Positions 1 to 64,000 of a DNA stretch of 64,000 nucleotides are shown piece after piece. The notes beneath the pieces are model-generated. The model had not been told where the DNA came from and did not search any database. It was given only the letters and a program-made list of their open reading frames with translations. Where the stretch lies: contig BCIN01000003.1 of assembly GCA_039545335.1 (NCBI GenBank), positions 2,613,060 through 2,677,059 of the forward strand. The letters are read 5' to 3'. Numbering within the stretch: the first letter of the stretch is position 1; the number at the start of each line of letters is the position of its first letter. This DNA is from Kondoa subrosea. Lineage: Eukaryota. Position numbers and translations under genes: made by a program.

Positions 1-3000
1 TACCACGCTGGTTCGACCAGGTACTTGATTTGGAAGAGCAAGGAGTGCAGAAATGCCGAAGAGTTTATCAGGCTTAGGAGAACTATGAGGTGTTCCAAGA
101 CGAGGAGAATAAAGTGCCGAGTCCTGTAGCGGATATCAGTGACATTCTGGAGTAGTGATTGCCGACAACTTACCGTGCTGACTGGCAACAGTCCTAATTG
201 CTGTGGCTTGTTCCCGGTAGTGGTTTTGTCAAGGTATGCCAGAGCGACGACTCCATGCTCCGGAAGAAAGCATGAGGTGGGAGACTCCTTTGGCGTGTTT
301 CCAGTATCGTGCAAGCAAGTTTTCTCCTTAGTGTCCGCATTGAATGCTAAAACATCACCCCGCTTGGTAGTAATTAGATACTGAGCAGTATCAGGCACTT
401 GATAGATGCGACGGGGAATGCTGCGAAGCTTGGCGCTGGCGCTTGTAGATGCAGAAATATCAATGGCGGCGGAAGTCGAAACGGAGAAATACTTTTTTGG
501 TTGCGGAGGTGGAGCAACACTCTTCTTCTTCCCTAGCTTGATCGGTACAATTTCGTCTTCATCAGATGATAACGTTACAGACTGTGCAACTTGAGAAGTG
601 CTCGCTACTGGTGCCGCAGCCCTTCGTATTATGGCTTGAGCTGCAGGCTGCTTCTTTACTACAGGTTGTCTGACCAGCACAGGCTTTGTAATCACTTTCG
701 GCGGTGCTTGGGCTGATTCCTGTCTTGGCTCGTTGTCTGGCGAAACACGGACGCTTACCGTCGATTCGATCAATGGAGCCGATCTTGTTTGTTGCAATCT
801 TCTGACACGCATTTCCTCCTCTTCTCTTTCGATCTCTTTGTTGAGATCAAGCGCTTCTCGAATCAAGGCTTGCCGTTCTTTCAGCTTCTCGATTTTAGCT
901 GCTCTATCGGCCCAGTACTCTTCTTCCTCTGCGGTCAAAGTAGGTGGTACTACTACTAGTTGTTGAGCAGGGTCTTGATTTCCGAGCAATACCCTCGGCG
1001 GTTCTTCGATTTCTGAGACTTCTTCTTCATCAACTTCCATCCTGCTTGTTCCTCTATGTACACGAGACAAAGATCTTTGCTGGCCCTGAAACAGATCACC
1101 TGAATTCACTCTTGTTCGCTTGGATTCCCGTACAGATGATTGATGAGCTGGAGCTTCAACAGCAATAACATCATCTGACGAATTGTTCTCTTCGGAAGAA
1201 GACGCAGGCGATCGGGTCCGTTTCTGAGACTGAGAATGGGAAGTCATGATAGGAGCAGATGCTTGTTCAGCTTGTCTTGATGTTGATGCGATAGGCCGCG
1301 ATTGGGCAGATGTTACAGACGAAGAGTGAGGTTGATTCACCAAATGCACCGCATTTGAGGCAGCAGTTGAAGCAAGAGAAGGTTTGATAGTAGCTTGCCG
1401 ACTTTGGACCGATTGATTTGATTGAGCAGAAGTAAGGCTTGTATCTTGAAGTTGGCAACTTTGCGTAACATTGCTTTGCATAGCACGAGTAGGTAGAGTA
1501 TTTGTTGCCGCATCTCTCGGAGCAGAGGACGTTGGAGCGAAAGAATGAACAGGTCGATTAGAATCGGTATGACTCTGGCTGGCATGCATATTTGCAATCA
1601 CTGTCTGGAATGCAGTCTTCTGAGGCGATGTTGCTTGCAATTGATGTTGTGATGGAGGAGCAGGAGAAGGCAGAACTGCTGCGATTTGTCTTTCCAGACT
1701 CGTCAAGCCAGGAATAGGTTGATCTTGCATTGCGACAGCGGGGAGAGGTTGTACAGGAGCAGCGAGTGACTGAGTAAGCTCAGGAAGCTCAGGGAAAGAC
1801 TGTTCTTCCGCTTCGACAACAAGCGTAGACGGTCTTGGAGTGAATTTGCGGACATTGAGCTGATCGTTCAAGATTGCGAACTCGAGACCAGCAGTCACTC
1901 TAGCGATATCATTCAGCTTGTACACCCTGACTCTGATCTCGTGCTCACCTCCTAGTATCCTCAAGCAACCTCAACACAAATGTCCGGGTGAAGGACCGGT
2001 TAACCTTCTTGAGTCCATCCACTCTCGTAGTAGTCAATTCCAGATAGTCACCTTGCACAGTAACCAACAAAGCTGGTTGTCCAAATTCGCCAAACACGTT
2101 AGGTAAATACCAAGCATCGAAAATGAACTCTCTTCTCCGATTAGCAAAATCATGTTCTGTCGCAGGAAATCTTCTCAATTTATTGATGATGCTTTGCTGG
2201 GAGATATTCACTTCATCCCTTCTTCCATTACTGGTAGGTGTTACCAAATTTCTTTCTTCAACCAATTGATGTTGACCAAACCAAACTTCCGGATCGTCTT
2301 TATTTGGATCAAGGACTTTTCCATTGATTGAGAAAGAGAAGACAGCATGAGGAGCGTAAAAGTCAAACATTGCTCCGCGGTTGCTATCGAAGCGGCTGAA
2401 GAATAGTTCAAGAAATTTGTATATTTGTGCTCGAAGAAGTAAATTATCGACTTCTGCGTCTAGGGTTGGAGTGCCGACATCTGAGCTTCGAACTTCTTTT
2501 GGATAGACGACTGGGAGATAGCTGAGGGGAAGGGGAGCGGAAGGAGATGGCGGACGAGAAAGAAGAGGTAAAGTCGGTTTAATATCTTCCGTTGGGGAAG
2601 GCACTGTTCTCGATACGACTGGTGACGCTGGTTCTTCTTTAATTAAAGTTCGCGGAGGCTCGGTGGCTAGCTGATGCGCGTCTGGTAGATTAACCCGAGG
2701 GATTGGTTCAGGTGCATCCGAATCAATTTCCATATCCACCTCTTGTGAAGGGGTAGCCGAAGTAGCTTGAGGCGGGTTTGTTAACTGTCTGGGCAAGATC
2801 GTCGCTGGTTGTACGGGTGCTTCATTGCTAATTCTCGGCGTGAGACTTGGTCGAGGAAGATTGGTGAGCGGTTGCAAGCCAAGTGTGGCAGTGATCTCGT
2901 CGTCTGAGATTTCTTGACCTGGATCAGCTAGCGGAAAGCCATCGAGCATTGATTCATCGAAATTTGACTGGCTAGATGAGGCTACTGGTACAGGTGATGG

Positions 3001-3576
3001 TTTCCGTAGCGCTGTAGGCACTGTAGGTGGCGCAATGGAAGGGCGAGAAACAGATGCGGCGCGATAAACCGGGGGAGAATGTCGCATAGGCAATTGAGAA
3101 GAAGGTCGTTTTTCAGGCGAGACAGATTCGGCTTGAAAAAGAGGTCGACTGTTTCCAATTGATTCCACTTGAGTAGACGGAAATATTTGAGAAGAGACAG
3201 GTCTACTGCTACGAGGAGGGCTCGGACTACGTCTTCGCGGCGGCGGGCTAATGCGCCTGACATAGGATTGAGGCAAACGAGACGAAGAGGCCTGCGAAGC
3301 CGGCCTTCGGTCTCTATCATTAAAGGAAGGTCTTGTATCTGATGGTCTGCGTGCTTCCTCTGTTCTGTCTCTTCTAGGTCCAGACGGTATATCGTCATAT
3401 CGATAAGCTGGTCGCCTGTCTGGAGATCTTGGGCGCTTGTACACTCCACTACTGGAGAACATGCCTCTGCCTCTGGTAGCTGAGCGAACGACAGGAACAT
3501 CTTCTCTTCTGCGCTGCCATCTATCTCTTTCAACATTTGGCTGCAAATCCTCCCTTCGTGCAGCATTGTTAGACAT
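1..3576 (-). CDS. Large protein: RS/Pro-rich N-terminus, NTF2-like domain (Mex67/NXF-type), long low-complexity linker, probable beta-propeller/WD40 region; 3' end runs off the window
   Basis: ORF 1945-3576 contains 'IYKFLELFFSRFDSNRGAMFDFYAPHAVFSFS...RSFTRTFVL' (NTF2-like). An intron (GTGAGC at 1948 to TAG near 1900) joins a long stop-free frame down to ~174. After a further GTAAGT intron the frame reads 'PHSSPKPDKLFGISALLALP...SVV', resembling a WD-repeat blade. Confidence 0.7.
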
Positions 3577-3844
3577 GGTATCCTTATGAATAGCGTAGAG
3601 GTATCAAGAGTCTGTGGTATGACCTTCGTGGTGTGGGTGAAGAAGCAGCATTATGCATTGGCCACGATAGCCAGTTTGTTCAAGAAATGATGGTTTGATC
3701 TTGTTCACCATCCCACCCTCTGCTTCGCGCTTTCTCGTGTGAGCACAGCATATTCTTATGTACAGACATCTGCTCAGACTTTTCCTTGCGAAGATCGCTT
3801 CTGATCTTTCACCTTTTCAAAAATCAACACAGCAATACTTCAAT

Positions 3845-4764
3845 ATGGTGAAGTCAAGTGAGCTGCCCTGCATCAGTCTACTAGTAATCCAGAGTCAACT
3901 CATTATCTCCGTTACAGTGTCCAGTCCTGAATACGTGCTTTGTTTGCTTCAATCACTAAAGCCGATCTGACTTCGGATTCCGCTTCAGCAAGCTCTGATC
4001 GAGAAGAGTACATCATCTTCTGTATATCAACCTGTTCTAGCTAATACGCTTGTTCCGCTTGGGTGTTAGTTCACTACAGCGAGTAAGTCGCGTTCATCGA
4101 ATTTTTGTTGATCTCATACTGATACCTTTTGCAGGCGTTATACGGATGATACGAATCACGAATTTAGACATGTGCGGTCATAGCTTGTGTTGTGAGCATT
4201 TGCTAAGCAGTACAACGAACCAGGTCATTTTACCTAGGTAAGTTTGCGATATCAAAGGAATATTAGCAGGACTGATGAGTTTCTGCAGTAATGCTCTTCT
4301 CACAAAATGGAAATAGCAGTACTGACAATGGTCACAGAGTCGATGCTAGAGTACATTCCGGTACGCGCTTCGGCTTCAACCCTATGGCATCTGATTCCGT
4401 CTTGCAGAAAACCTACTTTCAGTCCGACAAGAAGACCCTACGTATACTGAGCGAGGATGAGTGGAGAGGTGTGTCTAGCGATGCTCTGATTTGCTGCTTT
4501 TGAATTCTGCTTGTAGGTCTTGGTATTGTACAATCACTTGGATGGGAACGTGAGTGCTGTCATACTACATTCCGCACAAAGCTGACTCAGTGTTTCTCAT
4601 TGCAAGACTGTTTGTTCGATTGGCTGGTCAAAGTAGACAATGTGCTAATTTTTGACTTCTTCAGATGAAGTCCATCAGCCTGAACCAAGTGGGTTCACAA
4701 GTCACGGCCAGCTAAATGCTCATACCTCTTCACAGACATCCTCATCTTCCGTAGAGATCACTAA
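3845..4764 (+). CDS. CKS1: Cyclin-dependent kinase regulatory subunit Cks1/Suc1, 94 aa from 12 coding exons
   Basis: Spliced translation: [94 protein letters not shown]. It contains the CKS motifs IHYS, [18 protein letters not shown].GWEHY and PEP.IL.FRR. Confidence 0.95.
4237..4337 (+). other. Putative [D1,2] stwintron (intron nested in the donor of another intron) in CKS1
   Basis: Internal intron 4238-4288 (GTAAGT...ACTGAT...CAG). Its removal joins G4237 to TAATG to make donor GTAATG of an external intron ending ACTGAC...CAG at 4337. This restores CCT AAG TCG (P-K-S). Confidence 0.8.
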
Positions 4765-5045
4765 TCGAGTGATTGTAAGCTTGACTTCGGTCGTTCCGAT
4801 ATGTGTTCCTCACGCCCTGTGCAGGGGTGGGAATTTACACCAGATCTCAACAGATTGCTTAACGACATGGGCATTTACATCTTTCGGCAGGGGCATTTCA
4901 TGCATAAACTTTCCTCTTTCATGATTTTTTTCGGCTCGCACTGTATCAATTGTATCTTTACTACTGCTTTTCTTGCATTTGCCTGTATCTGGATTCTATT
5001 CTAATATTTGAGGATTTCAGTCCCTATCCAATTATCCCAAAGCAG

Positions 5046-6900
5046 CTAGAAAGCAGCTTTACCATCCCTTGCAGCTTTGGCGGAGAGGAAAGCCGCATTT
5101 GACCAAGTAAGATGTTCAGCTCCTTCTGGTTGACCGTTGAACCTGTTGAATTGCTCGCGGAAACTTCCATGCGGTCCTGCAAAGTCTCTACAGATGGCGA
5201 CGAAATGATCTCCTCTTGCTCTAATAGCGACGAGTACTGCAGTGTGAAACTGAGTAGAGGAGAAAATGACGTCGTGGATGATTTGGCCAGGAAGCAAACT
5301 TTCGTAGAAAGGACGAGAGATAGAAGTGACTTGTATGACATTGTCTTTGAGCTCCAACTCCGCACGGTAGAGAAGTTCAGCATGAGCTAGGCAGCAGAGA
5401 TACCATGCATGTCCGACAGATAATCCAACGCCATCATACACGTCCTCTTTACCAATGATCAGGTTGGTCATAGCAAAGGGAAGGCAAGAAATCCATACCA
5501 GGGTATCTGCCTACAGCACAGGCGAATTGCTTCTCGTACTTCTTGTTGATCGGATAGAATCTATGCCCATCTGATCAGTCGAAGCAATGCGAGGGCAGCG
5601 GTATCGAACCTCATGCTGTCGACAACAGCCATATGAGTAGCCAGAACTTTATCGGAAGCTGCTGTCCATCGATCGCCAGTGTTACCAGCATGTATGATAG
5701 CCAGTATGTTGGCAGTGTCGAGACCGGAAACCTTTGCTCTTCTTTGGGCTCCCATCGTGTTTTCGTCATGTTGAGAAACCATTAGATAGCCCTTTTCGGG
5801 GTTCCAGAACGTTTCGAGCCTCTGACTGATGTCTTGAGCTGCAGTGTCGTACTTCTCAGCCGATTTGATGTCGCCCAAGTCTCTGGCGAAAGCAGCACCG
5901 TCTCGCATAGAACGCAAAGAGACTAAGAGGGTGTAAAAGTGGTTGCCATAGCTCTCTTCCCAAAGCTCGTAGCCAGGTTTATCCCAGTAAGAGGCAGTGT
6001 GATCCAGATCGGCTTTGATGACATTTGTGGTCATATCCTTGCAGTCATACAAGTGTTTTGCAATGTATTCTTTGGCGCGGACAGGGTCGATGACCAGAAG
6101 ATGCTTTGCAAATGCGATCAAAGTAGCTGAGCGTAAAGCTGGACCGTCATGCTGAGGGCGACACCACTTTCCTGTAAAAATCTTGAGCTTAGACGTCCTT
6201 TCGAGCAGCTTTCTGTTGAAACACCTACCGAGGTATGGTTTACGATCGACCATCCATTTGACTTCTCCCAATCCTCCGGATTGAGGACCCTGCGCAAGCA
6301 TTAATAACATAATATGGTTGTGCAGCTGTTTTGACGCACCCCGCAGGGATTTATGCCCTGTTGCATTTCTCGAGTAGCTACGAAAGACATCAGACCGCCA
6401 TACTGCACCTCGATATGGATAATCACCCTCGACGAAATCGTTCAGGATAGAGAACATAGACTCATCACCTGAAAACCCATCAGGATCGCTCGAACCTCGT
6501 TGTGCAAATGGACTTACCTTCCTGCCATTTCTGCAGAACAGCTCTCATACAAACGCTTGAGTCGCGTGTCCACTGGAACCTTCGTTGATGTCTTAAATAC
6601 AGATGCGCTCTTGTGAAGGGTCTCTCACCAATAATTGGGCACGTCCTTTGAGACGGCGGCAACGATGCATCCAGGAGCAGTGCCATCTGGATGAACATTG
6701 GCTAAGAAGTTTTTCCAGCATATCTTGGCTTGGACTTCAAGGTATTGGTTCAGAGACATATTTGAGTCGGACCTCGTGACCACTAGTGAATCCATTTGCA
6801 CTTGCGCAGGCTCGTCAGAGGTAGTCGAAGAAACCAGCTTGGGCTCGAGAAGATCGCTTCCGGGTGAAGCGAGAGTAGAAGTAAGACCGCGTTCAGACAT
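5046..6900 (-). CDS. Glucoamylase, glycoside hydrolase family 15 (no obvious signal peptide or CBM)
   Basis: Spliced motifs PNYWFQWTRDSS, GGLGEVKW, WCRPQHDGPALR, YELWEE, GRYPEDVYDG, EQFNR..G, LTWS.AAFL. Confidence 0.93.
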
Positions 6901-7438
6901 TATCAAGTTATATAAGTAGAAGAAAAAGAAGAAGAGATGTGGATCTTAAAGAGTCAGGAAAAGCAATTCAAACGTTCGAGCTATGTCAACAATAGCTCCG
7001 AACGACTTCCGAATGGTTCTGTGGCTGAGAAAAGAACAAAGGGCCGATTCTGAAGCTATGAAGTATTGCACCGTGCTTGTATGCTGTGAATGGAGTGCAT
7101 CGAGCACCACTAGAGCGACCAAACAAGATGATGCGCGGACATAGATCAACAAGCGGTGAAAGTGAATAAATCCGGTCTCCACAATACATAGCTGTGCGTA
7201 GCTGTACAATCTATCCGAAGCCGTTAGACGCACAGCCATTGAGAAAGCAGAGAACGCACCGAGGGTGACCTGATTGGATATATAGCTCCGAAAGAAAAGG
7301 GTAAAATGCAAACTGCCATCGTGCGACAGACTAGGTGCTACTGTTAGCGGCGGTCGCTAAATTGTCAAGTCACGCACCATGTGTCTTACTTCCCAAGGTC
7401 TGGTCATCGACGGCCGGTCCAAACGAGCATGGGTTCAT

Positions 7439-10400
7439 TCACATAATACAGCAGTCTTCTGTACTTAGACCATCTGTAACTTGGATCAGCCAAGTCTACT
7501 CCGAACAGACACAGCTTACATAGTGCTTTGTCGACTTCCTTTTCCTTTAGTCTCCAATCCGTTCTTCTTTGCAGCAATTCGTAAGCACTGGTTCTGACTT
7601 AGTACGCATCGGATTGTAACAGTTTGAAGACTTACTCCTCACTACGCATTGTCCCTTCATATCTTTGAACATCTTTGACCAAAGCCGCTAGATCCTTAGG
7701 TGCTTCGACTATATAGAGATTGCAGATCATCTTCAGAGCTGTGAAATATGGCGTGATCGATGCTTGGCGGAGCGACATAACGAAAGTATGGTAGGCGTTA
7801 ATATCACTGATGACCTGAAGACCCCCATCGGGCGATATCATAGATCTTTTGAGGTGTTTTAGGATTATGCTAACAGTCACGTGTAAATTCCGGCGTTCGA
7901 TAAGACATTGAAAAGCTTACCCATGCAGGCGTAGACCGATCTCAACGTAGAAGACCTCCAGAATCTGCTTATCGGTATTTCCCTTCAGCATGTCGCAGTG
8001 CGTTTTCAGACATTGAACGACAGCTCGACAAGCGGGTGTAGGTTGCAGGTCCATATCTTCCATATTAGCAGGACAATAATCCGTTGGTTCTTGCTTCGTG
8101 ACCAGAAGATGCTCAGCTTGAGTCATGAGCAATTGAACACCGGTATTGAGACCGCTGGCTACTTGATCGTCTAGAGCGCCTTCGAAACGTTTCTTCTCTC
8201 GCACAACAATGTTGAGGAAATCAGTTCTATCGATGAAGGAGGCCTACAAGGATATCAGCTTGGCAATAATGAAGAAACAGGTCGAATCTACCATTTCTTT
8301 CTCGTAAAAGACCTGAATCATTTGGCCTATTGTATCACCAATATGAACAAGCTCGAAGAATTGAACCAGAGGAGCGACATTTCTCTCTTCTTCGTGCTCT
8401 TCTGGTTTATAAGCAGCCATTTGAGCAATAGCTCTGACCACGAATCAGTTTACATCATCTTCAACAATATCGGTGCTCACTTTTGGAAACCTGGAACAAT
8501 GTGCCGTTCGGAAAGCGTTTGCAACAGTACAATGAAGACTTCTTCTATTGTATCACGAACTTTGATACCGTAAGTTCCCGGATAGCCAGCAAAAGTTTGA
8601 ACGCGTTTGAGTACATCTCGGTCGGCTTGAATGAGTTGCAAAGCAATATCGAGGGAAAGGAGTAATTGAAGTTTCGCGAATTGATCGGCTGAAGGTTTGG
8701 TAGGAGGAGGTTGCACATCCAAAGAAAGTCGGTTGACCGTCCATTCCGGCGCATCTTGGTCAAAATCAACTACTTCTTCATCTACTGTGGAGTTTGGCTT
8801 GATCACCGATGCAGGAGATGCTTGTCCGACTCCAACTAGTCCACCTAGACCAGCTCCAATGGTTTGGACCGCGTTGAAAGTTCCGGTAGTGACGGCAGTG
8901 AGTGAGTAAGCGACGGTCTTCGGAACAATAGTGACAGGCATGAGTAGAGCTTTGCCAAAACTTGCCATAACATTACGTTTGACCAAAGCTGGATTAGAAG
9001 ATGTAAGAAATGTGCCTGCTGAAAGACTTGGATCTTCTGCTGCCAATTTATCGTTGAAGACTTTACAGCTATCTTCTAGCACTGATCGGACCCAGTCTTG
9101 CTCTTCCTGCAGATAATCGTCCATGTGCAGCTCGAACATTCGGTAGATTACATCTTCAGCTTGATGTTTTGTTATCAGATGCGACTCAGCGTCAATACCC
9201 AACAGGCACGGCACCAGCCGTGAGACTTGAGCAAAAGTTGCCGCTGTCGCTAAAAGGAAGAGAGGATTTGCGAGGGATTGAGCGGCAGACAGTAAAGGTG
9301 TGATGTATTCAGAGATCTTCTTTCCCGTCAAGCACGATTTAAGAGCGTCAGATCGGACTCACTACGTCGGTAGCTATCCGTTCAGCGAAATCCAAAAGCA
9401 CCCCACTGTCTTTTGGAAACACTTTTGCTATGACTTCTCCTTCTTTTTTGACCACATCCAGAACAAAAACCATATAGCGATCCATTGCAGCGAAATCGAT
9501 ACCGTCCACTATTTCTCCCGTGGTGCTTTCTGGGTTAGGGATCTTGACCAAATTCTTCAACGGATTATGCGATTGATCGTAGAAGATCTCTCTTCGGTTG
9601 ACAAAGACTTGAACGATGTTCTTATTGCTTGCACCGCTTAAGCTGTTGAGCATATTAGCTGAAGTACTAGCTGTTGTTGGTAACGCCCAAGCGACGGTCG
9701 CGCATCTTTTCATCGCTTCTAGATCATTCCGGATATCAGCCTTTTCAAATTCTGCCAGAATTGCACCCTCGAAGAAATCGATTGCGCTCTCGAGATTGCG
9801 TTTGTATATGTTTAGTGTTGTTGCTGATCGAGTGGGAGACAGAGGCTGGATTAAGAGGTGTGTAAGGGAAGCCAATAGTCTGGCACGGTTCAGCTGAGAC
9901 AGAGTGGTTTGCGTAAAGAGTAAAGAAGAGGTCGTATGTATTTGCAACGAGAGATAGTACGGTATCAGGCTTGTATATGCCTTGATGAAAGCTTCTTTTG
10001 CGCTTTCGCCAATTGTATTGATTACAGCTGCTTCAGGTTGCGCTGAATTCTTCTTGAGCTCATTGCTTATGTTCATGCTGATATCTTCCGACCCATCGTC
10101 ATCAAAAGACAGCAGATCGTTCGCTGCCTTTGACTTAGCAGCACTTTCTTGAAAGCCATTGCTTGTAGCGACAAAGTCTCCAAAGTCGTCCTCATCGTCC
10201 CCGATCGTGAAGAGGACATCTTGATTGATTGACTCCGCTTGACTCGGTGTTCGACTATGCGTAGCATCTTCTGTTGAGGCTTGACCATTCGCTTGCTTTG
10301 CAACTACTGGTTTCCGTTGCTCTAGATCCAGGAGCCTGAGTTTTGCATTCCATACTACATCATCCTTTGCAAGTACACTCAAACGACGAGAACAGAGACA

Positions 10401-10562
10401 CAGAGAGCGGACATCAGGCAAAGTTGCATGAGAGAGAATCAACAGCATTGCAGCCTCGGGCAGACGACCTATCATACGCGTTTCGCTGGTCTGTCCAACG
10501 CTCGTAGGTGTAAGTAGGCTCCATCTTGAGGGCTTCACAGGCGGCTTAATGCCTCTTGCCAT
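7439..10562 (-). CDS. RCY1: Recyclin Rcy1/Pof6: F-box + Sec10-like domain, C-terminal CAAX box
   Basis: F-box 'RLPEAAMLLILSHATLPDVRSLCLCSRRL'; Sec10-like 'PLVQFFELVHIGD', 'KKRFEGALDDQVASGLN', 'GGLQVISDIN'. The last exon ends ...LSTEDCCIM*. Confidence 0.92.
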
Positions 10563-10817
10563 CGTTGAATGTCAACAGCCTGTTTCAAGCGAAAGCGAAA
10601 GCTGGTTATTCTGCAAGTGCGACATGGTGGTACCGAGATCTGTACTGCTTATACTGTAGTGTGCCAATCCCACGCGCTATTGCGGCCTACATTTCCATGG
10701 CATTCTCACTTTAAAGTAGACAAAGGAAAACTACTTCTATCAGATGATGTACTCTAAGTGTCTTCTCTGCTCTCCCCTCACGCCTTTTCTCCTTTCTGTC
10801 TGTTCATTTACCGTAAT

Positions 10818-13378
10818 ATGTCGACTGGCTCACACGAAACTCTGCCGCCATATGCCAGTCCGAATCTTCGAACGCCTTCCTTCTATGAGAATCGAGCTCT
10901 CCTTCATAGCTCTCCAATCGTACCAAGAGATTCTCGCTTCATTGCCTCTTCAGCCAACTTAAACAGATCTCCATTGCCTTTGAGATCAGCAAGTTCTAAA
11001 TCCCAAGCGAAACAACATCTCCCTGTTCTTCCTGTACCATATCTCCTCAATAGCGGTCCAGAAAAGGATGACAAACTACATCATCCTGGTCCAGCGGCGA
11101 AAAGAACAGGTCCAGCAAGAATGATACCCGATTCGGTGTATATCCGCGGACGTGCTCGATGCTTCAGCAGCTGTAGTGTCATCTTAAACTTCTTGGCTCT
11201 CTTCATGATCGCTGCTCTTTCGGTTTTCGCCTTTATGGGTTAGTTCGGAACGGTACGACAAGCTGTTGTACGAAGCTAAATTCTGCAAAATTCTGGAACA
11301 GGCTATCCTCTCCTCACCTATATGCTCACTGAACTCAAGCCGGTAATGGTGTATCGTGGTCCTGGGCCACAAGTCGCATTCAAAGGAAGAGGTCTAATTG
11401 ATGAAGATACTCCTCAGGCTGCATATCGGAAAACGGGTGTCAACGGAGAAGATTTGAGACTCGTCTTTAGTGATGAGTTCAACACGGAGGGCCGAACCTT
11501 CTACCCTGGAGATGATCCATACTGGGAAGCCGTCGATCTGCATTACGCCGCAACAGGTGATTTAGAATATTATGATCCGAAACAAGTTACTACATCTGGA
11601 GGTTATCTAGTCATCAACGTGTAAGTTCTCAGCGCGAATTGAGTTTACCTACTGATCGCGCATCTTGTAGTGAGCAAGTAGACAACCCTAAGGAAAATCA
11701 CAATCTGAAATATGTCTCAGGCATGCTTCAAGTGAGTGACATGGTCATTTCTGCGTTTCCAGAGCTGAGTCTTGATCAGTCATGGAACAAGTTTTGCTTT
11801 ACTGGAGGGCAATTTGAAGCCAGCATTAGTATGCCAGGCAAGCAAGTTGCTCCGAATACTGGCTCGACCTTTTGGAGTGCCTTGTATGCCGTTTTTAGCC
11901 TTACAGCACCTCATTGCAGTACTGATGTTCTGTGGCAGCTGGATCATGGGTAATCTTGGCCGTCCAGGATACAGGGCAACAACATACGGTGCTTGGCCAT
12001 ACTCATATGACTCTTGCGACGTCGGCACTTTGGCAAATCAAACATCAAGTGATGGTCCAGAGAATCCTAACGGCTTCTCTTACCTTCCTGGTCAAAAGCT
12101 ATCGGCGTGTACTTGCCCGGGAGAAGATCATCCAGGCCCTCGTACTACAGACGGGTCATTTGTTGGCCGAGGTAGTCCTGAGATTGATGTGTTCGAAGCT
12201 CGTGAGTGTTCAACCAGGTCCAGTCTCAGATGACTGATACGTTCTATTCAGAGAATGATGTGTGTTTGATGTACATTGTTCGAGATTGCTGCTGATAAAG
12301 CAATATGAAGGTTGTGTCCCAGTCCACGCAGATGTAAGACTCAACATGTACTCTCTAAGGAACATAACTTATCTCATCCAAAAGCGCTCCGTTCAACGAA
12401 GATTATGACTTCGGAGCCAAGAAAGGAACGTACGAACTCCAAGATAAAGCTAGGAAAAGTAAGCCAGCCGCTGCAGATATTCCCACGCATCCCACTCACT
12501 TGCACTTGTCTGTAGCTTACCTAAATAACTGGAAAGGCAATGGTAGGCTTACTGCTAGCTACATTTAGCCGTATATTGACTCTGTTATACCTTTGGTCTA
12601 GCTTATCAACAAGCAGCATCTGGTGTCTCCACCATCAATCCGGACGCGTATGAGCAGTCTGGTGGAGGATTCGATACCTACGGAATTCAATACTCTTCAT
12701 CTTATGATAAAGGATACATTACGTGGATGGCTGGCGACAAATCTGTGAGTCTTCGGCCGATCGTATCATCTTTCACTCGCTTACTCGACCTTGGACTTTC
12801 TTTCTGTAGAGCTGGACGTTGGATAATTCAGCTTATGGCCCAGATCCGCAAACCAAAGTCTCTCAACGCTTGATCAGTACAGAACCAATGGCTATTGTGC
12901 TGAATGTAGCTATATCCCAAGCCTTTGGTGGATTGCGAGTCAAGTGTACTTAGCTCCCCGGAATGAATCGCGCTTAGTCATGTCTGAATTGCAGAAATGC
13001 AGCTGGTCTTGCTGACCAATTGCCAGCTAAGATGAGAATTGATTGGCTGCGCGTATACCAGGAGAATGGGAAAGACGATGTCGGCTGTGGTAAGTTCTTC
13101 TACCGACAATCTGCTGGCTAATTATCTAATCGCCATTTCAGATAATATCGTTCGTGTGCATACAGTAACGTGTGCAGTGTACTGATTTCCTAGCAGTATG
13201 CGCCTACAACAGAGTACATCGCTAATCATCCGGAAGCATACACAATATGGAACAATACAGATTGGGCAGTGAGTCTGTAATGTGTGCCGCCAGGAGTCTA
13301 TCTCACCTCGAGCTTTGCTCACTCTCTCAGGAAGCAGGCTATAACATGCCGAAGAACAGATTGATCGACCAATGCTGA
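10818..13378 (+). CDS. KRE6: Beta-1,6-glucan synthesis-associated protein, KRE6/SKN1 family (GH16), ~15 exons
   Basis: TM segment, then [68 protein letters not shown] and [10 protein letters not shown]; ends PKNRLIDQC*. Confidence 0.93.
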
Positions 13379-13439
13379 AGCCAAAACTAAATGAATAAAT
13401 AACAATGTAATGAATGCATATAAAAGTCACTCTGTATAT

Positions 13440-14960
13440 CTACTCTTCGTAATCCTTGATACCACCATAAGATCCCGAACCACCTTGCATTTCAGTCCCT
13501 TCCCGTTTTTCAAACAAATGCTGTTCCCTTTCTTGCTTGCCTGGACGCTTGACTCGGTTCCAAAGACCGTTGGCATCATGGAAGATGAAGTTGAAGGTGA
13601 CCATTGGCCAAGATGGGTGATCGTAATATTGATCATAGTACGGTTTTGCCATTTTCCTCAACTCAGGCAGTCGAGTCCACGGAATACTGTTGCAAACAAG
13701 TCAAACCCAGATTTTAATCAGGAGAGTCAAACTTACGCTGGGAAATCGTGGTGTTCTTGATGATAGCCGACATTGTATGTCAAAGCGTTCAAAGGTCCGT
13801 AATAAGAAGCCGTCTCTTGCGCAACAACTTTCTCCTTCCATTCAGTCACGCCTGCATTCTTTTGCTGATGTTTCTCAAGCACTTCGTCTAAGACGTAATG
13901 TTCAGCTATGAAATGACCAGCACAAGGATGTAGCGAGCCGGCTAGGAAACTGCTGGCTAGCATATAAATCAAGGCGTTCCATCCACAAGGGGTGTATTTG
14001 ACCATGACAAAGTCGAAAAGGCCTTGCGAAAGGAAGTTGAGCGCATGCCAGCGCGTTAGCTTTTGTGAGCGAATCATTCCTGGTCGCAGCGCGTAGAAGA
14101 GGATTTGGAATGTTGCGAAGAAGGTCTTGCCCAATACGCCGAGAATAGGGTAAGAAGGAGGAGAGAGGATAAAGGCTTCTATTCGAGAGGGAAGATCGGT
14201 GTCGATACCATCTTCGCCCAAGAATTTGTGATGTTCAATGTGGTATTTCTAGTCGAACAATCAGGGTGAGTGCTAAGAGAGGACAAATTGCATACTTTGA
14301 ACATCATAGCATAAGGGATTCCGATAGGCCAATTCGCAAACATAGCCAAGAGTCGATTAGCCTGCATCGACTTGAAAGCCAGATTGTGAGTGATCTCATG
14401 AATAGCCATGAACAGGTTTTGATTAGCTGTAGCGCCAACGATATAGGCGGTGAGGAAGAATTTGAGGGAAAGTGGGGAAGTGTTGCGTAGATAATAGCAG
14501 GCGAAAAGCTGGATGCCCACTACTAGAAGGACTGTGTATTTAGTCGATGGCTCGTAGCCCATGAGCTTTGTGACCTGTAGGAGACGGTATTAGCGAGGTC
14601 GCAAAGCAGCTACCATTCTGCTTGCCTGAGGATAGTCTTTCATGATTTGCATGCGTCTGCTGCGATGTGGCTCTTCTGTCAGGGTCCAAAGGAAGTCTTT
14701 GTCTTCACCAGCAAAGTGCTCGTCCATTTCCTTCGAACTGGAAGTGGGTCCAGCATTGTGAGCATTCGCACAGAGTCTCACGCAAGAGCTATGGCTTACC
14801 CGCTCGAGATTGGCACGTCGTCTTCTGAGACTGCAGACCTGCTGCTTAAGGGTAGAGAGGCCGTGCTCTCATCTGAATCGCTTTCATTTCCTGATAGCTT
14901 TCGATTTTTGAGTTCGTTCTCGCTGAACAGCAATGATGAGGCAGCTGTGGTTGCGGCCAT
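13440..14960 (-). CDS. DES1: Sphingolipid delta-4 desaturase
   Basis: DFLWTLTEEPHRSRR N-domain; His boxes HEITH, YHIEHHK and YHQEHHDFP; HPCAGHFIAEH. Confidence 0.95.
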
Positions 14961-15175
14961 GTTCGTGCTGATGTGAGTGATTTGCGAGAAGATAATATAT
15001 GGTTCAGGAAGAGACAGGTTTCAATCAGTCAAGTGGAGCAGGTTGCGCGAGAATGTCGAAGGCGAAGCAGAAGCCTGCACACTCGTGTCAGCAAAGGCTT
15101 TCGTACTACGCGCGCCCTTTGTTCTATATCACAAAGCTCTAATCCTCTACTTCAATTTTGATGACCAGCATACAA

Positions 15176-16999
15176 CTACTCTAAGCCAAACTTCTTCTTC
15201 ACTGAAAGCACTGCTTCAGGATCTCCAGAATTCTTGTTGATCTCGTCTGATATCTTCACACAAGGGCGACCTTGAATCTCCCAGAGCTTGATGACGATAT
15301 TCAGCGCTTTTGACTCTTCTCCCACTGATCGTGATGAGCCTGATCCAACCTCTTCGTCAGATTGCTTGACTGGATTTTGGACTTGCTTGTAATCTAGACT
15401 CCTGGTCAGTCTTGCTCTTGAACAGAGAAGCCTTTCCGTACCGTTTGTTAGAGCTACATGTATGAGATCAGTTGAGACTTCCGTCCATTATGGCAGGAAC
15501 TTACATGTCCCAACACCAAAGGCAACACCGATACCTAGATCTTTCCCGTTTTGCTGCAGCTGAACGACCGTATCCACATCCAGGCCATCCGAATGTACAA
15601 CCGTTTCTGAATACCCTTCATCAGACGCTTCATATCCCTGGCAATGCTTCACTTACTGGTTTTCGGATCGATTCCCATCTCAGCATAAACATCTCTTGCA
15701 ATTTCAGCAAACTTGAAAGGATCAGCAGAATCTTGTCTGACACCTCTCCACCTTTTCGCTCGCTCTACGTCTTTCTTGAAATCCACAAAGAAAGCTTTCG
15801 AGCTGAAAGTGTCCGTTAAAGCGATGGTGAGTTGACCTCCGGGATAGACCTGTGGTCGACACAGACAAGTCAGAGGCTTGATGCTCGAAGGGTCTCATGT
15901 CTCGCACCTCATCCCATTTTCTCATTGCCAGGCCATTTGCGCCTTCGTAGCCCTCCAAGGCTGCTAAGCCCATAGTGAACTCGTCTGTAGATAAAATGAG
16001 TGTCTATTGTCACTGCCGAAGCTAAACAGTTCACGAGCAATAGTTCCAACAGGTGTCAAATCCATGAGATGCTACGCAAAGAATCAGGCCACAGCATAAT
16101 TACTGTACGTTTGTTTGTACGAACAGCGAAGTGAACATTTGACGTTCCAGCGATGAATCCATTCCCATTCTTCTTGCCGAGCTCACGATCAGCTTGCATG
16201 AGGCCTTCCATGACTAGCCTATGACCAAGGTAGGATCGTCTTCTTCTCGTTCCAAACTCAGAGACTGCGCATCCTGCCTTGAGCATTCGGACAGCTTTCT
16301 CGTAAGCCAGTTCTAATGCTGTAGATGAGCTGCATGTCAAGATCAAAGCAAGGGTCGACAAACGTTTTTGACCAACATAATCCCAATTCGTATCAACATG
16401 CTTGAAATACGCTTCGGAAATCAAAGCCATCAAAGGTGTTTCATAGAGGATAGTACTAGCCCAATTGCCAGAAATAGCGAGTTCTAAATCCCCATCGTGG
16501 TATTCCAATTTCACTTGTTCAGAAGGCTTGAACTGGAAAGATTGAAGATAGTCTAGGTAAGATTGTTTGAAGTAGGGACAGCGTTTCTCTAGCCATGCGC
16601 GCTCGTCGCTTTTGAGTCGTAGGTTTTCGAGTCCTGCTTCATGTTTGGTTATAGTTGAGTTGAATGAGACAGAACTCACGCTGTATCGAAGCTTTGAGCT
16701 CATCGAAAGCAGCACGATTGAACTTTTGAGCTTTGCGTCTCTACACTCAAGGATTGAGAACATAAGATGCAACCTTCTGAGCGTACGTACGTTTGTGAAC
16801 TGATAGCGGACATGCACATCTAGGCCAGAAATGAGACAGAGAAAGAGAAAAGAGGCCTAAGCAGACCAGGATAGAGGTGCAGTACAGCTTGCTGCATTGT
16901 AAGCTTGTAAAGCTGACCGCATTACGAATCAACATTGATTGCGCAGGATGTCGATGGAAAGCGAACGTCAGTGTCTAGAATCGAGACTGGAAGCTCCAT
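15176..16999 (-). CDS. NPT1: Nicotinate phosphoribosyltransferase
   Basis: Spliced SILDTDLYKLTMQQAV, ILYETPLMALISE, EFGTRRRRS, GTSNV, GTIAHEF, ALTDTF, GVRQDS, LNIVIKL, CVKISD; ends KKKFGLE*. Confidence 0.96.
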
Positions 17000-17391
17000 G
17001 ATAGTCTTAGAGCAGCAGCAGTGGCTGGTGCTTGAGAAGCCTTGACATTGCATAGCTAATCCGTCTTGATCTTGAACAATCAAGGGCTCTCAGTGACAGG
17101 CGATACCAGTGCCGCAGCATACCTGATTGGGGCATTGCATTTCAGATCATATGTGTTTGAGATATCGCTAGAGGACTGGTTCTGCGACCACTCGAAAGCC
17201 GACCTGCGGATTTGCTATACTCACTCGCCTATGTCCTTCTTTCCCATATTTTGCTGCATTGGGGCTTGGTTCGAATCTACTCTCCAGGTAGCCGGCTGAA
17301 TACGAAATCTGCCGCTATTGTGCTGGCTGAAATTGTCAATTGTCTTCCGTTTCCCAACCTTCTTCTTTCCTGATCACCAGGAGACCAAGCT

Positions 17392-18893
17392 ATGCTCGCC
17401 TCACTACCAATTGAATTACAGGACGCAGTCCTTAGATTTTACGCGGAAGAGAAGGGCGTTGAAGAACTCGTAAAAGCTCTGACTGTATCTAGTGAGAAGC
17501 CTCTCAGATTCCAATGATTCTGACTAATGTCTCGAATTAGAACACATATATTCATTAATCTTGCCTGAATTATACCGCAACATTTCAGCCAGAGCTATCA
17601 CAAACAAGAAATTGGTATACGGCGCAAAGAAACACGGAAAGCTGATACAGTCCATCGAATGGCCAATAGTGGTTCGACCTCTATTCTTCTACAGCCAAAC
17701 CGGAATCAAATTTTTGTTCTCTCCAAAGCAATTCGCAAACGATCTATTATCCAGCAGTGGCAGCCTACTGTATTGTTCCCATGTCAACCATCTCAAGATG
17801 GTACTGATCAGCGGTAAGGGAGGGACTCGGTCTTCTCCAGCTCTTCCCGTCAATCACATTCTGCCTCCAATACGCAATGAAATCGCGGCTCTTCCATTCG
17901 TCGCCAATCTCAGGAAGCTGACTTTCCACGTTCCAGAGCATGATGCAGCACTGCGATGGGACTCTATGTCAATGCAATTTTGGCAAATTATTCAACCCTT
18001 CTTGCAAAGAAGCGCTCTAACTCAACTCTCTTTCATCAATTTCCACTGCGCTGCAGCTATGCGCTATCTCGACAGTGGCATCTTGTCCTCCTTCTCCAAA
18101 CTCAGCCATCTATCCATCCAATTCATCGAAGATTCTCATGACTGTTCAAACCTGGGTCTCTTGATCAAACACTGCCCGGAATTGTTACAACTACGGCTAG
18201 CAAGTGGCAAGCCCGTCTTGCTCGATTCAAACCTTTCAAGAGAAGATAGCTCGCAACCCATACAAGGGCGGATGCAAAGAAAACTAAATACGCTCGTTAT
18301 GGGATGCATAGATCTGTCGCAAGATATTCGCCCAGAGGGATTTACCTTCGGCGACAGTTGGCCCCTCTGTCAACATCTAGAAATGACTTTTGGCGAGTGG
18401 AATGACCGTAGATTGCAGCAATCTATGGAACCCAAAGACCGACGTCAAATGTTGTTTGGATGGTTTCCGCCTCATGAGATTTGCGACCAGCTTCTTACAA
18501 TCAAGATTACATGTCAAGTCTCCTTTCATCTCACCTTTGAACCTCATAGACGCTTGTCTGATTCTCTTCGACCCTTTCTTTCCCGAAAAACTTTCCCTCA
18601 GTTACAGAAGCTGGTGTTCGAGTGCAAGCTGGGCAATTTCAGATTTACAGCAGATGCTCTTGGTTTGAGAGAGATAGAAGGAGACCAGCAAGAACGGACA
18701 GCTGAAGTTGGGCAAGCTTTGCTTCATGAAGTCTGAAGATTTACAGAGTCAGGCACCTGCAGGTCTGAAGTTGGAATATCGGTTTTTGGCTGAGGGAATG
18801 ATTCATTATGCACCTTTCAAACCGGGAGAGAGATGCGTTAAGCGAATTGCTGTTGATAAAGGGAACGATAAGGCCACGCTGACTTGGTGGTGA
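17392..18893 (+). CDS. F-box-like / LRR-like hypothetical protein with an apparent frameshift near the 3' end
   Basis: Exon 1 is MLASLPIELQDAVLRFY (F-box-like); intron 17492-17540; long ORF to TGA 18736. The paralogue-like C-terminus continues in another frame to 18893. Confidence 0.65.
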
Positions 18894-19063
18894 TCAGGAA
18901 GAGAAGGAGATCTAATAGTGAAGCGACTTTGCCTTTGCATAGATGCCTAAATGCAATAGCTCAGATACACGACAATAGGGAGTGCGTTATCAGCGGCCTG
19001 TGAAACCAGTTCGCACACTTCGCTCTCGCACAACGATCAAGCCAAACCAAACCAAACGGTTTT

Positions 19064-19945
19064 ATGGCTGAAGCTATGGCTTCGCTATTGGATCTTCCTG
19101 TTGAAGTGGGTCTGATCTGTCGTGCTAGAACACGGTCTCAATTGTCTGCTTATCCTAGCTGCTTTTGCAAATCCATCTCGAATCGACCTCCTCTGCACTT
19201 CCCTATCTTTCAAGGCATATCAAAGCAGTCTTTGATGCTACCTCTACCAGATATCGTATCTCATACCTCGAGCGCAAACTCAGTCAAACCAATTCCGCGA
19301 CAAAGCGAGCTGACAGAGCTCTACGCTATCCTTTGTGCACGCTAGAAATCTTCCGAGTATTCTATCAGAAGCACGTGGATTCTGTTAATGAATGCAATGG
19401 ACCTTCGACCACAAGTTTGGCAAAGCTGAAATTTGGGCATCAATTTCAAGTTAAACCAGGCAGCTACATAGCTTTACCTCGAAGGCTCTTCAAATATCTT
19501 ACTCCTCCTACTGTCACTGACGGAAAACCGATACTACCAGATATGGACTACATATCAAATCTGCTCAAGCTGGGACTGGACATCAACGCCAATAAAGGCT
19601 GCGCGCTGTATATGGCAGTCTTCTCTTCCAATATGGAGCTCCTTCGATTACTTCTCAGCTATGAGAAGCTCTACCTCGGAGAAAGTGATGCCTTGGCTGT
19701 AAAGACAGCTATAAAACAGGACAGTAAAGAGATGGTGGAAGAGATGCTAAAAGCTCCATGCAAACCTATGACGAAGACTAACAAGACTGATTGTCTGCAT
19801 TTGGCTGCTGAACGGGTTTACTGGGAGATCTTCGACTTGCTTTTGGAACATGGTAGGTGAAATTTCGAATCTCAAAAATCTCAGCTGACGTCTTAGCATA
19901 GGAGCTGAGCCGAGTATACGTACTTTGGCTCTGATGCCGGCTTAA
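19064..19945 (+). CDS. F-box-like + ankyrin-repeat protein
   Basis: SLLDLPVE|LLLQIHLES start; ankyrin-like 'LLKLGLDINANKGCALYMAV..NMELLRLLL', 'CLHLAAE...IFDLLLEHGAEP'. Confidence 0.7.
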
Positions 19946-20540
19946 AGGAACCAGCTGCTGCTCTTCGGTCAGCAATACGAGGTATGTCTTTCTTTATCAT
20001 TGGAGTTCCCTCTGTTTATATTCAGTATAGCTCTTTCTGCAGGCTGCAAACGGTGCAACTTGGATTATCTCTGCTACCGATGGATTTCACCAAGCTTTTT
20101 CAAGACAGCTTCAAGCAGAAGAAACAAGAGTCCAACGCAACAAACAACCCAATCTTTATCAGCACTGGAGGACGCGAACACTGGCCTTGCAACAGTGCGC
20201 GCTGAGATCAAAGTCATGCACAAAATCCATGCTAAGGCTTTAGACTACCATCGTGTGAGTCCGGCGTGCGATCTGGCAGGTCGATATCAGAATGATTCTG
20301 GTGCTAGTAGTCTTGACGGTGCTGGCGCAGAATATGATAAGTAATCACGTACTAAATCAGCTGCCAGCCGTGCATGCAAGTTGATACAAGCTTATTGATT
20401 GCATATTCCATTTGACACCTTGCTCCAAGTGACCATTCTTTCGTCGCATACCCAGTCTGCTTCGATAACCTGAACCACTGCTATGATCCTAAGGATACGA
20501 ATTTGCTGCCCAACAGAAACCTATACAATATATTAAATCG

Positions 20541-21579
20541 AGTCAGTCACGCTTTCAGAATCTGGCATTCGCATGCATTCACTAAAGCTGATCTGGGGGC
20601 ACGGCAGTGTTTGGCGAGAATGAGTCTGAAAGTCCTAGAATGCCTTCAGTGTGTCCTCTCCATCTAAGTCTAAGTCTAAGGCTAGCTGAAAGCGCAAATG
20701 TAGCCTTGGTTGGAAATCGCTTCTTCCCCTGAGAAGGAGTCGATCATCTCACCTTGCACCACTCCAGAGAAGGATGCAATTTCTCATGCTATGGAGAAGC
20801 TCAAGTTGGAGTCAAACGGAGTCTTGCGCTTAGTTCCAGAAGTAGACGAGGAAGGCCAAATAGAGGTGTGCTTTAATACGTCTTTCAGCGACATGAATGT
20901 AAGCTGATACATGCTGTATAGTACAAGCTACGATTGTCTGCCAACCCTAACGCCGAAAGACTGCATAGGCTTGTTACTCAGCTGAAGTTTCGATTGATCA
21001 ATGGTTAGCTTCGCTGCGAACCTTAGATTGTAGCTCACACATGAAAGCAGGAGGTGGAGAAGCAATATATGAGATTGGTGTGCTAGACGATGGAACAGCT
21101 GTAGGGTTGCCTCGAGAAGAAATGGCCAGCAGTTTCAGTAAGGCGGCTCTACTTGACTTTGCCCTTCGCTGACATGTGTACAGAGACACTGGAGCTTATG
21201 GCAGAGCAGTATGTCTGAATTGGGCAACTGAGACTTATTCTAATTCTGTGTGTCTAGATTGAATGCCAATCTTGAGATTCTAAGAGAGATCGAGATGCCT
21301 TCTGAACCGCTTTCGAAACCTTCTGCGCCAGTCTTAACTATTCCTCTTGCTTCAACCGACAAAAAGATTTGCGCACCTATACTCGCATCATCAGCAGCCA
21401 CCGGGCAACCTTGTCAACCTGTACCAATCATCACTAGAAGAGGCTCGAGATTACCAAATCAATTGTTGAGATCATGGACAGGTAAAGGACCTAGAATATG
21501 TTTGGAAGTCAAAGTGTCTAGGAAAGAGCAGACGGAAGAAGATACCTTTTTGGATTTCGATTTCGTTGGTAGTATGTAA
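20541..21579 (+). CDS. Stand-alone GTPBP1/GTPBP2 N-terminal-domain protein (no GTPase domain)
   Basis: Spliced: MFGENESESPRMPSPW...LVPEVDEEGQIEYKLRL...RLVTQLKFRLINGGGEAIYEIGVLDDGTAVGL..EEM..S..TLELMA...EVKVSRK..EDTFLDF; stop at 21579; no GxxxxGKS. Confidence 0.8.
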
Positions 21580-21721
21580 TTATTGGTTACAAGGACTTGT
21601 ATGCACTGTGATTGTGCAATGTATGTACACATTCCCATTGAACATTCAATTGAATAGACCGGTCTCCGTTACAGAGTCACATTACATTACATTACAATGA
21701 TACCACTCAGACCGCATGTTT

Positions 21722-23785
21722 TCAAGCCGCTCTTTTGATGGTAGCAAAGAAGCTGTTCTGAGGAGTGAACCAGCCTTCCCGCACTTTGTCTGCTTAAATG
21801 CGTCAGAAATGTTTTAGACATGCTTGAGACACTCACAAGGCTCGTTGGCGTTTTGGAATGTGATATCAAAGTGCCAAACGATAACAGGCAAGAAGATCGA
21901 CCTGTTGTGATCGACATCAGCATCATTGTTGCAGTAAGCTCGCCGGGGACTGACATTTCCATAAGAGATATATTCTTGCCGATGCAAATCCTAGAGCCTT
22001 GACCTATATCGCTGTCAACCCCTGGTATACCCTCAACGATTCAAGGCATACCGAAGGTAAGGTTGTATCTCTCGACAGCGTTCCGATCTTCTAGCCATCG
22101 CTCAGGGCGCCAGGATGCTGCATCTTTGCCATACGCTCTTGCATCCAAATGAACGCAAAGCGGATCTTGTCCGACAAATGTACCAGCTTTGAAATTGTGT
22201 CCAGCTAGAACAGCTCCACCTTCGGGTACGATACGCTGCATAGGCATACCGACACTTTGCGACGAGAGGATGAGCGAGCCATCTTATCTAGTAGAGGTTG
22301 CCATACCCCGGGTGCAGTCTCATCGCCTCTCTACAGAAAAAGATTCAGCAGAACACCTCGAGTCGCAAGAGTATGCCATACTTCATACATGCCTGGAAGT
22401 AGTCTAACTTGGAAGCTTGAGCATACGTGGGTGGCATATCCAGCTTGTTTTCTCCCATCTGCAATTCCATTTCCTCTCGAAGCTTCTTGACGGTTACTGG
22501 ACTGCTGTATACATATCGCAGAAATGCATTGAGCGAGAGACGTGTTGTATCTGAGCCTGCTACAAGTGGAGCTAGCAATTCCTGTGCAGATTATTAGTGG
22601 AGCACCCTATGACTCAAAATATTTGCGAACTCGAAGAAGTTGTGGAACATCCAATGGTTGACCTGTTGCTGCATCTTTGGCATTCATAAAGCGGTACAGA
22701 AGATCTTTATTGTCTTCGAACGATGCAGGGTCAGATTTGCGCAATGCTTGCCTTTTCATCAACGCGTTGAGAGCCCGTCCAAGGAACAATTGGATGCCCT
22801 GACACAAGCGTAAGCGTCACTTCAGAGCCAATAACTGGCTACAAAGAAACCGACAGCTTCTTCACCACCCGCAAAGAGCGATTGCAAGTATTTGACCGGG
22901 GCACTGTGCATCCAAAGACCGAAAGCATTTGAGCAAGCCCACATAGTGATAACCTCGGTAGCCGATTCCATTTTATGAGTGATGTTCAGCTTGTCTTGCC
23001 CCGATTCTAGTAAGCCAAGCGATTCACCAAAGGTAAGCTCGGAAACGGTGTCGTAAGCGAAAAATCCTGTGAGCTGGGACAGATCGACAATAGAACCCGA
23101 ATCGGAGGCTTTGTCGAAGTATTCTTTGCAGTGAGTAGCATTTTGTCGGGCATATTCTTCCATGTCAATAAGAGTGTTTAGCGCATACGAGTTAGAAACC
23201 GTTCGTCGACCTAGTGAATGGATATCTAACAATCGAATACTATTCAGCAGAAGGAGAGATGTATCGTGAGGCTCAGCTCACGTGGATCACGCTGGGAGAA
23301 GTGGTTCATGACCTGAGCATTCACACCCCAAACATGATAGAAAGCTAAAAGAAGCATCCCTAACTTGAATTCTGGCAAACATTAAATGTACATACGGCCT
23401 TTGAGATAGTTTGTACCATGTCCGTACATTGTTTTCACATTGTCGGGATCAATGATGGACACCTCATTAGGCCCGATACGAACGATATCGCCGTGCTTTC
23501 GATGTAGAGCAAGCAGTTGCGACCTATAAGTAGCAGTATAGGTTGCTTGTATCTTCCATAAATCAGAGATCTTTGCAAGCACAGGTCCAGGAAGCGAAGA
23601 GAGTGGATGAAAGCCTACCAGTCATTAGCCTTGCAATTTACTTATTCCTCATTTCTTCACACACATAAGAGATAAATGACACGAATGGTAATAACTCCGA
23701 GCACTGAAGCGACAATTGCAAGCACAGGCGAGACTGACAGTCGAACCTGATCGTAGCCCAGCATTGGTATGGCTTCAAACGTCAT
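21722..23785 (-). CDS. Cytochrome P450 monooxygenase
   Basis: N-terminal TM anchor, HPLSSLPGP, VRIGPNEVS, I-helix AGSDTT, K-helix EAMRLHP, WRPERW, heme motif FGQGSRICIG. Confidence 0.95.
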
Positions 23786-24359
23786 GATTCCAGATTGACT
23801 AGCCAAGAGGAATGATGTTTGGCAGTGAAAGTGTGCGGTCGTCTACCCTAGACGAGGGATGAATAGACAATTGAGTCCGGTTCCCCACAACAATATAGGA
23901 ATGTCCGATTATCCGATATAACGCAGCATCCCTTTGCTATACTGAATGCAAGCAGAAAGAGGATTCAAAGACGCGAAGAGGATCAGAATGCGAAAGCGCA
24001 AAAAGATATGGGATCTCTGGAGGCTTCAAGCTTCAACTCGAAGCAACTTGACCGCTCACGACGTTCTTGTGCCGCTGCCTAGATTGGAGCCTGCCAGTCA
24101 GATTGCTTCGGTCCTTTCTTGGCTGCAGTTGCCTTTTAAAGTTTTGTGTTCGCCTGTATTTGCAGCTGTGGCCGACATCTGTTCGTTTGTTACCTGTACT
24201 TGCATCTGTGATTTACATCTGTGGATGTCTGTACAACAAACATACTCCATTCTCTCCTTTATTTGTCCATAGACCAGCACGGATTGCATACAACCTGCAC
24301 TTTCCAATCTTTCCCTATCGTCATCTTCTGACCAACCCAACTTCAAGAGGAATAACAAT

Positions 24360-25833
24360 ATGCCGTCTCAGCGAGTACCAACAGAAGTGTTAGAGAAGAT
24401 CTTCAATGAGTATGCAGACAATGCATCGGTCAAAGATATTGCTGTTTTAACACAATGCTCAAGTAGGAATGCCATTGCCTTTATTGTGCCATTATGATTT
24501 AACGTTCTCTCATACAGAGACCTTCAGAGCTATGCTTCTAGGCCGTCTTTACCAGAATCTTACTGCTGAAAACTTGGCGAACCCAAAACTGCTACGCACT
24601 CTCGAAGCAAGACCAGACTTCTGCACCAATACCATCGAGGTCGAACTCAAGATCAAAGTATACAGTGATTCGACCAATACAATCGACAGATTCACCTTAG
24701 AACGAGAAGACACTTGCAATTATTTACCTGTTTTAGCTCATTGTCCGAATATCAAAACACTCAATATCGTTCAATCGCCCTATGCTGGCGGCAACTCAAA
24801 TCAAAGAGACTGCCGTACATTCATTACACCAGAAGTCGAAGCTTTTCCTTTCCTGTCTAACTTGAAGACGGTATCTCTGGCCCAAGACGCCAAAGCTTAC
24901 AATCATGCGTTAGGTACTCGCTTTCATCGCGGTCCGATCGGAAGAGATTGGCTTCTGATCAACTGGATCTTACGCAGCAGTTCTGTAGAAAATCTCTCCA
25001 TCCTTAGTCAAGATATGCATACACCTAGAAAAACTGATTTACCAGCGGAAATCTGGGAAAGAATGCAACACCTCACTTTGCAAGATATTCCAAATTCTTG
25101 GGATGAAAGCTTAATCCCTGGTGACCTGCAGCCTAATCGATATTTTACCAATTGGCTCACTAACCTCACGCATCTCTCTTTCACTCCTTATCCGGGAACT
25201 TTTATGAGAGTCGATCATATGGGTGCAAGATGGGATTGTCAAGTACCCATGCCGACCATTCGAACTGTCGATTTTCGAGGTCTGGAATTTGCAAACGAAG
25301 AGACTCTTCGATATGATTGGAACGTAGCGACTACCTGGCCAAACTGTACTGACTTATCACTAGCTATCGGTTCTTACAAAGCTCGAAGGCAAATCAATAT
25401 TTTACCTTTACCAACCGATATCGAACTACTCTTCCCTCTTCACATTCCATACTACAGCTTGGTTAAACTCACAATACGTTTTGAATTCCCTTACGCTACT
25501 TTACTCTACAGCGAACGATCTCTTTATTCTGCTACTCTTCGTCATTTCCTGAACAGCACTACTTTCCCAAACCTAAAGCATTTAACCTTCGATCACGCGA
25601 TGGGCGATTTAAGTAAAGTGGAAGATAGTCTAGGATGGGAACGAATGGGTAGACAAGAGAGGATGGATTGTGTTGTTAGAAGAACTTTGGGCGGTGATTT
25701 GAATGATGTTTGGACATTGATGCAAGATGGATTGGTACTGAGTTGTAGGTTCTCTGATGAGGAAGTCAATAGATGGTCAAGAGGTGTTAGATTATGGATG
25801 GATAGAGGAAAGAAAGTTACTCAAGCTTGGTGA
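24360..25833 (+). CDS. F-box-like / LRR-like hypothetical protein, paralogue of the gene at 17392
   Basis: MPSQRVPTEVLEKIFNEY; intron 24464-24518; shares PE...LPF..NL, W...TWP.C..L and LR.FL...TFP.L..L.F...G with the 17392 gene. Confidence 0.7.
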
Positions 25834-26044
25834 GGGAATGGAATGGGAAAAGGTTGCTCTCGACAGTTCAGACTCGTGTTATTCAGCTGTGACGTGTCAA
25901 TGTATGCAAATTGTCTGTAGTTTTGTTGAGCACGAATTCCATGCTTGCTCGAACACGGTCTAAGAATAGCACGCGTTATCTGGCATAAATCTCGAGAGTC
26001 TGCGATTAACCTTCATTGGCGACCATTCTGATCTCAAGAAAAGC

Positions 26045-26486
26045 ATGCCAGCTGGTGATATCACAGTCTACGCTTTTGTGTGCTCATTCATCACCTTTCG
26101 AGGACTTTAGCTCATTCGGCTTGTGTAACTCTCACGCAGCTCGAGGCAGCTCCAGGAAAAGCCGATGAACTCCTAGCTACTCTCACTCGAGCTCAAAAGT
26201 ACGCAGAAACCGATGCGGAACCTGGCTGTCTGCAATATCGAATTAGCGTGGATCCGTCAAACAGACATAAGGTGTGCGTCTTTGAGATTTATGTGAGTCC
26301 TTTATACACCGTCTTGTCAAACTCGGTTAGAGAAGATGATGGTCTGAATAGGAAAATCAAGCAGCTCTCGATGCACATATAGAATCCGACGTCAGTAAAG
26401 CAAACGTGGCTTTTTATGCTGCTGGAGGACTCTCGAAGCCTTTAGAGGAGCAGGATATCAGGATACACACGGAATGGAGGGAGTGA
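26045..26486 (+). CDS. Antibiotic-biosynthesis-monooxygenase (ABM) domain small protein
   Basis: Three exons: ITVYAF|LEAAPGKADELL...AEPGCLQYRI...CVFEIY|ENQAALDAH. Confidence 0.85.
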
Positions 26487-26719
26487 AGAAGGATATGTGC
26501 AGAACATAGCTTCGCTGCTACCGTCATTCGATCGATGTTGCGGAGCGAAATGGCAAAAGCCTCAGGCTTGGGGGTGAGATACAGAATTGGAGATCTGGAG
26601 GAGCGTCAAGGCACTTTGAAATGCAATCACAAGCTATGGCTCGGCGGCATAGACGGTCGGGCATGAATCGAAGGTCATTAACTCATTTCGAGAGATTGGG
26701 AGATTCAAATTGCTGCTTG

Positions 26720-26745
26720 AAAGAGAGAAAGAGAGAGAGAGAGAG
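26720..26745. repeat. (AG)n microsatellite
   Basis: aagagagaaagagagagagagagag. Confidence 0.8.
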
Positions 26746-26859
26746 GGATGCAGAGATTATTCAATAAGAGATATTGCATAGCAATGTAATACCTTTGCCC
26801 TCTCGAGTCGCGCTGACGCGGTCGTTCCTTTTCAACCATCTACCAGTACAATTCACAGC

Positions 26860-28137
26860 ATGGTAAGCACACTGGCAGCAGTCTACATGCTTTGCTGATC
26901 CCCTGGGCAGTTTCTCAATCGCTCAGGTTTGTCCAGAAGATGGAGAATCCGTCTTTCGCAAGCTGAACATTTGCTTTGTCTGTGCATGTAGAGTATGACA
27001 GAGGTGTATCTACATGGTCACCTGAAGGTACGCTAGCGTATTCTAGCTCAGTGAAGCTCAATACTTAAGCATCCATGCTTCTACAGGTCGTCTATTCCAA
27101 GGTCCACATTACATATCCCTTCTAACTATAGGCCTGTACTGAACACTAGCTACTTAGTGGAATACGCTATCGAAGCTATCAAACTAGGCTCCACAACTGT
27201 TGGCGTACAAACTTCCCAAGGAGTCGTCTTAGGCGTAGAGAAGCGAACTCAATCTGTTCTCTTGGAATCATCTTCGATTGAAAAGATTATGGAGATTGAT
27301 AATCATATCGCTTGTGCTATGAGTGGATTGGTTGCTGATGCTAGAACAATGGTAGATCATGCTAGAGTGACTGCTCAAGTAGGTTTCAATACTTTCCAGC
27401 TGTGAAAGCATGAACATGAAGTCTGATGGGACCGCTGTATAGAATCATCAATTCACTTATGATGAAGCGATAAAAGTGGAGTCTGTAACTCAGGCAGTTT
27501 GTGATTTGGCTTTACGATTTGGTGAATCAACAGCAGACGATGAACCTTTGATGGTGAGTGGAAGGAGTTGCTCGATCATTAGCTGGTCTAAGCGCGCTCT
27601 ATATCCTCACAGAGTCGACCTTTCGGTGTTGCGCTCCTGATTGCAGGCTGTGATGAAAATGGACCTCAATTGTGCGTGACTTCGGTGGGACATCAGCATT
27701 AGCTGATTCGTCGAGCCGATTCCGCACAGATACCACGCTGATCCTTCTGGTACTTTCGTTCGGTATACTGCAAAAGCAATCGGTTCAGGTTCAGAGGGAG
27801 CGCAGCAGGAACTAGAGAATTCATGGCACAAGGTTCGTCCAACGAGATGTGCTCATCAAACTATATATCTGATATCCCTCTCTGGATGGAACAGTCACTT
27901 ACACTAGAAGAAGCTCAAGTTTTGGTTCTCAAAGTGCTTAAACAAGTAATGGAAGAAAAGCTGGATTCCAACAATGTTCAACTTGCTCAAGTCGTACCAA
28001 ATACCAAGAGGGGGTACAAGATCCTTTCAGAGTCTGAGCTGAAAGCTGCTATTGAACGATTAACGCCTAGCGAAACGGATTTGGCTTTGCAACAAGGAAA
28101 TCAAGCGCCGCCAGCAGCAACGGGTAGCAGTTCGTAG
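26860..28137 (+). CDS. PUP2: 20S proteasome subunit alpha-5
   Basis: ATG|intron|[35 protein letters not shown]...[13 protein letters not shown]...[10 protein letters not shown]...[16 protein letters not shown]. Confidence 0.97.
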
Positions 28138-28273
28138 AACGTGTAGAGTGCAATCAATGCAATTCATTCGACGCGCAATCCATTCGTTATACAATAGCAC
28201 TGTTTATCTTCGGTTACAATGAAACGATATGACTTAAGTCGTTGCCTCTGTTCACGCACTGCATTAGCATGTT

Positions 28274-29487
28274 TCAATTTAATGAACTGCGCTGAACTGA
28301 CCTCTGTACGTAATTGTTCGTCGGCAATCGCTTATGAGGTAACCTCCTTCTCCCTCGTCCACTTTTTTGATACCATTCCTGTCGATCGGGACAGATCACT
28401 ATCAGTTTCATAATCTGATATTGTTTTGAGTGATCGTCGAGACTGACCCAAGCTAATCTAACAATCTCACCATCCGCAGCATAAGGTGTTGGAATTTCGC
28501 TATATCCAGGTCCAGCAGTAGGATGCCTTACATAAATTGCTGAACAAGTTGGGAAAGAGACTTCCAAGTAAGGTGGAACGAATATGAACGGAGCGGCGAA
28601 ATCGGGTAGATTGAAAGGTCTGACACCTTTGGGCAAAAAATTATTCGAATTTGTTGCTGTTTCTTCTTGTTCTGCTGGAGCTGCAGATGCTGCTGATGAA
28701 GAAGAGTCTTCCGAAGATGATGATTCTGCCGGTTCTGATGCTGAAGGAGAAGGTTTGGGTGAAGAAGACGAAGAGGGGGAAGAGAAGAGAGTGTTGTATT
28801 TCACTTTCGTTGCTGGATCAAGCATAGGTATAGCTGTTGCATTGACTGCAAAGATATCGCCAGGATTTAGCTTGACATTCGGATTTGTTGTCTGTCAGCA
28901 AGACTTGCGGCCGTTAGCGAAAGGCGCACGAGAACCATTCTGGCTGACCTTGATGCCATTCAAAGTAACTTGGCCGGTCACGACCATCATCTTGGCCGCA
29001 TAGGCTGACGGAGCGAAACAAGCTCTAAAGACTAGAACATCGAGCCTCCTTTCCACTTCGCCAAACATCAAGCTCCCCAAAGGTACTTTCATCCTGGGAC
29101 CGATCGATTCCTCTTTTGCAGCTACTCCTTTACCTTTATTCAAGGTATTGCTTCTTGTACCAGACGTTGTGCCTACAATAGCAGGTATGGAAAGAGGTAA
29201 GAAAGATTTCTGAAATTTGTGTTCTTGTATCCAATCGCCGTGATAACCTCTTGTAAGCTTTTTGGCAAACCATTGCTGTTGAAACAGAGTCTTGGACGAT
29301 TTCGTAAAAGTCAGCTCTTTCCGTTGAGGTCCATTGGTTCGCAAATGTAAATTGAATAGATTCTCTGGTGACCAGCTCTGTTTGTTCCTTTCCTGATAAG
29401 CTACAGTCGACATGTCGCAAGATATGTTCAACGGACCATTCGCGGTATACATAGCTCTGCGCTATGAGGATTAATGCGTTTATGCAT
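28274..29487 (-). CDS. NAM9: Mitochondrial ribosomal protein S4 (Nam9); exact 3' end uncertain
   Basis: PRM|SWSPENLFNL, KTLFQQQW.AKKLTRGYHGD, ERRLDVLVFRACFA, APFIFVPPYLEV, YVRHPTAGPGYSEIPTP, LAW|EWY. Confidence 0.92.
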
Positions 29488-29697
29488 CTTTGAGCAAATC
29501 GTCGTAATCGGTCAAAACTAAAGTAGATAAGGAAGGGATTGAGTAACATTGTATGCTACATTTCTGTTTGCTATATACAGAGTACATAGGTTGCAATTCA
29601 GATGCGAAGAGACCAGCTCTTTTGCTATTGAAACGAAAACGACACTTGAAGGTAATTTGAAGTTAAAAGACTTGGAAGATAGGTTGGTTGTATTGTT

Positions 29698-30669
29698 TTA
29701 GACGAATGACCACGTCATGCCGTAGAGTCTATGAATAATAGATCAGCGGTTTCCATCTTGTTCTCATCGAGCTTGCTTACCGGCCGACATCAGGACTGCT
29801 TCTGGTTGTCAGTAATAATAGCCATCATTGGAGGCGAGACTCACTTGGCAAGTTTATTGAATGCTGCAGGTGAGAAGTCTAGGTCACCATATGCGCATCC
29901 AACTACAATGGAGTAAAGATGTAAAATTCCATGTGAACACATGATTAAACATACCGCAACGATCCACAATCTTTACTGTTACTGATTTGCCTTGATAGTT
30001 AACCTTGACATATCGACCACAAATACTGCAGATCGAAGTCTCAATTTACGCAGCATCTTCGCGCAAAAAGGAAAAAACCGACGGGTTGTTGTTCGGATTG
30101 GAGGCCTATCTAACGCGTCAGCGATAGTTTACACGCGTAAAAGACTGACTTACTCCGCCTTCGAAGCTATCATAGAGTGATTCTGAAGCTGCAGCCTGCA
30201 TTGATTGAATCAGCTTGTAATCGGTAATTCGTGATGTATGAACCTACAATATAATCAGAGTCTTTGTTCCACCATCCGCAAGCACCGAGTCCAGTAGCAT
30301 AGACTATTCAAGGGGATACAATCAGCCCCGAAAGCTCCGACTAATCTTTGTACTCAAAGACCCACATGTTCCTTGTCCGTTCATTTTAGCTCCTCCGAAA
30401 GTAGCTCCAACACTGACGCTAGCCTTCTTCTTGCTTGCTTTTTGCTTGTTTTTCGGTCTTCTTTGCTTTCTAGCATATCTGCTCTTCCTGTGTCTGGAAT
30501 GGCGCGCTCGAGTTTCAACTACAGATGAGCTGCTGAGATCGCCTGGTGTGAAGATTGAAAGATCTTCGTTGAAGACTTTTAGTTCATGTGATGAAGCAGA
30601 AGCGAGAGCTAGAGGGGCGAAAAGGGAAACAAATGATACCAAACCGAAGATTGAGCGGGTGACCAGCAT
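29698..30669 (-). CDS. Secreted RlpA-like double-psi beta-barrel (expansin/loosenin-like) protein
   Basis: Signal peptide, polybasic linker, then spliced GQGTFYATGLGACG, NPNNNPICGR, VKIVDRCVGCAYGDLDFSPAAFNKLA, GRLYGMTWSFV*. Confidence 0.9.
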
Positions 30670-30887
30670 AATGTTATTTTGGGACTTGGCGGCGGTCTTG
30701 CTGGGCTTGACTGATTGACGCACTGATGAAAGAATGTACCACTGGTCGTTTTCTCTACACAACCAACAAAATCTTTTTTGTAAACAAACTTCAATGGTCC
30801 ATTAGATGTTGTCGAGCGGATGATTGTCCCGACCGCGCGAACCTAAAGATGACCAAATAATAGATCCTTGTGGATGATATGAATCTT

Positions 30888-33222
30888 TCAGACTCTCTTC
30901 CAGTCCATAGGCATGGCGAGAAGCCGTGAGAAAAGCACATCGCGATTGGCTACTTGAATGAACTTGACAGGTGAAAGTTCGCCTGAACGCGTCAATGTGA
31001 GCCCAGCGCCTTCTCTGTTACCAATGTGCTTCTTGATACTATGTGTGAGCCGCGTCAATTGGGTCAGCTATCCGGGTCTCGAGTAACTGACCCAGTGATT
31101 GTATGTGATGGCACAACTAGAATTGTCCGTTTGCGATCACCCGTTGGACTGGCAGCGTCTTTTGTGCCAGGCGAAAGATGTTTGTCTTTATCCCTGTAAA
31201 CCAAATCTCCAAGACTAAACCCATTTCAAATTAGCTAAGATGAGCATATCACCATGGATATCAGGCTTGCCTCTGACTAATACCATGAAATCCTTTCATC
31301 GCTGTGAAATATAGAGTCTGGCTATCCAAGGTGATGTTGCCAGGAATTCCTCGATAGAAAGCGAAATAGCCAAGAGTAGCATTCGTTTGACCAGTAGACA
31401 GCTCTTGATCGCCCTATAGTATGTCAATATACTTTAGGAACTTATGGAGCAACAGAGCTAACTGTTTTGGAACGGAAAAGCTTACTCCTGCCCTTTTCGA
31501 CAAATTTACTCAGAGTACTCCTTGTCGATGCGTCCGAATGAGCGCTTGAGAAGACAGAAGCAGCATCACTATCGACTGATTGCCGATGTGATTTGCGCTT
31601 TTTGAAGTCTGTGGCAGTAAGCGATCTTCCTGTCTCGTTGCGCTCCTTGATGAGGTGCAGCACTACATCGGCATCGGTCGCTGTAGTTTTGACAGAAATG
31701 CACATATATGAGCGGATAGAAGTGACTGCTAAAAGAACTTTGGACGTACGAGCTGTCCAGAGCAAGTAGAACAAAGGATTGAACGCTCGTCGGAATCGAG
31801 GATTGCGATCTTGTAATTGAAAGAAGAGAAAGAATGCAAGTCCCAGATAGCCGAAGAGGATCTTCAAAAGAAACCGAGGTGATGAGATAAGGAGGAAAAT
31901 TGCTATGAGACTATGAATAACCAGGAGTTGCTTGGTAATTGCTGGAATTCGCCAAAGAGCATAATTCTTTGCCTTCTCGAGTAGATCCGTGCTGTCGTCG
32001 ATCAGTATTTGTACATCTTCGCCAAAGCGAGCATGAAGATCTTTTGCTAGACCAAAGAGACCGCTATGATGTTTATCTTCTTCGACGGAATCTTCCGCAA
32101 CAGACTTTGATGAAGTCGACCGAGGCAGTAAAGGACTTGTAGAAGAGTACGATGCAGCTGATCCAGCAATGGAAGAGGCGCTCGCAACAGTACTGAGTAT
32201 AGATGACCCAAGCATGCCTAATTCAGATCTTCTTTGCAGATCTTTAGTCAATTGGCTAGCTTCCTTCATTCGAGCCTTTTGTTCAGCTATCTCTTTGATA
32301 ATGATTTGGGACGTTGGTGGGTTCCATTTACGAGCAGCAATAAACCACAATGGAATGCCAAACAGGAAGGCCGGCTACGTTGCAATGTTTAGCACATGTT
32401 GAGCTGGCTGGCGGCGGGACATACGACGATGTTGTACCACCAGCATGCGAAATATAGCGCGGCCAGAGAGGAAGTCAAAGAGGCATCTTCCCACATGTAG
32501 ATCTTCTTGATTCTTCTACAAGCTCTGGACAAGTCGTGAGGCGAGGCGGAAATGTAGAGCCGTTCCAGACTTGCTCTGGTAGCTGAAGATGTGACACTGA
32601 ACTTGCGAGTGACGACTGAATCCAACAGCATGTCTCTCGGCAGCAATCGTTCCGCAGCGCTCCTCAAGTAGGCCTCGCCATATCCAAGATAATCTACTTT
32701 GCCATTAGACCTTTTGTATGCAGCGAGAGTCGGTATAGGTGAATCTGGAGGCAGGAATGATTCTTGTCGGACTTCCTTCAGATCAGGGCGATTCAGTCCA
32801 GTTCAGTGTCTACTTAAAGACTGCTTCACCTTCAGATGCCTTGCTGATCGACTCAAGAACTCTTGCAGCTTCAGATCCTCCAAGACTTCACTTGCTTTCT
32901 TAACAGCGTCTGCTTCAACATCTGAATCGATGGACCCATCGCTTGACGCTAGAGAGACAAGCGAAACGCTGGAGCTTGAGCGAGACCTGTTCTGTTTATA
33001 GCTGGACTGCTCTGGTAGGGTAGTGTCGTCAAATGACTGGATAGAAACAGAGGGAACAAGAGGAGAGGATAGAGGAGCTGTCGTGTGCTGGAATTCTTGA
33101 GAGCCTTGATGAAGGGCAGGCACTTCATCGGCAACGTAGCCAGCTTGGGAAACGTGCTTTCGTTGCGCAGCTGCTGCACTTCGAGGATGAAGAGGAGGTG
33201 GTGGAAAGCGAGTACTGCTCAT
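30888..33222 (-). CDS. Membrane protein with a C-terminal GRAM/PH-like domain (uncharacterised fungal family)
   Basis: Two hydrophobic hairpins (IYMWED...LYFACWWY; LLVIHSLIAIFLL...), LLWTAPTDAD, and a C-terminus 'YRGIPGNITL...NRDVLFSRLLAM..DWKRV*' typical of GRAM-like ends. Confidence 0.65.
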
Positions 33223-33421
33223 CGTGCGTAACGGTAGAGCATGGCTGTCAAGGGTAGACCTATTGTAGAAGCACAGCAATTTTATAAGCCGACGTCAGTT
33301 TCGGACGAGATGGAGAGCAAGCATAATGAACCAAGCTGAAGCATAACGAATGCTATTATACATATCATACACCCAAAAGAAAGCCCGAACAAAATTAGCA
33401 ACCCAATAAAAAGAAGACCCC

Positions 33422-36400
33422 TTAAAACACATCGTCCTGGCTTGGACTGCGCAGGATATCAGTGCGACACAATTGTATGTCAGCACAAAGACATACCAGT
33501 CAATCGTACCATGCCCTAGAGTTTCGCAGTTCTCGCAGAACTGGTGCATTACCTCAGCGAATGTTTCGGACACAGAAATGACGACTCACGAGCTCGTCAG
33601 TAGCCGCGAGAGCCTCACCAGGACTCATTATGGGACATGTCTCTATCTGGTGTCCAAGTACGCCGCATAGTTCGCACGCTTCATTGTCCACTTCTGCTGA
33701 AGCTGTGCTCGATCTGCTGCTTGTCGAGACCATGGAAGATGCGCTAGATTTCTCTTGTCGCGGGGGTAGACTGATCGTAGAACTCTTGCCTTGACCGGCG
33801 AGCAATTGCTGACATCGTTTCAGTTCTGATTCTAGCTCATCCTCCCGGAAGATTTTCGCTTCGATCAAAGCCTGCGCCAACAGATCAGCCTATTAGCATC
33901 AGGGAGCTGCATCGCAATACCTCTAGCTCAGATACCTGTGACATACGATTAGTGACAGTCTAGACAAGAAGCAACAAAGGACGTACTTCTTGATTCAGTG
34001 AACGAAGCTCGCGGTCTTTCTGACGTTCCATATCTGCTAGCCTGCGCTTCGTCTCAGCCAACTCATTCAGATCACCATTCAATGGTCCATTTGTAGATCT
34101 TCGCAAAGAAGGAGATGACCGATCAGGTGAATCTCCTTCTGAAGAATCCTGATGCCGCTTGGTCAGGTTACGATTCTCGCTTGTAAGTTGCTCGACCAAG
34201 AGTTTCAAGCCAACAACTTGATCCTTCATGGTCTGTATATCCTGGTCATCCAGCGGTGTACCGGCAGCAGACTTATAGGAAGATGCTGAACTGCGACGCG
34301 AATTTCGAGGAGAATTGCCAGAGTATGCATATGGAGACAAGCTGTTGTCATCATGCCCATTCGATTTCGGTACATCCAATTGTTGACGAGCAGATTCTAA
34401 CTCTTTGTTTCGCTGCGCCATCTCCCGTTGAAGGTCTTCAAAGTCCGCTAACAGCCTGTTATAGTCGCGCGCTGATTTTTGTGGTGAACTAGGCGTGTTA
34501 GCTAGAGCAATCGAGTCGGTTTTAATCTCTTCCAGTAATTTGACTTCTTCTAGCAAATCAGCCGAGCGAGCATTGGCTTCTTCTGCTTCCTTTCTGGCTA
34601 ATGTAACATCTCTTCGCAGGCGCTCGAGCTCGCTGGGATCCGCAGGGGTATTGTCGGCGCGCAGACCCTCCAATTCTAGCCGTTCCTTTTCAAGTGTCGA
34701 GCGATTCTCGTTCAAAGCGTGTTCTAGCTCATGTATTCGCGAGGTAGCTTTGGTTTCGGAAGTACGAGCACGTTCTAGAGCGGTACTGAGTCTTGTACAA
34801 CATAGCGTAGGCAGAACACACCTAGATTGTCCTTGAGCGTTTGCAACTCTTTCTTTAGTGCAGCTTCGGTCTCTGCATACTGCTGTCGTCTTCTTTGTGC
34901 GTTTTCCATTTCCGTTTCTAGCGACGACCGAGCTTCGCCAAGCTGTTCTTCTAATGAATGCAGTCTACCTTTAAGGTGATCAGCATCTGCACGTAAAGCT
35001 TCGTTATCGATAGCCATTGCAGAAGGAGAAGCATTCATCGAAGGAGAAGCAGGAGGTAGCATAGGACTTTGGCTCTGTTGTATCGCATCAGCTATGGCTT
35101 CCTTTTCTCTTTGATGATCTTGAGCTGAAGTTCGCCATAAATCTTCGATCTCGTTCTTTTCCGCTTCTACAGCAGCTAGCTTCTCTTCGTAAACTCCGCA
35201 TAAAGCTTGACCAGCTTCTCGAAGTTGATCCAATTGAGCAGTCAATTCTTCTTTTTCTTGCATGGCGGTAGTTTGACCAGCTTCCATCAACGCTTTCACT
35301 CTTTTCAATTCTTCTTCCATATCTTGCTTCACTCTCTTCACTTCCGTTTCCAACCTTTCTTCTAAACTGGTAACAGATTCCCTTTCTTCCCTCAATTCCC
35401 TTTCCAATTCTTTCATCCTCAAATCACCATCTTCCACCGCACTACTTTCTTTCAAACTTCGCTCACTAGCTTCCAACCTCAACCTCAATTCTTCAAACCG
35501 AGCTTGAGATCCTTTAAGTGCTTTCTCAGCTTCTGCCTGTGAAGCTTTAGCTTCTTCAGCAGCTTGAACAGCAGCTTGTTTTTCAGCTTGCAACACTTCC
35601 ATTATTTCTTCATTATTGTTAACATTTGATGCTCTAGAAGAAGGTCGAACTAAACCAGATAATCGTCTTGAATAAGGCGTTTCCGAAGTTGAAACATTAC
35701 TTTGTCGACTGACGGATCTTGAAGGTGTAGAAGGTCTTGAAATGGATGAAGAAGCAATAGAACCGATATCGGATCCACGTCGAGCAAAAGCAGGCGTAGC
35801 TCGACCCGATATCGAGGAAGTTTCGGCTGCTGAATAGGATGAAGGTAAAGGTGGGACATCTGGAACGCCTATATTGGATGCACGGGAAGAAGGTCGACCT
35901 AATTCTGGTACGTTTGATGCTCGAGAAGATGGACGACGGATAGAAGAACGAGGGGTAGCTATTGATGATCCTAAAGATTTCCTCGGTCCGGTTTGGGTCG
36001 GTGTCGGACCTATGGAAGGACGAGGGCGTGCTCGAGGTGTGGCTATATTGGAAGGAGTAGAGCTTGCTAGAGATTTGCGTGGACTAACCCTGGCTGGCGT
36101 TGTCGGGGTCGCAGCGCCAGGTCGAGCTGGAGTTGCAGGATCTCGATTCGCTAATTGAGACGCGGTCATATTGAGGTATTTGCTAGCTCTTGAGCCTTGC
36201 GTGATCTTTGCTTCTGCAGCTCGAGTAGCCTCCGCGGATGTTTTAGCTCGAGAAGCTGGTCTAGGTGTCGCTGAAGGAGCTCGAGGTAGGAAGGTTGACA
36301 TATCAGGTTTGACGAAAGCTGGTGTGACTTTATTTGCAGGCGCAAACATTCCACAAAGAGGAGCGCAAGCAAAGTATTGGACGCTAGACAATAATGAGCT

Positions 36401-36992
36401 TAATCTACTCAATGTCGTTAGAGTAACTCACCCTTGTACACTCCCATCGTTCTTGCCCTTGCCTCTGAATTCTACATCTAATTCAATACCAGCGAATTCA
36501 CCTTCTTTGCCAGCAACAGGACCAAGATACTGAATATTATCATAGATTAGCTCGCATATTGAATAACGATGAACTTGAGCCTACTCTCAATGTGCCAGTG
36601 AATTGCATAGCAAGAACTTTATCGCCAACTTCCAATTGATTCGCAACGCTGCTACTCGTAGATACTGCTAGTTGCGCACTAGAACTCGAAGCCAGACTAT
36701 ATTTCTTTGAAGGTGAATCCGCTGGATAACCCAATGGAGTTCTAGATCTAGCTACATCCGATACTCTTGGTGTCATGCTTGATCCTAAAGCAGAAGAAGC
36801 TTTACGAGGTAAACCAGGCATCTTGAATTCAACATCATTTGCTGCAGGACTGGACGTCGTTCCCCGAGATAGCATTGCAGCTTGCAATTGAGCAATAGCT
36901 TCAGATGAATTCTGGGATGCAGTAGAAGCAGATTGAGCAAGTCCTAGATGAGCGCTTGACTTTCGTCTTGACGCGGATTGGGGAATAGACAT
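33422..36992 (-). CDS. CLIP-170/Bik1/Tip1-like microtubule plus-end protein: CAP-Gly, coiled coil, two zinc knuckles
   Basis: CAP-Gly (GTLR|YLGPVAGKEGEFAGIEL...GKNDGSVQGVQYF), long heptad region, CELCGVLGH and CENCETLGH knuckles, acidic-aromatic tail QDDVF*. Confidence 0.92.
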
Positions 36993-37200
36993 GCTCTACT
37001 TGTTTCCAGCAGGAGATATCAACGTGTTCTCTGGTATATCGCGATCACTGCATCCAGCACCTTGCACTTGACTTGACTTGGTGTAGTAATACTCGTCGCT
37101 CGGAAGTAAACACCAAACCATCATACAAGATCAGAGTCCTCGCTGTTCTGCCGCTTTACAGTGATCGACTGACTCGTGGTATAGCACCAATCTCGCGTGG

Positions 37201-38379
37201 ATGGGAGGCAGAGGCAGAGGTAGAGGCAGGTTCGCTATATTGAAGATGTGCAAGTTTATCAAAAAATTGAATTCAGCTGTATTTAATGCAACAGAGGAGC
37301 TGGAGGACCACTAGGACATGGATCTACATTACTCAATGGACTAACATTCGATGAGATCAAAGGACATGGTAAGCTCAACTCCGATTCTGTTTGCAGCTCG
37401 AAAAACTTATGTAATACTCAGCTAGAACTGGTGTAACTTATCCTGTAAGTCAATGCAGAATGTCTTAGACTCATGGGAAGCTTATTTAGGAATTCTTCAG
37501 CCTGCAGAAAAAGACTTGGAAACTGCAGAAGCAACTCGAACAGAACGAAAAATGGCAGAAGCGAATGCTGAACTCGTTTCCCTCATTCAAGCTAGCTATT
37601 ACCTTGCTCCTAATGACGAGGGAGAACTTATACAACGTAGGGCTTTCGAATGTCTGAGCTTTCCATTGGCTGATCATGATCAGGTCCGAGCTATTATCTC
37701 TCACCAGACGGTCTATCACGTCAGTTGCACAAAAGAGTAAACTTCTCTGCATCTGCTAAACAATTACATAATGAACAGGGAATCCAACACCTAAAATCGC
37801 TCATGGGATCGAGTACGGTGTTCAAAAAGATTTTATGCCCTTAGAATTGTGGAACTCTTTATTCGAACCTGATAAAGCAATCAGAGATGCTTTGAAGAAG
37901 AAAAGAAAAGCGAAAAGTCAGTTTGGGCTTTATCTGGTTGATCAATGAGATCTTAGGTTTCAGCGACTTGACAGATAAAGGCAAACGATCGGAAAGGAGT
38001 GAAGCGCTGCTAGGTAAAGCTGGCGAAGAGACTGGTGAAGGAAAAGTAGATCCTGCAGGCGATAAAGATGATGTGAGTGCTTTAGGTCGTGAAGCGTGTG
38101 AACGCTTACGTTCCTCCTTGCCGTTCATAGTCCGAAGCGGACGAGGAGGAGGGATCTCAGATAGCAGAAGAAGAATCAGATGAGGAAGAAGACGATGACT
38201 ATGATAACAACTATTGTGAGTTGAGCAGGCTTATTACCTTAAACGGAGGCTAATATTGTTCTGACAGTCGATAATGGGGAGGAGGAAGATGACGGTGGCG
38301 GTGGAGATGGTAAGCAAAGAAGATTGAAGGTCGAAATGTTACTGATCAGATGAAAACAGAAGGAGGAACTATGGATTAG
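37201..38379 (+). CDS. RPC31: RNA polymerase III subunit C31 (RPC7)
   Basis: MGGRGRGRG start, FMPLELW, acidic tail DDYDNNYFDNGEEEDD. Confidence 0.85.
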
Positions 38380-38756
38380 ACAGCTTCATGTGTATACCCT
38401 CAGCATGATCTCCATTCCATATTTGCATGAGATCTCGCACGTTATGTCTCTCACGAGTTATTATCTTATTTATCATCATATCTTGCCCTGTTCCTGCGTG
38501 ATTATCTCTCATGCCCCTCGTCCAAGGATTTGCCGGTCTAACTTCCATGACGCCCGATTCCACTGACACTTCGCGGAAGTCTCCTTCGCAACAGACTCCA
38601 TTGTCCCTCCTCGGTGCAATCCGGCGATTCACAGACCACAGTATTCAGAAAATGGCGGAAGATGGAGAGCGGGGTCGTCTATACTCGTAATGCAAAGGAC
38701 TGCACCGTCTCGTAAAATGCGATGTCAAGCTTTTAGTGGACGCAAGAAGCCAAACT

Positions 38757-41700
38757 TCAAGCCAAAGTGATATCACATATTCGTATTGAACGATCTTCGC
38801 TTGAACTAGCAAGCCGCAGCTTCCCTTGCAGCGGTCGTGGCGAGAAGGCAAGTCTCGTTATTGTTTGTGCATGAGATAATCTGCAATCACGTCAGCCTAA
38901 GCTATACAAAAGAAATCAGGGCTAACCTTTCAGGGAAAGTGTATATGGATTCGATGTCTGTGGAGGCGAGAGATGCAAGTTCGATAGCCGTAGACCAGCT
39001 GAACAGTCTTATCGAGCCTCCTTCCGTTCCTGCCGCCAGCACGACTCTGCAAATAATAAGCAATCGATAGATATCCACGATGCTGAGCCTTACCTGCTAC
39101 CAAAGGTGGTTGACGCCAGAGCGGTTACTGCATACGAAAGCGTGAGCGAAGCAGCGATCTTCCAAGAGTCCGCTTCATCAGACAGACGAGTCCAGATCTT
39201 GATCTGTATTGTGCTCAGCATCGAAGAACTCGCAGAACCAGGCGACGCACTGTCTTGTCCCGCGAAGCGGTCGCAAAGATACTTGAACTACCGCACCAGC
39301 AAGCATCCCATATTATCCGAGAATGCGCTTTCGGTGCAGCCGCTATTGGAGTATATCCCTCTGGAATCACATCAGCCGATGCAATAGGTATAGTCGATCT
39401 GCCTACCTTCGTCGCTCTTATACTTATGCAAGTGCCAACTTCTGTCCCTTCCGACTGACAGTATCAATTGATCATCAGGGGAGAAGATTATTCGAGTGAT
39501 AGAAAGAGTATGGCCAGATAATTGAGTAGGATGTAATCGCCAAGTAGTCGTATCGCGTAGATGAATAGTAGCATGCTCTGCTGTTGAGGCCTTACATGAA
39601 CTTGCTAGCCATTTGCCTGCATGCGATGTTGCTAAAGTTCGGATTTCATAGCCATGTCCGTAAAGCTTTTCGAATCTATGCGGATGGATCAGTTACGATG
39701 TTGAGCTATCGCAGAGAGAACTGACTCTGGCCAGAGCGTCGAGGACAAAAGCTCTTCCTCTAATGGCGGTCGAGCATCTTCACCTATTGCACTAGGTTTG
39801 AGTATCAATGAAGGCTGTTCTTCTCCTTGATCGTTACCTACAAACAACCAATTAATAAGCTATTATTTTCTTCACATGAAGAATATGCTCACCGCCCGTA
39901 ACGGCTCTGTTTGATAGACCTAAAGGAGGTACAACAGCAGCCACAGGTCTCTTCTCGTCCTCCGGAAGCTTGCAGCCCGTCAAGCTCTGCACGGACTCGA
40001 CGAAATTGCTAGATGCTTCAAATAAGCGAATAATAGTTTCTTCAGCTCCACTAGCGAATTTCAATCCGTGTTCCGAGTCGATCAAAGTGAGTGCATAGAT
40101 ATCATGACCATGAATTTGTGGTCGAGCAATCTCATGCCATGGTTCAGATACTGTATCGGATTTCTTCCAAGGTGCATGCAACCGCGAAGTTTGGTCCAAT
40201 CTGTCAGGACGATCAGCAAAATTTTATCTCACAAAGAGAAAAAGTCACTGATAACTGACGAAGTAGACATCAACCATTCTCCTTGAGCTTGCCATTCTAA
40301 ATCCCTGACTTCCTTAAAATGACCTCCTACACCTAAACCAGCTTTCCACCTTCCTTCTGCTTCCAACCATAAATGCATTGATCCACCCCAATCAGAACAA
40401 ATTACTCCTTTTCCATTCTTTAACCACAAAGAACCAAAGAAACCTAAACCAGGTGTTGCTCCTAATTCACCGAATCGAGTTTCGTTCAACCATAGAGAAG
40501 AAGATTGTGAGAAAGACCAAAGAATTAATGAACGATCTGCTGAAGCGCTAAGTAATTTTGGTAATTGTTTTGAAGAAGTAGAAGTAGAATCGGGAGGCGG
40601 AGGAGAGAAAGATAAAGAAGTAACCCAAGATTCATGACCTAGCAAAACGGATTCACTACTAACTTGCCACAAACCATTTGATGATGAAGAGAATGTTTGT
40701 GATTTGGTTGCGATTTCTTCTTCCTCGTCCTCGACTTGATCCAATATTTCTAATCCAGTCAAAGATTTCGCTTCAGTTGTAGGAGAGAAACGCCATAATC
40801 GTATATAACAGTCTTGAGAACCAGAAGCCAGTAATAGATCGTTTGAAGAAGGTAGAGGAGAGGAGAAGGAAAGAGTTCGGATCCAGTCTTTGTGACCAGA
40901 GAGCACAGCGCTTTTGTCGAGCTGAATGGACGAACACATATCAATATACAAATAATTGCAATCATGATTTGGCGCACCGCTTTGATTTGACAAGAGAAGG
41001 TGTACAGGTGAATGTTGGAATCGGTTAGAGCCAAAGCAAGCAGGATGCCTGTCGAGGGAAACACCAAAGGAATTATGAGCTGAGCCTCATAATCTTGATT
41101 TGCTCCGACCTGAATCATTTGGCAAAGAGACGACTTCAATAGCTGAACCAATCTTCAAGCCTAATTTGATCGTCTGCAGCAATGTAGGTTCGGCCGCTAT
41201 ACAAATTCAGCTGTTTGATCAAATTGAGTGATCCAGCTAACTCACCGCCAGAGAGTTGCAAACTCCAAAGTTTGAGAGTAGAATCAGAGGACATGGTAAA
41301 GATAATCAGTCCGACATCAGGATCAGAAGGATTTGATATGCTGCATAAACCAGAAACGGCTCCTTCGTGAGCTGACCAAATCGCAGTACAATTCCACTAT
41401 CGAGCAAACGATTCACTGAATCATTCATCCACTCAACCTGAAGAACGTACTTCTGTATCTTCTTCCTGCCACAGTCGAATATTTCCACTAGCATCACCGC
41501 TCACTATAACCTTTGCATTGTCTTTCGTATATTGAATAGCAGTAATCTCTTTCTTATGTCCAGGTAGAGCCAGATGTACTCCTTTCCCGTCCTTCTGTCA
41601 TTCGCACTCGTATTTGAGAAACTTCACTGCGAACCCAAAAAAGTGAATGGTCAAGACGAACAGGATACCAGAATGCTAGAAGAGGGCCAGAAGCGTAGAC

Positions 41701-41787
41701 TACCAGATCATCCACATGTCGAATATCAGACACGCTTGTCCCTCTGTTGACGGAACAGGCATTGTAAATATTCGACACAGTTGTCAT
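38757..41787 (-). CDS. ELP2: Elongator complex subunit 2 (WD40)
   Basis: YNACSVNR N-terminus, LSGHKDWIR, ASGSQD.YIRLW, WHEIARPQIHGHD, PPLGLSNRAV, TLWPEFEKLYGHGYE, KAHSRIIWD. Confidence 0.96.
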
Positions 41788-41800
41788 CGAACAAGCATTA

Positions 41801-42832
41801 ATGTCTGTCTTGGGAACCAGGTGTGCGAAGCAAGGTCAGTTTAGATCCCTAGGCAATATAAAACAAGCACTGATGTAACAGTACAGCGAGAGCCCTCATA
41901 CCGCGTATTACCAAGTGAGAACCAGATTCTCAATCTTTCATACACTCACTACGGACACAGATCGCACGCTTCTACATCAGCAGCAGTAGTAGAAGATTCA
42001 CCACTCAAGAAGGAGAAGAAAAAAGAACCTTGGAACGTCTTCCAGAAATCCTACAGAGCGAAACTGCAGAAATATGGAAACATACAACCTCTCACTCCAG
42101 ATCAAACGAATGATTTACCAATTGTAAGGAAGAAAGCTATTGCTCGTGGAACTGGCACATTATGGGATCGTTTGGAAGAGAAAGTCAAGTCTGAGGGATT
42201 GATTGATGAAGCTATGATAGCGGAATCTCAAATAGCCCGACCTACTCAGGTACGTCTTCTCCTCCTTCTCTTCTATCTCATGAACATGCTAATGATTGCC
42301 TGTGTTTAGCATAAATACTCTACTGCTCGATTCAAAATCTCACTTCGAAAACTTAATGACATCTCACGCTTAATTGCACATAAACCAATAGATGCTGCAA
42401 TCTTACAAATGGAAATGTCAGATAAAGCTGCTTCTGGAAGAATCAAATCTACTTTATGTTTAGCTCGAGATCATGCGATTGCTAAAGGATTGCGAAGGGA
42501 GAGATTAGTAGTCGGTCAGTTCTCAATCTTACTCTCATCATAATTACATCAGCTGAAGAGTATTGAAATTGACAGACGAATCTTGGGTCAATAAAGGCGG
42601 GAAATTGAAAAGAGTGGATCCAAAAGGTAGAGGTCGAATGGGTGTCAAAGAACATCGCACTTCGTCTCTGCACGTCATGTTAAGGGAAGGCAAAACTAAA
42701 GAAGAGATGCTGCGCGAGAAATATGATGCTTTGTTGAAAGCTAGATTACGGACAGGCGCAGGTGTTTTCAGAGGACAGCAAGTGATAAGGAATGGCGGAC
42801 TTGATCAAGGAAGGGCAGCATTGATGATCTAG
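41801..42832 (+). CDS. MRPL22: Mitochondrial ribosomal protein L22
   Basis: HKYSTARFKISLRKLNDISRLI..KPIDAAILQM..S.KAAS, ESWVNKG..LKRVDPKGRGRMG. The N-terminal exon (ATG 41801, intron 41835-41881) is less certain. Confidence 0.9.
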
Positions 42833-43112
42833 AAAGGCGACATCTTGTGTACATTTTTGCCTAGCTTGTAGTTTCTAAACAGTTATACTGCATTTTTTAC
42901 ATCATTCTAATTCGTAACGATTACTGCGCTTCTCTTCCTGTCCGAGTAAATCCTCTGGTGTACGTGCTGTGAAGCATTGCAGACGTTTCTGCGGCATCTC
43001 TGGTGAACAGGGCGCACTACAGGAGATTTTCTTCTTCTTCTTCAATATTGCATCTCCTTCTCCTTCTGCTATCCCTTTTTTACGCGCCAAGTCCCTCTTC
43101 CCCCGCTCTTGT

Positions 43113-44753
43113 TTACAAATTCCTCATCCTTTCCGTCACTCGATCTAACGATTCCTGTCTTGCTCTTTCCAAAGATTCTTGCCTAACAGCTCTCGCATGA
43201 TCACCTTTGGGAGTTCTAGTTCCACTACCTTGTCCATCATTATCCAAATCCAACAAAGCTTGTTCCGCATGAGGTTTGTTCCATTTCTTGCTTTGTTCAA
43301 CTAAAGTTTCGGTAGATACAACACAAACGTGATCTCGAGATTCCAAGTATTCGTGAATGTTTTGCCGAGGTAGTTGGGTTGCTGGATAAGGGTCTTTGAC
43401 TTCATATTCTGGCACTTGAACATTGATGGGTACTATTACCTATATTTGTTCAAAAGGGGTTAAGGCGGGAAGGAGGGAGAAACTGACATAAAGTACACTG
43501 AGGGTTATATAGAGTCAGAAGGCAAAGTCAGCAGAAAGACTGAAGGTATAGCTTACTGAAGACAGCTCCATAGGCGTAGAAAGTACCAAGACTTTCGGTG
43601 CAGTGTCAGGTGTCGAGAAGGTGATTGCCAATTCCAATACGTGGGAGATGACAATAGGGGTAATTGTTCCACCTTGAGTACTTGGTCGAAGTACATCATC
43701 CTTAGGTAACCGTTCCAAAGTAGTCAGAGTACTTCTTTGATTCGGTTCGATCTTCATAAATGCTTTCCCTACTTTATTCCAGTTTTCTTTCTGTAGCGAA
43801 GAAGATGGGTCGGTCGTACATCGAAGTGGAGGTGTAGTGGTGTCTATAGTACGAAAGACGTGCTTCATTGGCGGCGGAGAAGAAGTCCTACTTGGGTCGA
43901 GAATGGAACGAAAGGTAAGAGTTTGAGTACAGGTGAATTGAAGTTTGTGGATATGTATTTCGGTCGAAGGATCTTGGAAGACTAAGTGGCATCGTAGAAG
44001 CGATCCAGGTGCTGCTGCTGGGGAATAAAATTCCACTCGGTAAATCTGTTGTAAATATTGTTAGGCTGATTTACGAAGGAAGAATACTTCGCACTGACGC
44101 CTAGTGTATCATCGAATGCGCTGTGGTTCTATCGCAGGTATAAGCATTGTACACTGCACTCAGGAGCTGAATACATACGAAGTCCAGATCAGGAGCTAGT
44201 TGACCTTGAGGCAAAGGCGAAACGAAAAGATAGATTCCTTCTGATTCCTTCAATTCAAGTTTCTCGCCCTTGACAGTTGCATGCAATTTCATGCCTATTT
44301 TGCCATAAGGAGTTCTTTCCCACGGTGCGCTGCTTGCCTATTCCGACTCTTTGTCAGAATGATAGTTTCTTCTGGGAACATAATGACGCACAGGGATAGA
44401 GAATTGAAATGTCCAGCTATGAACACCAGGTTGGAGCACGCCTAGATCCTCTACACTCCATTGTCGATCTAGCAGGAGTTCATCCAAAGTGAGTCCAGGA
44501 GCATGTATGACCGCTTTATTCTTCAATGTGACCAAAACTTGATCCACTTGTTTCGGTTTACTCAAAGTAAGTGTGATGGATCCGCTAAGAACCAATTCAT
44601 TTTCTGGAAGTTCATTCATTGTGGAAGGAAAGACGAATTGACAGCCTATATATACGAGACCTTTAGCATGTAACAAGAAGATGCAAGAGTACAACAAGAC
44701 CAACCCATGGGAATCTTGATCTCTAATTTGGAAGAGGGTTTCTTGGAGAACAT
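43113..44753 (-). CDS. Arrestin-like (alpha-arrestin) protein
   Basis: LSGSITLTL.KP, LQPGVHSWTFQFSIP|ASSAPWERTPYGKI..KLHA, LRPST, ISHVLELAI, PY-like VPEY. Confidence 0.8.
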
Positions 44754-45063
44754 GTTTGCTCCTCGAACTGGGCTGGTGTGTCTTGGTGGATACAAACCAA
44801 GGGACATATACTAGATAGATGCACACGATCTTTATGTCGAAGCGATTCACTCGAGTCAAGCTGACTAAACGACCGATGCAATAATTATAGGTATTTTGCG
44901 TCAACGTATATACAGAGGACAGAGTTTGAGCAGAAAAGACAGAATAGACATAGAACAACAAAGCACACAGAGAGACAGAGAAGAGAAGCAGGGAAGTAGC
45001 CGTACGAGCACAACCTGAGCGAAATAATCTTCGAAGGTGTTTTGTCCAGATACCGCCAAAGTC

Positions 45064-46596
45064 ATGAGTTATAACGGGTTCGTTCTGCCTCTCGCACACA
45101 CGCTACAAGGTCACTGATATGCTGCTATAGTATTGGTCTGTCCACACCTCGTGGATCTGGCACAAATGGCTACGTTCAACGCAATGTGAGGATTTGTTTT
45201 CCCTACAAAGCCTGCTGTTTATAGCTTAATAAAACGCTCAACTAGTTGTCAAATCTACGACCTCGCGATGATCTGCGCAACGCCCCTCAAGATTTCAAGT
45301 CAGAATACAAGCACAGAGAACCAGATGCTGCGATTTTAGACCACGAAAGAAAACGCAAAGTAGAAGTCAAATGCTTGGAATTGCAGTTGACGTTGGAAGA
45401 GGACGATCGTTTGACTGAGGAACAGATTGAGGAGCAAGTTTCGGCGCTGAGGACTAAATTGCTCGCTATGCATCAACCAGTAGTCGCTGGCAAATTGTCA
45501 GTCGGGTTCACTATCAGAACGTTTCTGTTCTGTTGTAGCTGACGAATACTGACAGGATGGAAACTCACGAAATCGCCGCTGCCAAACAAAAGGAAAATCA
45601 GCGAATGCAATCAGCTTTTGGTATCAACCCTTTAACATACAAAGAAGGTTTCGCATTCGATAGAGAAGGACAGGCAGAGCTGAGGGAACAGGAGAAAGCA
45701 GCAAAGGAACAGCACAAATTGGAAATGGAATTGAGGAGGAAGCAAGGAGAACAAGAAAGAGCTAGGATTCAAGTCGAATTGGAGAAACAGGCTAAAGCTA
45801 CTGCGGAGAAATTGAGACAGCAAGAGGAGGAGAGAGCTATCGAAAAAGCTAAAGAGGACAAGGCTAGGGCTCAAGGTCAGCCTTTGGGAGTTTACAGTTT
45901 ATGCGACTGTTTCTGACCCTTCAGCGTCTGACAGAACGCGAGAAGATGCAAGCAGAGATTGATGCGCTCAAAGCTGCTTCCAAAGGCAAAGACAGCCGAC
46001 GCTCCGCAAGAGATCGATCCTATTCTCGAAGTCCTTCTCCACCAAGGCGAAGAGATGATAGAAATCGAGACGCTGGGCGACCTTCCAGAAGGTCTCCATC
46101 ACCAGACGACAGAAGATCCAGGCGCAAGAGTGATGTGAGTCGCGGAAGAAGTCTTTCCATCTCACCTGATGCTAGCAAAACCGGTCGACGCGACTCCTCT
46201 TACTCTCGATCTCCTGATCGCAGATACTCTCGTTCACCTCCTCGAAAATCTCGACGCAACATCTCCCGCTCACCTTCACCCAAAAGACGATATGATTCTC
46301 GCTCTCCACCAAGACGCCGCTACTCTCGCTCTCGTTCGCCTCCAAGAAGGAGAGATAGATTTTCTCCTCCGCCTAGAAAGGATCGGTCCATTTCACCTCG
46401 AAGAATTAGTCGTCGTTCACGTTCGCCAAGTCCAGCTAGAGGAAGACGATCACCAACGCCGGAGCCCATTAGACACAAGACTACTAAAGAGCTAGATGCT
46501 AGTCCTCGACATGTAGATACCAAGGGCAAAGGTAGAGCAATGAGCAGGAGCAGAAGTAGATCAAGATCAGGAAGTGCTATGTCCATGTCTGATTAG
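45064..46596 (+). CDS. CWC21: Pre-mRNA splicing factor Cwc21/SRRM2-like with RS tail
   Basis: [47 protein letters not shown], long RS/SP domain. Confidence 0.95.
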
Positions 46597-46647
46597 GCAG
46601 ATCTAATGTAATATATACATACACATGAGATATACAATGGCGATGTG

Positions 46648-49283
46648 TTACTTTCTCTTCATTCGTTGATTGCCAGAACTTGTACGCTTGATCGCAGAAT
46701 TACTTGCACTCCTTCCAATCTTCCTCATTCTTTTTCTACCTTCTCGATCTTCACCAACCAACTCTTCACCTTCATCTTTTTCAGCAACACCTTTTTGCAA
46801 CCCAACTCCGAATTCAGATTTCTTCTTGTTGTCCGTCGCCAATTTCGCTTTCCTGGCTGCTTTCTTCTCCTCTTTCGCTTCCGCGTCAGCCGAAGTAGAA
46901 GGAATGAAGCTATATTCCATCCCTCCACCTCCAAGACTTTTGATCGCATCTCTATTAGCTTGAGCAGCTTGACCGCGAGAAAGTGTTCGACCAGATCGTT
47001 TAGATAATTCACCAAATGTACTTGTTGCAGAAGGTCGATCAGTGGAATCGCCATGTCGCTCGATAGTGAGTTGTGGTGCGGAAGTGGGGATTTTCGGTTT
47101 GGAGGTGGTTGTGGAGACGTCTCGTTGACGTTTAGTAGGAGGGACATATGTGACCAGTTCTGTTTCTCAAGATTGAATCGTGAGACTCGAGGATGAATGA
47201 AAAGAACATACCATTCTCTGCACTACTATCTGAATCTTGAGCAGCGTCTTCTTCTTCCTGCTCTTCGCCATCGTCTCCTTGTAACCGCCGATTCTGCTCA
47301 AATGAAACTCAGCTGCTTTCAAGTCGATACACAGATTAAGCTTACACTCGCTCTTGCTGCCGCGGATGGGTTGAGCATAGCAAACTCTTTACTCGACTCA
47401 TCGATAGTGAAAGCTTTATCAGTGAACAAGCTTCCAAATCGATCATCAGCCAATAATGACGGTTTGTCTTTATCTCCTTGAGCGTTTGTTGGAACAGATT
47501 CTTGGGTTTCGGCTTCGGCTTCATCAACTTTGCGTTTCTTGTTTCTTTCCTTTTCTTCGCGTACTTTGATTCTCTCAGCCAATTGTTGATTGACCTTGAA
47601 CTTTTCCGCAAGAGTAGGTAATTTCCCATTAGAAGCAGGTAAACCTTTCTTTGATCGAATTCTGGATTCCCTTTCTTTTTCCAATCGTTGAGCAATAAGT
47701 TGTTGTCGATATTCAGAGTAAGCGAAAGGATTAGCAATAGCTTTTGCTTTGCTGTATAATTTCAAATCGACAAAGAATCCATGCATGTATGGTCGAAGAG
47801 TAGGAGTACCAATCAGATGATCTAGATTGAGTGAAGCGAGTTCTTGACGATCGATAAATTTATAGTCTTCGTATAGATTGGCAGACTTGTTGTTATCGTC
47901 TTCCATTTCTTCAGTCATATGATCTAAGAATCTACACCATCTAGGTGCTTGCCCAAGGGCTGGTATGTAGTAGCTCGTTATTGCTGATTGTTCGTTAGCG
48001 AGGAAAAGAAGACCGGAATCAGGATAAATATGCATATCGTTTATAGGCGAAGGAGGATTGATAGCGACAAAGTTCTTGCCTTGAGCTGAAGGTGACGAAT
48101 GCCAGATCTTGACAATCTTGCTATCGGCCGTAGCTACTAGCGGACCATCCGAATGATCTGATAAAGTTGTTGGCCATTGAATCTTCTTGATCGGAAGACC
48201 ATAACCTTGATCTTTGATAGTGTAAGGAGTAGGAGAACGTAGATCGTATAGAAGAGTGTGGCCAGTTGAAGTACCAACCGCCAAATTCAGACCATCTGAA
48301 CGCGATGATATTGCAGTCACGCCCAATTGAGCATTCGATAGCTTTTTGTTGTCTGGATCCAAAAGCGAAAGACCAGGTAATCGGCTCGCAGCAGAAGAAG
48401 TAGAAGAAGCGAGCTTGTTGTACGGTAGAGTTAACAACCCAACTCTTCTCCGTACTCGTTCATCCCAGAATTCGACTGTTCCTTTTCCAGAATTCACTTC
48501 TGTCCCAAAGGCAAGTAGATGATGAGCTGGATTGACGTCTATCGCATTCACACCGACAACCATTTCCTCCTCTTCGTCGAAAGGGGCGTCAGAACTTTCC
48601 TCGGGATTGCCATATAAAGCGAATGGAGCGAGAAAGCGCCCTTGTTCGAGATTGAGACGAAAAACATGACCTCCTAGACCTCCTATAAGAGCATCACAAG
48701 AAGGATAGTGATAGCCTAAGGCTCGACCGGCTTTCGGTATTCGAGTTCGATAAAAAGCTGAAGCTTGATTATGTAATTCAATAGATCGGTCTGCTTGTAG
48801 ATGTAATGTTTTCGTCCAATCATCAGAAAGAATCTGTCGATTACAAAAACCTACTAAGTTTTCGAAACACTTGAAAGGCAGCTCCGCAACAGACCTCGAA
48901 ATCTACATTCTCCGCATCTGTGGTTCTTGCAAATTTCATTCCCAATTCATCCAATTCGAAAACTTTCATCCTAGGTTTGTACGTTCCAGTAGAAAGTAAG
49001 AACTTGCCATCACGCGAGCTCTTGATCTTGTTTGAGGCTTCGGGGAAATCAAGATCCTGTGCGGATGCAGGAAATGTCAGTACGATCAACGTACGAACAT
49101 TCGCGGACATCGCACCTGAATCAATCGTATACCTTTCCCGGTCAGTGTTCCATCTTCATTTGATCTGCCTTTGCCTTTCTTGCTACCTTTCTTAGCGACC
49201 CAGTCTGGAGCCTGACCTGCACCTCCGTTGACTGTATAAACAACATGATTACCTGCTCCGCTTTGCTGCAGCGTCAAAGCCAT
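46648..49283 (-). CDS. ENP2: Ribosome biogenesis protein Enp2/NOL10 (WD40 + NUC153)
   Basis: IRLIQDLDFPEAS, TGTYKP, DDWTK.LHLQ.DR, DQGYGLPI, YYIPALGQAPRWC.FLD..TEE, DDRFGSLF.D..F.IDE.S.EF. Confidence 0.95.
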
Positions 49284-49671
49284 GCTGGGTACCCTTTCCT
49301 TACAGTACTACGAATACGGTAGGATTAGAGATGAAATCTATCTTTTGCTACAGACGGCTGAGGAGGTATAGAGGAGGGTTGTTATAATCTTATAAGATTT
49401 CTAGATGTAACACTGTCGTTCCCTTCAACTTGCTGCACCAGAAGACGAAGATCCAACCAATACAAGTTTTTTTGCTCAATGATGCAGAATGGGTTTATCT
49501 AGGCTAGAGAAGCGGTATACACCAAGCGAAGTACCTTCTATGCTCTTTGCAATGGGTATCTAGGCCAATGTGGATATACGGGTTCGCTGTCCTGCTCCAA
49601 ACAATTTAGGAATTATTACTTGTTCTTCTGGACTACGAACGAGCGTCAGCGTCGTTCTGAGTTCCTCGTCC

Positions 49672-49701
49672 CACAACACAACACAACACAACACAACACA
49701 A
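49672..49701. repeat. (CACAA)6 pentanucleotide repeat upstream of SND2
   Basis: cacaacacaacacaacacaacacaacacaa. Confidence 0.8.
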
Positions 49702-49729
49702 TAACGAGAACCTTCGGTGTTCGACACAA

Positions 49730-50510
49730 ATGGCACAAGGCAATGCGAAACGGATTTCACAACAAAACGCATTCAGTCTCACTTTGCTACGGAATGGCTT
49801 CTTACTCAGTCAATTAATACATCTCACGAGTTTCTGGTTGTTCCGCTCAAATCTCACAAAAGCAAGAGTCGTTCTCTATATCCTCAGCACTGGATTAGCT
49901 GGAGCATTAGGGTTATCGTTGAGCAGTATAGGCCAGGCCAAGTATGATAATATGGGGAAGCTGTTGAGTCCAGGAGAGGACCTTTCTGCACCTGGTTCGC
50001 CTTCACCTCTTCCCTTGAGCTCTTTCACTGAACCAATTTTGATCAGGATTGACTGCGTACATGTGGGTATCTTCCTCCCATTGGTTCTGATTAAGTAGTT
50101 GATCTCTTCATTCAGGTTCGATGTGATTTACATCACTTGTCCGTTCTTGTTGTCTATATCTTCTCCTTCTTGCTGATACCAATGCAGGGGCGATCCACAT
50201 TCTCTCCGCATTGATCTCCGTGAAGTTCTATTACCTCTACTTCCTCGTCCGTTTTCAATTCCTTCTTATCTTATTGACACGTATCGATTCTGTTGTGCAG
50301 GTCCCAGCATACGCTCTGTACAAAGCTTGGACTCTTTTCCTTCAACCAAGGTTCTTCCCATCGAGGCCGATATCAGAGCAAAAGAAGAAATCCAGTACTG
50401 CTGCTGAAAAAGAGGAAGGAGATGGGTTGAGTAGGAAACAAAGGAAATTGCAGGAGAGGTATAAAGCTGGTGACAAAAGGGTTGTAGGTGTACAGAGTGG
50501 TCGTAGATAG
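49730..50510 (+). CDS. SND2: SRP-independent targeting protein Snd2 / TMEM208 (DUF788)
   Basis: MAQGNAKR...N, GEDLSAPGLTAYMFDVIYITW, YLYFLVPAYALYK, SRKQRKLQER. Confidence 0.92.
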
Positions 50511-50664
50511 TTTGACAAATCTTGACACCTTTGCGATGATGGACAAGTTAGAAACGTCCAAAGTTGAATAGTAGCATTAGTGCTAGTGATCCAATAACGA
50601 TTCTTAGGATCGCTGATTGTTTCATCCGCCTTGAGCGAATCAGCGTTTGGAACTTGAAAGCGCA

Positions 50665-51308
50665 TCACAAATGTAACTTCGCAGCCGCTTTGACTCTTGC
50701 ATCAAAAGCAGCGCTTCTGATAGGTGCATTGAGTTCCTGAAACGGATTGAGCAAATGTTTGGTATAAGCTTCCCAAACGAGATGCAAGAAGAGTCGAATG
50801 GAGTCGTCTTGCTTCAGATCATGTAGTAAGATAATCCTTAGTCCTGTTCATACACATCTCAGACGACGAAGGGTAAGAAATATAAGGCAGGGACTAACCA
50901 CCTGGCGTTACCCAAGCGGAAACTGTCCATTCATGAAACTTGTCAATCGATTTCAAATACCTGCGTGATCATACGCCCAGATCAGGTCTCATTCTTACAC
51001 TCTCTGATTGTGTGAATAAGCACGTACATGTATCCATTGACCCATTGTACATCCTCGACTACATCCAGGGAAGCATGAGCGACCAATTGCATGACATGTC
51101 GGCCGTGCTTAGGTCCATAGCTGACTCCGTTATTGCTCTTTCCGCCTGCTCCAGTAGAAGGCGAGCCAAAGATGGAGAAAGATTGCTGCGAAGGTGAAGA
51201 CATATTGACTTGATTCACTGCACTTGACGGAGGAGCGCGTGAAGATTGGAAAGTCGTCTCGTATAACGGATTGTCTAGTGTGCCTACGAGAACTAGATAG
51301 AAGGACAT
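50665..51308 (-). CDS. TRS20: TRAPP subunit Trs20/sedlin (TRAPPC2)
   Basis: MSFYLVLVGTLDNPLYE, QLVAHASLDVVEDVQW, MYLKSIDKF, VWEAYTKHLLNPF, FDARVKAAAKLHL*. Confidence 0.95.
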
Positions 51309-51439
51309 GGTATTATTCTCAGAATACGAGGGTATTGGTGACAGGTCAACAGGGAGATTTAGTGAAGGCAGGCAAGCAATGGTACATAGGCAACAGAAGC
51401 TATTGATATGCAATGCAACCTCTGCTATTAATGCCCAGA

Positions 51440-53482
51440 TCAACTCTTCAGCGCCTTCTTCAGAGTCTGCAGCAAAAGAAACTTTCAGCTTCCGACAGCA
51501 CAGTACGAAGATATCTTAGACTTACGCTCTCCATCTCGTCAAAGTCATCCGTCTGGACCTTGACGATATTTCTACCCAAAGACTTCTCGAGCGATTCCAT
51601 AATTTGGAAAGATTTCTGATCGTGCACGAAGTTGATAGATATGCCTTGTCTCCCGAATCTTCCTGTCCGACCTGTGCCACCGGGTCTAGAGCATCAGCGC
51701 CAGGCCGATTTTCTACCACCTGTACGCACCTATTCTATGAATATAAGTCTCCGCGTCCGGTCGACCATTCTTATCCGTAGGTAAATCATAACTATTTTCC
51801 ATCAGCTCTACCCTAGCAGAAGGCTGAAAGAAACCTACTTGATGACCAGATTCACTTGCAGCACATCAATTCCTCGTGCAATAACATTGGTAGTGATCAG
51901 CACTTTAGTTTTCCCAGACTTGAAATCATCCATGACAGTATCTCGATCCGCTCCATCAAGTTGACCATGCAAAGCAGTAACTTTGTGTCCTTCCGCTACC
52001 ATTCTTCGTGCAATCTCATCGGCTTGATCTCGTCTCTGTAAGCAGCGCGCAATTAAAGAATGTACCGAAATACAGTTGAAGACAGCGTCTTGCCTTGCAA
52101 AAAATGATAGATTGACCGACTGTGAGAAGATGATAAAGTTCTGTCAAGACTTCGTATTTATGTTGTTCGTTCCTGCAATCTGTGCGTGCATTTGCTCGAA
52201 TTAGCTAAAACGTAGCTAGAATGAGAAAGACGCAAACGCACCCATGAAAAATTGTTTGATCGCATCCAAACTCAATTCTTCCTTCTTCAGTCGAATTTCA
52301 TTGGCATTAGGTGCGAATCTCAGAGCGAAATTCCGGACTGTATCGCTGAAAGTAGCGGAAAAGAGAACTATTTGGACTGATTTGTTGGCTCTAGTGATCA
52401 AGCTATCACGGAGATCATCAGTAAGAGAAGCACAGATACGGAGAGGAGACGGCACTTCTTGATGTTTATACTCTGATCTGCCATTTGACCTTCATCGAGC
52501 ATATTATCCGCTTCATCCAGAACAAATACTTTGATTTTGCTTAAATCAAGAACACCTCTAGATCTGACCATCTGTCAAGAATCCCAAAGCAGAACTTCAG
52601 CTAGTGAAGACAGCTTCCGGGCCAAACTGACATCGAGTATTGTTCCCGTTGTCCCAACTATCAGATGAGCTTCAATAGGGCTTCCTTTAAACCTTGCTCC
52701 TTTAGTAGCCAAGAAAGTTTTCAGTTTAGTGAATTCGGCCATTTTCGATACTACATCCATAATCTGCCGTGTGAGTTCTCTCGAAGGAGCAACGCAAATG
52801 GCCTATTCGAACTTGCTCAGCGGGATCAAAGTGAAGAACAAAACAACGGACCTGAGGCACATCTTGTGTGAAATCAATACGACTGAGCATAGTGAGAACA
52901 AAAGCTGCTGTTTTGCCTGTCCCAGATTGAGATTGACCAATCATATTTTGCGGTCTGCACGTTCAAGAAGCTGATGATGAGCAGAGAATCGCAATGGTTG
53001 GCTTATCTGAACATACGGGTCTTGTAATAGCAGAGGTAGCGCTCGAGATTGGATCTTTGATGGTTTCTGGAATCCCATCTTATATACTCCCTTGAGCAGA
53101 TCAGGATGTCTATTCTACCACATGAGCAACAGCATCATCTGACGGTCACAGGAACAAGCGAACAGGTGCAAGTCTTCAAAGCTCTGAGCAGAATACAAAG
53201 GAGAATTCGGGTCCGCTTGCTGGTCAGCTAAAGTGACTTGGACTTCATGTTCTATGTTCTGCAACAGTTGGCTAGCTGTAGAAGAAGATGCTTCGGCTGG
53301 TGCAGAGGCTTCCTCATCTCCTGCTGTCGGTGCTGAGTCTTGCTCATTTGTAGAAGTATTTTGTTCAGTTTCTGGTTTCACAGAAAGACGTGTCGCCAGA
53401 TCGTCTGCAGATGGTAATCAGTCATGTGCCAGGTCTCTGCAGCTATCTTACACCCACTAGACAAGGTATCAGGCGTTGACAT
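51440..53482 (-). CDS. DBP5: ATP-dependent DEAD-box RNA helicase Dbp5/DDX19
   Basis: [61 protein letters not shown]. Confidence 0.97.
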
Positions 53483-53603
53483 GGTTGTATATTGTTGACG
53501 CATCGCGCACAATGTCTGCTTCGAACATCGAGCACTTTCCTTCCGTCCCGCCGCTCTAGCATATCCGTTCGCGCTCTAGAGCCAGACCTGAACCAACAAA
53601 AGC

Positions 53604-54886
53604 ATGGCACCTTGTCAGATTTGTGCAAAGAAAGCTCTGACAGAATGTTCCAAATGTAAATGTTCAAGATACTGCTCCGTAGCCTGTCAGACTGTTGGAT
53701 GGAACAAGCACAAGGCTTTATGCAAGCTGCTTAAGACAATGGGGTGACTTATTGATAACATCTCAGGCGATTCAACGCTGATATGAAATAATCCTCGACC
53801 GGAGAAAGATGGAAGCTCGCCTGTCGTTCTCCTGATTGGCAAATTCCTGAACCTTTTATGGATCTGTTTGCTACCTTTTTGGGAGAATTGCAAAGGAGAA
53901 GTGCACCCATCTTAGCTGATACAGTAGAGAAAGCTATGGCTGCTATGAATGGAGAAAAACTGCAAGCGATCATGCTGGCAGAGGGCTGATACTGGAGACT
54001 CGCGAATGGCAGCAGGTTCTGTTAGAAATCGTGGAGAGAACACGAGAAGGTAGCAGGCTTATCATTGGTCTCGATTTCCCGAATTCGTACAGTAAGTCTA
54101 ATGAAGGTGCGAAGGTCTTCATTGATGTGGCATAACAGCTACGCAACTCAACCCTCTTTTCGCTTACTTGCGCATTGCGAGCTTAATTGACATTTTCTGG
54201 CAGTCTACTTCTAATGTGATACTAGCCATGGGTCTGTAAAGACTACTTCAGAACGGATTTCCGTCTATCGACCAAAGTCAAACACCCAATAACAAAGGCA
54301 GTTGGTCTACCGCAGGAATTCAGCATGAAGGCAAATCAACTAAGCAATGTTTCAGAAAGTGAGGCTCTATACGTTTTGGCTCCAGGCGCGAAACTATAAT
54401 CTGCTGTCTTTCTGCAAGAAGATGTTGCCAAGTATGCCGGTTGCCCGACTGCAATCGCACCTTTTGGCAAAGGCTTTGTATGCTATCACGGAGATGCGAA
54501 TCAAGAACCAGGAAGCATGAAGATTATGTTGGCCATGTGTGGTTTACCGCTTGAAGTAGGGTGTCTTTGTGCCTATCCTACTTTCATCCGTGCTGACTTG
54601 GACGTAGTACTGTACTCTCGTAGATCAAACAGAAGCAAGCACTGCTCAACCTATACAAGGTCTCGGCGGCAAAGCTAATGTTTCGCTCGGTTTCTTGGGC
54701 GCCAAAGGAGCAAAAGCTAGTGATGCACCTACATCAGTGGCTGATGGCAAAGATACACCGGTTTCGATGGCCACTGATCTTGGTTATGGTATGCGACCTG
54801 CTTTCAGAGTATCAAGTGATACAAGACCAAGATTCTCTCGCTGGGGCCAATGGACTACGGAAGATATGATGCCTAAGAAGATGTAG
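53604..54886 (+). pseudogene. Disrupted MYND zinc finger + class-I glutamine-amidotransferase-like fungal protein
   Basis: MAPCQICAKKALTECSKCKCSRYCSVACQTVGWNKHKALC (MYND), followed by ...LPW-like 'PWVCKDYFRTDF', 'SMKA..L.NV', 'GDANQE....MLAMCGL'. Frameshift/TGA at 53987 and in-frame TAA at 54397. 3' end uncertain. Confidence 0.75.
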
Positions 54887-55127
54887 TACAAGGTCACTAG
54901 TGCTGTACGATGCTTGCATCTCAGTCATATGATGATGAAAGAGCCAGGAGCGGCACAGCTTCGATAGACAGCATGGAAGGGAAGAGTCGAGCATAATTGA
55001 GGTAGACGTTGATCATGAGTCGGGAAATGAATGTGCATACGTCCTAACAGCTATACTTTGACTGTGACCGAGCTTGCTTGATGCTCGCTTCAGAAAAAGG
55101 GAGGCAATTGGTCTGCGACCATTCACC

Positions 55128-56143
55128 ATGTCCTTATCTAAATCAGCTCTTTTGAAACGCTGTACATGTAGTATACGGCCAGCAGTACAGCCAGGTTCGT
55201 CGCTCAAGCTCACAGCTTGCCTGCGTCTGACAATTCTTGAATAGCGTTGGCTCGAAAATATGCAACATCCGCTCTTCCAGACCAGGCTAGCACTTCTTCT
55301 GCAGGTCAGTACTCATCTAATGGCACTTTATTGCATTTATCTGACACACATCCACAGCTTCAAACTTGCCTGTCTGGCCTTACACTGATCCAGACAAAGT
55401 GAATATCATCTCTGCTGAGCCAATCGCTGGGACAGCAGAATGGGGCACTGGCAAATCTTCTTCGAAAACCTTCATGCAACAAGTCAACGCCCATCTAATA
55501 GCAACTCGAGCTCAAACCGATCCTAATCTTTTATCCCGTCTAGCACTCTTTTCTCGATCTAAAAGACATCGTCGAGCACCAATAGCAGCACCAGGTTCTA
55601 TTCTCACAGTTTCCTTTTATACCAACCCTTCTAGAACTCAAACCAATACTTTTTCTGGTTGTTTGATTGGAGTGAGAAGAAGAGGGGTGGATTTGAATTT
55701 CAGGTTACGCAACGTGCTCAACAAAACTGGAGTGGAAATGCTGTTCAATGCTACTTCTAATATGATCAAGGATATTGAGGTTGTCAGTAGAGCAGATTTG
55801 ACAAAGAGGGATAAACCGGAACCTGGGCATGCGCTCAGATTTAGGTCAGTCGATTCAGGAGACTCTCGTTTCGACGAGTTCATCCGCAGTCTTACTTGAC
55901 AGACGAGCGAAACTGTATTACATGCGCGAAAACCCAAATACATTACCAAACGTAGGAAGCGCTGTTCGATCAGCAGAAGAAAGGGCCGCAAAGCAAGCAT
56001 TGGCTGATGCACCGAAAGAAGATACTTCCACCACGCAAACCAACAAGCAGAAGAAGAAAGCAGATAGAAAACAAGCTCGAGCTGAAGCCAGAGCGTTGAA
56101 ATCTAACTCAGCGGAAGAAAGTAGCGGAGTTGTAGCAGAGTAG
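55128..56143 (+). CDS. IMG1: Mitochondrial ribosomal protein L19 (Img1)
   Basis: APGSILTV, FSGCLIGVRRRGVD.NFRLRNV...GVEM.F, IKDIEVV, FR|RAKLYYMR. Confidence 0.92.
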
Positions 56144-56379
56144 TGGCTCTTCATTATGTGTAAAGACAAGATTACAATTGACTAGCCTACTGAGTCGTTG
56201 ATACATGACCGAGTTAAAAAATCTCTAAAGTGAAAATGGTAATATACATGCAACAACAGTCTTTGTGGGATATACTGAGTAAACGCTTTGGGTAGAGAAG
56301 GAGAATGGTACATAACGATGCCTTGAAATGCTCCTGCAAGATAGAACGACTGTAGAACGATTACTGCGAAGCCGAATCT

Positions 56380-59256
56380 TCAAGCCAAAGAGCCATGGTT
56401 CGGTGGAAGTTCCTGAACGCGAATGCCATAGAAGCTTTCGATTCTGTACACGAAATCGACAACAAATCAGCAGATGACGAGTTTGCGCGAACTTCACTGT
56501 ACCTTCTTAGTCCAGCGATGTCATCTTCACTTGTAATTACATTTACTGCAGCTCCGCCTCGACCATAACCGCTCGGAGCGCAGACGGAGACGGAGTGCAC
56601 GTAGGCTTCGACTGACGTCGGCAGATCGAAGTTGATAACCAAAGGAACTTGATAGAGGTCAGATAAGGTGCGGCACAGAATATCAAAGCTGCAGATATAG
56701 CAACTGATCAGCAAAGTCATGCAAATCGTATTCACACGTACATAACCAAGCACTTCTTCTGCGCTGGGCCAGCATTGAATTTAGACATGATGTTGGCTCT
56801 TGCGGAAGAACCCATGTCGCCATGCTGTATCTCTATTAGTCGATTACCGGTATAGAATGTGAATGCGCTTACCAAAGCGAGAGCATCAATACCTCGTCTC
56901 GTCAGATGGTACGAGACAGCTTCTACCGCCTCAACAGATCCACCTTTCCGTAGACAATCAGTGAAGGCTGTAATTCAGAGACTGTTCACATACAATAGAT
57001 GACCACTTGTCTAGCTTGCACGTCCTCTACTAAATCAGCAACCGCTTCTAACTTCCAAGCTTCTTCACCCGGACCGCTTCTGGTACCTTGAGCACGACTC
57101 GCAATAGCAACATAAAGGAAATAATGTCGAATGCCTTTAAGAACTGTTTCGATACCACTGCTTGGGCTCCTATTACTTCTTCCTCCTCCGCCTCCTACTA
57201 ATGAACTACCAGCATTCGAAGCAGCTACAGCTGTTTTGCGAACTAGAACTCGAACTGGTTCTCTTAATTGCATAGAAGAAGCCATAGTGAGCAATTCCGG
57301 ACTCATGACTCGACCGAAAATTGCTGTTTGGCGTGCGACTTTGGGGCCGTTACTGACATTTGAAGTTGTACGTTCTCGATTGTCCGAATCGCCAAAGGGA
57401 TCGAATTTGGGTGCAGCGTAAGAAGGAGAGGAAGAAGGCGAAGGTAAGAGTCTCATAAGATTGTAGACCATCTCAGTTGACTGTTGATTGACTAGGGCAT
57501 CCGCTTCATCCAAAATGACAATCCGAGGACCACCTTCGTACCCAAAAGCGCGCATTGCTAATAGATCCAGGATGGTCTGACAAGTACCGATCAAGATGTG
57601 AGGCCGGGATCGTTGCAACATGTTGTGATCTTCCGAAGCATTTTGCGACACTGCTAGACCTGTGCGAACACCGAGAGTTGATCCCATCTGCTGACAGACC
57701 TGGTGGGCGAAAGAAGCAGCTTCGACGCTTGCAGTGATGACTAGAGCAGTAATGGGAGAAGATGGTGAAGCGGCACAGATCTGAATGGCTGGAAGAGCAT
57801 AGGAGATGACGCTCTCGAGAGAAGTGCTACACTGGCTAACAATATCTTCTCCAGCTTGAAGCAAACATGGTATTGCCTTGAGCTGAATCTTCGTGGGTGC
57901 TTGTAAAGTGGAGATGCGAAGGAGAGATTGAAACAGATTTGGACTGATCAAAGGTGCAATGCAAGACCACTTCTGATGTATCAGAGCGATATTAGAGTCA
58001 TTTTCGCTGACGTGACTATGACTTCCCCCATTCATCGTTGCTGGCTAAAAGAGTAGTTCAATGTCTTGTTCTCAAGTGGTCATGGAACATATACTCACAT
58101 CTAGACTGATGCTGCGGTCGGCTAATTGTGGTCTAGGATTGAAAGAGGGCGTTGCGGCGGAAAGCTTAGCTTCAGGTTGAGCTTGTGAAATTACCTGTTG
58201 TAGCACGGGTGAATTGGAGTGTCTCTGTAAGCTGAGAGATTGCTGGTGTTGCGAAGCTTGCACAGAAAGTAGTTGAGCTACAGTTCCGCTGAGCGAAGAG
58301 ATTTGCGAAGATAGCTGGCGAATTGTTTCATTATTGCCATCGCTCTGATTGGCAGTGTTTAAAACGCCAGTCAAGACAGAAGCTGAGATTTCTGATGATC
58401 CGCCGACTTGCTGCGGTGCTCGGCCAACTGCTGAAGAAGCTGAAGATCCAGGCGGACCTGAATTGGACTGACGTTGAGCACGAAGAAGGTAGTCCACATC
58501 CGTTCGCAACGAGGCAACTTGAGCTGTAAGATCGCGCAATGGAAATAGGCTGAATTCTACCCTTATAAGCCGACTACATAGTCGTAAGCACTGAACTGCT
58601 CCATCGCTGACATGAAAGAGCTTACTCTAACAAGTCCTGCGCAAAAGGATCAGTGGCATTGAGACCACTTTGAGGAGTAATTGAGTTCGGTTCGACTAAT
58701 GCATCGCCCGCAGATGGATTGGCCTTCGATAGATCTGCTGCTTGGGAGGACGATGGAGCTGGAGAAGGATTTCTGTGAGCTGCCAAAGAATGCAATTCGA
58801 CTGCTGGACTTTCTGGTCTCGCAGCAGATTCCGTCGTGTTGGTGCCTTCGGCGGAGGAAGAAGCAGACATCTTGTAGAATGTATCTCGAACAGCTTTCTG
58901 ATCCATCTCCACCTGCAAATCTTCTCGTTCCTCAACACCCCAAGCAGCTAGAGATTTCTCTCTCGTCAACGGAGTAATCAATTCGAATTGCTTGTTAGCT
59001 TGTACAGATTTACGTTGTTCCATAGCTGGTCTCTTAGGAGCTGCAGGTACGTCTATGGCAGTCAGAAAGCATGAAACTGAGCGGAAATTGTTACTGCTGA
59101 AGAGAATCTTCACATACAGCAGCCATTCTGGAAATGTCCAGCCATACCCGCTTCTTGATCAAATGCGCCAAAGGTTTGATCATCCAGCTCTGGATCTGAT
59201 CCAGTAGGTGATCCAGAGCGAAAGGGCATTCGAGGAGACGCAAAGCCATGCGACAT
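56380..59256 (-). CDS. eIF4A-like DEAD-box protein with degenerate ATPase motifs and N-terminal coiled-coil/disordered extension
   Basis: PTKIQ..AIP, PHILIGT, ILDEAD, L.EPVRVLV, LKGIRHYF, HGDM, VPLVINFDLP, RIESFY..RVQELP. Motifs I, III and VI are not canonical. Confidence 0.85.
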
Positions 59257-59651
59257 TGTTCACAGCAGAAGCTCTCGAGACAGCGAAAATAGGGGCTCCG
59301 CTCAAGGTGTCAAGCCTTCAGGCAGGGTTGAGTCAGCCTCGTGTATGGTCAGTCGACTAGTGCAGCCATTTGCGGCGTTGCAGGACCGTATGGGACCAAA
59401 GTACTAAAGTGCAAACTGATGATCGGCTCGAGGTACGGTAAACATTGCAGGACACTGTGTGGATGATCAAGACGAATGCAAAGGGCAGTAATGGTAGGCT
59501 GTTGTCGAGTAACATGCTAGCATGAAGTCGCGAGAAAAAACTGAGGAGAACCGTGCGCGACCGCATCGATTTCCATTGCATCACGCAACACGACGATAGA
59601 AAGCTACCTGAGCACAACATCGTCAAAGCTTGCGACAACTCTAAACCCATC

Positions 59652-62600
59652 TCACTCGAACAACTCAGTCGGTTCTTTGGTCATGATACCTTGAACAGCA
59701 CTTGTCTTGTTTCTCTTTCGACGTGGCGACGAGCGAGCAACAGCATCAAAAGGTCGTTTCTTGGTAGCCGCAGATGGGATTGCCGGAGAGGGACGTCTTT
59801 GGCTGTTGCGGCGAGAGCTTGCAGAAGGAGATGCGACCTGTTCGCAAGAAATATAGAAAGCCAGGTGATTGCACGTGCAGACGTACGAACGGAATCGGAG
59901 GACCAACAGAAGCCGTACGTTGAGCACGAGGTGAGCTGTGAGGAGAATTGGGCGAAAGAGGTTGTAAGCGGGAAGTAGCAGTGCGTGCTTGAGCAGCAAG
60001 TCCAGCTTGCTCGCGAGCAATACGACGTTCGCGACTTGCATCTTGTCGCAAAGCAGTCTTCAATTCTTGAGGCGAAAGAGAGTGGCCCTGTTCTTCTTCT
60101 CCGATCGCATCGCTGTCTGTCAATTGAGTTTGATTGCGAGCGTTGCGTTTCTGTCGAAGGGTTAGATGCTTGTGCATGAAATGAGAGCCGTCACTGACTT
60201 GCAAATCAGCCAAAGAGTGCTCTAAAGCCTCGGCGATTTCCTTCTCAGCACCTTGACCAGGGGTGAAGTATCGAGCTCGAGATAGCTTTGCCCTGCCCAG
60301 CATCCTTAGCATATGTTGTCCATGATCGGATCAGGACCTACTGCTCATACAAACGATTGAAGACCGTTCGAGTCTTTTTGGCAACATTGCGAGATTTCCC
60401 GCCAGTCGAGGGAGGTCTGTCCTTACCCATAGATTCTTGACGAACGAAGCCTTCAATACACAAGCGGCTGTACAGCTGGGTCGCGACTTGCAGATCGCAA
60501 TCTAACGACCATAATCTTCAGCCTTCAACGGAATTTCGATCTACAGTATCTTACCAAGTAGTTGCTTGAGACCAGTAGCGGAAGGCATCTCAACCACAGC
60601 TGCACAAAGAGTGATAACTAAGAGACGGTCGTTGGCTTGTTGGGTGCTTTGAAAATGATAGAGGCTTACCGTGACGGAAGAGAGCCAGAGTACGCAAAGC
60701 TTCTAAAGCAGCTTGAACGCGACCTTCATATTGTGCATCGTACGTCGCTTCACTAGGAGAGTATTGACACTTGTAGCAAGAGAAATTTCCGGCATCTGGC
60801 TGGAACTTGCCATCTTCATAGCTACAAAGATTTAATCAGCGTTATGTGTCTCGGTCATGAAAGCACACTTACCCATAGCAACAAGTGTGCACCCAAAGTC
60901 CGCAAGAATCGCAAGCTGCCATCTCACCTACAAACATGGTATGACCGCAATCGCAAGGATCAGTATTCTCTGGCTGGTCATTGCCCCGAGTATCCTCGGC
61001 AGTCATCCTAATAAGAGATTGAGTAGGATCGACCAGGGTTCGAGAATTCTGAGCTCGCTCAACAGCGGCGCTGACAAGATTTGCTTTTGGTGCAACGAAT
61101 TTTAAAAGTCCTGAATCGTTTCCAGGTTCTTCATCAGTAATCATCTTGTCCTTGACTGGCGATGGCACAAGTAGATCGACAGGTTCATCATCTAAATCCA
61201 TATCATGAGATGCGGGTTGAGGTGCTTGAGAAATAGCTAAAGGCGTTTCGGCAGTTTCGTCTTCTTGCTGTGATCCACCAGGTGAATCGATCCTATTACC
61301 ATTGTGAGTAGCAAGCGCTTTCATTTGCTGCATCAATGCATGGGTCGCAATAGTGGAATCTTGCGAATCGAATGAATACTGTGTCTCAAATGGGGGCTCA
61401 TGTTCTACAGGAGGCTGCTGCTGCTGCTGCTCGTCGAGTTGCATTTGAGCAATTCGCTGATGTGGAGGCGAAGGTGGTGGAGATTCTGGAACGGGCGTCA
61501 AAGAGCTTGAGCGAGATTGTGTCTCTGACAAGTTGGACGAAACAATTTGAGATGCTGATACAATCTGTTTTGGTTGGGATGATTCGATGGACTCAGATAA
61601 AGCTTGAGATGAGGGCAAAGGCTGAGTGGCAATCAACGAATCAGAGCGAGATTGGCTCGACTGAATATACATCAGCAAGGCTCCATATATAGGGCATGAA
61701 TGACTCACAACAGAGCGCAAAGGATCGTTACTTGAAATACGAGGGGCAAACATGGGAGCTGAATCAATGCGAGGTGGCAGATAAGACAAGCTCTGACAAG
61801 GTGAAGCTGGTTCTTCAAGCAAAGCGGGAGGTAGCGGTGGTGATCCAGGTAGAGGCTCAAGCTGTTCTCCATCTCTAGTCCGACGACCCTCAGGCTTGGG
61901 TTTACGCATAGACGCAGGTGCGCCTTGAGCTTTAGCTTGACTTTCCGTTTCAGCTTCTGAATCTTGTTCGCCAAGATCTTCAGCATCCCAAACAACAGGC
62001 CGCTCAGCAGCTTCAGCTCTGTTGTACTGCACATCAATCTGTTCTGAAGTCGCAGTGGCCGAAGGCATCGAGATTGGTTGCTCATCGGTCGAAGGCATGT
62101 GAAGTACCACTGAGGATACGTTGAGTGATACTGAATGGTAGCCAGTGCTCACGCGGCCCTGATCGCTTGTCAATCAGCCTCCATTCGATAGTAAAGAAAG
62201 GAAGACCCACAATCGGAACACGATCTGGTACTTCGTCGATATCATGAGTGCCAAATTTGTATTTGTTTGACTCATAATCAACATCAGAGAAGTGAGGAGC
62301 TGTGTCACTAGGGTTAGCCATCACTTTAACATGTCTTGTGATAGACATACGCTGATAAACATCGGGCGTTTCCTCCGTGTAATACAGCTTCATAGCAATG
62401 TAGCGACGGCGAGGAAGCTCGCTCATGAGTTGAGTCATGGTGATCAAGCGCTTTACGAGCAGTTGTACATCGGTCTTGACTTGATCGCGAGTTTGGTGCT
62501 TCTTGCGCTTCGCTTCGTAACCGATTTCCGTAGCATCGACTTCGATGTCTTTCAGCTCATCTCGTACATTCATCGAAGGTTTGCTGAATGTGCTAGTTGT

Positions 62601-63326
62601 CCCATCGGATGCAGTTACGGTTTGATCAGTATAAGAGAAGTTTAGTCTGCCTCGCACGTGAGCAAGGCGTACATGATTCAAAGATATGCTCACGTATAAC
62701 ACTCGATCAAGTCATTAGGACGGTCAGGGTCGACCTGTTATGTTTCAGTAGTGAATGCGTCAAGGCAAAAGAGAGCAAACATAGATAGCAAGCATCATAG
62801 TCTTCAAGAAGCTACGATCGAGTGCATCTTTGACACCATCCATGTAGTCGAGCAAGCGATCGCCTTCCTTCGAGCCGCCTCGATGAAGTTTCTTGATACG
62901 AACCGAGTTACCTGAAGCCTTGGGATGCGCTTTCTTGCCAATACTTTCGCAGAAGATCAACAGCAGTTTTTTACAGTAAATATAAGGTAGCTTACGTCTC
63001 ATCGGTAAAAGCGCTGCAAGCAGAATTCAGCTTGTGCAGCGCTAGAACGCAATCAAGTGACACACTCATCAGGAAAGATACCTCTGTTTTCGCGTGATAT
63101 TCAGCTCTGAAGCAATCACATTGAGTCAGCACTCACCTTAGAAAAGAGATACAGCCAATTGCAGCATCCCTGGACTCTAAATATCAGAAGTAAACAATGG
63201 CCATTTCGAGCTCAAAATCTACATGAGGAGCTTCACTTCAGTCAACGACTGCTGCTTGGTGATCAAAGCTTGATCAGTAGCTTGAGATTGGACCTGCTTG
63301 GGTGGTCGAAGTAGCTGCGAAGTCAT
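59652..63326 (-). CDS. HOP1: Meiotic chromosome-axis protein Hop1 (HORMA + PHD + winged-helix + C-terminal tail)
   Basis: HORMA: QSLTEVK, CISFLRGIFPD.AF, GVKDALDRSFLK, LIECYTLNFSY, LPRRRYIAMKLYY..TP..YQPP.F. PHD: CDCG...CDSC..WVH.CCYGY...CYKC. WH: RLCIEGFV. Tail KRNKTSAV. Confidence 0.92.
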
Positions 63327-63399
63327 CGTTTGTGGTCAAGGCCTGGGGGAGATCGACGCAAAGAGAACGACGCGAGCAGACTCTATGAGCCATATGGAA

Positions 63400-64000
63400 T
63401 AATGTCCTACAGAGCGATGCAACTGGTTTCTATAGAGAGGCATACACAGATTACGCATAATGATCACATCAAGAAAGACCTATCTTCGCCCGGAAGATAA
63501 TCAAATACCTGGATCAGACCCTCAGTATTGGCGCTACAGGTGCCTTGAAGTAAGCGAGCAAGCTTACCCTAACCTGGCCATCTTCCGAGCAGGCAATGAT
63601 GCGAGAAGTATCAAATTGCAAAGAGAAGATCCGCGTTGGCCTGCAAATCGACTGAGAATTGCGAAGAACACACGACAAGAAGCGTTACTGACTGTGCACC
63701 AATAATGTGAAACCTCAAATGACCAGTTTTTCGATCGAAAATTTTGATGGATTTGTCTGACCAGATAATCAACCAGATGATACCACAAAGAACAAGGACT
63801 TACCATAGCTTCCAGTGACAATGAATCGCTGATCGGCTTGCACCGTCCTGATGAGATCCGTCCGTACTTGGAGGCTATTCAGCGCAGTCCGACCCAACAA
63901 CTCAAACACCCACCATCATATCCATTCATTGGAGGACCGCGATGGAGAGGAGGTGCTACGGTCTTAGTCCTCACAGGTGGACCAGAAAGACTTGGGAAAG
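63400..64000 (+). other. Possible start of an unidentified (perhaps degenerate) gene running off the window
   Basis: Stop-free frame from ~63781 to the end (…SSDNESLIGLHRPDEIRPYLE…VLVLTGGPERLG) and splice-like signals upstream, but I could not build a clean ATG-initiated model. Confidence 0.25.

Follow-up and report, generated by a model that had tools for sequence, protein, structure and literature searches.

A candidate [D1,2] stwintron in a basidiomycete CKS1 gene

The lysine codon of a conserved motif in a basidiomycete CKS1 gene is interrupted by 101 bases (positions 4237-4337, + strand) that start with GG and probably constitute a [D1,2] spliceosomal twin intron (stwintron), a reading to which we assign a probability of about 0.7. 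In this arrangement an ordinary 51-nt internal intron (4238-4288) separates a single G (4237) from the remainder of a 50-nt external intron (4289-4337), and excision of the former would assemble the donor of the latter. All positions refer to the window, i.e., the whole 64-kb stretch of DNA that was analysed.

Results

A CKS1 gene in a basidiomycete genome

The reading frame of the longest exon of the gene (exon 8, 4408-4468, 61 nt) matches chains of Saccharomyces cerevisiae Cks1 in the PDB (3qy2, 4lpa and 1qb3; phmmer, E 1.7e-4 to 2.5e-4), as well as Schizosaccharomyces pombe suc1, and the spliced model reaches 142.9 bits with a profile HMM of 94 full-length CKS proteins from basidiomycetes, all of which carry PF01111 (CKS / Suc1) in the database table. 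Alignment with the best-scoring basidiomycete CKS proteins gives 53-57 identical residues over 80-84 columns (about 63-71%). Homology thus identifies the gene as CKS1, a member of the CKS family across the whole domain, and bears out the name proposed in an earlier sequence-only reading of the locus, both for a single exon (E=1.7e-4) and for the spliced model. A Pfam scan of the five CKS1 ORFs that bear exons returned 0 families because single exons are too short, a phmmer search of a 37-residue piece against a representative library gave 0 matches, and no protein of 40-130 residues in the protein collection shares three words with the ORF of the longest exon. The absence of the CKS1 product or a close relative from that collection fits gene finders failing on an intervening sequence that starts with GG and on a 3-nt exon.

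A 527-codon NOL10/Enp2 ORF in the same window (47322-48902, - strand) places the host among the basidiomycetes, closest to Pucciniomycotina; the sequence-only reading had likewise taken it for a basidiomycete. Of the best 120 matches of this ORF, every named protein belongs to Basidiomycota. Pucciniomycotina lead the ranking at 52-57% identity (Pseudohyphozyma, Microbotryum, Leucosporidium, Rhodotorula, Mixia and rusts), and Agaricomycotina come next, while the top match overall is a Logan protein (P0001) with 84% identity, and none of the best 120 reaches 100%. A quick model of the NOL10 gene runs into stops at residue 110 or 154; its candidate introns are 59, 52 and 52 nt long, all putatively with G at +5, and the second intron of the gene (48855-48897, - strand) could not be fitted to canonical sites in the expected phase, a misfit that may be an analysis error or another unusual junction. 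The ORFs around CKS1, named from domain matches, form an ordinary fungal housekeeping context: an NXF/Mex67-type NTF2 domain (1945-3603), a glycoside hydrolase 15 domain (5561-6544), Sec10 with an F-box (8477-10571) and a DEAD-box helicase domain (56986-58044), all on the - strand.

Exons and introns of CKS1

Reading of exon edges over 3600-5000 yields a model of 12 exons on the + strand, running from ATG at 3845 to TAA at 4762-4764, with 285 nt for 94 residues and exon sizes of 13, 17, 19, 13, 37, 13, 23, 61, 33, 3, 24 and 29 nt. Its ten simple introns measure 47-62 nt, with a median of 53. G stands at +5 in eight of the ten simple donors, the exceptions being GTGCTT (3935) and GTACAT (4008), both of which are placed solely by aligning the variable N-terminal region to CKS proteins from Rhodotorula and agarics.

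In this N-terminal part, exon 1 (3845-3857, 13 nt, including the start codon) is followed by a 60-nt intron (3858-3917, GTGAGC..CAG), exon 2 (3918-3934, 17 nt, placed by homology), a 54-nt intron (3935-3988, donor GTGCTT), exon 3 (3989-4007, 19 nt) and a 62-nt intron (4008-4069, donor GTACAT). Exon 2 leads to an EY-Q junction that aligns with DYQDL of Rhodotorula CKS (P0230 and P0207), and exon 3 falls in a ten-residue stretch common to many basidiomycete CKS proteins, 97 of the 120 that were examined having IHYS. This N-terminal model (N3) scored best against the basidiomycete HMM, with 142.9 bits as compared with 140.7 and 137.0 for the others: an alternative in which the ATG stands alone before a single 141-nt first intron lies 2.2 bits below it, and model N1 (donor GTATAT, F before HYS) was dropped at 5.9 bits below. 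The best-fitting model requires, over 3858-4069, a 17-nt exon and two donors without G at +5.

Further downstream come exon 4 (4070-4082, 13 nt), a 52-nt intron with GTAAGT, ACTGAT and CAG (4083-4134), exon 5 (4135-4171, 37 nt), a second 52-nt intron (4172-4223, GTGCGG..CAG) and exon 6 (4224-4236, 13 nt), which encodes V I L P and supplies the first base of the K codon. Beyond the 101 bases, exon 7 (4338-4360, 23 nt) completes this codon and continues with S M L E Y I P; it is followed by a 47-nt intron (4361-4407), exon 8, a 48-nt intron (4469-4516) and exon 9 (4517-4549, 33 nt). The 3' end consists of exon 11 (4665-4688, 24 nt), a 47-nt intron (4689-4735) and exon 12 (4736-4764, 29 nt, with the stop codon).

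Exons 9 and 11 are separated by a gap of 115 nt (4550-4664) that contains two branch motifs and divides into introns of 57 nt (4550-4606, GTGAGT..AAG) and 55 nt (4610-4664, GTTTGT..CAG) around the triplet ACT (4607-4609). As a putative exon 10, placed by homology, this triplet supplies the H-Y of W-E-H-Y-E-V-H and adds 10.3 bits to the HMM score; W-x-H-[YF]-E-x-H is present in 120/120 basidiomycete CKS proteins, and the Y is missing when the triplet is left out. CKS1 therefore seems, from its homologues, to contain a 3-nt micro-exon. In two introns an AG close to the branch motif is bypassed, at +4 past the CTAAG motif in 4172-4223 and at +5 in 4550-4606, and the AG that is used lies at 17-21 nt.

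The intron density of the gene is extreme, with 11 intervening sequences (12 if the stwintron is counted as two) per 285 coding bases, or about one intron per 24 coding bases, and about seven exons of 3-19 nt. It is specific to this gene, since the NOL10 gene in the window has a 527-codon exon. Sets of introns drawn from ORF junctions across the window were noisy and small (8 unique junctions), with a median near 50 nt and no donor +5 frequency to be had from them.

Layout of the 101 bases between exons 6 and 7

The internal intron (4238-4288) has the donor AG|GTAAGT and the branch motif ACTGAT (4271-4276), with 9 nt between this motif and the CAG at 4286-4288, 13 nt past the branch A; a GAG at +4 is passed over. 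G4237 would be G1 of the split external donor G|TAATG, and the remainder at 4289-4337, which together with this G makes up the 50 nt of the external intron, contains the branch motif ACTGAC (4321-4326), 8 nt ahead of the CAG at 4335-4337, with the acceptor 12 nt past the branch A. Both units thus carry a CTRAY branch, at 13 and 12 nt from the acceptor, respectively, like the simple introns 4083-4134 (12) and 4361-4407 (13). Since an early AG is bypassed in introns 4172-4223 and 4550-4606 too, the same rule points to the CAG at 4288, not the GAG at 4279, as the internal acceptor. The succession of exon, G, GTAAGT, ACTGAT, CAG, TAATG, ACTGAC, CAG and AG TCG ATG given in the sequence-only reading is exact, and its remark that each component has its own branch site and a typical length agrees with these distances and with the intron sizes of the gene.

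Set against the published search model for [D1,2] stwintrons (PMC9024468), the internal unit shows the preceding G, a listed donor, a branch of the form [AGT][CT]T[AG]A[CT] and an HAG 4-20 nt downstream, and the external unit has its own branch motif and acceptor. The regenerated donor GTAATG fits the consensus G1|U2 R3 W4 G5 Y6 at U2, A3 and A4, with U at +5 and G at +6. The model, in the available text of its source (PMC9024468), admits only donors with G at +5, and because this G is obligatory GTAATG is not scored by it. The layout is more than chance: when the 74 interior bases of the 100-nt stretch were shuffled, with the donor and the last 20 bases kept fixed, it arose in 1.9% of 200,000 shuffles, and in 0.95% if both halves were to measure 45-60 nt.

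When both strands of the window were scanned for the [D1,2] pattern, 3 loci emerged; of the other two, one falls within an ORF of 460 codons and one at an ordinary intron of 70 nt, and no second copy of the 5' part of the stwintron was found in the window. Folding of 4224-4360 is unremarkable (z = -0.61), with no terminal inverted repeat, and no Rfam family was found in 3600-5000, so that an intron-borne snoRNA is unsupported.

Splice paths and their products

Every way of removing up to three GT/GC-AG introns in succession, each of at least 20 nt, was enumerated from exon 6 to exon 7. In this exhaustive enumeration none of the single GT/GC-AG excisions yields a product that is both in frame and free of stops. 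When 4238-4337 or 4238-4339 is taken out in one step, the frame shifts and stops follow (the former excision keeps G4237, which leads in the +1 frame to a stop in exon 8), whereas removal of 4238-4288 alone leaves a stop in the retained stretch. Two excisions yield 13 in-frame products, one of which is collinear with CKS homologues (VILPK, then SML). Four two-step paths lead to this product (29+72, 42+59, 51+50 and 79+22 nt), and only 51+50 has both units within 47-62 nt; it joins CCT A to AG TCG, resulting in HVILPK-SML. Both the frameshift on single-intron splicing and the restoration of HVILPK by nested removal of 51 and 50 nt had been claimed from the sequence alone, and the enumeration reproduces them. 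Three excisions add one further collinear product, with T in place of K, which needs introns of 21-29 nt. The opposite, [A2,3] order fails, the base next to the gap after removal of 4288-4337 being A4338 rather than G, and its product is frameshifted.

Scoring of the products ranks them in the same way with two profiles. Against the HMM of 94 basidiomycete CKS proteins, the stwintron product (142.9 bits) lies 7.8 bits above a product with an 8-nt micro-exon (135.1) and 7.0 above a GC-AG alternative (135.9), and an HMM of 10 yeast CKS proteins gives 134.8, 126.7 and 127.7 bits, respectively.

In the 116 basidiomycete CKS proteins with a readable motif, LP is followed by K in 113 and by R in 3 (Rhodotorula), with no insertion in any; these come from the 120 proteins obtained by a protein search with an exon of one metagenome locus (L008), four of which are truncated. 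An R codon as in Rhodotorula is unreachable by any canonical splice path of one to three excisions. A pattern scan of metagenome contigs yielded 14 loci, all CKS and all with K after LP and no insertion. The CKS core lies in one ORF without an intron in 12 of them, and the remaining two (L004 and L008) have HV[MI]LPK within one exon; an intron at the K codon was found in none of the 14, none of which is a close relative. The CKS protein of Rhodotorula diobovata (P0224) lacks the Y-R before HVLLPR that is present in both P0230 and P0207, a two-residue gap that looks, from the alignment, like a mis-set intron boundary in the annotation, near the region studied here.

The enumeration shows that, under canonical rules, nested removal in two steps would be the only realistic route to a functional protein. 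The analysis establishes the layout, that no single step solves the frame, that the product is homologous to CKS proteins and that the DNA is correct; the two-step path is our inference. The spliceosome would take out the ordinary 51-nt intron 4238-4288 in a first step, using the best donor in the region (AG|GTAAGT at 4238) and, as acceptor, the CAG ending at 4288, which lies 13 nt past the branch A and is the earliest AG that could serve, the GAG only 4 nt from the branch A presumably being too close. G4237 would thereby be joined to T4289, creating the donor G|TAATG of the 50-nt external intron, which would leave in a second step via the ACTGAC branch and the CAG at 4337, yielding HVILPK-SML. 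If 4238-4337 were instead removed in one reaction, G4237 would stay behind, with a +1 shift and the stop in exon 8, and productive CKS1 expression would therefore depend on the order of two splicing reactions.

Alternative explanations

Several observations weigh against a stwintron: the regenerated GTAATG lacks the G at +5 that is usual in the donors of this gene, direct pairing of the strong donor at 4238 with the good acceptor further along at 4337 could give a frameshifted RNA, and Rhodotorula, the closest relatives with a name, carry R at the site instead of K. Because every in-frame solution, the 8-nt micro-exon included, needs GTAATG or worse, the weak donor favours no other splice model but rather an unproductive gene, in which 4238-4337 would be one long intron (GTAAGT..ACTGAC..CAG), a genuine one-base insertion at the exon edge would truncate the protein, and a different copy would supply the function or nonsense-mediated decay would remove the RNA. 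We consider this unlikely. It agrees with the outer sites being the strongest in the region, with the exon 8 stop that their one-step use entails, and with the off-consensus donor on which rescue depends; one-step removal of [D1,2] stwintrons, leaving one G, is moreover a documented side reaction in the available text of two studies (PMC12403724; PMC9024468). However, at 100 nt the intron would be about double the length of any of the ten simple ones, and the internal branch, acceptor and following T would have to be a coincidence of the kind seen in 0.95-1.9% of shuffles. The rest of this 12-exon gene is intact, as the stwintron reading would have it, the other 11 exons and their splice sites being conserved. 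CKS1/suc1 is essential in model yeasts, which also counts against an unproductive gene, and a second CKS1 copy may exist elsewhere in the genome.

The same donor GTAATG would serve if introns 4238-4279 (42 nt, ending in GAG) and 4288-4337 (GTAATG..CAG) were spliced independently around an 8-nt micro-exon (4280-4287), placing S F C between P and K in a frame free of stops, in a gene that seems to tolerate an exon of 3 nt. We regard this as distinctly improbable, in view of a GAG only 4 nt past the A of the ACTGAT branch, where two other CKS1 introns bypass an AG at +4/+5, of a 42-nt intron shorter than all ten simple ones, of an insertion at this site in 0/116 basidiomycete and 0/14 metagenome CKS, and of the 7.8 bits lost; the 8-nt exon had been named in the sequence-only reading as an outcome that would speak against the stwintron. 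Direct non-canonical GG-AG splicing, with 4237-4337 leaving in a single reaction and with no intermediate, would give the same correct mRNA and cannot be told apart from the two-step path by sequence. It is nonetheless very improbable, since GG donors are very rare, pairing with U1/U6 would be held in the register of 4238 by the perfect AG|GTAAGT lying one base further on, and the internal branch and acceptor would be left unexplained.

An extra base at 4236-4238, or near 4288/4338, could also mimic a stwintron; GG is a short homopolymer, and an assembly indel at 4236-4238 or 4288 was another possibility raised beforehand. Logan contigs from two DNA runs (k-mer depth 143 and 54; about 19 million letters), built from reads by a different assembler, cover 3700-4900 (1201 bases) with 0 differences and 0 gaps. 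Both runs were made from a single sample, probably the one from which the assembly derives, and the match therefore rules out an indel introduced in the consensus or assembly, though not a mutation confined to that culture. An assembly indel at the locus is thus unlikely, and sequence error as an explanation is largely refuted, with hardly any probability left to it.

Discussion

Stwintrons serve as natural experiments on intron origin, one-base shift and loss, and their validation is described as being 'in ascomycete fungi' in the available text of a 2025 study (PMC12403724). Within the available portions of the literature that uses the term 'stwintron', all validated cases are from ascomycetes and no basidiomycete example is described, in agreement with the sequence-only reading, whose author knew of no well-described case: one stwintron position is reported to be unoccupied in 52 Basidiomycota orthologues, another to hold a standard intron in Basidiomycota, and the host gene of another could not be traced there. 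Nested-intron publications that name basidiomycetes deal, by their titles and abstracts, with organelle introns, are reviews, or concern an ascomycete. If the CKS1 case is true, the stwintron layout would arise generally where very short introns are spliced by intron definition and would not be the peculiarity of one phylum, and it would be a warning to annotators of such genes. It is a tentative and rather doubtful extension that nested splicing in an obligatory order exists outside Ascomycota and that the choice between the two-step (productive) and the one-step (frameshift, decay) path acts as a dosage throttle on this regulator of the cell cycle, the share of productive RNA being set by the weak GTAATG.

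Ordered removal of an intervening sequence has a parallel in the recursive (ratchet-point) splicing of long animal introns, in which the junction of the first reaction regenerates a 5' splice site and removal is stepwise and ordered. In CKS1, too, the 5' splice site would be regenerated at the first junction. In contrast with recursive splicing, the units are about 50 nt rather than kilobases, and the regenerated donor would take its G from the exon of the first reaction, so that skipping the first step changes the frame. Within CKS1 itself, the short introns around the putative micro-exon 4607-4609 offer a second comparison, since there too a stretch of double length (115 nt) contains two branch motifs and two units (55-57 nt). 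Such introns are independent of each other and can leave in either order, whereas the second donor of the stwintron would be absent until the first intron is gone.

Closer in geometry are overlapping [D1,2]/[A2,3] stwintrons and the one-base intron shift (PMC5587772; geometry in PMC9024468), in which, according to the available text, two genuine U2 introns have a terminal G in common (AG|T). The internal acceptor G of CKS1 (4288) is likewise also the G of a GT donor; unlike in those stwintrons, the [A2,3] order fails here.

The closest counterparts, as far as the available text of the reports describes them, are the [D1,2] stwintrons of Pezizomycotina, i.e., the sister and unique stwintrons of Hypoxylaceae/Xylariaceae and that of Aspergillus nidulans lipS (AN7524) (PMC9024468, PMC12403724, PMC5639578). 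The CKS1 case has in common with them the G before a full internal donor, the internal branch and HAG acceptor followed by T, the presence of an external branch and acceptor, ordinary intron size in both units, and one-step excision that leaves one G and a +1 frameshift. It differs from them in its basidiomycete host, in a donor (GTAATG) outside the published model, in having no sister copy in the 64-kb window and no terminal inverted repeat or unusual fold, and in being known here from DNA. On this comparison the CKS1 intervening sequence is a candidate [D1,2] stwintron in a phylum new to this class, with an atypical external donor and neither sister copies nor a terminal stem.
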